From: Hypanus sabinus | Lineage: Eukaryota | Direction of reading: 5' to 3' | NCBI RefSeq assembly: GCF_030144855.1 | Contig: NC_082708.1 | Span: forward strand, 54,436,001-54,500,000 | Length of the DNA stretch: 64,000 nt | Shown: positions 1 to 64,000 of the stretch, piece by piece | How positions within the stretch are numbered: position 1 is the stretch's first letter | Layout: each line of letters starts with the position of its first letter | Position numbers and translations under genes: made by a program | Notes under the pieces: generated by a model | What the model saw: the letters and a program-made list of their open reading frames with translations, nothing else | Database searches by the model: none | Told to the model about the DNA's origin: nothing

Positions 1-294
1 GGTCTTTAATGATGGATCTCATCTTCCTGAATCACTGCCTATCGATAGTGGTGGTGGGCCCATAATGGGGCTGGCTAGTCTATAGCCGCTGCAGCCTCTT
101 GCAATCTTGTACATTGGAGCCTCCATACCAGCTGGTGATGCAACCAGTATATCTCCTCAAACTCTCAATGAAGTATAACCGTTGGTGTGCCTTTCATAAT
201 CGCATCAGTGTGTTGGGCTCAGGATAGATCTTTAGAGATGTTTGCACCCAGAACTTGAAACTGCTCACTCTTTCCAGTGCTGACCCTTTGATAC
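1..294 (-). mobile_element. Rex1/Babar LINE, 3' RT fragment (continues at 850-2050)
   Basis: Reverse complement resembles the plus-strand Rex1 copies here (aacttgaaactgctcactctttcca matches the VERVSSFKFLG region at 22630-22670); decayed. Confidence 0.75.
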
Positions 295-846
295 CCTCTG
301 TTGGTCAGGCTCAGCCATGGGTGCTGTGTCCCAGCTGTCTACATGATATGCAAGCCAAGGCAGTCTGCTATCTGTTGCCCATGAAGCAGGCTCCCCCTCT
401 CCACGCAGCTGATGAATCTAAAGGAGTGGCAGAGACCGATACAGTTTGGCACCAGCAGCATTGCAATAGTTACCAGTTAGCATTGAACTCGATTTAGGAC
501 TACCTTAGAGGCTCCACTCTGGAATTTCCCTCAGGGTTTACTACTGAAGCCTTCCCCATGAGCGGGTATAGCCAGAAGGTAGCAGAAGTTTGAGATTAAT
601 TTTTCGTTCTCCTAGATGAGCTGCCAAACACGGCTGACAAACCCCCTCTGCTCAAAGCAACAGTAACCCACTGTTGCCCCTTCTCTCAGAAGAAACAGTT
701 CTGCCAGGCTTAGAAGCTAACCCACACCTGAAGGCTAAGAGCTGGATTTGGTTGTCAGAGGCCATTTGAGATGCACATCATTAGGAGCATTTAATAGGTA
801 GTGGGAGCTTATTACCTACTACCAACCCCGGCTAAAATGACTTTAA
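295..846 (-). mobile_element. RTE-derived non-autonomous element (5' leader + 3' tail), related to 63201-63794
   Basis: Colinear similarity with 63201-63794 (cagggtttact..gaagccttccccatgag.gggtat; gtcagaggc; aggtagtgggag); RTE-type tail ccatgg..tgaccaacagagg on the minus strand; interrupts a Rex1 fragment. Confidence 0.7.
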
Positions 847-849
847 TCA

Positions 850-2050
850 ATGTTCCTGATTTTCCCTTCCTTAAGTTTACAATCAAGTCCTTGGTCTTAC
901 TGACGTTAAGTGCAAAGTTATTACGATATCATCAGCCAGCCCATCTAGCTCACTTCTGTACATCATCATCTGAAGTTACGTCAGTGGCAAATTTATAGGT
1001 GACATTTGAGTTGTATCTAATCACACAGTAATGAGTGTAGAGCAGTGAGCTAATCACACACCCTTGAGATGCACTGTGTTGATAGTCAGCAAGGAGGAGT
1101 TGTTATTTCTGATCTGCACTGACCATGGTTTTCCAATAAGAAGGTCGAGGATCTAGTTGCAGACATGCTCCAAGCAGAGTGCAGTGGCAGCGAGATTGCA
1201 TCCACAATGGACCTTCAGTGCAAATTCACAAAGTCTAGGTCCTTGCTCAGTCAGGAGTTAATTCAAGGCACACCCAACCTCATGAAGCACTCAGTTATGG
1301 TAGATGTCCATGAGGAATCTCACCCTGCTCTTCTGGGGCAAAGTATGATTGCTGCCCTTTTGAAGCAGGTGAGAACATTAGGCTACAGAGGTGAGAGGTT
1401 AAAGATGTCCTTGAACACTCCAACCAGTTGAGTGGTACAGGTTTTCAGAAACCAGTCAGGTACGTGTTGGGGCCTGATCACCATCTAAAATGCCGTTCAG
1501 ACATTAGCCACTGAGAAGGATCACAGGGCTGCCAGACACTGTGGGGATTACAAAGTACAGTGTTGCTCTCCCATTCCAAGTAAGCATAGAAAATTGTTCA
1601 GTGGTGAAACATAACTGGCACTTATGCGGTTAGGTTTCACCTTTAAGGAAGTAATGACACGCAGACTCTGCCTCAGCTTCGTGCAACTGATTCTGTCTGT
1701 AGCTTCACATGGAATTGCCTTTTTGTTCTCACATGGCCTTCTGTAGACTGTACCTGGATCTCTTGTAGCATTCTGGAATGCTGGTCTGGAGGGCCACAGG
1801 TCTAGTTCTCAACAAACACCAAATCCTCTGATTCATCCAGTGCTTCTGGTGTGGGAAAACTTTGTATCTTCTCGAACGCCACACTCGTTCACACAGTTCT
1901 TGATTGTGTCGGTAACAGTGGTAAGAAATTCATTCAGATCTGAAGACATATCCCTAGATATTGTCCAGTACACTGATTCAAAGCAGTCCTGTAAACAGTC
2001 CTCTGCTTCTCTTGACCATGCCTTTACCATCCTCACCACTGGTGTTAGGT
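850..2050 (-). mobile_element. Rex1/Babar LINE, decayed and internally deleted
   Basis: ORF 1833-2039 VKAWSREAEDCLQDCFESVYW is the Rex1 linker region; gggcctgatc near 1470 corresponds to KAxGPD; RT pieces 850-1200. Confidence 0.8.
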
Positions 2051-3435
2051 TCTTGGTCTCTGCCTATATATAAATAAACCAGAATCTGTGCTTATTTTGT
2101 GCTACTGTGAAGAGCACGTCTCTTTTTCCTTATCTGGCCTAAGCCAGCATGTGGAACAGGTTTCTATTGGATCTGTTTCTGGTAAGCGTGGACTTATTAA
2201 GTGTAGCATCTTGCTCACCAGGCTTTAGCATCTGTTTACTCAGACAAACAACAGAAATAAAGCAACAACAGAGCATTGAAGGTAGTAAGTTCTCAACTAC
2301 TGAGATGTATTATGTCAAAAGTCATACAGCACGGTACATTCTATTCTTGGACTACATTTGCATGTACTACAAACGCCACTGACCATGCTTGCAGGACATC
2401 CCAAAGTATTTTATAACTGAGAAGTTATTTTGCAAATCTGTTGTAATGTGGTAAAGTACCTTGTACCTTCTGGAAATTGGGCAATGTATTGACTTGTTTG
2501 TTGATTTTGTAACTTGTATGAATATTCTTTTAAAACAAATACTGTTCACTTATAGTCATTCCTAAAAACAAATTATTATTTCATTAGAAATGGCAACATA
2601 CATGATCTTTAGGTGTGATTCATGGTGTTGGTATCCAAGATAACAGGAATTTCTGCCATCCAACATCCAACTCCCTCCACCCACACTATCACCTACCACT
2701 CACAATTTTTTTTGATGTTCTTAAATGTACTTTACAGGGAATAAAAAGATCTATGCTAGATTGTTGATGAAGTACTGTTAGTATTGAACTTCAGCTGAAC
2801 CTTGTAAGATTCAATGAAATTATAGAATAAATTAGTGATGGACTGCAAAATAATGTGTGAGATAGTCATCTCCCTGTGTAGCTTTGTGTTTCATTTCTAT
2901 TCCAACTGGCTTCAAGATCAAATTTTACGTATTGCCTTCTCTATATTTCATCTACATAAAAGGATATTGATTTGTGGCTTTTAATATAAAGAAGGCAGAT
3001 GAAAAAAACATGCTAATTACAGTCATTTGTTTTTTAAATGAGTCAAGAAATAGTTCCCTGAAATCTTATCAAGGACATTAGTTAAATTCTAAATTAGTTA
3101 AATAAGTTATATCAAATTATAATTTTTTAATAAATTATAATAAATATTTCTTATTATAATAAGAAATTATTTTGGTTTTAAACAAAAAACAAAGAGGGAA
3201 CTCTAATGAAAGAACTGAGTGGATGATTACTCTTACCTAGTTCTACTTTAGAAAGTATGAACAGATGATAAGAGAAGTAATCATCTATTCAGCCCTCGTC
3301 TGTTGCATCATTTGGTAAGAATATAGCTAATTTGATTGTAATCTCAATTTCACGTTCTTGTCTATTTGTGATAACCTTTCATTCAATTCCTTATCCAGAA
3401 TCTGTGTTGTAACGGATATAATTTATGCAGAAAAC

Positions 3436-3986
3436 ATACACCCAATTTGCCATCTTATGAGGGGGTACCTAATAATGTGGCCACTAGAATATGCTCGTGG
3501 TCTTCTGCTGCTGTAGGCCATCCACTTCAAAGTTTGACATGTTGTGAATTCAGAGATGCTTTCTATATACCACTCCTTTAATACGTGGTTATTTCAGTTA
3601 CTGTCAGCTTGAACCAATCTGGCCGTTCTTCTCTGACCTCTCCCATTCACAAGGCAATTTCACCCACAGAACTGCCACTCACTGGATGTGTTTTGTTCTT
3701 TGCTCTAATCTCTGTAAACTCTAGAGAATGCTGTGAAAATTGCAGGGGACCTGCAGTTTCTGAGATACTCAAACCATCCCATCCAGCACCAACAATCATT
3801 CCACGGTCAAAGTCACTTTGATCACATTTCTTCCTCATTCTGATGCTTGGCCTGAACAACAACTGAACCTCTTGACCATGTCTGCATGCTTTTATGCACT
3901 GAGTTGCTGACGCATGATTGGCTGATTAGATATTTGCATTAATGAGCAGGTTGCAGGCGTACCTAATAAAGTAGCCAGTGAGCGTA
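3436..3986 (-). mobile_element. Tc1-derived non-autonomous DNA transposon
   Basis: ORF 3647-3862 MRKKCDQSDFDRGMIVGA..GLSISETA is a Tc1 N-terminal HTH; TIR motif tacctaataa.gt.gcca.t at 3467 and 3960; sibling copies at 16140 and 58571. Confidence 0.85.
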
Positions 3987-3994
3987 TTATTGTG

Positions 3995-4087
3995 TTGGGT
4001 TACAGAGAGTGCCAGAGTTGAACTCCGAACTCTGAAACCCTGAGCAGTAACACTATTGCACTAATTGTTGTGCTACCATGGCACCCT
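3995..4087 (-). mobile_element. tRNA-derived SINE head fragment
   Basis: Minus strand ggtgccatggtagcacaacaattagt (A-box-like) and ggagttcaactc (B-box-like). Confidence 0.5.
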
Positions 4088-4239
4088 ATTATGATTCTCA
4101 CATTTAATTTTCTATGCAGGGGTGAAGTCAGTATTTAAGAAGTGTGGCTAAGGAAGCAAAGCTCTTGTTGATTAAATGACTAAACACTCTATAGTTAGTA
4201 ACACGCCTGACTTCTCACTTTGAACAACACAGCTCAGAA

Positions 4240-4842
4240 TACTGAAAAAGAAGAAATGCTGGTACGCACAGCAGGTCAGGTCTTCCCACGTTAAGTGGGA
4301 ATGGAAGCCTAGTAAATGTTTCAGCTGGAAGACCCGTTGACAGAACTAGAAAAAAGAAGCTTGTTAAGCTGCGTGGAACGTCTCTGGGGTGACCATGGAG
4401 ATAAGCTGTAAACAAGTTAGAGGATGAAAGCATAAAAATATAGGAGTTGTAATACGCTGGTCAGAAAGACATGCCCTATGTTCCACCCTCTCCTTCCTCT
4501 CCTTTCTGACTTGCCAGGCATGCCTTTCTGCTTGCATTTTGCAGCTTCGGTGTTCTTTCATCTATGTTCCCACTCATTCGCCAGATTATTTTGTTTATAG
4601 CTTATTCACATGGTTACCCCAGTTTTACCCATCAAAGACACTTTCCCTTCTCTTTCCCACGTTCCCTGCAATGGAATAGGCATCTTTTCTTTCCTTCCCG
4701 AATCTGACGAATAATCTCCAACCTGAAGTACTAACTCAGTGCCTCTGCCCACAGATGTGTCCTGACCTTCTGGACATTTCCAGCATTTTCTGTTTTCTTT
4801 TTGGTTTGGACTGCTAGCATCTGCAGTTCCTGACTTTTCACA
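4240..4842. mobile_element. Old Penelope-derived foldback element
   Basis: aaatgctgg..cagcaggtcagg near 4255 is inverted relative to cctgaccttctggacatttccagcattttctg..gcatctgcag at 4760-4827; degenerate ctgacgaa at 4704; cacagctcagaata at 4228 and 4839 may be a TSD. Confidence 0.5.
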
Positions 4843-5254
4843 GCTCAGAATAATTTTGTAGCAAGCACATTATTCCTGAATGACACCAGAAAGTATTAGA
4901 AATAATCAATATCTCTGTTGCCATTTTCTCAAGTTGAAAGGGTCAACCTTAATGATTGATGACTTTTCTTAGTACTATAGCCAGTCTTCTCCTTTGATCT
5001 TCCTGTTAAATGAAGCATCTAAGCTCATGAAATATGCACTCATACACAACTTCAAAGAACTCTCCTAAAGAACATAAGATAAGGATCGGTTTATATGGCC
5101 ATATTAGTCCAAACCAGCCAAAGGGAGCATTACCTGATCAAGGGCCAATGTAGTGATATCGAGTAATAGCCTTCATGTATTTCAAAGCATAATAATGCAT
5201 AAACCCAATTAGGTACCTCCAAGCATCTCATCATCTCTATTTTTATTGGATGCA

Positions 5255-5572
5255 GAACTGGGTTGAGAAGTGGCAGATGGATTTCTACCTGGATGAGTTT
5301 GAAGCGATTCACTTTGGGAGGTCAAATTTGAAGGCAGAATACAAGATTAAGGGCGGGATTATTAGCAGTGTGGAGGAACTGAGGGATCCACGTCCATAGT
5401 CTCTCCAAGTTGCTACACAAGGTGATAGGGTTTTTAAAAGGCGTATGGTGTGTTGGCCTTCATTAATTGAGGGATTAACCTCAAAAGCTGACAGGTAATG
5501 CTGCAGATCTATAAAACCCTGGTCAGACATACTTGGAATAATGTGTTCAGTTCTGGTCATCTCACTATAAGA
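5255..5572 (+). mobile_element. CR1 LINE RT 3' fragment (resumes at 6215-6765)
   Basis: gagaagtggcagatgga (EKWQM), gcgtatggtgtgttggccttcatt (AYGVLAFI), tgtgttcagttctggtca (CVQFWS). Confidence 0.85.
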
Positions 5573-5574
5573 CT

Positions 5575-6210
5575 TTTAGACATAGGAGCCAAATTATGCC
5601 ATTTGGCCCATTGGATCTGCTGATCCTTTCTTCCCCCCCTCAGCCCCACTCCCCGGCCTTCTCTCCGTAACCTTTGATGCCGTGTCCAATCAAAAAACAA
5701 TCAAGCTCTGCCTTAAATACACACACTTGGCCTCCACAGCTGCATGTGTTAACAAATTCCACAAATTTATCGCCCTCTGGCAAAAGAAATTTCTCCACAT
5801 CTCTGTTTTAAATGGATGCCCCTCTATCCTAAGGCTGTACCTTTATGTTCTGGACTCCTCCACCATGGAAAACATCCTTTCCACATCTACTCTGTCTAGG
5901 TCTTTCAATATTCGAAAGGTTTCAGTGAGATCCTCCCTCGTCCTTCTAAATTCCAACGATTACAAACCCAGAGCTATTAAATGTTCCTCGTACGATAACC
6001 CTTTCATTCTTTCATTCCTGGAATCATCCTTCTGAACCTCCTCTGAACCCTCTCCAATGCCAGCATATCTTTTCTTAGATGAGGAGCTCAAAACTGTTCC
6101 CAATACTCAAGGTGAAGCCTCACTAGTCCCTTGTAAAGCCTCAGCATCACATCCCTGCTCTTGTGTTCGAGACCTGTTGAACTGAATGCTAACGTGGCAT
6201 TTGCCCTTCC
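5575..6210 (-). mobile_element. CR1 LINE 3' fragment nested antisense in another CR1
   Basis: ORF 6088-6285 ends GLEHKSRDVMLRLYKGLVRLHLEYWEQF; 3' tail gacataggagcc at 5579; same family as 19860-21930 and 23980-28085. Confidence 0.85.
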
Positions 6211-6214
6211 TGAT

Positions 6215-6765
6215 TGGAAAGGTGAGGCAGTTTTAGAGAGGGTGCAGAAGAGACCTACGAGGATGCTGCCCGGATTGGAGGGCATGTCTCATGATGATAG
6301 ATTGAGTGAGGTAGGGAGGATGAGAAGTGACTTGATAGAGGTGTACAAGATGATAAGGGGCATAGATTGAGCAAGTGGATAGTCAGAGACTTTTTCCCCA
6401 GGACGGAATGATTAATACTACAGGGCATAACTTTAAGGTGATTGGAAGAAAGTATGTATAAGGCTGGGGTTTCCAACCTTTTTTATGCCGAGCACCCAGA
6501 CCATTAACCAAATTGCCCATGGACTCCAAGCTGGGAGCTCCTTGTATAGGGGAAGTGTCAGTGGTAGGTTTTTTACACAGGGAACGGTGGGTGCGTGGAA
6601 CATGCCAACAGGAGTTGTGGTAAAAGTAGATACACTTGAGAGACTTGTAGATTGGCACATAGATGATGGGAAAATGGAAGGTTATGTGGTAGGAAAGAGT
6701 CTGATTGATCTTAGAGTTGGCTTATAGTTCGACACAACATGGTGGACTGTTCTATGTTTGTTATG
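6215..6765 (+). mobile_element. CR1 LINE 3' end
   Basis: LERVQKRPTRMLPGLEG..RMRSDLIEVYKMIRGID; GRFFTQGTVGAWN; 3' tail ttctatgtt. Confidence 0.85.
6464..6543. mobile_element. 80-bp hAT-type MITE
   Basis: Imperfect TIRs ctggggtttccaacc / agctgggagctcctt; 8-bp TSD gtataagg (6456-6463) / gtataggg (6544-6551). Confidence 0.7.
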
Positions 6766-7049
6766 TTTAGTTGGGTGCTGTTGTAGAGCCAACAAAAGCC
6801 TCCAGGTGCGTGCTAATGTGGTTTATATCAGATTCTATGATAATTCTCAGTCACAGTTCCACCATTCAGCCCATAGTTAGTGTTGCAATGAGATCCTGAT
6901 CCCATTTGCACACTGACGGTTCTTGTGCATTGCGTTTGCTGCCTATGCTGACTCAGTATAGGACCAGTTTGAAATGTGAGGCGACACGATGCAGATGGGA
7001 TACTCTCAGATAAACCCCCTCTCCTATTTTAAATACCCTCCCACCCAAA

Positions 7050-7635
7050 AACTGTACACACCAGCTGTGTGGTGAAGAAGGCACAACAGCACGTCTTTCA
7101 CCTCAGATGGTTGAGAAAGTTTGGTACGGGCCCTCAAATCCCAAGAACCTTCTACAGGGGCACAATTGAGAGCATCCTGATTGGCTGCATCACTGCCTGG
7201 GTATGGGAACTGTACTTCCCTTAATCGCAGGACTCTGCAGAGAGTGGTGTGGACAGCCCAGCGCATCTGTAGATGTGAACTTCCCATAATTCAGGACATT
7301 TATAAGGACAGGTGTATAAAAAAGGGACCATAGGATCATTGGGGACCCAAGCCATCCCAACCACAATCTATTCCAGCTGCTACCATCTGGGAAACGGTAC
7401 CGCAGCATAAAAGCCAGGACCAACAGACTCTGGGACAGCTTCTTCCACCAGGCCATGAGACTGATAAACTCAGACTGATTTGAGTGTACTCTATATTACA
7501 TTGACTGTTCTATTTATTATAAATTATTATTAATTACTATGATTGCACATGGCTCATTTAGATGGAGATGTAACATAAAGATATTTACTCCTTGTGTATA
7601 TGAAAGATGTAAGAAATAAAGTCAATTCAATTCAA
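7050..7635 (+). mobile_element. Rex1/Babar LINE 3' end
   Basis: Highly similar to 39740-40305; aataaa followed by (caatt)n tail. Confidence 0.85.
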
Positions 7636-8689
7636 ATGCCACAAGGCAGGTGGATTTAAAATCACCTCTTTACCAGGCTATTCCTCAACTAAGTTTTACT
7701 GAGGGTGAAGACTAACTTTAAAATAGCAGAAGGTCAGTGCAAATTGATGTGACTGTAGGCTATTAAATTATGGAAATACCATGCTATTTTTAGAATATCA
7801 GTCATTTTATAACATGCAAATATCCTTTGACTAAAATACTTATTTTAAGAAAGCTTCCAAATCATTGCAAATTAAGCAAGAATATTTAGAGGAGTGAGCA
7901 GGGTCAGCTCAAGGTGGTTCATTCAGCCAATAACTAGGCTGCTGATAATGATAATCATGGAAAGTAAACAGAGTTCCTAATGCAAATACAATTAACTGTA
8001 CTTATGTGAAATTTGCTGTTTTTTTCCCCATTATCGCCTGAAGTACAATTGAGGGTAATGTTAGCAGAAAGGAGATAACTGTTAGCTAGATTTTACCGAA
8101 AATTTAATGGAATATTAAAGATGCTGAATACCATCTGAACAGTATCAGGCAGAATTTGATATAATTGTATTTGGAGAATTTAGGGCTCGCTCCCCTGGTC
8201 TTTTGCACAAGCTTAAAATAGTCCTAGCCATTGAGATACCTGGAGATCCCCCAGGAAAGATCTCTATTTCAACAGTCTGATGGAAACGTGGTCTGTTGCC
8301 TAACAGCTAGGCCATGTCCTGGCACAGATATTGTATCTTTATAAGTATGCAAATCACCTACCAGGTTCAGGGAATTAAAAGATGCACCTTGTGCTCAGAA
8401 CTTCAGAGTAAATAGCACCTCACTATTATCTTCCTAATTATTTAACATATGTTGGCATTGCACATAGTTTTGTGTATTTAATTCACTGCAGTATGTTGGA
8501 TCTCTGTTACCTTTAGTAATGACCTTCGAACAACAGGATGCTATTGACAGAGATCTAATCAGCCACACTTAGAGAAAGTAGAATTTAAAGGCTTAGTCCC
8601 ATTTCTTCGTGAGGTCCAGCATTGTAGATATTTAAAAGTATCATATTTTAAATATTATTATTTAAATAGTAAGTGGGGCAGTGCATTAG

Positions 8690-8960
8690 GGTTAGGCGTA
8701 ATGGTTAGCATAATGCTATTACAGCACCAGCAATACCCGATGGCCAAAATGGCCTAATTCTCCTCCTGTGTCTTGTGCTGTAGATTCAATTCGCACTGCT
8801 CTCTGTGAGGTGACTGTACCTTCTCCCCATACCTGCATGGGCTTGCTCTGGTGCGTACGCTAGAAGATTAATTGGTCATATGGGTGTAATTGGACAGCGT
8901 GGACTCATTAGGCCAGAAGGGCCTGTTACTGTGCAATATCTCTAAATAACTAAATAAATA
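8690..8960 (+). mobile_element. tRNA-derived SINE with CR1-like tail, interrupted by a short CR1 3' tip (~8740-8778)
   Basis: A-box-like ggcgtaatggttagc, B-box-like gattcaattcgc, tail ggccagaagggcctgttactgtgc..(taaa)n; similar to 49190-49425. Confidence 0.7.
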
Positions 8961-9599
8961 CTTGATATTTTCTTCTTGCATCTGCCTCTCTGTCTCAGCT
9001 ACATCAATGCTCTGTTTTTCTTCCTTTGCCTGGGTTGATGTTAATCATTAACTGTAATCAACCTCCTTGTATTTGTTTTCAATGTTTCAACTGCCGTGGT
9101 AATGTTAACCCTACCAGACATTGAGGTCTTTGATCCTCCGACGTACCATTATCCATTTACATTTCCGGCAAGGCAATAAAGTACACAATTTATTTAAAGC
9201 AGGACATGCAGAACATGTTCCAAAGATTTACAATGTTCTGCTCTGGTGAGGTTCAAGTGATTTAAGCTTTCCACAGGAAGTCTCTAAAACAAAAACTTTT
9301 TGCATGGATGTTTTTACCCAAGATCATCAAAATTTATCATCAAAATAAGTGCATCACTAAAATAGTTGCCTGGAGAGATGAACTGTAACCCATGGCTCAC
9401 TCACCTTGTTAAAACCTGTGCTCTGTGTGCTGTAGTCTGTTTTATCTGGAATCCTACAGCCAAGTGAGTTATATGAATTGCTGGAGGCTGTCTTCCCAAA
9501 AGCAAACACTAAAGATTTTCTTTCTTTAATAGCCCAACTATAATCTGCTCATTATCAGGTGATATCCCTAATCATAACAGTTTAATATAAAAATTAACA

Positions 9600-9925
9600 T
9601 ACAAAGCTTTTGTCACACCACACTTGGAGTATTGTGTGCAGTTCTGGTTACCCTATGTACAGAGGAGATGCCGCCAGGACGTTGCCTGGATTAGAGTTAT
9701 GAGTGATGAGGAAAGATTAGATAAACTTGGATTGGTCGCAGTCAGAGACCGAGAAGAGACCTGATAGGTTGTTAAAATTATAAGAGGCATACATAGAATG
9801 GACATTCAAAATCTTTTCCGCCAAGGTATAATTGTCAAATACTGGAGGACATACTTTAACGATTGAGGGGAGGGAGGTGGAATTTAAAGGTGATGTGAGG
9901 GGCATTTTTTTTAAACTCAGAGACC
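9600..9925 (+). mobile_element. CR1 LINE RT 3' fragment
   Basis: ccacacttggagtattgtgtgcagttctgg encodes PHLEYCVQFW. Confidence 0.8.
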
Positions 9926-9984
9926 ACTATCATCCAGTAGCACTTCTATCCACTGTGATGAGGTTCTTTGAGAGGTGGTCATGA

Positions 9985-10545
9985 AATATATCAATTCCCA
10001 CATGGGAACCTGCTCCAATTTGCCTACTGTCACAACAAATCAATAGCAGATGCCATTTTATTGGTTCTCCACTCAGCCCTGGGACATCTGGACAGGGAAG
10101 CTGCATACATCAGGATGCTTTTCATCGATTACAGCTCAGCAGCCAACACGATCATCCTCTCAAAACTAATTAATGAGCTTCAAGACGTAGGCTTCAATAC
10201 CTCTGTGTGCAACTGGATCCTCGACTTCATCATTTGCAGACCCCTTTCAGTTCAGATTGGCAACAAACTCTCTTCCACAATCTCCATTATCACAGGTGCA
10301 CCACAACGCTGTGTGTTTTGTCTCCTGCTCTACTTGCTTTATAATTATGTCTGAGAGGCTATTCATATTTAAATTTGCTGACAACACCAGTGTCATTGGA
10401 CGAATCGAAGTGATGATGAATCGGCATAGAGGAGGGAGATTGAAAATCTGGTTGTGATGCCACAACAACAGCAACTCATTCAACATCAGCAAAGCAAAGA
10501 GCTGATTATTGACTACACAGGAAGGGAAAACTGGTGGTCCATGAG
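9985..10545 (+). mobile_element. Rex1/Babar LINE RT fragment
   Basis: LQFAYCHNKSIADAI..IRMLFIDYSSA..CNWILDF..TGAPQ..KFADN. Confidence 0.9.
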
Positions 10546-10894
10546 CTTAGATGTTCTTCATATGCTTTAAAAGAAAATGACACTGAGGTGCTAACTGAGG
10601 TGCCTTTTATTCTTTGCCTGGCAGTGTGCATTTAGAAACAAGTAATAGTAGATTCATGGAAAGATTGCTGTGATTTCGCAGATGTCAGGAATGGGTTTGT
10701 CTTTTCCTTGTCTCCTATTTCCTGAGCTGGAAGACCTTAACGCTCCTCACTGTCCCCTTGCCTGTCTGTACTGGCTGTGGAAACAGCCTAATGCAACATA
10801 GTGATCCTTTGAGCAATAATCCAAATTCCAGTGGCAGTAAGTCTTAACTTTGAGTCAAAGTTTTGGCCTCAGAAGCGTTCTTCAGAGCATGTTG

Positions 10895-11300
10895 AGTCAG
10901 TAGAATGAGCTGCCAGAGAAAGTGGTAGATCTGTGTACAATTACAACATTTAAAGAACATTTGGACATGTGAATTATTTTTTACCAAGGTACAGTGAAAA
11001 TGCCATCTGTAGAGATCATTTCATTACATCCGTGCACTGAGGCAATTCAAGGAAGAATCAACAACAGAAAAGGGGATAAAGTGTTTCTTTTATGAAGGAA
11101 ATGCAGTGCAGGCAGGCAATAAGGTGTAAAGTCAATTAAGAGGTAGACTGTGAGATCAAGAGTCTATCTTTTGCATGGATAGAAAAGGTTTAGAGGGATA
11201 TGGGTCAAATGCAGGCAAATTGGTAACATGATTGGTCGTTCAAGGTGGCAACATGGTTGGTCAGCATAGATGGATTAGGCCAAAGGGCCTATTGGATCCT
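10895..11300 (+). mobile_element. CR1 3' end interrupted by an antisense Rex1-type tail (~10975-11172)
   Basis: gaatgagctgccagagaaagtggtag..catttggaca resumes as catggatagaaaaggtttagagggatatggg. Confidence 0.6.
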
Positions 11301-11689
11301 TGTGTTCTTGCAATCCAGAAGTTCAAAAGTCAAGAATGTGGCACAGAAGTTTTTGTTTATGGCTGTTTTATTAACTGTTAGAAGAAAAAATAATCAGCAA
11401 AAAGAGCAAAGAATAAAGAAGATATAGTATTCTTATATAAAAAACTACCCCTGACTGAAAAGATAACAACATCCCATTAATAACAACTAACCTATAAAAT
11501 AGCCAGATTCATTGCTTGACACCTATTGCATAAAAACTAAGAAGTTCTGGAAAAAGGCAGAAGCAGCTATACAACTACCGTAACGTTCAGTGAACAATTA
11601 CACATAGATAGGTGATCAACCAAATATAGGAAAGATAAGATACAAGAATATGAGAAAGTAGCAATTCTTCACCCTAATCCAACATGAAG

Positions 11690-11776
11690 ATGACAGGTGT
11701 AGGCCACTCTCGATGACTACTCTCAAGTTGGAGGAGCAACATTTCTTATTCTGTCTGGGTGGCCTCCAACCTGATG
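11690..11776 (+). mobile_element. Penelope-like element, end of ORF (continues at 13846-13888 and 14344-14735)
   Basis: LKLEEQHFLFCLGGLQPD resembles the C-terminus of the GIY-YIG region of Penelope elements; split by a Rex1 with TSD aacctgatg / aacccgatg. Confidence 0.7.
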
Positions 11777-13845
11777 ATGCCATAGCCTCTGCACTCCACT
11801 ACCTCTGGTTTCACCTGCAGAATGGTGCTTCATATGCCATGATGCTGTTTATCGACTTCAGTTTGGCACTTAATATGATCATCCCTCAGAAGCTGGTGAG
11901 TAGATTTTCTTTGCTGGGTCTCAAAACCTCCGTCTGTAACTGGATCCTGGACTTCTTGACAGAAAGGCAGAATCCAGTGACTGTACCATGTTGGCAGAAA
12001 CATCTTTAGCTCCATCATGCTGAAAAATGGCAACCACCCCCCCCCTCCCCCAGGCTGCAGGCACAGCCACTGCTAGACACACAGCCCTGGCGGGCGCTGG
12101 TGCATTACTGCATTGCTAGATCCAGTTCAAACCAAATCATCAAGTTCACTGATGACACACAATGTTTGGCTTCATCCACAGTGACGATGAGATGGAGCAC
12201 AGACAGGAGGTACAGACAGTGGCAGAATGGTGCAAACACAACAACTTGAGTCTCAACATGGACAAAGCCAAAGAGATGAGTGTGGACTTTAGGAAGGTGC
12301 AGGCTGACATCTCCTCACTGCATGTACATGGCTCAGGGAACAAGTTAGGAGCACCAAGTTTCTCGGAGTGCACATCATGACGATCTCACCTGGCCCCTCA
12401 CCACCACCTCTTTGGTCAAGAAAGCACAGCAACACCTCCACTTCCTGGGGAGATTGGGGCAAATGAGTCTCTCCCCATCCACTCCTTTACCAACCACTTT
12501 TTTCCAAGAGCAGCATTGGAACTCTCCTGACCAGCTGGTACAGGAATTGCAAGGCATCTGACTGCAAGTCCCTTTGTGAGGACTGCTGAGAGGATCATCA
12601 GGGTCTCTCTTCCATCCATTAGAGAGATTTATCAGGAGTGTTGCGTACACAGGGCCCTTAGCATAGTCAATGATCCCTCCACTCATTCAACAACCTCTTT
12701 GATCCCCTACCATCAGGCAGGAGCTACTATAGCATTAGCACAAGGATCGTTAGGTGGGTAACAACTTCATCTCCAATGCTGTAAGACTACTGAACTCCCT
12801 GCCACCACCCAGTACCAGTAGGATTATACCGTTTATTTTTTAACTTGTGTTGCAAATTTCCCTTCTGGTTTAAGGTGATGCTACTGAAGATGGGCCACAG
12901 CTTACTGGTGGTTCATAAAGCAATGGAAATACAACTAATACTTCATTAATAACACATTTTCTGTGAAAATTGTGGTAAACTATCACCACAAACAGTGAAG
13001 AGGCAGGCGAAGGTGAGGCAAGTGAAGGGTGGAGGTGTGCGGGTGTGATTCAAATCAGAGTGAAGTCAAGCCACGTTTGAGGAGAAGTGATGAGGCATGT
13101 TTAAGATGGTATCAGAGTCAGAGATGGAGTTGGAGTGAGCAGAGGAGTCTCGGAGCCCGTCCACCTAATCCGAGTGTGAGGTTGGATCGATCTAAGTGGG
13201 AAAGTCAGCTACGGGCCAGAATGTGGCAGCGAGGTCCAGGCCCAGAGCGTATCGATGCAGCAGGGCCCAGGTCCTAGAATGGGGGCGTCCCAGAGCTTGG
13301 ACAATTTAAATGCCAGACCAGATGTAGTGAAAAGGCAGGGTGTCGGGACTGGAGGTGAGAGTTGGCCCGGTTCTGCTCGCTGCTTCATGATGTTTACTCT
13401 GCTCTCTGTGGCACTGAGGCTTTGTCCCGCTCTGTGATGATTTGCCTCACTGTGTGATGTACTGAGGCTGAGGCTGAGGCTTCACCATCTCCTCCAGACT
13501 TTGGGTCTGTGGACTCACTTTCATTCCGAAAGCTGTTGCTTGCTTTTATTGTTTTCTCTCTCCCTCTCTGTGCATTGGTTGTTGGTCTATTTTTTAATTG
13601 GGTTCTTTGGGGTTTCTTCTTTCCTGGCTCTCTGTAAGCAGACAAATCTCAAGGTTGTATAATTTATATGTATTTGATAATAAATGTACTTTAAAATGCA
13701 CCTTATTATATGTTAATTTACTAGTGGTAGCATTACTGTATGTATATGAGTGACATGTACTGTGTTGTGAACCTTGGTCCAGAGGAACATTGTTTCATTT
13801 GGCAGTTTACGCGTGTACAGTTGATTGACAATAAGCTTGAATTTA
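11777..13845 (+). mobile_element. 5'-truncated Rex1/Babar LINE with 3' UTR
   Basis: DDAIASALH..MLFIDFSLALN..CNWILDFLTER; KFTDDT; TAERIIRVSLPSI; tail caataagcttgaattt; 9-bp TSD with one mismatch (11768-11776 / 13846-13854). Confidence 0.85.
12860..13695 (+). mobile_element. Non-autonomous element with Rex1-type 3' tail, inserted in the Rex1 3' UTR
   Basis: GC-rich non-coding body ending aatctcaaggttgtata..tttgataataaatgtacttt, the tail type also seen at 17870-17940 and (minus) 28558, 54470. Confidence 0.55.
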
Positions 13846-13888
13846 AACCCGATGCACGAACCTTGATTTCTCTAACCTGGTCATTTTT

Positions 13889-14343
13889 TGTCACAGTCCG
13901 GTCCGTTGACTCTTCATTTCTGTTAATTTCCTTTTCCTTGTGTTATACCGGGCTTCTTGATTAAGACACCTGATTCTCATCAGAACCAGCAACATAAAAA
14001 CTCCGGCTAACATCTACTCAGGGCTGGGCCGTCACCTCAGCCAGTGTGGTAATGCACGTTACGGGCCGCCAAGAAGAGTGGACTCCAAGTTGCTTCGGTG
14101 CCTGGGGTTGCTTTGGGAACTCTGTAGTTTTCGTGTCCAGCTGAATTTTGCCGGCCGTTTGCCGCTACTCCGAGTCGAGATACGGATTGTCTGTCATTGT
14201 TTGGTTTTGTCGTCCCATGTCCAAGTCCCGGGTCCGGGCTCCTCCTGTGTGTTGACCAATGTTCACATCTGTGTAAGTATCCCACTTGATCGCCGTGACT
14301 GTGTCCTGCACTTGGGTCCACTTCCCAGTCGCTCATTGCAACA
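13889..14343 (+). mobile_element. Solo LTR-like insertion (455 bp)
   Basis: TGTCAC..GCAACA termini; 5-bp TSD ttttt / tcttt (one mismatch); splits the Penelope remnant. Confidence 0.65.
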
Positions 14344-14735
14344 TCTTTCTTCCTCCCTTTTCTCTTTTCTTCCATTCCTCATTCTGGCTCCCCTCTTATC
14401 TGTTCTCTTCTCCTCACTTACCTATTATATCACCCTGGTCCCCCTCTTCCTTACATTTCTCCCATGGTTCACTCTCCTCTCCTATCAGATTCCTTCTTCT
14501 TCAGTCCTTTACCTTTTCCACCAATCACCTCCCAAATTCTCACTTCATCGCCCTCTCTCTTCCCACTCACCTGGCTTCACCTATCACCTTCTATCTTATA
14601 CTCCTCCCACTCCCCGATCTTCTTCCCCATTCCTTTCCAAAAAAGGTCTTGGCCCAAAACATCAACCGTTTATTCTTTTCCACAGATGCTCTCTGACCTG
14701 CTGAGTTCCACCACCATTTTGTATGTGGTACTTCA
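14344..14735 (+). mobile_element. Penelope-like element pyrimidine-rich 3' region with degenerate hammerhead
   Basis: aaggtcttggcccaaaacatcaac..cacagatgct..gacctgctgagttccaccaccattttg matches the short copies at 18217, 29310 and 35337. Confidence 0.7.
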
Positions 14736-14849
14736 ATCCAACAGGCCTGTTCTGTGCTGTATGGCTCTATGGCTTTTTGGAGATATTAATCTGAGATTCC
14801 AGTCACGTACTGTATTCATTTTGCCATTCAGATAAGAATTGCAGGCTTT

Positions 14850-15055
14850 TAGAGTCGAGTATTGATGCATGGAAATAGGTCCTAAGACCCATTTGTCCAT
14901 GCTCACCTGTCTATCTGAGCCAGTCCTATTTATCTCTGTTCAAGCCATATTCCCCCTCCTTTTCAATCCACATACTGATTCAAATGTCCTTTAAACTGCA
15001 TTTGCATCCACCTCGACCACTTCTGGCAGCTTGTTCCTTACGTCCTCCATCTTTT
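14850..15055 (-). mobile_element. CR1 3' end
   Basis: catccacctcgaccacttctggcagcttgttcc (N.LPEVVEVD on minus); catggaaataggtcc tail. Confidence 0.65.
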
Positions 15056-15084
15056 GTATGGGAAAAGCTACCACTTCAGTTCCT

Positions 15085-16140
15085 TGAATGAGTTTTTTGA
15101 GGAGATGATAAAGGTGATTGATATTTGGTGTTGTCGATGTGGATATTTGTATGCATTTAACAAAATCCATCATGGTAGGCTGACCGATAAGCTTAAGATG
15201 CATGGGATTGACAGTTACTTGGTAGTTCCATGCCTCCTTCAGAACTGGTTTTTCCATAGAAGACTGAGCATAGTGACGGAACAGTTCATTCTGACCAGTG
15301 GTGTTTCTCAGGTATCGGTGGAAGGGACTCTGTGGTTGGTGATGTTTATAAATACCTTGAATGAAGATGTAGAAGGGTAGATAAATAAATTTGCAGATGA
15401 CACAAAGACTGGTGGAATTGTGGACTGTGTAGAGGCTTGCCAAAGGATACAACAAAATGTAGGTTAGTTACAGATATGGGCAGAGAAATGGCAGAATCCA
15501 GGGAAGTGTGAAGTGCTGCACATCAGGAGGTCTAACACAAGGGTGAAATATACGGTTAGTAACAGGACCCCTAACGGCATTGATGTACAGAGGGATCTTG
15601 GGGTCCTTAAAAGTAGCCACAGGGTGGTAGAGGCGTCTTGAGCTTCATTGGTTGGGGCATTGAGTATAAAAGTCCTGTGGCAGCCATATAAAACAATGTT
15701 TAGGCTGCACTTGGAGGGTTAGGATGTGCAATTCTATTAGGACTGGAAACTGTGGAGAGGGTGCAGAAGGGGTTTACTGGGATGCTGCCTGAATTAGAGG
15801 GAATGAGGTTACACACACAAAACGCTGGTGGAACGCAGCAGGCCAGGCAGCATCTATAGGGAGAAGTACAGTCGCCGCTTCGGGCCGAGACCCTTCGTCC
15901 TAATGCTGGTATTACACCAGAACTTTGTGTGTCTTGCTTGAGTTTCTGGCGTCTGCAGATTTCCTTGTGCTTGGGAATGAGGTTAGACAACTTTGGTTGC
16001 TTCCTCTGGGACATCATAGGCTGAAGGGGGAACGGACAGAAGTTGAAGCAGGTAGGCCAGTGGTATTTAAATGGCTGTTAGTGAGACACATCAATTTGCA
16101 AGGAATGGTGGGATATCAATTGTGCACTTGGAGAAGAGAC
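15085..16140 (+). mobile_element. CR1 LINE RT fragment
   Basis: EFFEEMIKVID, AFNKIHHGRL, TSGVSQ, KFADDTK (aaatttgcagatgacacaaag), VERVQKGFTGMLP. Confidence 0.85.
15812..15972. mobile_element. Short Penelope-derived foldback element with hammerhead remnant
   Basis: 13-bp TSD gggaatgaggtta (15799-15811 / 15973-15985); minus strand gacgaagggtctcggcccgaagcggcgactgt. Confidence 0.8.
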
Positions 16141-16396
16141 TTCTGATTTTTCACACCATTCTCTGTAAACTCCAGAGACTGCTGTACATGAAAATCCTAG
16201 ATATTAGCAGTTTCTGAGATATTCAAACCATCCAGGCTGGCATCAACAATCATTCCATGGCCGAACTCACTTAGATCACATTTCTTCCCAATGTCTGCAT
16301 GCCCTTGTGCATTGGGTTACTGCCACATGCCTGGCTGACTAGATAATTACATTAACGATCAGGCATATAGGTATACCTAATAAAGTGGCCACTGAA
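16140..16396 (-). mobile_element. Tc1-derived fragment
   Basis: Matches 3700-3985; ends tacctaataaagtggccactga. Confidence 0.85.
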
Positions 16397-16399
16397 AGT

Positions 16400-17525
16400 C
16401 TATTCCATGTTCCCTTTTAAATCTTTCCCCTCTTGCTACCAATCTATGTACCCTGAGAAAGAGTCTGTGATAATGCATTTTATTTATGGCCCTCATGATT
16501 TTACATACCTCGATAAGGTCACCCCTCTGCCTCTGAGGCTCCAGGGAAAATAGTCTCAGCCTACCCAGTCTTTCTTAATAATACAAACCCTTCAGTTTCA
16601 GTAAAATGCACATAGATTTCTTCTGCACCCTTTCCAGCTTTATGATATCCTTCATAGAGCTGAAAGACCAGAACTCTAAATGTGTTCTCATCAATGACTT
16701 GCACTGACATTCCCGTTGCCCTGACCTTTGAAGGTAAGCATGCCACATGCTTTCTTCACCATCCTATCTCCCTGTCTTGTTACTCTCAGCTAATTATGAA
16801 CCAGTACTCCTAAGTCTCTCTGTTGTTCAACACTCTCCATTTACTGTATAAGTCATGCTCTTGTTAAAGCTGCCAAAATGCAACACATTGCACTTGTCTG
16901 AGTTAAATTCCATTTGCTATTCTTTGGCTCATTTCATCAGTTTCTCTGAATCTGTAGTAACTTGAAATAACCCTCTTCACTGTCCACTAAGCCACCAGTT
17001 TTTATGCTATCCACAAATTTATTAACTACTTTAACAATGTAAATGTCCAAATCATTAATATAGACAATGAACAACAGTGGACCCAGCACTGATCCCAATG
17101 GCACATTACTGGCCACAGGCCTTCAGTTTGAATAACACTTACCCACTACCACCCCCTGTCTCCTTTTCACCAAACAAATTTTGTATCCATTTGCTCTGCT
17201 TGCTCTTGATCCCTTCTGATCGAACCTTCCAGACTAGCCTACCATACAGGATCTTGTCAAATGCCTTTTGAAAATCCATTTAGATGTTATCTACCACACT
17301 GCTGTTGTCAATTTTCTTGGTCAAGAAACTCTATCAAATATATGAGACATGATTTCTCACATAAAAAGCCATGTTGACTATCCCAAATCAGTCATTGCCA
17401 TTTCAAATGTTGGTAGATCCTGTCCCTCACAATCCATTCTGGTTTCATTCCCACCACTAACAGGCCTGTAATACCCCGGCTTGTCCTTGCAGCCATTCTT
17501 AAATAAAGACACAAGTTTGCTAGCC
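16400..17525 (-). mobile_element. CR1 LINE RT fragment (decayed)
   Basis: Minus strand gattttcaaaaggcatttgacaagat (DFQKAFDK), gggatcagtgctgggtccactgttgttc (GSVLGPLLF). Confidence 0.8.
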
Positions 17526-17527
17526 TG

Positions 17528-17942
17528 CACCATTGGGCAGGAGGTACAGGAGTCTTAGGTCCTATACCACCATGTTCAGAAATAGTTATTGCTCTACAGC
17601 CAGTGTGGATAACTTCACTCACCTCAACAATGAACTGACTTCACAACCAATAAACTCACTTTTAAAGACTTTACAACTCAGTATTATCGATTCCCTTTTT
17701 TCATTTAGTCTTTGCACCATCAGAATCAGGTTTATTATCAACAGCATGTGTCATAAAATTTGTTACTCATCCTCTTTTGCACATTGGATGCTTGCCAGTC
17801 TTGATTAAGTTTAGCTTTTCGTAAATTCTATTGTATTTTTTTATTTTCCTGTAAATGCATGCAAGAAAATGAGTCTTAAGGTAGTTTATGGTGACATAGT
17901 GTATATGTACTTTAACAATAAATTTACTTTGAACTTTGAATT
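17528..17942 (+). mobile_element. Rex1/Babar 3' end and UTR
   Basis: GRRYRSLRSYTTMFRNSY; tail aataaatttactttgaactttgaa. Confidence 0.75.
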
Positions 17943-18216
17943 ATGATCCTCCAGTCTTCAAGTATCTCTCCCGTGCTTAAAGATTATGAAAGGTGGTGTG
18001 GAATAGACACGATGGGTTGAATGGCCTGATTCTATCCCTGTGTCTTGCAGGGTATCTCTACCTCTGCAATTTCTTCATTAACTTTCTACAATGTCCTGAG
18101 GTACACTTAACCAGAGCCGGTGATTTATCCACATTAATATGTCAATTTTCCCATTGTTCTGCCTCAGACAGCGCCTTTGCAAACAGATTAACTGGCAAAT
18201 GGCTATTAATTTCATT

Positions 18217-18374
18217 TGGCCAGGCAGCATCTACGGGAAAGAGTCCTGACGAAGGGTCTCGGCCCAAAATGTTAGCTGTTTACTCTTTTCCATAGATGTT
18301 GCCTGGCCTGCTGAGTTCCTCCAGCATTTTGTGTGTGTTGCTTTCCAGCATCTGCAGATTTTCTCATGCTTGTC
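18217..18374 (+). mobile_element. Short Penelope-derived foldback element with hammerhead remnant
   Basis: 12-bp TSD attaatttcatt (18205-18216 / 18375-18386); ctgacgaagggtctcggccc at 18246; 27-nt inverted arms. Confidence 0.85.
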
Positions 18375-18464
18375 ATTAATTTCATTCATTTTACATGCGA
18401 CATTGCTTTGTGTTGATTGCATGCTGTGTTTATCTGCAATATAGAACTCTTTGAAAGACTTTAG

Positions 18465-19270
18465 CTTCAGAATCAGATTTATTATCACTGACATATATCT
18501 TGAATGTTTTTGTCTTATGGCAGCAGTACAGTGCTAATCGTAACAATTACTCTAAGTTACACCAATAAACAATTATGCAGAAGACAAATAATGAGGTAGT
18601 GTTCATGGATTCATGGACCATTTAGAAATCTAATGTTCAATAGTTTCATTTAATATAGAAACATAGAAACAAACATAGAAAATAGGTGCAGGAGTAGACC
18701 ATTCGGCCCTTCAAGACTGCACTGCCATTCAGTATGATCATGGCTGATCATCCAACTCAGAACCCTGTACCTGCTTTCTCTCCATACACCCGATCCCTTT
18801 AGCCACAAGGGCCATATCTAACTTTATATCTAAGAAATGTACACAATACACATCCTGAAATTCTTATTCTTCACAGAGATCCACAAAATCAGAAGAGTTT
18901 CCCAAAGAATGAATGATAGTTAAAACGTTAGATCCTCAAAGCCCCCTTACTGCCCCTCCCATGCACAAGCAACAGCAAAGCAATGACCCCTACCGTCTTC
19001 CACAAAAAATCATCAGCAGTCTCCACCCACCAAGCCCCCAAGGGAGACCACGATCTGCAGTACAACACAAAGTAATCATTCACCCGACAACTTGACATAC
19101 CACAGGCTCTCTCTCTCCCCCTAATAAAGGGAAAAAGAGGTATCCCCTTTCAGAGCGAGAGGAGAGGCATAAAACAACTTGCTGATGTATGGTGTTAAAC
19201 TCTGTCACACCGCTTATTTTCCCCCAGTGCTCTGCCTGGAGAATCGGCAACAATCTCTCGCCCACTAATG
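18465..19270 (-). mobile_element. Stacked antisense 3' tails: Rex1-type tails plus a CR1 tip (18655-18825)
   Basis: cagaatcagatttattatcactgacat Rex1-type tail; (atagaaac)n CR1 octamer tail. Confidence 0.55.
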
Positions 19271-19274
19271 AGAG

Positions 19275-19858
19275 AGAGAGAGCGCTTTGGAGGAGTTGTT
19301 GCTTGAAGGAGTCATGCATTTCAGTGGTGAGTGACTGCCTTTGTCACTTTTATTGTAATTGCAAGACCCTCTTAGACTTTGTTAACGTGGAATGCTGCAA
19401 GTCCGCTTCAGGGATTTATTGGCTGACAGCAGGGAACTGCGAGGCTTTGGTCATAACAAGGATTATTAGGCCTCAAGCTGTGGTATCGCCTGCTTATAGC
19501 CACCGGGAGAGAGGCATCGAAACCGGTGCACTCCACCAGGGGGCAGTGTGGCGCAGCACCCAGCCTGGAGTCAGTGCTGTCCCCAAGTGTTCGCTCAGCA
19601 GAAGCCAAGTTGTATTATGGTTGACTGCAGATTTCTGTGGCATTCATGTACTCAGGCTCCAGACTATTGTTCTTTATGTGGCTGTATTTTACTGATATCC
19701 CGCATGTGCTTGCTATCTTGTACGCTTTATGTGTGCTTTGTGCTGTGTGACTGTTAGTACTGTGTTTTGCAGCTTGGCCCCAGAGTAACGCTGTCTCATT
19801 TCACTGTAATCATGGGTGTTCATGTATGGTTGAATGACAATTAAACTTGAATTGAATT
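19275..19858 (+). mobile_element. Non-autonomous element with Rex1-type tail
   Basis: 3' part resembles the Rex1 UTR at 13750-13845; ends caattaaacttgaattgaatt. Confidence 0.5.
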
Positions 19859-19859
19859 A

Positions 19860-21930
19860 TTACCAATCCACACTGACTGTGATCTCCTGATAAAGAAGTC
19901 GAGGATCTAGTTCAGGAGGAGGTACAGAGGCCCAAGTTTTGAAGCTTGTTGATAAGAACTGAGGGGATGAAGGTGTTTTAGTATTACAATGGAGTAAAGG
20001 GAAAAGAGGATACATCCCAAAGATGAAGTATTTGAAAGGGAGGATGAGACAACCGCGTCTGACAAGGGAAGTCGAAGACAGCATAAAAGCAGAAGTGAGG
20101 GGATTGAATATAGCAAAAATTAGTGGGAAGATAGAAGATTGGGTAGCTTTTAAAAACCAACAGAAGGTATCTAAAAAAGCCATAAAGTGAAAAACAGGAT
20201 GAAATATGAAGGGAGCTAGCCAATAGTACAAAAGAAGATAAGATGTTTTTTCAGATATATAAGGAGTAAAGAAGTAACAAGAGTGGATATTGGACTACTG
20301 GAAAATGATGCTGGAGCAGTAGTAATGGGGGATAAAGAAATGGCGGAAGAACCTAATAAGCATTTTACAACAGTCTTCACGGAGGAAGACACTAGCAGAA
20401 TACCAGAAATACTTGAGTGTCATGGGGCAGAAGTGAGTACAGATGCTATTGCTAAGGAGAAGGTGTTTCGGAAGCTGAAAGGTCTGAAAGTAGGTAAGTC
20501 ACCAAGACCAGATAGACTACATCCTAGGGTTCTGAAAGAGGTAGCTGAAGAGATTGTGGAGGCATTAGTAAGATCATTCAATAATCACTAGATTCTGGAA
20601 TGGCTCCTGAGGATTGGAAAATTGCAAATGTCGCTGCACGCCTTGAGAAGGGAAGGAAGCAGAAGAAAGGAAGTTATAGGCCAGTTGGCATAACTTTAGT
20701 GGATGGAAAGTTGTTGGAGTCTATGATAAAGGATCAAGTTTTGGGTACTTGGAAGCACGTGATAAAATAGCCCAAAGTCAGCATGGGTTTTCAAAATGCC
20801 TGACAAATCTGTTGGAATTATTTGGAGATATAACAGGGAGAAAAGATAAAAGAGAGTCAGTGGATGTTGTTTATTTAGGTTTTCAGAAGGCCTTTGATAA
20901 GGTGTCATACATGAGGCTGCTTAACAAAATAAGAGCCAATGGTACCAGCATGGATGGAAGATTGAGTGATTGGCAGGAGGTAAAGTGTGGGAATAAAGGA
21001 GGCCTTTTCTGGTTGGCTGCCAGTGACTAGTGGTGTATCACATAGATGAAGAGGTTGATGGCATTGTGGCTATGTTTGTGGATGATACAAAGATAGGTGG
21101 AGGACCAGGCAGTGTCGAGGAAGCAGGGTGTCTGCAGAAGGACTTACAGATCAGGGTAATGGGTAAAGAAGTTGCAGATGGACTGTAGTGTAGGGAAGTG
21201 CAGGGCCATGCACTTTGGCAGAAGGAATAAACGCATGGACTAGAGAGAAAATTCAAAAATCAGTGATGCAGGGAGACTTGGGAGTCCTTGTGCAGGATTC
21301 TCTAAAGATTAACTTCCAGGATGGGCCAGCTGTAAGGAAGGCAAATACAAGGTTAACATTCATTTTGAGAGGACTAGAATATAAAAGTAAGATGTGATGC
21401 CGAGGCTTTATAAGGCATTGGTCAGACCACACTTGGAGGATTGTGAGCAGTTTTAGGCCCCTTATCTAAGGAAAAATGTGGTGCTGTTGGAGAAGGTCCA
21501 GAGTGTTTGATGGCTTTGGGCCTGTACTCATTGAAGTTTGGATGAGGAGGGATCTCATTGAAACCTATTTAATATTGAAAGTTCTGGATAGAGTGGATTT
21601 GAAGAGGATGCCTCCTTTAGTGGGAGAGTCTAAGACCAGAAGGCACAGCCTCAGAACTGACAGGCATCTATCTAGAACAGAGATGAGGAAAAATTTCTTT
21701 AGCCAGAGTTCTTGAGATTCATTGCCACAGACGGCTGTGCAGCCAAGTCGTTGAGTATATTTAAGGCAGAGGTTGATAGCTTCTTGATTAATCATGCTGT
21801 CAAAGTTTACAGAGTGAAGACAGGGAAGGGCATTGAGAGGGACGATAGTTTAGCCATGATGGAGTGGTGGAGCAGACTTGATGGGCTGAATTCTTTACCT
21901 ATGCCTTATTGTTTTATGATCTTATGGTGG
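19860..21930 (+). mobile_element. 5'-truncated CR1 LINE (linker + RT + 3' UTR)
   Basis: KSPRPDRLHPRVLKEVAEEI; SQHGF; VDVVYLGFQKAFDKV; FVDDTK; colinear with 25730-28085. Confidence 0.9.
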
Positions 21931-21980
21931 TTGAAGCCCTTCAAATTTCAAAGTTCAAAGTAAATTTAATATTTAAAAAA

Positions 21981-21981
<1 letters not shown>

Positions 21982-22021
<40 letters not shown>
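21982..22021. repeat. (TG)n(TA)n microsatellite inside an antisense Rex1-type tail (21945-22080)
   Basis: Seen directly. Confidence 0.9.
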
Positions 22022-22334
22022 CACCATATACAACCCTGAAATTCATTTTCTTGTGGGCATTCACAGTAAATACAAGAAATTCTTTAGGATATCCAAAGGA
22101 TATGAAAGATACCTTTCTTAATTAAGGCTGTTTTTCTTTCTCTCAGTGTAAATGCTATTGATAATCATAGGGAAAATATATTGGGAAAATGGAATACAGT
22201 AAAGGAAATTTGAAACAAGACAGTAAATGTGAGAAGTAATAGTGGGTGTGATCAAATCGATAATGAAAGACAAGTTCAACATCTTCAGTGAGAAAACTCA
22301 AATCCGGAGGTGACGAGGGCCTGTGAAGTTCACA

Positions 22335-23290
22335 ATCTGTGCAGATTGGTGATAACACATCCTCCTCGCTGATGATCAATACTGGTGCACCTCAGGGGTG
22401 TGTGCTTAGCCCACTGCTCTACTCTCTATATACCCATGAATATCATCTATAAATTTGCTGATAATACAACCACTGTTGGTAAAATCTCAGATGGAGATGA
22501 GAGAACGTACAACTAGTGGAGTGGCGTCACAGCAACAATCTTGCACTCAACGTCAGTTAGATGAAAGAGCTGATTGTAGACTTCAGGAAGGGTGAGACGA
22601 GGGAACACATACCAATCGTAATAGAGGGATCAGAAGTGGAGAGAGTGAGCAGCTTCAAGTTCCTGGGTGTCAAGGTCTCTGAAGACCCAATCTGGTCCCA
22701 AAATATTGCTGCAGCTACAATTAAGACGTGTCTAAACTTCATGAGGAGTTTGAAGAGATTTGGTATGTAAATAAAAACACTCATAAACTTCTATAGATGT
22801 ACTGTAGAGAGCATTCTGACAGGCTGAATCACTGTCTGGTATGGGGGGTGGGGGGCTACTGCACAGGACCAAAAGAAGCTGTAGAGGATTGTAAATTTAG
22901 TGGGCTCCATCTTGGGTAATAACCTACAAAGTACCCAGGACTTCCTGAAGAAGTAGTGTCTCAGAAAGACAGCGTCCATTATTAAGGATCCCCATCACCC
23001 CTTTTCTCACTGTTACCATTGCATAGGAGGTACAGGAGCCTGAAGGCACACACTCAGTGATTCAGGAACAGCTTCTTCCCCTCTGCCATCCAATTCCTAA
23101 ATGGGCATTGAACCCATGGACACTACCTCATTTTTAAAATATATATTATTTCTGTTTTGCATGATTTTTAACCTATATGTATATGGTATTTGATTTTTTT
23201 TTCTTCTATAGCATTGAACTGCTGCTGTTAAGTTAACAAATTTCACCACATGTGCTGGTGATAATAAACTAGATTCTGATCTGATTCTGA
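22335..23290 (+). mobile_element. 5'-truncated Rex1/Babar LINE
   Basis: NTGAPQGCVLSPLLYSLY; KFADN; KELIVDFRK; VSSFKFLG; (attctg)n tail. Confidence 0.9.
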
Positions 23291-23979
23291 TGGGTCTTGC
23301 AGTCAGGTTTACAAATGAGATGGAGTTTAAGTTTTTCTTTCATGTGTCATTTATGTTTTTATTTCCTGCAAATGCATTGAAAGAAAATCTCTGCTGGCGT
23401 GCAAGTTTTTAGTAATCTCCGTCATGCTCCTATGGTGCCAGTCACAGCAGCAAAAGAAGTCCAGCATTTTAAGCAAGTCAGAGGAATATAGAAGGCTTCT
23501 GCCTGCAGCATTCCTCCTTCTGATTATATCTGTTTCTTATTCCGTTGTACCATAAACAGACTCCCACACAAAATTATGCTGATCTAGGAGATGGATCAAA
23601 CCCAATCTGGAACATCATCTTGATGCAGCACAAGCTGTGATTTTGTCATTTCAGTGCTAAAGGAGGACTGCATTGTTGGAGGTATCGTATTTGAATGAAA
23701 AGTCAAACATCAGGGAGGAGGTACAGGAGCCTGAAGACACACACTCAATGTTTTAGTAACAAATTCTTTCCCTCCACCAACAGATTTCTGGTGGTCCATC
23801 CACCTATGAAAGCTACCTTCTTCTCATGCTTCCATCCATTAATCAGTGAACAGGAGCTTGAGAAGAAATGGCAATTTCACATAGGTCTGCAAATGAAAAA
23901 TTTTAAAGGCGGTGTTTTGTGGCATTTTTCAGAGTTAGACTGTACCCATTCAGTGAATGGGATTCATTAGGAAGGGCAA

Positions 23980-26900
23980 ATTAAAATAAGGCAGGGGCAA
24001 GTGGAGCAGTCATTGTGTGAGTGGGCCAGTGTTAGAGTGCCTTTGGCTCAACAGGTGAGATCAGATTTGGGCAAGGTAAGTATCTGGTAAGCTTCTTTAT
24101 TCTTCATTTCTGATCTGTTAGAGCACAGTTAGTGCAGTGAGAATGGATCCCTGGAGCTGTGTGGGAGATGAGGCAATTCTGGGAGACTTCCAGCCTCCTG
24201 GATAACCATATCTACACCAGATACACTGAGAGGCAGCTCCTCAGAGAACACGTTAGGGAACTGGAGCTTCAATTCAATGACCTTTGGCTCAGGCAGATGA
24301 CTGAGGAAGGGATAGGAACTATTGGGAGGTAGTCAGCTCTAGGTTTCAGGAGGCAGGTTACTGGGTGACGGTCAGGAGAAGAAGAAAGAGAAAGAGTAAT
24401 CCCGTGGCTGTTCCCAACGATAATAAGTATACTGCTTTGGATACTGTTGAGGGGGACAACCTACCAGGGGAGAGCTGCTGAAACTAGGTCTCTGGCACTG
24501 TGGCTCAGAAGAGAAGAGAGGTGAGAGGACTACTAGTGATAGGGTTTCATAGTTAGAGTAATAGAGATGAGATTCTGTGGACACAATCGAGACTTCCAGA
24601 TGATATGCTGCCTCCCAAGTGCCAGGGTGAGGAACGTCTCGGATCAGGTCCGTGGCATTCTAAAGGAGGAGGCTGAGCAGCCACAAGCCTTGGTACAAGC
24701 TGGCACGAATGACATGGGTAGGAATGGTGAAGAAGGCCTGAAGAGAGATTTTAGGAAGCTATGCAGGACCATTAGGGTAGTAATCTCTCAATTGATGCTT
24801 GTGCCACATGCAAGTGAAGGTAAGAATAGGCGCATTTGGCAGATAAATGGGCAGCAGAGGAACTGGTGCAGGGGCAGGGGGTTAGATTTCTGGATCATTG
24901 GGATCTCTTCTAGGGAAGGTATGGTCTGTACAAAAGGGACAGGCTGCTGTACAACCTGCACCTGAGGGGTAAAGATATCCTTTCCGGCAGGTTTGCTGGA
25001 GCCGTTTTGGGAGGGTTTAAACTAATTTGGCAAGAGGATGGGAAGTGGAGTGATAGGGCTGAGGATGGAGTAGTTGGTTTACAAACAGAGGCAGTGTGTA
25101 GCTGACAGTAGGGCAAAATTGTAGTCAACAGGATGAGTTGCAATGAAAAGGGGCAGTGAACACAGAACAAAAGGTGTTATATTTGAACGCCTGCAGTGTA
25201 CGGAATAGATGAATTTGTCACACAGTTACAGATTGGCATGTATGATGTTGAAGGCAACGCTAAATTGGGGCTGAAAGAAGATTTTAGCTGAGAGTTTAAC
25301 ATCCAAAGATACACATTACATTGAAAGGACAGGCAGGTAGGCAGAGGGGGTGGGATGGCTCTGTTGGTAAAAATGAAATCAAATCATTAGAAAGCTCGGA
25401 AGGTGGAGAATCATGGGGAGAGCTAAGAAGCTGCATGGGTAAGAAGACTCTGATGGAAGTTATATACAGGCCTCCCAATAATAGCCGGGACATGGGCTGC
25501 AAATTATAGCGGGAAAATGCACGTCAAAAAGGCAATGTTATGATGGTCATGGGAAATTTCAACATGCGGGTAGATTGGGAAAAACAGGTTGGTGCTGGAT
25601 CCCAAAAGGTTGAATTTGTAGAATTCCTATGAGATGGCTTTTTAGAGAATATTGGGGTTGAGCCCACAAGGGAAACAGCTATTCTCGATAGGTTGTTGTG
25701 CAATGAACCGGAATTGATCAGAGAACATAGGGTCTTTAGGAGACAGTGATTATAATGCGATAGAATTCACCCCACAATTTGAGAAGGAGAAGATAAATCC
25801 AGATGAATTAATACTTAGTGGAGTAAAGGGAATTACAGAGGCATGAGAGAGGAACTGGCCAAAATTGAGTGGAAGGGGACACTAGCAGGAATGATGGCAG
25901 AGCAGTAATGGCTGGAATTTCGGGGGGCAATTTGGGATAGATATGTCCCAAAGAAGAAGTAGTATTCTAAAGGCAGGATGACACAACCATGGCTGACAAG
26001 GGAAGTCAAAACCAACGTAGAAGTCAAGGAGAGGGCATATAATATAGCAAAAATTAGTGGAAGTTTGAGGATTTGGACTCTTTTAAAAACCAAAAGTAGG
26101 CAACTAACAAGGTCATAAAAAAGGAAAAGATGGGTTATGAAGGTAAGCTAGCAAATAATATTAAAGAGGATACAGAAAGTTTCTTCAGATATATAAAGTG
26201 CAAAAGAAAGTCAAGAGTAGATTTTGCAAAGCCGGAAAATGATGCTGCAGAAGCAGTAGTGGGGGATAAGGAAAGGGCGGATGAACTGACAAAGTATTCT
26301 GCAACATCCTTCACCGTGGAAGACACTAGCAGTATGCCCAAAGTTCCAGGGTGTCAGTGGGCAGAAGTGAGTGAGGTCGACACTTACTCGTGAAAAGGTG
26401 CTTGGGAATCTGAAAGGTCTGAAGATAAGTCACCTGGACCAGATGGTTTACACTCCAGGGTTCTGAAAGAGGTGGCTGAAGAGATCATGGAGGCATTAGT
26501 ACTGATCTTTCAGGAATCAAAAGGTTCTGGCATGGTTCCGGAGGACTGGAAAATTGTAAATGTCACTCCACTCTTCAAGAAGGAAGAGAGACAGAAGAAA
26601 GGAAATTATAGGCCATTTAGTCTGACCTCAGTGGCTGGGAAGATGTTGGAGTCAATTGATACAGATGTGGTTTTGGCGTACTTGGAAGCACAGGATAAAA
26701 TAAGTTGAAGTCAGCATAGTTTCCGTAAAGGAAGATATTTCCTGAAAAATCTTCTGGAATTCTTTGAAGAAATAATAATCATGGAGAATTGGTGGATATT
26801 GTGAACTTGAATTGTCAGAAGGCCTTTGACAAGGTGCCACACATGAGGCTGCTTAACAAGTTGAGAGCCCATGGTATTACAGGAAAGATTCTAGCATGGA

Positions 26901-28085
26901 TAAAGCATTGGCTAATTGGCAGGAGGCAAAGAATGAGAATCGTATGAGTGGGATTGACGTCTTTCTTTCAACTACTTCAATGGTGTTCTGTACTTTATGG
27001 CTACCTGGAGAAGACAAATCTTCTTCAATAAGAAATGAACCTTTGACCCTTTAAAAGGAGCCTTTACTGGCTGGCTGCCGGTGACTAGTGATGTTCCACA
27101 AGAGTCTGTTTTGGGACACCTTCTTCTTACATTATATGCCAATGACTGGATGATGGGATTGATGGTTTTGTGGCCAAGTTTGTGGATGATATGAAGGCAG
27201 TTAGTGTTGATGAATCAGAGAGGCTATAGAAGGACTTAGACAGATTAGGAGAATGCACAAAAAAAGTAGCAGATGGTGTCAGAAAGTGTATGGTCATGCA
27301 CTTCAGTAGAAGAAATAAAAGCATACACATTTCTCTAAATGAAGAGAAATTCAAAAATCTGAGGTGCAAAGGGACTTGTGAGTCCTCATACAGGATTCCC
27401 TAAAGGTTAATTTGTGGTTTGAGTCTGTGGTAAGGAAGGCAAATGCAATGTTAGCATTCATTTCAATAGGATTAGAATATAAAAGCAAGGATGTAATGTT
27501 GAGGCTTTATAATGCACTGGTGAGGCCTCATTTGGAGTATTGTGAGTTATTTTGGGTCCCTTATTTAAGAAAGGATGTGCTGAAATTGGAGAGGTTTCAA
27601 AGAAGGTTCTCAAAAATTATTCCAGGATTGAAAGGCTTATCATATGAGGAGCATTTAAATTCCTCTAGGCCTCTACTCGCTGGAATTCAGAAGAATGAAG
27701 GGGGATCTCATTAAAACCTATCAAATGTCGAAAGGCCCAGATAGAGTGGATGTGGAGAGCATGTTTCCTATGGTGGGGGAGCCTAAGACCAGAGGGCACA
27801 GCCTCAGAATAGAGAGATGTCCATTTAAAACAGAAGAGGAACTTATTTAGCAAGTGAGTGATGAAGCTGTGGAATTTACTGTCACAGGTGGTCAAGGAGG
27901 CCAAGTCATTGGGCATATTTAATGCAGAGATTGATAGATTCTTGGTAAGTCAGGGCACAAAGGGATATGGGAAGAAGACAGGAGATTGGGGCTGAAAGGG
28001 AAATGGATCAGCCATGAAGAAATGGCGGAGCAGACTCAATGGGACGTATGGCCTGATCCTGCCCCGATATCTTATGGTCTTATGT
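23980..28085 (+). mobile_element. Near full-length decayed CR1 LINE: ORF1 (zinc finger/leucine zipper + SGNH esterase) and ORF2 (APE + RT)
   Basis: QLLREHVRELEL near 24230; RFCG..ICCLPSARV..EQPQALVQAGTNDMGR (esterase); KVLYLNA at ~25170, VIYRPP and MGNFN (APE); PEDWKIVNVTPLFKK..NYRPFSLTS, FVDD, VRPHLEYC (RT); many stops and frameshifts. Confidence 0.92.
26941..27052 (+). mobile_element. Short Rex1-type tail insertion inside the CR1 RT
   Basis: Interrupts gcaaagaatgagaat|aaaaggagcc, which is contiguous in the 20980 copy; ends aaatgaacctttgacccttt. Confidence 0.55.
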
Positions 28086-28557
28086 TCTTTACCTCACTAT
28101 TTTGCTCTCTTTTTATTTTTATATTTCTTATTTTAATCGATAGTAATTTTTTATGTTTTGCACTGCATAGCTACACAACACAGCAAATTTCATTGCATAT
28201 GTCAGTGCTAATAAACCTGATTTGATTCTGAAATTCCTGAATGCTAGAGCTCGACTTAAATATTTTTGCACTGATCTGCCTTTCCAGATCAATCACCCGG
28301 ATCTCTCAAACCTGTCAGTAAAACCAAAAGTGTGTGTGCGTTTGTAATGCTTTGCAGTAAGATTTTGCATTGTTACCAATTAAACAGTTTCTCTTGGGTC
28401 CCCTGCTGCTCATCCTGCAGTTTTAGGGTTGAAATCGCTTCTTTTCTTGCCATCCTTCACTGCCAATATTTTTTTCATTGCCTTGTTGGAATCCCATTTG
28501 ATGTATCATATCTTTCTCAAGTAAATTAGCACAGTCTGAGCCCTAAGAGTGAAAAAA

Positions 28558-29035
28558 GTTCAAAGTAAAACTTATTATCAGAGTAGGTACATGTCATCAT
28601 GTACAGCCCTGAGATTAGTTTGGCTGCAGGCGTACTCAGTAACTGTACTGAACAGTAATTGTAAACAGGGTAATTGTTGTGGGAACAGCACAAAAGCACA
28701 AAAGCCTTGTTCAAGAGCCTGATGGTTGAGGGGTAGTAACTTTTCCTGAACCTCATGGTGCGAGTCCTGAGTCACCTGTACCTTCCATGTGATAGCAGCT
28801 CAGAGAAAAGAGCGCGGCCTGGGCGGTGAGGATATTTAATAATGGATGCTGCTTTTCTATGACAGCATTTCATGTAGATGTGCTCAATGGCTGAGAGGGC
28901 TTTACCCGTGACATTCTAGGCCAAATCTATTACCTTTTGTAGGATTTTTCACTCAAAGGCATTGGTGTTCCTATACCAGATCGTAATGCAGCCGGTCAAT
29001 ACACTTTCCACTACACATCTATAGAAGTTTGTCTA
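28558..29035 (-). mobile_element. Rex1/Babar 3' end
   Basis: RFRKSYYPSTIRLLN on minus; tail aagttcaaagtaaaacttattatc. Confidence 0.85.
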
Positions 29036-29309
29036 GACCATTATTCATAGAAATATCAGTCTAATCCAATTCTATCAAGCATATTTATGTTCATCCTTGA
29101 TAACATTTGAAATATGACCAAGCATGGTTTTATTAAATTGATTGGCTTCTAGGCCAACATCTTACCTTTATGTCTCCTTGACGTAACACACTCATTACTG
29201 ATGGCAGACCTGATGAGCGGTGAGGTGTTCAGAAGGTAAAAACTGGACACCAAAACACAAGTGAAGAAAAGACAAGGCCTACATTTAATGAAAGCTGTTA
29301 AGACAGAGG

Positions 29310-29457
29310 CAAATGAGAAAATCTGCAGATGCTGGAAATCCAAGTAACACACACAAAATGCTGGAGGAACTCAGCAGGCCCGGCAGCATCTGTGGAAAAC
29401 ACTGATGAAGGGTCTTGGACTGAAACATCAACTGTACTCTTTTTCAGCATTTTGTGT
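29310..29457. mobile_element. Short Penelope-derived foldback element with the best-preserved hammerhead core
   Basis: ctgatga-agggtcttggact-gaaac-atc at 29402-29429; inverted arms acacaaaatgctg / cagcattttgtgt. Confidence 0.8.
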
Positions 29458-30150
29458 AAGATGGAGACAATTTTTTAAAATCTAACCAGCCTTATTGGTC
29501 AATGGATGGTGTATCCCAAAGTAGGGAACTGTTATCAAAGATAATGGTATTTTAATTGGGTTGTAGATTACACTAAAAAGATTTCATCGCAAGAAGTATG
29601 ATGCAAGAAGCTTTACATCTATGTGACAAAGCTGATTTTAAAATGAATTGCTTCCACTGAATGGTAAAACTATGAATTGTTTCAAAATTCTCAACATCAG
29701 GTCATTTAAAATCCAAGCAGTGATGCTGTAAAGCAATAAATTGCTGCCATCAGAAAGGAAAAACAACATGATGAGGAGGGAACCTTCTATAAGAAACTTA
29801 TGACCTTAAGGACTACAGATTGTAAAGGAAGGTTTCTCTATATGAATGTCAGGCTGCTCTCTATATTTGTGCATTAGCTGTTCTTTTGAAGTTTATAAAA
29901 CAAATTTGTTGAAAGGTCAGTTTTTTTTGTTATATCATACTATATGCTTCACAATTTTTCCCTAGGAAATCTTCAGTGATGTAGCATGGAAAATATACTG
30001 AACAGCACAGACATCAATAAAGTACTTGATTACTTTCTCAGCTCTGTCTGAAGTGAAGTGACTAGGCTCCACACTAAGCTACATTGACAGCTGGGGAAGT
30101 TCTGCTTGAGTCTCGCTAGTTATCAAAGTTCTTGAGCAATTGTAGGTATT

Positions 30151-30341
30151 TGTGGTAAACAATGTATACCTGTCTGGACACACCCCTCTGCTGACTGCTC
30201 CTGTGGCTCCTCCCACAGACCCCTGTATAAAGGCGATTGGGTCACTGCTCCTCCCTCAGTCTTCGAGATGTTGTGCTCCCTTTTGCTGTTAATAAAAGTC
30301 CATAAAACTTCCAGTCTCCGAGAGTTATTGATGGTGCATCA
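30151..30341 (+). mobile_element. Solo LTR (191 bp)
   Basis: TG..CA termini, perfect 5-bp TSD gtatt (30146-30150 / 30342-30346), TATA-like tataaag at ~30226, aataaa at 30291. Confidence 0.88.
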
Positions 30342-30477
30342 GTATTAAACAATGTTGTTGAAGTATTTTGTGCGAACTTTTATAGCTAGATTAAATACTT
30401 TAAAGTACTAACATCTCTTATCCTGCTTTTTGATTGTTCTCAAAGTACTCTACATTTCTTGGAGTGAAATATAATGA

Positions 30478-30541
30478 AAACATTTAATCATTTAAACATT
30501 AATCATTAAACATTAAATTTAATCATTAAACATTTAAACAT
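30478..30541. repeat. AT-rich degenerate tandem repeat (aaacatt/aatcatt units)
   Basis: Seen directly. Confidence 0.75.
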
Positions 30542-30914
30542 CTTGTGATACAGGAGGGTTGGGTACCAAACCTGGAGTGCTGAGATTCTAGATAGAATAG
30601 TGGGTAAGTGCCAGCAGTTCCAGATAAAACTGCCAGCCTGGCTTTAAAAGATTGAGCCCACTATTGGAATGCAATCAGTTGTGGGTAGTGATGAGAAGGG
30701 TTCTGCAAATCTGATACCTATACTTCTTGCTCTATCACATGTGAGTTTTTGTTGATTGGGCTGTTCAAAATTTCTGCCATTGTACATTTAACTAGAATAG
30801 TTTTTTCAAAATATATTTCTTGATTGATTGCTCTATATCAGCTACTTACTGTGAATGTAGCAGTAGATTATACCGCAGAATAACCATGGCAATATTCCTG
30901 TTCACACTTATTGA

Positions 30915-31110
30915 GGCACAAGACACCGCCTCTGCTGGAATTTGGAGCAACAATCCGCTGGAGGAACTCAGTGGGTCAAGCAGTATCTGTAGGGGTGGGA
31001 GGGGGAGGAATTGTCAGTGCTTCAAGACAAAACCCTGACAATGCTGACGATTCCTTCCCCACCCCCACCACAAAGATTGTGAGTTCCTTCAACAGATTGC
31101 TTCTTGCACC
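30915..31110. mobile_element. Degenerate Penelope-derived short element (variant family)
   Basis: tgctggaatttggagcaacaatccgctggaggaactcag is inverted relative to gtgagttccttcaacagattg. Confidence 0.55.
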
Positions 31111-31305
31111 AAATGTTCAATTTCACAATTTGCCATGCTGAGATGTGAACGCTGAAGGTGTTATTTCAGTCGTGTCAAAACCAATAGGACATTATACCAT
31201 TAAACATCACTGTTTCTTATATTCTGGTACAATATACTTTTTCAATTTATGAAAAGGACATTAAATATTGCTATTTAAAGTAAAGCAAAGTCAGTGGCTC
31301 TGCAA

Positions 31306-31443
31306 NNNNNNNNNNNNNNNNNNNNNNNNNNNNNNNNNNNNNNNNNNNNNNNNNNNNNNNNNNNNNNNNNNNNNNNNNNNNNNNNNNNNNNNNNNNNNNN
31401 NNNNNNNNNNNNNNNNNNNNNNNNNNNNNNNNNNNNNNNNNNN
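31306..31443. other. Assembly gap (138 N)
   Basis: Run of N. Confidence 0.99.
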
Positions 31444-34400
31444 GTGTGTAACAAAAAGAAAAGGAAAATATTTTGATTTGATAAAGGAGGGAAGGAGCAG
31501 ATAGAAGAGTCGGAGCTATCTGTCTCTCTTTGATTCATTCATTCTCAGACCATGATGCCTGTTGTTATGACACCATTATCAGTTTGGATAGCATTAGCTC
31601 TTCACAATTCACAACATGAGAGCTAATTTAATTCAAGGCACTGTCTTACATTGAGAAAGTTCTGAATAACAGGATCCTGGCACCATTGAGTATATTCTTG
31701 GCATTTTTCCACAGGTATCGGGGCTATGTTCTGCCTTGTGAATGCATCATCATCCAGTTCTGCCTTGTGAGTGTATGATCTTTTTTTTTTAAAGCTCAAG
31801 ATTTTCCTTTTTTTTGCAACTTACCTTATATTATGTTAAATTAGGACAAGACGTGGTCTGATTTGATTTTAGATTTCCGCAACCTTCCCTACCAACCTTC
31901 TGTGTAGCATTTCTAATGTTGCATGCACTACATGAATTTGCACTGGCTCTGAGTTTATTTGCTGAATGCAGACATTGATGGAATGAAATCTGGAAAAAGT
32001 TCAAACTTGGAAAATGAAAACTCCTACCAATGAAGCAGTTATCATTCCAAATACGATGTCTCCAGTTCCACCTATTAAAATTTGTGTAAATAACAAAAGT
32101 GAAAACACTGAAATGTGAACAGATTGTGGAATTTTTCTATTCCCTTATTTAATTGGTTATTGCTTTGAAAGCCACTTGAGAAAAGTTCTTACCAGTTTTT
32201 ATTCTAATTCATATAGAAAGCAATAGTCACTTAACCTCTTTGGCTTTGCCATCATTTGTTATTTGATTAAAATGTGAGTTTATTAAAATCTTCCAATTTT
32301 TTTTTTCTATTATAAAGTATGCCTTGCTTCCAGTATGTTTATTAATGTGCACAGTAAGTGGAACCTGGAAGCTGGCTTGTATTGACGTTGACCCTGATCA
32401 ATGGCCGATGGTCAATGGCTTCTTTTAACTTCAGTGGAAGTAAGAATGGAAGATAGGTTTATAATGACTGGCTGATCTGATTCAATTTGTTCCTTGTTAG
32501 TAAGCTGAATCCTGAGAGCCAAATTAATATCCAACAGTAATTTGAATGGGCTCTTCATCAGGCACTGACTGATGTGTGGGCTGGAGCTTAGTATAACGTG
32601 CCAATCAATAAGCCACCTTTTCTGGATATTACCAAGCAGCGCCTGTGAGAATGAATCAATGAATGGATGTGTGTGCCACAAGAACTCCAGAGATGGGGAG
32701 TGAACAAGCTGGTATATTAGATTCCTGCGGGGTCAAGAGATGCATTCCTTACAATGCAGTCCCAACAGGGCCATTTTGTCTCTCACAGACACTATGACTG
32801 TTTTACCTAAGTAGGCGACTTAGCAAGGAATAAAATGGAAATACCCCTCAAAGGCAGAAAGCTTAGTTGCTTCGTTTAATAATTCTGTCTGCTTTGCCAT
32901 TAATTGACAAGCTGAGCATTTCTCTCTTATTTTTGTCTGTGAATTGATTAGCCTAAGCCAAGATGTGTTGCTTTAAGACATACTCTAGAACTTAATGATG
33001 GTTAAAACTACCACAATAAATCTCCATTAATTTGGACTTTGGTGGTACCAGACCAGCAGATGTTGGAGTATTTTCCAGGCTGCTGAATGATATTTTAATT
33101 AATACTCCATCAGAATTTAAGTCCCACTCATGTTGAGATGTTGCAGTATAATTAGTTTTTCATCAAACCCAGTAAGTAAAGGGAGAGCAGAATCCAATGT
33201 GTTTCAATGGAGGGTAGAATCTGGTGCCTGGGCACTTTCTAGAAAACAAGGGAAACAGAACCTGATGCTTTTTAAGAGAGCATGGGAACTGAGGGTCCAG
33301 TGAGGTTGAATGGGATTTGAGAACTGTGGCCCTGCCCAGGAGTGTCAAAGGGAGCAGGGGATCCAGTGTGCTAAAGGGAGTAGGGGGACCAGAAGCCAAG
33401 AGTGTGGAGAGAGGTCAAATGTAATGGTCTGGTCCTGCTGTATTGAAGGAAACATGGGCATCAGTACCTGCATCGTTGGATTTCAAAGTTTTACTGTATC
33501 TGGATTATTATTGGAAAAAATGGTGCACAAGGAGTGGAAATCTTTTTGCGATGTAACATAAAGTATAATAACCAGCTTGTATGCAAATTTCTTTTGAATC
33601 ATCAGTCGCTCTTCCAGCTTTATGATACAGAAGTAGATAGTTACTGGGATCCAGCTTCAGGCTTATTGACACACTTTGAGAGCCATGTTTCTATCTGCGT
33701 ACTTCGTTTAGAAAGTAACTGGAACAATAAATGTGATACAACTCAAATAATGGTAGAATCTGCCTTATGGTATGCTACAGCAAAGATCCATCATGGCTGT
33801 ATAGCACAGAGAAGTGTCCAAGTAGATCACCTCTATGTAACACATCAATAAACAGAGGAGTACGTTTGTACCAGATTGAAGAAAATGTTCATGTTGTAGT
33901 CCTAGGAGGGGAATGGAAAAAGAAGGAAGAAATGAAAGAAAAAGGATAATTATTGGAATCAATACAATAGCTGATTGAGCAACTTCCAGATCCATTACAG
34001 GCTTGAGTGTTGCTGCATCATTAACCAGTGCACATTGTCCTCAAAAATGTCAGTCTATAATTTGCACTTCTCTGCCTTTAACTACCATGTTCTGCTGCCC
34101 TGTCATTGTTTTGCTTGCTTTGAGTGGTCATTCCACACCATCCTCTCCCCTGTCCAAAAAAAAACATCTGAGAAGAAATAAAAAGATGTAAAAGTTTGAA
34201 AATACAAAAATAACTCAAATATAAAAAATGGTAAAGAAAATATTGGAAGTGCAAAATGGTCAGAAAATGGAGACAAAAAACAAGAGGTAAAGTGCTGAAG
34301 AGATGGGAAAGGGAACCAGTATAAAGTTTTCTATGGAGACCTCTTGCATCCTCACCTTATTGACCATTTACGCAAATGTAGTGCCTTTGTACAAATTAGA

Positions 34401-34511
34401 CTTTTGTTGTCATTCTGCTGCCTTCCAGGCAACTGTCAACCATCCCATCCCACAGATAGCTTATGTTCTTCTTTGTGCAAGTTCATCACTACAGCCTGTA
34501 TAATCTTTCTC

Positions 34512-35195
34512 AAAGTTCAAAGTAAACTTAATACCAAAGTGTGTGTGTGTGTGTGTATAAAATCAGAAATTATCTTGAGATTCATTTTCTTGGAGGGATT
34601 TACAGGGAAAGAATCAATACAATAAGATTTACAAAAAATTCTACATGAACAGGCAAAAGCTGACAAATGACCAATGTGCAAAAGAAGGCAAATTGTAAAA
34701 AATACTGAGAACATGAGTGTAAAGAGTACTTGAAAGGGAATCTGTAGGGTGTAGAATCAGTTCAGAGTTGTGATGAGTTAAGTTGGGCACTGTGGTTCAG
34801 AAGCCTGGTGGTTATAGGGTAATAACTATTCTTGAACCTGGTGGTGTGGGACCTAAGGCTTCTGTACTCCTGCCTGATGGCATTAGTGAGAAGCTGGTAT
34901 AGATTGGATGGTGGGTGTCTTTGATGATGGAAGTGTTCCATGTAGATGTACTCAACGGTAGGGAGGGCTTTGCCTGTGATGTACTAGGCTGAATCTGCCA
35001 CTTTCTGTAGTCTTTTCCATTCCTGGGCATTTGTGTAACCATACAAGGCCATGATACAACCAACTAGGATACTCTCTGCTGTGCATCTATAGAAGTTTGT
35101 CAAAGTTTTGTGACATGCCAAATCTAAGCAAACTTCTAAGAAATTAGAGGTGCTGTCATGCCTTCTTTGTGATGACACTTACATGATGATCTCAG
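34512..35195 (-). mobile_element. Rex1/Babar 3' end
   Basis: TLTNFYRCTAESILVGCIMALYG on minus; tail caaagttcaaagtaaactta. Confidence 0.85.
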
Positions 35196-35197
35196 GC

Positions 35198-35640
35198 AGA
35201 TAGATAGATACTTTATTGATCCCAAAGGAAATCACAGTGTCACAGTAGCCTTACAATTATACAGATATACAAATGTACAAATATTAGAAGAGAAGTAAGG
35301 AAAAAATAAAAAAAACAATTTACCTCAAAAGTCCAAACACGAGGAAATCTGCAGATGCTGGAAATTCAAACAACACACACAAAATGCTGGTGGAACACAG
35401 CAGGCCAGGCAGCATCTATAGGGAGAAGCACTGTTGATGTTTCGGGCCGAGACCCTTCATCAAAAGTCCAACAGGAGGGGTTCATCACTTCCCTGGCTAC
35501 AGGTTGACTCATTATAGAGCCTAATGGCCGAGGGTAAGAATGACCTCATACAGCGCTCTTTAGAGCAGTGCAGTTGTCTCCGTCTATTTCTAAAAGTGTT
35601 CCTCTGTTCAGCTAAGGTGGCATGCAAAGGGTGAGATGCT
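35198..35640 (-). mobile_element. Non-LTR element 3' end with (ATCT)n tail
   Basis: agatagatagatactttattgatccc gives AATAAA followed by a tetranucleotide tail on the minus strand. Confidence 0.6.
35337..35459 (-). mobile_element. Short Penelope-derived element truncated at the hammerhead core
   Basis: 12-bp TSD tcaaaagtccaa (35325-35336 / 35460-35471); minus strand tgatgaagggtctcggcccgaaacatc. Confidence 0.85.
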
Positions 35641-36136
35641 GTGAGACATTAATGCTAAGGAAATTAAAACTACTCACCCTCCCCCACCTCCCATCCCTGA
35701 CATGTTTGGCCCTTCCTAATTTTATAACGTGTGCAAAACTTTAATGTTGACTTCTTGCTTTACAACTTGTTTCTTTTGCTGCATTGAGTAACTGTTTTCA
35801 CTACCTGCTGCACACGTTATTGGTTAGTAACAGCAACAAGGGCACGCCTACATGCAGTGTCCAACAGCCATGAAGACTGGCCTTCTTGTTCCAATCCAAT
35901 AATTTTTACAAGATATTCTTCACAGATGAATATTTTGATGTATTGGCCTCTGGGGCATACTCAAATAAGTCTTGTAATCATTCTTATTTCAGAATGTAGT
36001 GTTTGAAACATTAGCAGTCCTTGATAGTAAAGGTTGTGGTGTGTAGACTTTAACTACATTAAGGGTGAATAGCAAACCATTGTCAGTATCCTTGACTTTC
36101 TATTGCCTCCCAGAAAATAAATTGAACAGTAATAGT

Positions 36137-36388
36137 TGAACAGCTTCTTCCCCTCTGCCATCTAATTTCTAAATGAACATTGAACACTACCTCACTATTT
36201 CTTTCATTTCTGTTGTTAATGTACTACTTATTTTAACTTAACTATTTAATAGATATGTATATATATTTAATTCAGTTTTTTCTATATTTATTCATCATGT
36301 ATTTCATTGTACAGCTGCTGTAAATTTAACAAATTTCACGGCATATGCTGGTGATATGAGCATTATCTGATTCTGGTTCTGATCCTGA
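36137..36388 (+). mobile_element. Rex1/Babar 3' UTR
   Basis: Matches 23067-23290; (ttctga)n tail. Confidence 0.75.
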
Positions 36389-39360
36389 ATATCAAATGCA
36401 ATATTTGGTTACTACAGTGACCAATACGATGCTGGTCCACCGCAGGAGCATCTACAAACCACGCTACAGCAGACCAGTGATGTACTGTACATTGCTGAAG
36501 TAAACCTTTCAAAACAATAGGAAAGAAATTAACCTTGCAGCCAAGGGTTTGGATCACAAAATAATTCCTTTTTCTGGAAAAATGGTGTATTCAGGGGAAT
36601 AAGGTTACCATTTCAATTTCTGAAGACTTGGAATTTGTCCACTGTGAACATAGCTTGACTCATGCTCGCAGAATTAACTTCACACGGCGCTTTCTGTCGC
36701 GCTCAAGAGCAACGTTGTGGTATCATTTTTGGACTGCTATCCAAGAACAGCTCGAGTAATAAACCTTGGATCAGCAGAGAAAGACAGGCATTATCAGAGC
36801 GTGTCAGACATATGCTGAGTTTCCTTGGCTTTAAGCTCTGATTTGGAAGCTACACAGCAGATCTGCGACTCCACATTTGACTTTGCAAGTTTCTGACTCA
36901 GTCACGATAAAAGGTAAATTGAAGCATATCCTAAGGTTGCAGCGTCTCTGTACTTTGGAACTGTTTCTCGTTTATGGTACATCGGGAGGTACAGTATAAC
37001 ATGAACATGTGTGGATCCATTGGGGCTTCCACAATAATTGAGGATCAATGAGTTTATTCCCATTTGGATTGCGCTGTTGTCCCTTGTTTCACCTTTCTGA
37101 ATTGTTTATAAGCCTCGCAGAGAGGGAAATAATTTACAGTCCTAAACAATGTGAATGGACCCATCTTCCAGTGATCTAAAACTAATGATGGCTAGAGCAC
37201 AATGATTCTCCTCTTTTAATATTATACAGTCAGCAACATTATGTGGTCCTTTCTTTCTCCTTGTTTGAAATAGATAGCAAAGCCCCACCTTGCAGCTGTC
37301 TACCCTTAAGGACTCTGATAGCTGGAGAACATTTCCCAATAAAAAACAAAACTTATTTTGCATGTCCTTATTTCTGTCTGCTGACTCTTCTGATAATCTT
37401 GAGGCTGACTCCAGCATTAGCTTTCAAACTATGTTTCAAGTGACCCACTTTAACTGAGTTCATCCACAGAAGGCAATGATAATGAGTTCCTTAGCTTGCA
37501 GGATGGTGCTTATTTAGAGTAGCAAAGATGATGGCTAAATGTTTTTGCATTCCACAATTCATCCAAGTGTCACAATCCTAGTGTGACACTGATGTGGAGG
37601 CCTCAGGTCAATTGTTGTCTCATTTAATTTAAGATCTGAAACCGAATAAATCATACCAAATGAATGAATGGAGGCTTTACACAGTTTACATATGGCTAGT
37701 CCAGACTAACTAGTTCTATTCTTTGCTGGAAATGGCTGCAGGCATTCACATCTCAGATGAAGTTTCTCACCGCCACAATAAGCAAGCAGAATCCCTCTCT
37801 TGCCAGCTGTTCCAAGACAGAATATCATATCTAGAGAGATTCAAAAGCTGGCCTCTAATCTCAGTTCCTCCACTGATGTTTATCTGTTTTAAGGCTCACC
37901 TCTGTCAAATTAGCCACCATGAATTAGTAATTCAATTCCATTCGGTTGAAAGCAGTGACAAATATATGTTTGCTTCTGAAAGACCCTTGCAACATTAGAA
38001 GTACAAACAACTCTGTGATGTCAATGGCTTCTATTATTTCTAAAATGGATGTGTTATCTAAGTGTCCACATTCTTTCATGACTGATTTGATTAATATTCC
38101 ATCCAGTTCGGCTGAAACAGCAATCCAGACAATTTGGATGTTTCTAGTATACCTGTATCTTCCCTTTGTGAATTGAATTTAAGTTTAGAACAATGTCATG
38201 AATTCAAACAAAATGTGTTTTTTGGACCAAACTTGTAAAAACACATGCGAAGGCGTGTTTAGAAAGTACTCAATGCTTTTAGCTTTGATGTGAACTTCAA
38301 TATAATTGTGTCGAGGGTTTACGTAATTTCCAAATCTTCAGTATACTTCTGTCAGAACTTCACTTTGTTACTGACTTCCCTGAGGCTTTGAGAAGGGCAG
38401 GAGTGCACTTGTAAGATTAGATCTGGCAGATATCTGATAGCCCGAGTGTGAGCCAATGTACTTGCCAACAGGATTAAAATTGAGGCCTGCTAAAGTATTC
38501 CAAAGATGCCTCTTCTCATTATCCTGATGAAGTGCACTTCAATACTCTTCTGACTAAAGGCGAGATTTACAGTCATGGCAAAGTTTGAAATTCTCTAGGT
38601 TTAGTAGTAGCTATCCATCTGACAGTAAAGCTGATACGTTCAGTTTGTTTTGTGCTCTGAAGTCTACAGATTTTACTGGTTCTCCAGTGGCAGACTTTCC
38701 TTCCTTATTTATATTAGGAAATACCTTTCAGTCCATCTTCAGTACCAGTGCTTACAAGCTAGTGCATCCAGGCGTTGAAGCTAACGTTGAGGCAGAAAAC
38801 TAGAGATGTTGGAAATTTGAAACCAAAAAATGCCTGAAATATTCACCAGGTCAAACAGTATCTATACATAAATGAACATTAAAACCTTCATCAGATGAAG
38901 CATTAATTGTATTCTTCTTACCACAAATATTGTCCAATCTGCTTTATGTCTTTAAGTGAAGACGTTGGCTCTGTGGATAGAGTCGTAGAGAAGTACAGCA
39001 CAAAAGCAAGCTATTTGGTCCATCTAGTCCATGCCAAAACCATTTAAACTGCCTAGTCCCATTGACCTGCTCCGGGACCATAGCCTTCCATAACCCTATC
39101 ATCCCATATATTTATCCAAGCATTGAAATCAAATTCACATGTACCACTTGGCTGGCAGCTCACTCCACGCTCTCACAGCCCTCTGAGTGAAGGTGCTTTC
39201 CCTCATATTCCCCTTAAACCTTTCAGCCTTCACACTCAACCCATGACCCCTGGTTGTAGTCCTACTCAACCTCAGTAGGAAAAGCCTGTTTGCATTTATC
39301 CTATCTATACCCCTATAATTTTGTATACCACTATCAAATCTCCCCTCAATCTTCTACATT

Positions 39361-40306
39361 CCTCACCTCCACCCCTCTGACTCTCAATACAGGAGCCCCT
39401 CAGGACCGTGTATTTAGACCCCACCTTTACTCCCTGTATATCCATGACTGTGTCGCCACCCACAGCTCTAATCTCCTAATTAAGTTTGCCAATGACACTA
39501 CATTGATTGGCCTAATCTCAAACAATAAGAAGGTGGCCTACAGGGAAGAAGTCATCTCTATGAACAGGTGGTGTAAAGAAAACAACCTCTCACTCAATGT
39601 TGCAAAACAAAGGAGCTGGTTGTGGATTGCAGGAGGAATGGAGATGGGCTAACCCCTATTGACATCAATGGATCTGGGGTAAGAGAGTAAATAGCTTAAA
39701 GTTCCTCAGCATCCACATCACGGAGGACCTCACGTGGTCTGTACACACCAGCTATGTGGTGAGAAAGGCACAACAGCAACTCTTCCACCTCAGATGGTTG
39801 AGGAAGTTTGGTCTGGGCCCCCAGATCCTAAGAACTTTTTACAGGAGTTCAGTTGAGAGCATCCTGACTGGCTGCATCACTGCCTGGTATGGGAACTGTA
39901 CCTCCCTTAATCACAGGACTCTGCAGAGAGTGTTGTGGACAGCCAACGCATCTGTGGTTGTGAACTTTCCATGATTCAGGACATTTACAAAGACAGGTGT
40001 GGGGAAAAAAAGGACCAAAAAATCATTGGGGACCCGAGTCACCTCAACCACAATCTATTCCATCTGCTATCATCCAGGAAATGCAGCATAAAAGCCAGGA
40101 CCAACAGGCTCTGGGACAGCTTCTTCCACCAGGCCATCAGACTGATTAACTCACACTCATCTGTGCGTATTTCTATGTTACATTGACTGTTCTGTTTATT
40201 ATAAATTACTATGATTGCACATGGCACACTTAGATGGAGACGTAACATAAAATTTTTTACTCCTCATGTATGTGTTGTATGTAAGAAATAAAGTCAATTC
40301 AATTCA
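39361..40306 (+). mobile_element. 5'-truncated Rex1/Babar LINE
   Basis: LTLNTGAPQ; LIKFANDTTLIGLIS; TFYRSSVESILTGCITAWYG; (caatt)n tail. Confidence 0.9.
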
Positions 40307-42349
40307 CTTCTAAATAATTCAGTACTAACCTATTCAATCTTCCCTTATAATTCATGTCCTCCAGACCTGGCAAAGTCCTCGTAAATTTTCTCTGCACTCT
40401 TTCAACCTTGTTTATATCTTTCCTCTAGGTAGGTGACCAAAACTGCACACAATACTCCAAATTAGGCAGCACAAATGTTTTACACAACTTCGACATAACA
40501 TCCCATTTCCTGTACTTAATATATTGATTTTTGAAGGCAATGTGCCAAAAGTTTTCTTTATGAACCTATCTATCCATGACACCACTCATTATGGACTTGT
40601 TCAACCACACTGCTCCATACCCTACAGTCACTGGTCTCACTGTTTAAGACCTACCCTGATTGGTCCTACTGAAGTGCAAAATCTCACACTTATTTGCATT
40701 AAATTCCATCTGCCATTTTTCAGCCCATTTTTCCAGCTGGGCCAGATCCTGCTGCAAGCTAGTGTAGCCTTCCTTGCTGTCCATTATACTGCTAATCTTG
40801 GTGTCATCCACAAGTTTGTTGATCTGGTTTACCACATTATCATCCAGATCATTGATATAGATGACAGACAACAACAAACCCAGCACCAATTACTGTGACA
40901 CACCACTAGTCACAGGACTCCAGTCAGAGAGGAACATATCTACTACCACTCTCTGGCTTCTCCCTCAAAGCCAATATCTAATCCAGTTTATTATCTCATC
41001 TTGAATGCCAGTGACTGGACCCTCTTGACCAACCTCCCTTGCAGGACTTTGTCAAGTGCCTTACTGAAGTCCACAAAGACAACAACCTCTGCTTTGCTTT
41101 CACCCATTTTCCTGGTAACTTCCTCAAAAAATTGCATAAGATTAGTTAAACAAGACCTACCATGCATGAAGCCATGCTGATTATCCTTAATCAGTCAAAA
41201 TACTTATATATCCGGTCCCTTAGAAAACCTTCCAATAACTTTCCCACAACTAAAGTCAAGCTCACCAGCCTATAATTTCCTGGTTTATGTTTAGAGCCTC
41301 TTTTAAACAGCGGAACAACATTGGCTATCTTCTAATTTGATGCCCACCCTCCTACACCAATTCCTTAGTCACATGTTAAACTTATAACTACTTCTGGCCT
41401 CACTAGCACGTGGCATGGGTAGCGATCTTGAGATCACAACCCTGGAGGTTCTGCCCTTTAATTTAGCACCTAACTCTGTGAACTCCTTTGACAGAAGCTC
41501 TTCTCTCATCCTACCCCTATCATTGATACCTACATGGACCACGGCTTCTGGCTGTTCACCCTCCCACTTAAGAAAGTTGAGGACTCATTTCAAGATGTCC
41601 CAGACCCTGGCACCCAGGAGGAAATATACCATCTGGGAATCTTGTTCTCACCCACAGAACCTCCTTTCTGTTCCCCTAACTAACGAATCCTCTATCACCA
41701 CAGCTCACCTCTTCTCCCCAACCCACCTTCTCTTCTAAGGCACAGAGCCAAACTCAGTGCCAGGGACCTGATCGCTGTGATTTTCCTCTGCTATGTCATC
41801 CCCGCTAACAGCATCCAAAGTAATATACCTGTTGTTGAAGGGGATGGCCACAAGAGTATCCTGCACTGGCTCCTTAACTCCTTTCTCCTTCCTGACTGTC
41901 ACTCAGTTTCCTGTATCTTGCACCTTGGGTGTAACTACCTCTCCGTATGTCCTATCTATCACCCTCTCAGCCTCTCGAATGATCTGGAATTCATTCAATT
42001 CCTGCTTCTACTCCTTAACATGGATTGTTGGAAGCTGCAGCTGGATGCACCTCACAGTTGTCCTCAGGGACACTGGAGGTCTCCCTGCCTTCCCACATCC
42101 TGGAAGAAGAACATTCTGTATCTGTTCTGTTCTAAGTGATCAAATGTAAAGTGCTGGTGGCAGAACCTTTACCTGCAGCTTTTTGTATTTGCTTTCTCTG
42201 ACTAAAGCCTCACCTTGCTGAAATCTCAAAGAACTAAATCCTCAAAATTTTCACTCTAACTCCGCCCACTTCAACGATGGCCAGTGCGATGATAGCTGCT
42301 TCATTTGCCTCTGCCTTCCTTTAATTTGTTCTTGCAAATCAATTCCAAA

Positions 42350-42585
42350 TGCTGACTGGTCGCTGGCCAAAGCTCCAAAAAACTACTGTGATTTGCTGTC
42401 TTTTCTGCTTGGTTAGAGAACTTGAGTGAAATTTCATCCTCTCAAGCTTCTGATCTCCCGACTGGTTGCTGGTCAAAGCTCCAAAAATTTGCCACGAGTG
42501 GCTGCCTTTTACATTCTGTAGCGAACCTGAATGAATTTCTGAGCTCCCAGGCTTCTGTTCTCCCGACTGGTCACTGGGCATAGCT
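42350..42585. repeat. ~105-bp tandem monomers (about 2.3 copies)
   Basis: gactggt..ctgg.ca.agct recurs at 42354, 42460 and 42565. Confidence 0.75.
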
Positions 42586-43955
42586 TTGCCATCTTCCCCA
42601 TTTTCACTAGCCTATAAACCCTCATTTTCTTTTGGAGGAATCTCTCCTCTGCAAATCTTTCTCTCATTTATGATGGCTCATACTAAAGGTTTTGATATAG
42701 TCAGTGATATGTGTGAATATTTACTTGGGCCATTGACTTCCAGCCTTCCTTAAACAGAACTTACAAGTCACCTCAATGCACTTTATACAATGAATTATAT
42801 TTTTAGTTGTTGTGGCTGGTGTTATGTTGACAAACAATGGTATTGCTAGTCATATCCTAACTGAAATGTGCCTTGGAGATGAATGTATCTGGTAAATTTG
42901 TTCATTCCAAAAGTACTAGAGGAATGGAAAAAGACTGCTGATAGTATTAATACTAACCTTCTCTTTCCTGTTCTTTTGAGGTTACTGTATTTTTCTTATT
43001 TTGTAATTTTCATTCTCTCTTTGCAATTCTAATGCTTCTTTTACGTCAAAAACATGAGAGAAATGTGAATATACAGTGTGGTGGTGGTGAACTTAAAAGA
43101 GTAGTACGGCTCCATTTAGGTTACTGAGAAAGATGAGGCGGATTGAAGAATTGCTACTAAAGACCATAAATACAATGACCCCTGGGCTGGTGGATATCCC
43201 AGGGAAAATTTGAAAGTCAAGCTGGTTAAACAGCATCTTTAAGTTGGCTCAATAAATGCTGTGAGTTCTATTTTTTCCCAAAGACAAAGGGGGCATTGAA
43301 ATGGTTTTAATCATTTGCACCATCAATTAGCTTAAGTGTTTCCAGCTGTGATTTACTGTCAGCCCACATTGTCAAAATCTTTTTATTTGCCACTGTGGCA
43401 GATCATTATTAACTCACACTGAAGTCAGGCCATTTTAGTTCATATTGAAATAGCACATATTTTGGCAACAAGCAAGTGATTAAAAAGAAAGCTTTGTAGT
43501 ACAATTTGTAATGAGGAGAATGTTCTGCGACGTCATCATTGTCTAACAGGATTACTGATGCACCATTCATCCGTAGAAACAGCCTGGGGATACTTTCTGG
43601 AGTCATTGTCTACTGAAGGAAGTGCAGCTGACAGCTGCCCAGTGGTTCCGCAGGTCATCTTCTGAAGCCACAACGATTTATTAGCTGGTGATGTTATGCA
43701 GTCTGCGGGAAAGGCATAACCTTTTGTTGCCCTCAGTGACGCTGGATGTATCATTTGTACCGGTGCCAGCATTAGCCTAAAGCAGCTGATGATGGAAAGC
43801 ATGCACTGTGCTGACTTTGGTTCTTTTGCAGTTGTCCACTGTGGGTGAGCTGCATTCTATACAGAGGCACCTGGCTCCTCATTTAAAACTTCTCATAACG
43901 AGGGATATGTAAGCCACGTGGTCACTGTGTCGTAATGTATAGGTTAATGTAGAGG

Positions 43956-44120
43956 AGGGTGCCTAGGGAGAGGTAGCAACCCTGGTGCCTTTTTCAGGGC
44001 AGCTCGTCCACCTTTGGTTCCCACCTGGCGCTGAGCTCTCACCTCTGGCTCCAAGTAGCTGTTACACGCACAGTGGCCACACCCTGGGAAACCGTCTCGG
44101 CAGATGGTCCAAACCCGGTG
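43956..44120 (+). ncRNA. Candidate variant HDV-like self-cleaving ribozyme at the element 5' end
   Basis: Manual fold: P1 AGGGUG/CACCCU followed by GG; P2 CACCUGG/CCCGGUG (6 of 7 pairs); P3 GAGC/GCUC; P4 ACCGUCU/AGAUGGU; CCAAA linker; non-canonical spacers. Confidence 0.4.
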
Positions 44121-45180
44121 AGGGTAGCTGACGGGTCTTCGACCCTCAGTGAGGTAGGGGATCTGTCTGTCCCAGCGTGTGAAGTCTGGCCCTGGCGGAT
44201 TGAGCGGAGGAGACCGATTAATGGTCCAACGGTCAAGAAGGCAGGCCAGCAGGCGTTGGTGGAGCGCTAAGAGCACGACAAGGCACTTAGACGTCCTGGT
44301 CATCCACTGCAGCAGGAGAAGTCTCCAGCCGTAACGGTTGCCCGTGCCACTGGATCAAGGTCTCTTCCACTGCAAGAGTGGGATTGCCCAGTGTCTGCTT
44401 AAAACTCCGTCACACACAGGTTTCTGTTGTGCGATTTTCACAGATGAACTGCACGATAGCAATAGTCTGTGAGGTAGTAGCGTTGGTCGGTACCATCTGA
44501 GGGGAATATTGCTCGTAGTGATATTTGGCAAGGTACACATCTCTAGAATTAGAAAATATGTGATAGCATTGCACCAGTGGTAGCTTTATGTGTGTTATCA
44601 TGCATTTTATAACACTACCCTAAAATAAGCATTTCTGAAAAGTGGCTAATATAAAGCACAACGTATATATTCAGCCGAGTGGTATTTTGTCATCAGTGAT
44701 CCCCCAACATTGAAATTTGTCACAGTGATAGCTGAGTTCATGCACTTTTCATCAAATGTTGGTATAAAATTCCACATTGAAAACCATGTCATTGGTGGCA
44801 CTCACAGTACAGTGGCCAATTTCAGTAGAGTGAATCATTACATTTTTAGAAAAAATATTTATCAATAAAAACCCTAGGACACATATAATCACACGGATTG
44901 TAGAGAATTTATTCAAGAATTTAAGTAAGTAATTACTTTTTGTATATATTCCATATCAACATCAGTTAGTATGTTACTCCACCCCCCTCCCAAAAGGTAA
45001 AAAACCTCATTTGGAGAGATTTCTGGAGCTTTATCAATATCATGATATTGTCCATATTGTTGTATCAAATTAAAACAATCTTAATCTTTTGTCGTAGCAT
45101 ATAGAATTACAGTACAATAATTCAAATGTGGCATTCCATACAGCCATAACCTAGGCCCCATTTGGTTGTAAAATGAATAA

Positions 45181-46779
45181 ATGAACCCACAGAAGGCTGC
45201 TGGACCAGACAACATCCCTGGTAGAGTGCTCAGAGGATGTGCAGACCAGCTAGCAGATGTTCTCACTGACATCTTCAACATCTCCCTCAGCAGCACCACC
45301 GTTCCAACGTGCTTCAAGGCCACCACCATCGTCCCCGTGCTGAAGAAGTCTTCAGTGTTCTGCCTAAGTGACTACTGTCCTGTTGCATTTACATCCATCA
45401 TCATGAAGTGTTTCGAGAGGCTCGTCATGAGGCATATCAAGACCCTGCTGCCCCCCTCACTGGACCCCCTGCAGTTTGCGTACTGTCCCAAACGCTCAAC
45501 AGATGACGCCATTGCCACCACCCTCCACCTGGCCCTCACCCATCTGGACAAAAAACATACGTTCAAATGCTGTTCATAGACTTCAGTTCAGCATTCAACA
45601 CAATCATCCCTCAGAAACTGATTGGAAAGCTGAGCCTACTGGGCCTGAACACCTCCCTCTGCAACTGAATCCCAGACTTCCTGACTGGGAGACCTCAGTC
45701 AGTCCGGATCGGGAGCAGCATCTCCAAGACCATCACACAGCGCGGGGGTCCCCCAGGGCTGTGTGCTCAGTCCACTGCTGTTCACTCTGCTGACCCATGA
45801 CTGTGCTGCAACACACAGCTCGAACCACATCATCAAGTTCGCTGATGACATGACCGTGGTGGGTCTCATCAGCAAGAACGACGAGTCAGCTTACAGAGAG
45901 GAGGTGCAGTGGCTAACGGACTGGTGCAGAGCCAACAACCTGTCTCTTAATGTGAACAAAAGAGATGGTTGTTGGCTTCAGGAGGGCACAGAGTGACCAC
46001 TCCCCGCTGAACATCGACGGCTCCTCGGTAGAGATTGTAAAGAGCACCAAATTTCTTGGTGTTCACCTGGCGGAGAATCTCACCTGGTCCCTTAACACCA
46101 GCTCCATAGCAAAGAAAGTCCAGCAGCGTCTCTACTTTCTGCAAAGGCTGAGGAAAGTCCATCTCCCACCCCCCCATCCTCACCACATTCTACAGGGGTT
46201 GTATTGAGAACATCCTGAGCAGCTGCATCACTGCCTGGTTCGGAAATTGCACCATCTCGGATCGCAAGAACCTGCAGTGGATAGTGAGGTCAGCTGAGAA
46301 GATCATCGGGGTCTCTCTTCCTGCCATCATGGACATTTACACTATACACTACATCCGCAAAGGAAACAGCATTATGAAGGACCCCACGCACCCTTCATGC
46401 AAACTCTTCTCCCTCCTGCCATCTGGGAAAAGGCACCAAAGTATTCGGGCTCTCACGACCGGACTATGTAACAGTTTCTTCCCCCAAGCTATCAGACTCC
46501 TCAATACCCAGAGCCTGGACTGACACCTTACTGCACTATTGTCTTGTTTATTATTTATTGTAATGCCTGCACTGTTTTGTGCACTTTATGCTGTCCTGGA
46601 TAGGTCTGTAGTCCAGTGTAGTTTTTTTTTCTGTGTTTTTTTTTACGTAGTTCAGTCTAGTTTTTGTACTGTGTTATGTAACACCATGGTCCTGAAAAAT
46701 GTTGTCTCATTTTTACTATGTACTATACCAGCAGTTATGGTTGAAATGACAATAAAAGTGACTTGACTTGACTTGACTT
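45181..46779 (+). mobile_element. 5'-truncated, comparatively intact Rex1/Babar LINE inside Academ
   Basis: [51 protein letters not shown]; stop at 46523; aataaa + (gactt)n tail; several frameshifts. Confidence 0.93.
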
Positions 46780-46828
46780 TAATCAAAGACTGCTTTCCAT
46801 ACTTTGTTTTCCATACTTTTGTAACCTA

Positions 46829-49000
46829 TTAATAATCATAATAATTTTCCAAGTCTTCCATGTCTTCATCTGAACTTTCCTCACTCTCTGAGGTGGATGC
46901 CTGGTTCTCACAGTCTGTCCGTCTACACATGTCAGTACACCTGAGGCCATTTGCAACACACACACATCTTGGGAGTGAACATTTTTTTGGACAGTTACAG
47001 GCCAGTAGATCCAGGACGGCATCGGGTGCTGGCTGGCCTTCCATCCAGTGCACCACCAACTGTTCAGCCTCCTCTTCTCTCTCCATCTTCCATCCTCTGC
47101 CAACAGGGCTTGGCATTTGTGGGTCCTTCTCCAAATATCCTCGCCATATAGCAGCCTGGTAGCGGGCTTGCTCTGCATGTTTTGTTAAGCGGTTCTTGCA
47201 CGGTGGGAGTTGACGACTTTCGATTTCAGCTTTTTAGGCACAGAAAAGGTGATACCTCATTGACCTTGGTGGTCGATGCGTTTGGGGCATACAGGAGACG
47301 TGAAATACCTCCAGTTTGTCCATCAGTTCTGGGGAGAGGTCCCATTCTTGATTGAACTCTAAGAATGTGTCTTGAGTTCCCCTGTTGCTGGTCAGAAGTT
47401 CTAGGGCACTTGTCTTCCCTTTACCTGCAAAAGTGCTTACAGTGCCACATCCCGTATATGCGTGCAATCCGATGAGAGCCCTACAAACCTCTATGCCAAC
47501 AGTGGCAGCAATGTTCCTGGTATCTACAAGCCACACTTCTGGAACAATGGGGCCTCAATCTTTTCACAAAATGCTAAAGGCATAATAAAGACATCTGTAT
47601 CTTCTGAGCAGATCACCACAGATTGGTATCCTTCTCTTGTGGTATGGGCAGCATGGAGAAGTAGGCGGCCAAAGGCTTCTTGTTGACCCTGAAGAGCTGA
47701 CACCTCCTCACTGTCTTGAGATGTGATTCTGTATTATTTGTCATTCACAGTTGCAAACAGAATCTTCTGTAGCTTTGCTCTGTACTCCGCCTTCCTCCAT
47801 TCATGGACCATGAAGCTAATGAGACTATTTTTGTTACTGACTTTGGTCAAGAAGCTCTTCCACTGCCTCACCATCTGTGTGCCTGTGATACCTTGCAACT
47901 CATGACCAGTCTCTTCACCCCGTAGAGATCTTTCACTATTCTTGATAGAGTTCTCCTTGTATGTGTCGAACACAACATCTGTTCTGCTACTCTGACTGTC
48001 TTCCCTCCGAGCCATACCCAGAACTATTGTGGCAACATCTCTGAAAGTAACTTGATCCCTTTCACTCTTTGGACCAAGTTCATTCCATCAACCACTGTAG
48101 CAGAGTTTCCTGGGAGTTGCTCTTCTACTGCTACATTTTTCTGCAAGGTTGTTGCTAAAGTAGCTTTATTTGTCTTTCTCAGCAATCCTTCTGGTGTGGA
48201 CAGGGCCCAGGGCAATGGTCCGAGGGGATGAGAAAGGATATCCTCCACACATAGACTGTGCCCTTGTGCCATCACTATGATGCGTCCAAACAAAGACCGG
48301 TCTGCTTTCAAGACAATCGCCCATTTGATTTCACTTCTCTCTTCTTACACACATCACTGAATGTTTTCAGCTTGTTGGTTTTCATTGGGTCATGGAATTT
48401 CTTTCCTGGCGGGTCTTCCTCTAGTCTCTCATACTTGAAGGTTGCATAACATTGCTCACCAATCTCGTACACCTTCAGCAGGTCAGAAGCAATGTCCTTG
48501 GGGGCTGCCTTTGCCGTAGAGATGCTAGTGAGGTCCCACTTCTCTGTAAATGGGTTGACCCATTCACTTTTGAGGCTAACCACTGCTGAAACTGCTCCCT
48601 CATCTTTCTGGATTCTTGTAGCTCCACATGACAAAGCTCTGATCTGTTGCCTTGCCCCATCTCCCTCAATTGTCCCAGGAATGCATTGCGGTGCTCAGCT
48701 GTTTTGTAGTTATGCTTGATAGCTCCAACATTCAGGCTGAACCGTGATGTGCCTCCAGGAGTCTGGTGTGTCTTTGTTCACTGTGGCTTCAATAGCCTAG
48801 TCCACAGGGATCTGCCCAAAGGGGTTGTTACTTGACAGCTGCACTGGGAATTGGCCAGTCGTGAAGGCCTCATACACAGAAGGATTCTTCTCTGGGAGGT
48901 TCATCATCCGAGCAAAGTAAGGGGACAGGTACCTGGCGTAATTCATTTTATCGTAGGCAAAGCATCATGGGATCGTGGCTCTTATAGCATGGAGGTTACC
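46829..49000 (-). pseudogene. Academ polyprotein remnant (C-part of transposase, XPG/PIN-like nuclease, Cys-rich zinc finger)
   Basis: AYDKMNYARY and IPVD*AIEATVNKD (48770-48960); LPWALSTPEGLLRKTNKA, VVDGMNLVQ, DVVFDTY, LLLHAAH..SEDTDVF, LHAYTGCGTVSTFAGKGK; LPPC..HA..ARYQAAIW; CNCPKKCSLPRCVCVANGLRCTDMC..CEN; multiple frameshifts and stops. Confidence 0.87.
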
Positions 49001-49189
49001 ATACAAGCTACCACTGCTGCAGTGCTATCACGTATTTTCTAGCACTAGGGATGTACACCTTGCCAAAAATCACTATAAGATTTATTCTTCCCAGATAGTA
49101 CCAGTGGCCCAAATTTGGGGTCCTGGCTCACAGACTACGTGTCTTCTTCGAAACCGAAGGATTATTACCAATGCCAATGTAGAGGTGAT

Positions 49190-49425
49190 GTATGAATGGC
49201 GTGTGGTGTGGCATAGTAGCACAGCGCCGGCGACCCAGGTTCAGTTCCAACGCAGCCTGTAACCATGGCCACGTGGAATTCCTCTGAATGCTCCGGTTTC
49301 CCCCATATTCCAAAGATGTACGGGCTAGTCAGCTAACTGCTTTCGTGGGTGCAAATGGGGTGGCGCAAGCTTGTGGAGCTGGAATAGCCTGTTTCTCTGC
49401 TGTATCCATCAATAAAATAAAAAAT
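49190..49425 (+). mobile_element. tRNA-derived SINE (V-SINE-like)
   Basis: ccaggttcagttcc B-box-like; tgctccggtttcccccatattccaaagatgta central domain; A-rich tail. Confidence 0.7.
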
Positions 49426-49789
49426 GATGTGTTGAGAGAATTTTAGCCCAGATTCTGTTGTTATGTCGGGAAATTTCCATGGTGCTGGAAAAATACTGCA
49501 AAGCTGAGAACAAATTTGAACTTCAGTGCAGTTCACAGCAGATAATATCAAAGTTGCTTTGAGCGATGCACTGAGTCACTTGCTGCTCTCCAGTCACTGC
49601 TGGTTCGACTTCACCAGCACAACGAAGAAAAATCAAAGTAACCCGACAAAGATGAGAAGTATTTACAATCTCATTCTCACTCTGTGCTCGTGCTCAGATT
49701 GAAAATCATTTGTTTCCACTCCAATTCTTAGGCCTCATTAGCCACTTAGGAATACATTATTACATGTAGCTTCTCCCTCTGATGCTGCA

Positions 49790-50196
49790 GGATGAAACAG
49801 CCATGTGTCCACTTTGGGATATCACGTACTGTTTCCACTGTTTCTGCTGGGTATCTTTTCCCTAAAAGGGACGAGGTTCCCCAGATCGTCTCAAGGGCAC
49901 CATTTTCAGTGGTCAGGACTCCTGTGAGCTGGGGGGGAGGAGTACTATTGCATTGTTTAAAGCGTCTTTCAGAACATTTTTGAAATGGTTTCTATTGTCA
50001 ACCTGGTCGTCTCTTGCTGTGACCAAACAATGCAGCCTCTCCATCAGACCCAGCAGAGTATCATTACCGGTTATGGTCTGTGACAAAATGCTGTTCGCTA
50101 TTGTACCAGTAGGTTTGAGATTGGTACTGGGTTTATCTTTCCAGTGCTTTGGGGTGCTTGATCTGACTGAGGGGCTGGAGGGCGGGGCCAGACACT
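49790..50196 (-). mobile_element. Old RTE LINE 3' fragment (continues 53622-53870)
   Basis: Minus strand reads MVYQPAV across the Vingi TSD, then KHPKALER and ttcaaaaatgttctgaaagacgctttaaac (FKNVLKDALN), similar to the RTE C-terminus. Confidence 0.55.
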
Positions 50197-50815
50197 GCAG
50201 GCTGATTCATCCATAGCTTGGCACACCAGACAGCCAGCCACTCTAGTGTTGTTAGGTTGACATTGAGCAGGTCAGTGTCAGCTAGACCAGGTGAGGGTGG
50301 GCAGTTGCGCAGAACGTGCTCGATGTTCTGCACCCTTTCGCCACACTCACAGGATCCGCTGGTCTTCAAACCCCACTTCACCATATTGTCTCCCATCCCA
50401 CAAACTCCCGCTCTCACTCTGTTGAGAGTGCACCACTTCCGTCTGTCAGGCAGTGCCCCCGGGGTCTGGCAACGTTTCTGTGGGGTCTTGCACTGTGTTG
50501 TTTGCTGGGGTTGTGGCTTCTGTTTGTTGCCAGAGGTCAGTCCTGTATGTTTGGGGGGATGTTCCGTGCGGTAATTCCTCCACCACAGCAAAGCTTTTCC
50601 TCGATTTTAGGCGGTTGGAAACTGGCACATGATGATGTAGTGGGTGCCATGGATCCGAGTTCTGTTTACCTTTTTCAATTTTTGTTGTAGTGTGTCTTTG
50701 GATTTCTGCGGGAGCAATGCCTGTAAGTCTGTAAATGATGTTAGTGGGTGTGGGGCGCAGTGTGCCCGTGATTATTCGGGAGCAATGCCTGTAGGCCTGT
50801 AAATGATGTTAATGG

Positions 50816-51522
50816 TGTCATGTAGCCTGTGACCGGGTTACCGAACCAGCAGAAATGGAATACACATTGGAGTCTTGTATTACTGTAACTAATAGTGTTT
50901 ATTAGTAAACTAAGTAATAAGGTACTATAAAATGCAAATATATATAAAAACAGCTTAGCAATGGTATATACAGAAGTGTGGAAATAGGAATCAAAACCAA
51001 ACTCTTTCAAAGTCTAGGGGTAAATGGATAGTCCTACAATGGTGAAGAGTTCAGTTCAGTTTAGTTCAGGTTGAGTTAGTTCTGGTGTAACTTTGGAGAG
51101 AGGGAGAGGTGTTGCAGTTGCTGTTGAACCTTCAGTTATCTTCCTGTCCTGTTATGGTCACCGATTGTGATCCCGTACGACCGTTCTTCAGTGGTAGACC
51201 TGACTCCCAGGCGAGGGTGGACACACACACAAGTCCCCACCAGTTCACCTTCTCACACGGTGAGCCACTGATCGATTCCCCAAATCAATCCTCCAAACCC
51301 CCACCTTCACGTGGCTGCACAACGCTCTGTCAGTGTCCTGTGGCGTGTCTGCTGGTATCTTCGCAGACCTGCTTTTTATCCCCCCTGGTGGGGTACCAGC
51401 TGTCCATCAGGCCGTCCATCACCTGGTCCCACCTTGCTGTCTCAGCAAGAATCTTACAAGCAGGCAAAGAGGGTGTCCTTGGAGCAAAGGTAGACAGTCA
51501 GCTAAAGCCATAATAGTAAATC

Positions 51523-51592
<70 letters not shown>

Positions 51593-51704
51593 TGCAGCAG
51601 GATGCCTCCCCCCCTTCTTCTCTCTCTCTCTCTCTCTCTCATTAGCAGCATAGTTCACAGGGGGGTCAACTCTGGACCCCATCTCAGCTGGTTTACTCAT
51701 CACA
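50816..51704 (-). mobile_element. Solo LTR-like insertion (889 bp)
   Basis: TGTCATG..CATCACA termini; 4-bp TSD atgg / gtgg; tttatt near 50898 gives AATAAA on minus; left end resembles 56395. Confidence 0.75.
51526..51640. repeat. (CT)n microsatellites (51526-51589 and 51619-51640)
   Basis: Seen directly. Confidence 0.95.
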
Positions 51705-52437
51705 GTGGGTGTGGGGTGCAATGTGCACGTGATTATTCGGCAGACTTTGTTATGCAGTGGGTCTATTTTCTTCACATGGGCTGATCTGCCCCACACAGGT
51801 GCACAGTATTCTGCAGGTGCATAGCAGAGTGCTAGGGCAGTTGATCTAAGTGTGTGAGCATCGGCTCCCCATTTCGTGCCTGCTAATTTTTTCAAGAGAG
51901 AATTGCAAGAGCCAACTTTCCCTCGGAGTTTTTGGATGTGGGTGGCAAATGGGAGCGTCCTATCCAGTGTCACGCCCAGGTAGATTGGAGTTGAGTGGTG
52001 TTCGAGCTCCCTCCCACACCAGAAGATCTTGAGTTTCCAAGCTGCTTCTCGATTCCTCAGGTGGAATGCACACACTTGAGTTTCTGATGGATTTGGGTTC
52101 AGAGACCATTTTTCATAATACCGCTTCATTGCTTCGAGGACTGCTGTAAGTCGGACTTCAACTTCTGGGAAGGAGTTAGCTTGTGTTGCTATGCATAGGT
52201 CATCTGCATAGATAAACCTGCGTGTGTTAGGAAAGGTTGGTTGGTCGTTTGTGTGAACATTAAATAGTAGAGGCGCCAGGACTGATCCCTGTGGTAGTCC
52301 GTTCTTTTGTGGATGCCTCCTAATCTGAATTCCATTCATTTCTACATAAAATTTACGATTTTCTAGGAGGCTTATTATTACTTTGACTGTGGTTTCATTC
52401 ATTAACATTTTAGGTAAGTTTAGTAGAAGGCCTCTGT

Positions 52438-53326
52438 GGCTACATCCACACTACGCCAGATAAATCTGTAACTGAAGCTTTTTCTCTTCATTTTTACCCC
52501 CCGTCCACACTAAAACGGCATTTTTGCCCCCCAAAAGCGGAGCTTTTCAGAAACGCTTTCCAGGGTGGTTATTTTTGAAAATGCTGCTCGGGCAGATCAG
52601 TGTGGACGGGGTAACCGGAGAAATCTGAAAACACTGTCAGACGACAGCGTGCTATTTCATTGTTTTCCTGAACGCAACCTAACAATTTCAGAACAGACGG
52701 CAATGAGACTGAAGCCAGAAGAGTTAGTAATGTACTCACCAAATACTTTGACCCATAACTTACTGAATATATATGTATACTCACTTTGCCCTGTTTTCTG
52801 TCCTTGCTCGTATGAAGGTGGTTTACCTATTTATGCAAGTTCTTCTCTGACAATAGATGTGTAACAGCCTAATGTAACATTGTATGGAAATACGAGATAA
52901 TACTGATGCAGACATGTTTTATACATTCAACAAGGGGCTTTATTAATGCAACAGAGTTAGTCAGTTTTTCAATGTTCGTCGTCAGCCGGGTCAATCTATC
53001 TGTGAACTCCGTCAGTTGCCGCCGTATGCTCCAGTATTTGTTTTTTTTAGTTTTAAGTTCTCCTGCGCGAGAGCCAACAGCTGCCCATCGTTTAAGTTTT
53101 TCTAGTCTGGAACTGTACAAACGCGCACTTCTACGCAAGATTCAACACCAAACACGTCGCTGGTTTTCGGTAGATGTGTCCTGTGCATGCGCAGGAGGAG
53201 GAGATTCACTGAAATCTCCATTTCAGTGTGGATAGAGATATTTTCAAAAACGCATAGTGTGGATGCCTATCGTTTTTACGTGAAACCAGCATTTTCAAAA
53301 TTATCTGGTCTAGTGTGGATGTAGCC
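52438..53326. mobile_element. PIF/Harbinger-type MITE (889 bp)
   Basis: 26-bp TIRs ggctacatccacactacgccagataa / ttatctggtctagtgtggatgtagcc (2 mismatches); 3-bp TSD tgt; removing it restores Vingi AYDTVNHRGLL. Confidence 0.88.
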
Positions 53327-54464
53327 TGTGATTCACAGTGTCATATGCTGCTGTTAAGTCAATGAATACTGCCCCTGTAATTTGTTGCATTTCAAAGCTA
53401 TCCTCGATATACTGGGTTAAGTTCAGGTCTTGACTGCCAGCAAGAGCAGCCTGGCCTGAACCCGGCTTGGTCTGCTGTTAAAAGATCTTCGACTAAGGGG
53501 GATTTTCTTTTTAGTATGAGTCTCTTGTAGAGTTTATAGAGAGTGCAGAGCAAGGAAATCGGTCGGTAATTTTTAGGAACGTTGGGGTTTTTGTTGGGTT
53601 TTAGGAGAGCAGCAGGCTGATAGACCATGAGGTTTGAGAACTTGCTTTTCACGCACTCTTCCTCAGACAATCGAAGGCTGTGCTGGTACTCTGAAGGTGA
53701 TGGTTAACTCAGCATTGATATCCATCGGCAGTGGTTCCTGAGACATGTGGAGTGTTCACATTTTCCAAGGCTTCATAGTGCACCTTGACCATCAGAGTGA
53801 GAGGCAGTCGAAGGAGGGTAGGTCAGTCAGGGCCAATTTTGGATGTCAAGTGTACCAGTTATTTTCAGTGAATTAGTCAGTGATGGCTTGGAGCTTGATT
53901 CTGAGTGCACACATATATAACTGCCATTTCTAAATTACAGTTTTAGAAATTGACTGAAATTGACCTTGGTTTGGAATGAAATAGTTTGAACAGTTTCCCA
54001 CAGGTCCTGAAGATTAGCTGTTGGAGTTGAGGTGCAGGGTTGGGTGGAGAAAGACTGAGGAAGATGTCGGGGTAACGATGCAGCTGAACTTACATTGATC
54101 TTCACAGTGATCAGACTCATTGTGGATTCAATACTATTTTATAAAGTTCCATCCAGAGCACTAAATTCATTGGTGGCCATTCTAGAACTGCTTTTGGACT
54201 CCTGTTATAGACACAGATTAGATTTCTCGTAGATGGTTGATGACAGTGCTGAGTAAGAAGCACCTTCCTTGTTTAAGGCATGAAGTTACAAGGACTTGTC
54301 AATGCAGACCATCACCCCTTAGCTCTGAATATGAAAATCACATTACACAAAAAAAGTCCCCCCGTAATGGCTAAATGTTTTCTGGCTTCAGTAGTACAGT
54401 TGTGAGCAGTAAAGTCCCTTGTGTGCATTTAGCAATAGAATTGGAATTGATTTATTATTGTCAA

Positions 54465-55085
54465 ATGTTGAAAGTAAATTTATTATCCAAGTACATATGT
54501 GTCACTATATATTACCCTGAGATCCACTGTCATGCAAGCATTCACAGTAAATAAAAAAACAAGCAATAAAATAAATGAAAAATTACGCACAAAGATGGAC
54601 AAACAACCAATGAGCAAAAGAAGCAATGAAACATACAAATACAAAAAGAGAAAAAAAAAGTAATAACAATAAATAAACAAGCAACAAATTTCGAGAACAC
54701 GAGTGGGAGAGTCTTTGAAAGTGAGTCCCTACATTGTGGAATCCGTTCAGTTTTGGAGTAAGGCAAGTTGAGTGAGGTTAGCCTCTGGTTCAAGAGCCGA
54801 AGGCTGAGGGGAAGTAACTGTACCTGAACCTAGTGCTGTGTGTGTCCTGGGGTCCTTTACCTCCTTTCTGATGGCAGCCATGAGAAGAAAGCATGGTCTG
54901 GATGGTGGGGGTCCTTGAGGATGGGTACTGCTTTCCTGTGATTCTGCTATTTATGGATGTAGCCAGTGGTGGGGAGGGTTTTATCTGTGATGGACTGGGC
55001 CATATCCACTACCTTTTGTAGACTTTTCTGATTAGTGGTTTTGCTGTTTCCATACCAGGCCGTAATGCAACCAGTCAATATACTT
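54465..55085 (-). mobile_element. Rex1/Babar 3' end
   Basis: ccataccaggccgtaatgcaaccagtcaatat (ILTGCITAWYG on minus); tail aaagtaaatttattatc. Confidence 0.8.
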
Positions 55086-55502
55086 TGGCAAACTTGCAAT
55101 CAATTTTTACTGGTTTACTTACTTGCATATATTTAGTGCACTAACTGCAAAAGGGTGCATGATAAATCTGAATGGGAAAGAAAGCCATTAGGATGGTAAA
55201 GAAGGACTGTGATATTACGTGTTTAACATAAAGCAAAATAGTGATTCATCTTACATCCGCATTATTAAAAAAAGGAAGGAAGGCTGGATTGGCAAGGGGG
55301 CTGCTAAAGGATGATCAAAACAAGGCCACAGTAAACAGTAGGAAGGAGGCAGAAAGAGTAAATTGTTCTTCAGTACTTACCAGAGGGCGAACAGGACGAA
55401 GATGGGTGAGGAATAATGAAATGTGAACTTATAATAGAAGAATGGGATTTTTTTCACAAACTGAAAGAGGACAAAACCACTTATCCAGAGGGTCTGCATG
55501 CA

Positions 55503-55765
55503 CATGAATCCCCGCTGGTTTCCTTTCCGCTGCGTAAATCTAGGGAATACACACTCCCATCCCACCAAACCCGTGACATTGCAACAACTCTCCCACCTCA
55601 GACCCCGGTTTGTGTGGCTGCTGTGTAATTTGCCACCCTGTTACAACTCAGTACCAAGAACTAACAGAGAGCACACTGCATATAGTGAAAGGAATTATAC
55701 TTTTTAATCTTAACTAAAGGGTTAGTAAAGAAAAGAAATAAACAAAAAAGGCCCATTATAATTAA
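55503..55765. mobile_element. Truncated LTR-like fragment within old CR1 remnants (55330-55490, 55790-56070)
   Basis: Abrupt compositional change between CR1-like pieces; no TSD found. Confidence 0.35.
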
Positions 55766-56394
55766 AATATTTTCACTTGTAGAGGAAGTTTAGAGACCAT
55801 CATTATAAGTTAAGTGTCATGAACTCCAATTTGTAGTTGAGAAAATAGTTTCAGTGGTGAGACTGCTCTCAGTGGTAACTTCCTACCATGGAGTGTGGTT
55901 AAACCACATGACATGGATGCATTTAAAGTGAGGCTGGATAAGCCTTGGAGAGAGAAGGAAACAGCGTTGCAGATTTAGGTGAGGAAAGACAGAGGGTGCT
56001 TTAAAGGAATACAAATACTAGTGTTAGATACTGGGGCGGAGTGGTCTGTTTCAGAGTAATATACTGAATCTAAAGTATTAAAGATAATTGGAAGTGGAAA
56101 TGATAAATGATGTGTTGAACCCCTCGCGCAGTTATATAAACCCTCACTAATGAGAATCCCAGAACTGGACCTACCGCACAGAAAAATGAACAAAATAATT
56201 TCAATTGTCTCTGATTTAGTTACAGCTAATAGTAAACACCTGGAAGTACTTTAGCAACTGTGAATGTTTAAAGATGCCATACATCCATGATGAGAGAGAT
56301 GGAAGGGATTACTTTTCAACCCTTGCTAAGTTTCAACTGTGCCAAGTGTTTCAATCACTGATTTAATCTTTTTGCAAAGGTTAAAACTGACTAG

Positions 56395-57205
56395 TGTTAC
56401 ATACCCCGTAATTGGGTCACTTACCAGCAAAGATAGAGAGGTCCGTTGAAGTCTGATGGTACTATTTTTAACAGTATTTATTGATAAAAATACACAAAAA
56501 TAATATCAATGCAAACATAGAGATAATATACATCGTCAATACTAAATCTAAAAGCGCGGGTGTAATAATAATCAAAAAGAAATAGCTCTATCGTTGCCTA
56601 GGGGATAATGTATTGTCCAATGGAAATATAAAAGTCACTCAAGTTCATGCAGGCTGCAGCCTTTGGTTGGAGTCAAGAGAGAGAGTTTAAAACTTGCCCA
56701 TTCCTTTTATGATGTCAATCCTTCGAGAGTCGTTGGGGCTGATTTCTCCTTTGTTTTAGCTAAAGCCGTTCTTCCGTGGTAAGGCCCACCAATTCCAAGG
56801 CAAATGGAAAAGGACGCATGTGGGCTTTCCACCGGCTGTCGCTATTACGGGATTTCTAGCGTTTCTTCTGGTGCGTCTAAAGGGGCTGTTCCCCAGACCC
56901 TCTTTTATCCTTACTCACAGGGTCTCAGATGTTAATCAGGTCGGGATGATGCAATCTCTCAACCAACCCCCTCTGATCATTCTCTGAGGGCTTCCATGAA
57001 GTACAGTACTCAATACACAATTCCGTCTCCAAGAGACAATGGCCGTTCTCCGTGGCTTTGTATCGCTGAGGGCCAGGACATTCCAAACGTCTCTCTCTCA
57101 TTTCCTGGGTCTCCTGACCTGAATTAATAGCGATCTTGTGATTCTCAAAAAGGAGGGGGCTACTTTGGACCCTTCGGCCCCTCAGAGTTGGGCACAGGAG
57201 TAACA
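56395..57205 (-). mobile_element. Solo LTR (811 bp)
   Basis: TGTTAC..GTAACA termini; perfect 4-bp TSD ctag (56391-56394 / 57206-57209); tttatt near 56477. Confidence 0.88.
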
Positions 57206-57647
57206 CTAGTAAGAATCATGTGACCAGATATCATATCGAGTAATGTGCAGGGAACAATCCGCCTTGTGTTTGAGTGCCCCTTGGTTTGCATGCTCCATAT
57301 ACATTTTGTAGTTTCATACAGAAATAATATCACAGAAACCCTCTAAACATATAACAACGCTCTATCACTTCCTTCTTTTGCAATATGTTTTCTACACCAG
57401 TTTTATTTCCTATCGTTTTTTTCCCCTGAGAATATTGATTTCTCATTGTGGATTTGATGCCTTGGGCATTGAACTTCTTTCAACATGTTAACTAATAAGT
57501 CCTTTACATTTCATCATATTTTTTATTTCTCTTATGTTCTTATGACAGAAGGAGACCATTTGGTCCATTGAATCTCTGCCAGTTGTCAGAGTACTCTCAT
57601 CGATTCCATTCCCTCACCTATTTTCCTGTAACTGTTTGAAGTGTGTA

Positions 57648-58335
57648 CTCAGAATCAGAATCAGGTTTAATATCACTGGCATATGTTGTGAAATTTGTTA
57701 ACTTTATGGCAGCATGATATTATGTAGAAAAAACTGAATTACAGTAAGTATATTAGATAGTTAAATTAAATAAGTAGTGCAAAAACATGAAAAATTAAGT
57801 AGTGAGGTAGTCGAATAAACTCTTCTCGGGCTTCCAGCCAGCTACAGGTATCGATTATAATTGGTTTCGCTGCCAATTCTGTCATTTTCATCAGGGATGA
57901 TACCTAGGCATGTCTAGTTCAGTGGTATTTATACCCCTGTAGTCTGTCCCTCCTGAATGTTTAGACATTATCCAATCAGGTTTCCATTCCCCCAGTCTAA
58001 TTCCAGTTTCTTTGAGGTGGTGTTCATGGGTTCTACGTCCATTCAGAAATCAGATTGTAGAGGGGAAGAAGTTGCAGACTGTGTGTGTTCAGGCTTCTGG
58101 ATCTCCTTCCTAATGGTAACAATGAGAAGAGGGCATATCTTGGGTGATGGGGGTCCTTAATTATTGACGCTTCCTTTTTGAGGCACCGCTCCTTGAAGAT
58201 CTCTTAGATACCACAGAGGCTGGTACCTGTGACGGAGCTGATTAGTTTTACAGCTTACTTCAGTCCTGTGGAGTAGCCCCCTGTTCTAGACAGTGATACA
58301 GTCAGTCAGAATGCTCCCCACAGTACATACGTAGA
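57648..58335 (-). mobile_element. Rex1/Babar 3' end with (ATTCTG)n tail, interrupted by a Penelope fragment
   Basis: cagaatcagaatcaggtttaatatcact tail; gaggcaccgctccttgaagat. Confidence 0.75.
57812..58012 (-). mobile_element. Second Penelope-like family terminal fragment with hammerhead remnant
   Basis: TSD tgaggtagt / tgaggtggt; minus strand ctgatga-aaatgacagaattggcagc-gaaac (57864-57894). Confidence 0.7.
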
Positions 58336-58570
58336 GATCTCAGACAATGACAGCCAGCAGACTAATTGGCCATAAAGGGAACTATGCTGGTGCTCCAAGT
58401 GTTCTCTGACAATCAGCGTATACACAAATGTATTACTGTCTCTGACCACTATCTTACCTTCTGCTTGCTCAGATACATTAAGACCAGTAGTATGGACACA
58501 TTCCATCCATGGCAACTCATCGTAGACCAGTTACTAAAATAGTTGCTCACTGTTCAATTCAGCAGTTTTT

Positions 58571-59180
58571 CACTCAGTGGCCACATTATTAGGTACACCA
58601 GTACACCTGCTCATTAATGCAAATATCTAATCAGCCAATCATGTGGCAGCAACTCAATACATAAAAGCATGCAGACCTGTCAAGAGGTTTTGTTGTTATT
58701 CAGATTAAACATCAGAATGTGGAAGAAATATGACCTAAGTGAAATGGACTGCGGAATGACTATTGGTGCCAGACGAGGTGATTTGAGTATTTCAGAAACT
58801 GCTGATCTCGTGGGATTTTCATGCACAGCATCCTTAACTTCGGTCCACAGAAACTTTCCTTAGTTAGTATTGGTCCTTGGCCTGCCAAAGATTGGGCACC
58901 TTTTTCTAGAGTTTACACAGAATGAGTTGTGAAGCAAATGACATCTGGTGAGCACCAGTTTTATGGACAAAAATGCCTTGTTAGAAAGAGAGGTCAGAGG
59001 AGAATGGTCAGCCTGGTTTGAGCTGACAGGAAAGTGTCAGTAACTCAAATAACTATGCGTTACAACAGCAACATGGCAAAGAGCATTTCTGAATGCACAG
59101 CATCTTGAACCTTGGATGGCTGGAGTAGCAAAAGACCGTGAATATTCTGAAAAATGCACAGTGACCACTTTGTTACAGTT
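58571..59180 (+). mobile_element. Tc1-derived non-autonomous DNA transposon
   Basis: TIR cactcagtggccacattattaggtaca; MWKKYDLSEMDCGMTIGARRGDLSISETADLVGFS; short foreign insert ~58830-58903. Confidence 0.88.
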
Positions 59181-59312
59181 AATAAAGTAGACACTAAAAG
59201 TATACTGCAGCCCGAAAATATAATAAGCATCAGTCACTTCAATTATTCTGCTTTCCATATAAAGGAACTTATGGTCATTTAGACCTCTTTGTGTTCAAGA
59301 ATTCACTCTAAG

Positions 59313-59686
59313 TTTGATGAGAGACCTAGGCGAGAATTGTAAGGATCAAAGTGCAGAAGTATCGGAGTCTAGAATCGAGACACTATTTTGAGACGGAGCC
59401 AAGGACAGGGTATTTGACTAGGTCCTAGACAAGAACATGATGAGACTAGATGAGAATCCAAATGACCCTAAACACAATCGCAGACTGAATCAAAGGTGAG
59501 CTGACAATTGAGCCCTGAGCTTGAGCTCAAGTGCTCTTTAAATATCCAAATCTTAGCACCAAAACATGGCTGCCAATTAACAGTGAGGGCCAGAATATTT
59601 AAAGGGACCACACCAGCTGTCTGTACTCCAGAGAATCAGAGGGTCTAAACCCCAGAGGCCGGCACAGTTGGGAGTGTACCATAACA
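59313..59686. mobile_element. Solo LTR-like insertion (374 bp)
   Basis: Perfect 5-bp TSD ctaag (59308-59312 / 59687-59691); right end CATAACA, left end TTTGATG (degenerate TG). Confidence 0.65.
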
Positions 59687-59931
59687 CTAAGTGAATTGCT
59701 GTAATGTATTTCTGGACAGAGTGGGTGGGAGGAGACATATGAACATAATAACTCAGAATATAAGCAGGTTATTCAGCCTTTGTGCTTGGTCTGCTATTCA
59801 ACAAAAGGATCTTTGACATGTTAACTGAATGCCTCCTTAAAAATCTATCTTTCTTGAACATACCATTCAACCGAGAGTCTTTGTACCAAATGTCTGTCGC
59901 CTATTTTGAGATTGTAATCCTAATTCTGGAG

Positions 59932-60875
59932 CAGGAGTGACAAATCTATGCCACGTGCAAATATTTTGTTGGCACGAGGCATGGAGTGCCAATCCTTAAT
60001 TCCATAAACCCCACCCATTAAAAAAAATCATCATTATTTGTACTGCCAAATGAAGCAGCAAGTGATGTTTAACAAAACAAGTGAAGTGCGGTGCTTTCAC
60101 AGGAAATGTCTCACTCACACTGGCTTGGCGCCAGTTAGACAATTGTGAGGACAAGTGACAGGGATGATATGCTTCAACGTCCTCGCAGACCCGATGTTCA
60201 CATCAGTATTGGGATGGGAAATGGTTGGGCCAGTTGCTTTTATTTTTTTGTATTGTTTGTGAATGAACACTGGATATTTGATGATAATACAATAAATAGT
60301 GTATATAGTTTAGTAAACGTCTCCATTAATATTTACTTTTCACAAATTTTTTTGAAAAGGTTGCTTCCTCAAATTTTTTTGGTTATGATAGATTACTTGA
60401 ACCTGAACCCAAGTATAATTACCTGGACAAGATAGAAAATTTATCAGCTTGCATTGTGAACAACATTTTAATTGAATTATGAATTGAAACAAAAAATATA
60501 GGCAATTTCAGAAAAGTGGTGCATGATAGGGAAATTTCACGGTGATTTTCATTATCAGCAGCCCAAAATCCATAAGGTACACCCAGAAGTATTCAGGAAG
60601 CAATATTTTTGTTGTTCGGTGTTTTAGGAGAAGACTTGCTTGTGAAACTAGTGCTACCTGTGTGGTTCTCAAAGCAACAAAATACAAGCCAGATATGAAC
60701 GTCTGTCAACATTGGTATAGTAGCAAAAGTCTCACTGAGTATAGAATGTGTTTATTTTCCTTTCCTTGATCTTTTATGAATATGCACCAAAGCTTATCAT
60801 TTTGCTTTCAGATTCATATATACAGTATACACACACACATAGTTTGGGCACGTGCTCTGTCAAGAACCCGTGTTC
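59932..60875. mobile_element. Possible decayed DNA-transposon remnants (hAT-like ends; Chapaev-like internal piece ~60340-60621)
   Basis: caggagtgacaaatctatgccacgtgc start and ggcacgtgc near 60848; ttgcttcct (60361) is inverted to aggaagcaa (60595); no TSD found. Confidence 0.35.
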
Positions 60876-61314
60876 TAGAAACCCAGCCAGGGAAACATCC
60901 ACCAGGAATTTATGTAAGTTTAAATGTGAGAATCTCTCATTGTTTAAATTCAAGTGAGTACCTGTACATGCCCTAGTCGTACTTCCACCTAACCTCCCTC
61001 AGAAGAGTAACTGAGCAATCAATTTCGTAAGCCTTCACTATATTCCCTCCATCACAAGTATAGAGTGACCAGATCTGTACATAGCATTCCAGATCCTATA
61101 TAATTGGACTCACTATTCTGAATGCAAATCCTCTTGCAGTAAAGGCCATTTTTTATGTTTTTCTAATTGTATGCTTTAAATATATGTTAACTACAGCTAT
61201 TTGTGTACAACTTCTCTTTGAACACAGCAACAAAAAAATTGTATTTAGAACTCTTTTGAAACCAGAAAGAGGTAATGAGCAAATTTCTGTTAACGAGCTA
61301 ATCTAACCCTCTGC

Positions 61315-61905
61315 TCAACCATTTTACGGTCAGTGTGATGACAAGTCAAATCACGAGTTGTTGGCTCAGTCAAGATGGACATCTGCTGTGCAAAAAGTGG
61401 TCTGTGACTAACGGTGTACCACAGAGATCAGGACTGGAACATTTGTTTTTCATAATTATAAATTAATAATTTAGACGTGACTGTTAGAGATATGATTAAG
61501 CTTGCAACTTATGCTGATGTTGTGGATTTTGAGAAAGGCTACAGCAGGATATAGATCAGATGGCAAGTTGGTGGGTGGAATTTGATCATGACAAGTGTGA
61601 GGTGTTGCATTTTGGGAAGTCAGATGGGGTAGAACGTGTAAACTAAATGGAAGGTAGAGGATCCTTGGGATTCAAGTACATAGAACAGTATGGGCCCTTC
61701 AGCCTCTAATGTTGTGCTGATGTAGTCAATATCTTTTTCCCTCGATAGGTAGGACTATCATAAATGAGGGCATAGATTGAAGGAGTTTTAAAGGAAATCT
61801 GAAGCGAAATTTTCTGAAACGGAAAATGGTTGATACCTGGATCCTATAGTGAGAGATGATGGAATCAGATATAGTTGATTCAATTAAAAATGCATTCAGA
61901 TAAGC
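61315..61905 (+). mobile_element. Old CR1 RT fragment
   Basis: aacggtgtaccacagagatcag (GVPQ), aagtgtgaggtgttgcattttggg (KCEVLHFG). Confidence 0.75.
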
Positions 61906-61907
61906 AC

Positions 61908-62020
61908 AAGAGGTTTTACAGATGCTGAAAACCCAGAGCAACATACACAAAATGCTGGAGAGATTCAGCAGGCCAGGCAGCATCTATGGAGATCGATCTA
62001 TGAGACCCTTCATCAGGATT
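61908..62020 (-). mobile_element. Short Penelope-derived element
   Basis: acacaaaatgctggag..cagcaggccaggcagcatctat..gacccttcatcagga; TSD gataagcac / gataatcac. Confidence 0.75.
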
Positions 62021-63200
62021 GATAATCACTTGAATAAGCAAAGCACAGATGATACAGACCTAAGTAGGCAACTGAGATTAGAGGGGCAAAAGCATTGGCC
62101 TGGATTGGGGTGGGGTTTGGTGAAGTGGCTGTTATGGTACTGTAGGAATTACTCAGGAAAAAATAATATCTTCACTGGTTTGCAGATTAAGAATTACTAA
62201 ATTACAAAATGTATTTTCATCAAGAATTGGAAAATATCACACAGCAAAACTGCTGCAAATTGCAATTATTTTGCACCCACATTCTAGTCCCTCACACAGT
62301 ATTATCAAACACAATTTGGCGAGGAGCAGTAGGGGGTGAATTTCAAATCGTCAGAGCCTGATCATTGAAAACATGGTTGCCAATGGTCTTGTGAGACTAA
62401 GATTAGGGGAGCACAAAGATCTCTGGTTGTAGGATGAGAACACTGCAGAGGTAGGAAGGGCCATGCCAATGAAGCACAAACAGGCAGCAAATAGAGGGAA
62501 TGACGTGAATGCAGGAGTCTTAAAAGATTTCAATTGTGCTGAGGGCTGATTGAGGTGGGGCAATGAAGACTGAAGTGAAGTAGTCAAGTATGGACAAGGA
62601 TCTGAGCAGTATGAAGAAAACCACAGGCACAGTAGGAAATTTTACAATGGCATGATTATCGGATGTACGTGACATGATGCCATTGACAAGTACTTCATTG
62701 GTAACCGAAGACAGGAATTTAATTGCCATGGGCAATTTCGTGCATTGAAATGTAAATTGATTTAGTGTAAAAAGATTTCACTTTTTTCCCCTCTGATAAT
62801 TGTCTTCCTGTCACTACAGTTTATTTGCATTACAAAGTTTTCTGCTCTCTGGAAGGCTGCTGAACCCTGCTGTGGTACAGCTCCGTAAGGCCAGATGCCC
62901 ACAGGTGTCTCACCAAATTGGTCATTAATTAATGTATGAGGTTAAACAGTGGGGCATCAAGAAAGTTATTTAATCATAATAAACCTAATCCTCTGCTCAC
63001 CCAGGTCTACACAGATGAACTGTGGACCAGAAGTGACTGGGTAGTAATTAGCAGGAAGAACCAAAGAAGACTTTGACTCTATCGTGGCAAGGGATAATAA
63101 ATCCAGTTATTCTTGTAAATCAGTTATAGTAACCTGGGATTCAGTGTTACTGCTAATGAGTATTTCAATATGTCCTACTTTTACAGTCATACAGTAAATC

Positions 63201-63794
63201 ATGTGATGGCATTCGTTATCTCACAAGACCATGGATCTGCGCCTGGAAAGTCTTGCTTCATTCTCCAGGGCGCAGGCCTGGGCAAGGTTGTATGGAAGAC
63301 CGGCAGTTGCCCAAGCAGCAAGTCTCCCCTCTCCATGCCACCGATGTTGTCCAAGGGAAGGGCAAGGGCTGGTACAGCTTGGCAACTGTGATATTGCTGG
63401 AGTTACCAGAGCAAGGTTGAAGGCAACGTTGGACCGCCTTAGGGACTCCAGCTCTGGATTTGTCCTCAGGGTTTACTCACGAAGCCTTTCCCATGAGTGG
63501 GTATGGCTGCAAGGCAGCGGAGGTTTGAAATTAGAGTTCTCCCTCTCTTAGATGGACTGCCTTCTCAGGGTGACAAGCTCCATTTACCCGAAGCACAGGT
63601 TTTAAAGTGCCAGGACCCACCTTCGCCCTTTTTCCTGTCAGTAGAAACAGTTCCGCTGGGCTTAGAGGCTAAGCCACACGAGAAGGCCAGGAGTTGGACT
63701 TGGCTGTCAGAGGCTACTTAAGGCGCATGCCGTGAGAGAAGCACTTTTAGGTAGTGGGACCCTACCACTCCTCGGCTTGACAACCTTGGAACCA
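63201..63794 (-). mobile_element. RTE-derived non-autonomous element (594 bp)
   Basis: Perfect 10-bp TSD acagtaaatc (63191-63200 / 63795-63804); RTE-type tail ccatggtcttgtgagataacgaatgcc; homologous to 295-846. Confidence 0.8.
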
Positions 63795-63834
63795 ACAGTA
63801 AATCTTACATGTGAAAACAAAGAACAGTTCCTTA

Positions 63835-64000
63835 AACACCGGAGATTCTGTAGATGGTGAGCAACACACAAACTGCTGGAGGAACTCAGCAATAATTATA
63901 AACTACTATAAATTGTGCATTGCACAATTAGATGGAGATGTAAAGGTTTTTACTCCTCATGTAAATGAAGGATGTAAGTAATAAAGTCAATTCCATTCAA
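63835..64000. mobile_element. Penelope-derived tip (63835-63890) followed by a Rex1 3' tail
   Basis: acacaaactgctggaggaactcagc; tail matches 7530-7635 and 40200-40305. Confidence 0.7.

What the first reader, a model, noticed from the sequence alone, without database searches (positions are those of the whole stretch)
43956..44120. TSD-defined 5' end of an RTE-derived SINE coincides with a variant HDV-like ribozyme fold
Seen: the 10-bp TSD places the element start at 43956 (or 43955), exactly where AGGGUG begins. It pairs with CACCCU (44080-44085), which is followed by GG, a 7-bp hairpin (44091-44108), CCAAA, and CCCGGUG pairing with CACCUGG (44022-44028). This is the P1 / P1.1 / P4 / J4/2 / P2 order of HDV-type ribozymes. 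Known: HDV-like ribozymes define the 5' ends of several non-LTR retrotransposons, including RTE-clade ones. Unusual: P3 (GAGC/GCUC, 11-nt loop) is separated from the P1 3' strand by ~28 nt holding an extra hairpin (GCUGU..ACAGU), which canonical descriptors do not allow. Inference: a structurally expanded HDV-like ribozyme kept in a non-autonomous element.
Basis: partly seen in the sequence, partly recalled or inferred. Interest (0 to 1): 0.72.

Follow-up and report, generated by a model that had tools for sequence, protein, structure and literature searches.

The report
Worn HDV-like ribozyme heading a retroposon
This stretch is a decayed copy of a hepatitis-delta-type self-cutting RNA fold at the first base of a short, gene-less offshoot of an RTE-like jumping gene; the trick is known, but this family carries an extra hairpin inside the catalytic loop that standard ribozyme models miss.

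Summary
A 10-bp direct repeat (43946-55 / 49176-85) puts the element's first base at 43956. That base starts the only 6-mer in 530 upstream bases that can pair with CACCCU 44080-85.

- P2 is 44035-45 / 44115-25.
- P3 is UGGC 44046-49 / GCCA 44076-79.
- The "extra hairpin" (44058-74) lies inside L3. P3 abuts P1 with no linker, as in HDV.

Two full-length APE+RT LINEs on environmental contigs (L004, L002; ORFs 31% identical) carry the same fold:
- P2 keeps 11 pairs, five of them through compensatory changes.
- P1 is GGGGUGU/ACACCCC and starts where their homology starts.

The window element shares L004's 5' UTR and 3' tail and has no ORF or tRNA head. It is an internally deleted LINE derivative, not a true SINE.

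This copy is decayed: two P2 pairs are broken, and G108 and U88 are changed. No Rfam model hits any copy. Cleavage is untested.

The scan already found this ribozyme family at other places in this genome (seven notes). I rate it a new structural variant of a known kind.

The parts
43946..43955 (+). left target-site duplication AATGTAGAGG
   Evidence: Exact 10-mer, repeated at 49176-85.
43956..43961 (+). P1 5' strand AGGGUG; base 43956 is the predicted cleavage product +1 and the element's first base
   Evidence: Only 6-mer in 530 upstream bases that can pair with 44080-85. L004 and L002 have GGGGUGU at the start of their homology.
43962..44034 (+). J1/2, a long joining region with a hairpin at 43962-43998 (like the P1.2 peripheral domain)
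   Evidence: Folds of J1/2. In L004 and L002 it is one long hairpin with z = -2.8 and -2.9; here z = 0.28, so it is decayed or weaker.
44035..44045 (+). P2 5' strand GCUCUCACCUC; the last two bases are mispaired in this copy (family majority has G at 44045)
   Evidence: 11 pairs, five with changes on both sides.
44046..44049 (+). P3 5' strand UGGC
   Evidence: Invariant in window, L004 and L002 and pairs with 44076-79. Also part of the unconstrained MFE fold.
44050..44075 (+). L3: U50, then C51 C52 (P1.1), AAGUA, inserted hairpin GCUGU/ACAGU at 44058-62 / 44070-74, then G75 (U50.G75 corresponds to HDV U20.G25)
   Evidence: The stem is kept in all three sequences with one-sided changes only, while the loop differs in sequence and length, 7 to 10 nt. 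Family-majority letters 44070 G and 44074 C keep or improve the pairs.
44076..44079 (+). P3 3' strand GCCA, directly abutting P1 3' strand
44080..44085 (+). P1 3' strand CACCCU (family majority and relatives have CACCCC)
44086..44087 (+). GG of P1.1, pairing with C52 and C51
   Evidence: Invariant in all three sequences. No covariation is possible.
44088..44108 (+). J1/4 (GAA; relatives have UAA) and the P4 hairpin 44091-97 / 44102-08
   Evidence: one compensatory and two one-sided changes. The outer A-U pair is not kept in the relatives.
44109..44114 (+). J4/2 CCAAAC; C44109 is the candidate catalytic cytosine and is preceded in relatives by G (G-C-N-A-A as in HDV G74-C75-G-A-A). Here 44108 is U.
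   Evidence: HDV numbering is from my own knowledge and PMC13635239.
44115..44125 (+). P2 3' strand CCGGUGAGGGU (family majority has A at 44116)
44126..44462 (+). Rest of the LINE 5' UTR-derived body of the non-autonomous element
   Evidence: 44027-44393 aligns with L004 5043-5408 at 71% identity. No ORF. Family depth falls after 44311.
44463..49137 (.). Nested DNA transposon that interrupts the element (not part of the ribozyme)
   Evidence: Inverted terminal match 44489-44590 / 49102-49000. A different repeat family starts near 44460. The class (Academ, note s1-198061) was not tested.
49138..49175 (+). 3' tail of the element, shared with the LINE
   Evidence: 49140-49164 matches L004 9006-9030, right after the ORF stop at 9004, at 84% identity.
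49176..49185 (+). right target-site duplication AATGTAGAGG

Best explanation
The stretch 43956-44125 is a mutated relic of an HDV-like (nested double-pseudoknot) self-cleaving ribozyme. It forms the 5' end of a roughly 545-bp internally deleted, ORF-less derivative of an RTE-like APE+RT LINE.

Inferred mechanism in active family members:
1. The element has no promoter-defined start and is transcribed as part of a longer host or read-through RNA.
2. The ribozyme folds co-transcriptionally. P1 pairs the first 6-7 bases with 44079/80-85. A structured J1/2 domain pinches P1 and P2 together. P2 and P3 stack. P1.1 forms between C51, C52 and G87, G86.
3. The cytosine after P4 (C44109) and a metal ion near the U50.G75 pair cut the backbone just 5' of base 43956.
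4. That cut gives the element RNA its exact 5' end. The LINE protein then copies the RNA into new sites through the shared 3' tail.

The family differs from canonical HDV-like ribozymes in that L3 is an internal loop closed by an extra 5-bp helix. This window's copy is old: two related organisms share the insertion. It has lost two P2 pairs and changed two otherwise invariant core bases, so it is probably inactive.
For: Shown:
- The TSD fixes the first base at 43956.
- 43956-61 is the unique complement of the P1 3' strand.
- All HDV elements occur in the canonical order. The family-majority letters give zero-nucleotide P2|P3 and P3|P1 junctions.
- A descriptor anchored at base 1 matches 3 of 18,289 shuffles.
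- Family-majority letters from two related organisms repair or strengthen pairs: 44045 G and 44116 A complete an 11-bp P2, 44105 C gives G-C in P4, and 44074 C gives G-C in the L3 hairpin.
- Two full-length APE+RT LINEs, L004 and L002 (ORFs 31% identical), hold the same core (CM hits of 77 and 65 bits).
- On their alignment 93% of cells are paired against 46% or less when partners are slid. P2 has five compensatory pairs and P4 has one. P3, P1.1, U50, G75 and C109 are invariant.
- P1 is 7 of 7 in both LINEs and starts exactly where L004-L002 similarity starts: 9 of the first 9 bases match, against 12 of 30 upstream.
- The window has A1-U85 where the LINEs have G1-C85, a change on both sides.
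- L004 and L002 pass a strict descriptor: P1 of 7 bp, P2 of at least 9 bp, linkers of at most 1 nt.
- The window element matches L004's 5' UTR and its 3' tail.

From the literature:
- HDV-like ribozymes cleave at the 5' junction of RTE, R4, L1 and R2 elements (PMC3774820, PMC6765202).
- Structured J1/2 activates large HDV-like ribozymes (PMC4908430).
- The L3 U.G reverse wobble is conserved (PMC3774820, PMC13635239).
Against: - No cleavage assay and no RNA 5'-end data exist for any copy.
- No Rfam HDV-type model matches the window copy or the intact LINEs.
- The cleavage-site pair is A-U here and G-C in the LINEs, not the G.U wobble of HDV and CPEB3.
- L3 is about 26-29 nt with a helix, which is unprecedented in what I could search.
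- Only three independent sequences were available. All compensatory changes in P2 separate L002 from the other two, so that is a single lineage contrast.
- P3 and P1.1 never vary, so they have no covariation support.
- The thousand-copy family in related organisms aligns to this copy only from about 43988 onward. The family's own P1 5' strand and its 5'-end pile-up could not be read, and the noisy 30-nt overhang consensus there does not show GGGGUG.
- The MFE of the whole stretch is no better than shuffles (z = 0.04).
- The 19-mer used to fish L004 and L002 lies in the conserved core, so its identity is partly ascertainment.
Confidence: 0.8

Rival explanations
1. The conserved fold is a structured but non-catalytic 5' UTR module of the LINE, for example a translation-initiation, protein-binding or internal-promoter element. 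On this view its likeness to HDV ribozymes is superficial, and the 5' end is set by transcription initiation rather than self-cleavage.
For: No HDV model in Rfam matches. The G.U wobble at the cut site is missing. L3 is far longer than any described. The nested part (P2, P3, hairpin, P4) is simply the MFE fold, a Y-shaped domain. L1Tc shows that the first 77 nt of a LINE can be promoter and ribozyme at once (PMC3383444).
Against: A generic Y-shaped domain would not be expected to show the following features:
- The single-stranded linker after P3 is complementary to the element's first 6-7 bases in three independent elements.
- CC and GG sit exactly where P1.1 needs them.
- U...G flanks L3.
- G-C-N-A-A follows P4.
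- The junctions have zero linker.
A DNA-level promoter would not give compensatory changes in P2.
Confidence: 0.13
2. One reading: P2 = 44022-28 / 44114-20, P3 = GAGC/GCUC at 44033-36 / 44048-51, and a 28-nt spacer with a hairpin lies between P3 and the P1 3' strand.
For: Those complementarities exist in this copy.
Against: L002 keeps 3 of 7 pairs of that P2, and L004 and L002 keep 2 and 3 of 4 pairs of that P3. The family-majority C at 44033 breaks that P3. GAGC overlaps the covarying P2 5' strand. The model needs an 18-nt P2-P3 linker and a 28-nt P3-P1 spacer that breaks the helical stacking on which the HDV core depends.
Confidence: 0.03
3. The match is a chance resemblance in a GC-rich repeat, and the 5' end at 43956 is an arbitrary 5' truncation point.
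For: Non-LTR copies are often 5' truncated. The related-species family does not align over 43956-43987. The permissive 'core only' descriptor hits 6.9% of shuffles.
Against: The anchored descriptor hits 0.016% of shuffles. The same fold and the same P1 start occur in two LINEs with 31% identical ORFs.
Confidence: 0.03

Closest known systems
HDV-like ribozymes at the 5' ends of non-LTR retrotransposons (R2, R4/Dong, L1Tc, Baggins, RTE; Ruminski et al. 2011 as cited in PMC6765202 and PMC3774820)
   Same: A double-pseudoknot fold whose first P1 base is the element's first base. It processes the element out of a co-transcript. The parent here is an APE+RT LINE of RTE-like architecture.
   Different: L3 here is an internal loop closed by an extra 5-bp helix, about 26-29 nt in place of about 7-8. 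The cleavage-site pair is G-C or A-U, not G.U. No Rfam model recognises it. Activity is untested.
drz-Agam-2 family of mosquito (large HDV-like ribozymes with a structured J1/2, P1.2 domain; PMC4908430)
   Same: A long J1/2 of 73-100 nt folds into a stable hairpin between P1 and P2. That paper shows such a domain accelerates cleavage by 'pinching' P1 and P2 together.
   Different: The J1/2 sequences are unrelated. This window's copy has a weaker J1/2 fold. The Agam-2 paper I read does not mention an L3 insertion.
SIDEs of R2 (short internally deleted elements: 5' ribozyme plus 3' end; PMC3414825) and NARTc of L1Tc (PMC3383444)
   Same: A non-autonomous element made of the LINE's ribozyme-bearing 5' end joined to the LINE's 3' end. 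It is presumably mobilised in trans and has no pol III head.
   Different: A different LINE clade. It inserts genome-wide with a 10-bp TSD rather than at a specific rDNA site. It keeps about 270 nt of 5' UTR beyond the ribozyme.
Genomic HDV ribozyme
   Same: The order of helices and the P1.1 C-G pairs match. The U.G pair flanking L3 corresponds to U20.G25 (PMC13635239). G-C-N-A-A follows P4, with C75 as the catalytic base (numbering from my own knowledge).
   Different: There is no sequence homology outside those few bases. P2 is much longer (11 bp). J1/2 is long. A helix is inserted in L3.

Membership tests
HDV-like self-cleaving ribozyme | Nested double pseudoknot in the order P1-J1/2-P2-P3-L3-P3'-P1'-P1.1-P4-J4/2-P2' | tested here: met
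   Window copy with relaxed linkers. L004 and L002 with strict settings. 93% of cells paired against 46% or less when slid.
HDV-like self-cleaving ribozyme | Helices supported by compensatory changes | tested here: met
   P2 has 5 pairs changed on both sides, P4 has 1, and P1's first pair is G-C versus A-U. P3 and P1.1 are invariant, so uninformative. Only three sequences were available.
HDV-like self-cleaving ribozyme | P1.1: two pairs between L3 and the bases right after the P1 3' strand | tested here: met
   C51, C52 with G87, G86 are present and invariant in all three sequences.
HDV-like self-cleaving ribozyme | Conserved U and G in L3 forming a reverse wobble next to the active site (PMC3774820, PMC13635239) | tested here: met
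   U44050 directly follows P3 5' and G44075 directly precedes P3 3'. Both are invariant. The geometry itself is not testable here.
HDV-like self-cleaving ribozyme | Cytosine at the start of J4/2 followed by adenosines | tested here: met
   C44109 then N-A-A-A is kept in the window, the family majority, L004 and L002.
HDV-like self-cleaving ribozyme | G.U wobble at the cleavage-site end of P1 (as in HDV and CPEB3) | tested here: not met
   A-U in the window; G-C in L004, L002 and the family majority.
HDV-like self-cleaving ribozyme | Short closed L3 loop, as in descriptors and Rfam models | tested here: not met
   L3 is 26-29 nt and holds a 5-bp helix. No HDV-type Rfam hit even at E up to 10.
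HDV-like self-cleaving ribozyme | Site-specific self-cleavage 5' of the first P1 base | not testable with these tools
   There is only positional evidence: the TSD-defined start and the start of homology between L004 and L002.
RTE-clade LINE derivative | Parent is a LINE with one long APE+RT ORF of about 1,000-1,100 aa and a very short 3' UTR | tested here: met
   L004 ORF is 1,090 aa and L002 ORF is 1,042 aa, both with Exo_endo_phos and RVT_1. The window tail matches L004 just after its stop codon.
RTE-clade LINE derivative | Phylogenetic placement of the RT within the RTE clade | not tested
   No reference RT set was on hand. Sources give no clade name for the relatives.
SINE in the strict sense | Head derived from tRNA, 7SL or 5S with a pol III promoter | tested here: not met
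   No tRNA-like gene in 43800-44500. No 7SL/5S hit in the Rfam scans. The head is the LINE 5' UTR.
SIDE-type (internally deleted) non-autonomous LINE derivative | LINE 5' end joined to LINE 3' end, no ORF, flanked by a TSD | tested here: met

The most novel reading that the evidence does not exclude
HDV-like ribozymes whose catalytic loop L3 is closed by an extra helix ('P3.1') and whose cut-site pair is G-C may form a large class absent from Rfam 15 and from the papers I could search. They would head RTE-like LINEs and their gene-less offshoots. In sharks the related-species data suggest roughly 500 to 2,700 copies per genome. The class reaches elements whose proteins are only 31% identical. 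The extra helix would be a functional module, for example a docking site for the element's protein or a folding switch that times cleavage.
Probability: 0.55. Interest if true: 0.65.

Novelty: new variant of a known kind. Interest (0 to 1): 0.5.

Why it matters
Ribozyme-headed LINEs are known. Current searches for HDV-like ribozymes, however, rely on descriptors and covariance models with a short L3, and none of them sees this family, even in intact elements. If the fold cleaves, three things follow:
- The HDV catalytic core tolerates a helix inserted into its active-site loop and a Watson-Crick pair at the cut site. That bears on how the metal site and L3 are built.
- Vertebrate genomes may hold thousands of unannotated HDV-type ribozymes.
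- There is a simple explanation for how these promoter-less LINEs and their short parasites obtain precise 5' ends.

For this particular locus the consequence is small: it is an old, interrupted, mutated copy.

Tried and rejected
- Rfam at permissive thresholds on 42000-46000, on 43930-44140 alone, and on L002 plus L004 gave no HDV-type hit.
- Plain MFE folding of 43956-44125 was no better than shuffles. It is uninformative for a pseudoknot.
- There is no second copy in the window, by blastn or by CM R1 with filters off.
- I translated both an ORF on the minus strand and an open + frame across the region to fish spurious ORFs of other copies. Neither gave protein hits.
- Family 20-22-mers from 44036-44059 found nothing in metagenome, genome or viral contigs.
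- The core 19-mer found 7 metagenome loci, of which 3 are real (L002 and L003 are one locus). All 7 hits in viral and genome contigs are chance matches; the three I read (L011, L013, L014) lie in bacterial genes.
- The search for related loci with the LINE protein alignment found nothing in viral contigs.
The 5' ends of the 1,746 ORF relatives could not be read.
- One raw-read run (X21) laid no reads.
- The TSD of L004 was not resolved. A 9-mer repeat at 4918 / 9265 lies beyond the tail homology and may be chance.
- My own interim 9-bp P2 with a 3-nt linker was replaced by the 11-bp P2 once the family-majority letters were seen.
- Two papers (Ruminski 2011; Webb and Luptak 2011) are not held. 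The claim that an L3 helix is undescribed therefore rests on full-text searches only.

Full report
**Observation.** AGGGTG is at 43956-61 and CACCCT at 44080-85, followed by GG. A 7-bp hairpin lies at 44091-97 / 44102-08, then CCAAA at 44109-13. CCCGGTG 44114-20 faces CACCTGG 44022-28 with six pairs and one C.U mismatch.

The 10-mer AATGTAGAGG occurs exactly twice on the + strand, at 43946-55 and 49176-85. The insertion unit is therefore 43956-49175. It is split by a nested DNA transposon; an inverted match between 44489-44590 and 49102-49000 and a switch to another repeat family near 44460 mark it.

43956-61 is the only 6-mer in the 530 bases upstream of the core that can pair with 44080-85, even with G.U allowed.

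**What the fold really is.** I laid Logan contigs of two related organisms on the stretch at 80% likeness.
- Read depth suggests hundreds to a few thousand copies over about 43988-44311.
- The orthologous single-copy contigs of both organisms reach into the element, so the insertion is old.
- The family-majority letters differ from this copy at positions that mostly repair helices. 44045 C>G and 44116 C>A extend a helix GCUCUCACCUG (44035-45) / CAGGUGAGGGU (44115-25) to 11 bp. 44105 T>C turns a G.U into G-C in P4. 44074 T>C does the same in the "extra" hairpin.

With these letters the architecture becomes canonical:
- P2 (44035-45) runs straight into P3 (UGGC 44046-49).
- P3's 3' strand (GCCA 44076-79) runs straight into the P1 3' strand (44080-85).
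- L3 opens with U-C-C and ends with G.
- C51 and C52 face G87 and G86 (P1.1).
- P4 is followed by (G)-C-C-A-A-A.

The hairpin 44058-74 therefore sits inside L3 and turns that loop into an internal loop. I had already read this scan's earlier notes, which speak of an extra hairpin in L3 in the same genome, before working this out. They primed the idea; the tests below are my own.

**Independent copies.** A 19-mer from the family-majority core found three real loci among JGI/NCBI metagenome contigs. These are L004 and L002; L003 is the same locus as L002. Hits in viral and prokaryote collections were chance matches; those I read lie in bacterial genes.
- L004 and L002 are full-length LINEs with intact ORFs of 1,090 and 1,042 aa. 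Both carry an AP-endonuclease and a reverse-transcriptase domain.
- The two ORFs are only 31% identical.

On the model-based alignment of the three cores, my structure has 93% of cells paired against 28-46% when partners are slid by 1-3 columns.
- P2 keeps all 11 pairs in L002, through five changes on both sides and three on one side.
- P4 has one compensatory change.
- The L3 helix keeps 5 of 5 pairs in all three, while its loop changes in sequence and length.
- P3, P1.1, U50, G75 and the C after P4 never vary.

Caveats:
- Only three independent sequences were available.
- All P2 double changes separate L002 from the other two.
- The alignment was fitted to the model.
- The 19-mer bait lies inside the 25-nt block that is identical in L004 and L002, so that identity is partly ascertainment.

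**P1 and the 5' end.** In L004 and L002 the only upstream 6-mers able to pair with CACCCC are GGGGTG at L004 4941 (and again at 4950) and at L002 507. P1 is 7 of 7 there, GGGGUGU/ACACCCC.
- Similarity between the two LINEs begins exactly at that G: 9 of the first 9 bases match, against 12 of 30 upstream.
- In the window the TSD puts the first base at the equivalent A. The first pair is A-U where the LINEs and the family majority have G-C, a change on both sides.
- A permissive HDV descriptor allowing a long L3, anchored at base 1, matches the window copy but only 3 of 18,289 dinucleotide shuffles. With P1 allowed anywhere it matches 80, and with the core alone 1,265.
- L004 and L002 also pass a strict version.

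What I could not show is a pile-up of 5' ends in the shark family itself. Family contigs align to this copy only from about 43988, with several conserved but divergent 5' variants.

**What the element is.** 44027-44393 aligns with the 5' UTR of L004 (5043-5408, 71% identity). 49140-49164 aligns with L004 9006-9030, directly after its stop codon (84% identity).
- The window element has no ORF and no tRNA-like head.
- It is an internally deleted LINE derivative: ribozyme-bearing 5' UTR plus 3' tail. This matches the SIDEs of R2 (PMC3414825) and NARTc of L1Tc (PMC3383444), not a SINE in the strict sense.
- The RTE label fits the parent's architecture: one APE+RT ORF, a tiny 3' UTR and no poly(A). 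I did not test it by phylogeny.

**How it most likely works (inferred).** Promoter-less copies are transcribed within longer RNAs, and the ribozyme cuts itself free at +1. That defines the RNA 5' end that is later copied by target-primed reverse transcription.

The long J1/2 folds into a stable hairpin in L004 and L002 (z = -2.8 and -2.9). In mosquito ribozymes such a domain speeds cleavage by bringing P1 and P2 together (PMC4908430). HDV-like ribozymes at RTE, R4, L1 and R2 5' junctions are established (PMC3774820, PMC6765202).

This window's copy is a fossil:
- Two P2 pairs next to P3 are broken (U44.C116 and C45.C115).
- The G before the catalytic C is U (44108).
- The conserved U of J1/4 is G (44088).
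- The element is interrupted by a transposon.

**Comparison and novelty.** The fold meets the topological and core-nucleotide criteria of HDV-like ribozymes but fails three features:
- There is no G.U wobble at the cut site.
- L3 is 26-29 nt with a helix.
- No Rfam HDV-type model hits any copy, even at E up to 10.

I found no description of an L3 helix in the full-text library. Two key papers were not held. The same ribozyme family was already reported by this scan at seven other places in this genome, and those reports reached the same reading.

I rate it a new structural variant of a known kind. It is of moderate interest for the family and low interest for this decayed locus.

Noticed in passing
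L004:4941-4957: The P1 5' strand occurs twice in tandem (GGGGTGTAT then GGGGTGTG). Either copy could pair with ACACCCC, so this LINE has two possible cut sites 9 nt apart.
   Followed up: partly
L004:4927-4940 and L004:9006-9066; window 49165-49175: The flank just 5' of L004's first base ends in TAACCAATA. This resembles the element's own 3' end (window TTACCAATGCC; L004 CTACCAAG). L004's tail also holds two copies of ATCGAAGGACTACCAA. It may be a head-to-tail insertion next to an older tail.
   Followed up: no
window 44027-44034; L004:5043-5050; L002:604-611: GCACUCA(G/A) just 5' of P2 is kept in the family majority, L004 and L002, although the rest of J1/2 cannot be aligned. Its role is unknown.
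   Followed up: no
window 44463-49137: A nested DNA transposon with about 100-bp imperfect terminal inverted repeats (44489-44590 / 49102-49000, 81% identity). It holds a LINE RT fragment at 45181-45579.
   Followed up: partly
window 50133-53670 (-): A decayed LINE of another clade: RVT_1 (51521-52408) followed by a zf-RVT-like C-terminal motif (50133-50591), and a YRPISLL-type N-terminal RT piece (53398-53670). It is unrelated to the ribozyme family.
   Followed up: partly
alignment A4 (LINE ORFs), C-terminus: The ORF relatives share a C-terminal CPxCGRxCxSRxGLxSHxRxH zinc-finger-like motif. No Pfam hit covered it.
   Followed up: no
window 43980-44311 in run X16: A small run guessed to be RNA from related organism A holds contigs of the family, including a 929-nt contig running on past 44311. 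It may be transcription, or it may be DNA in the library.
   Followed up: no
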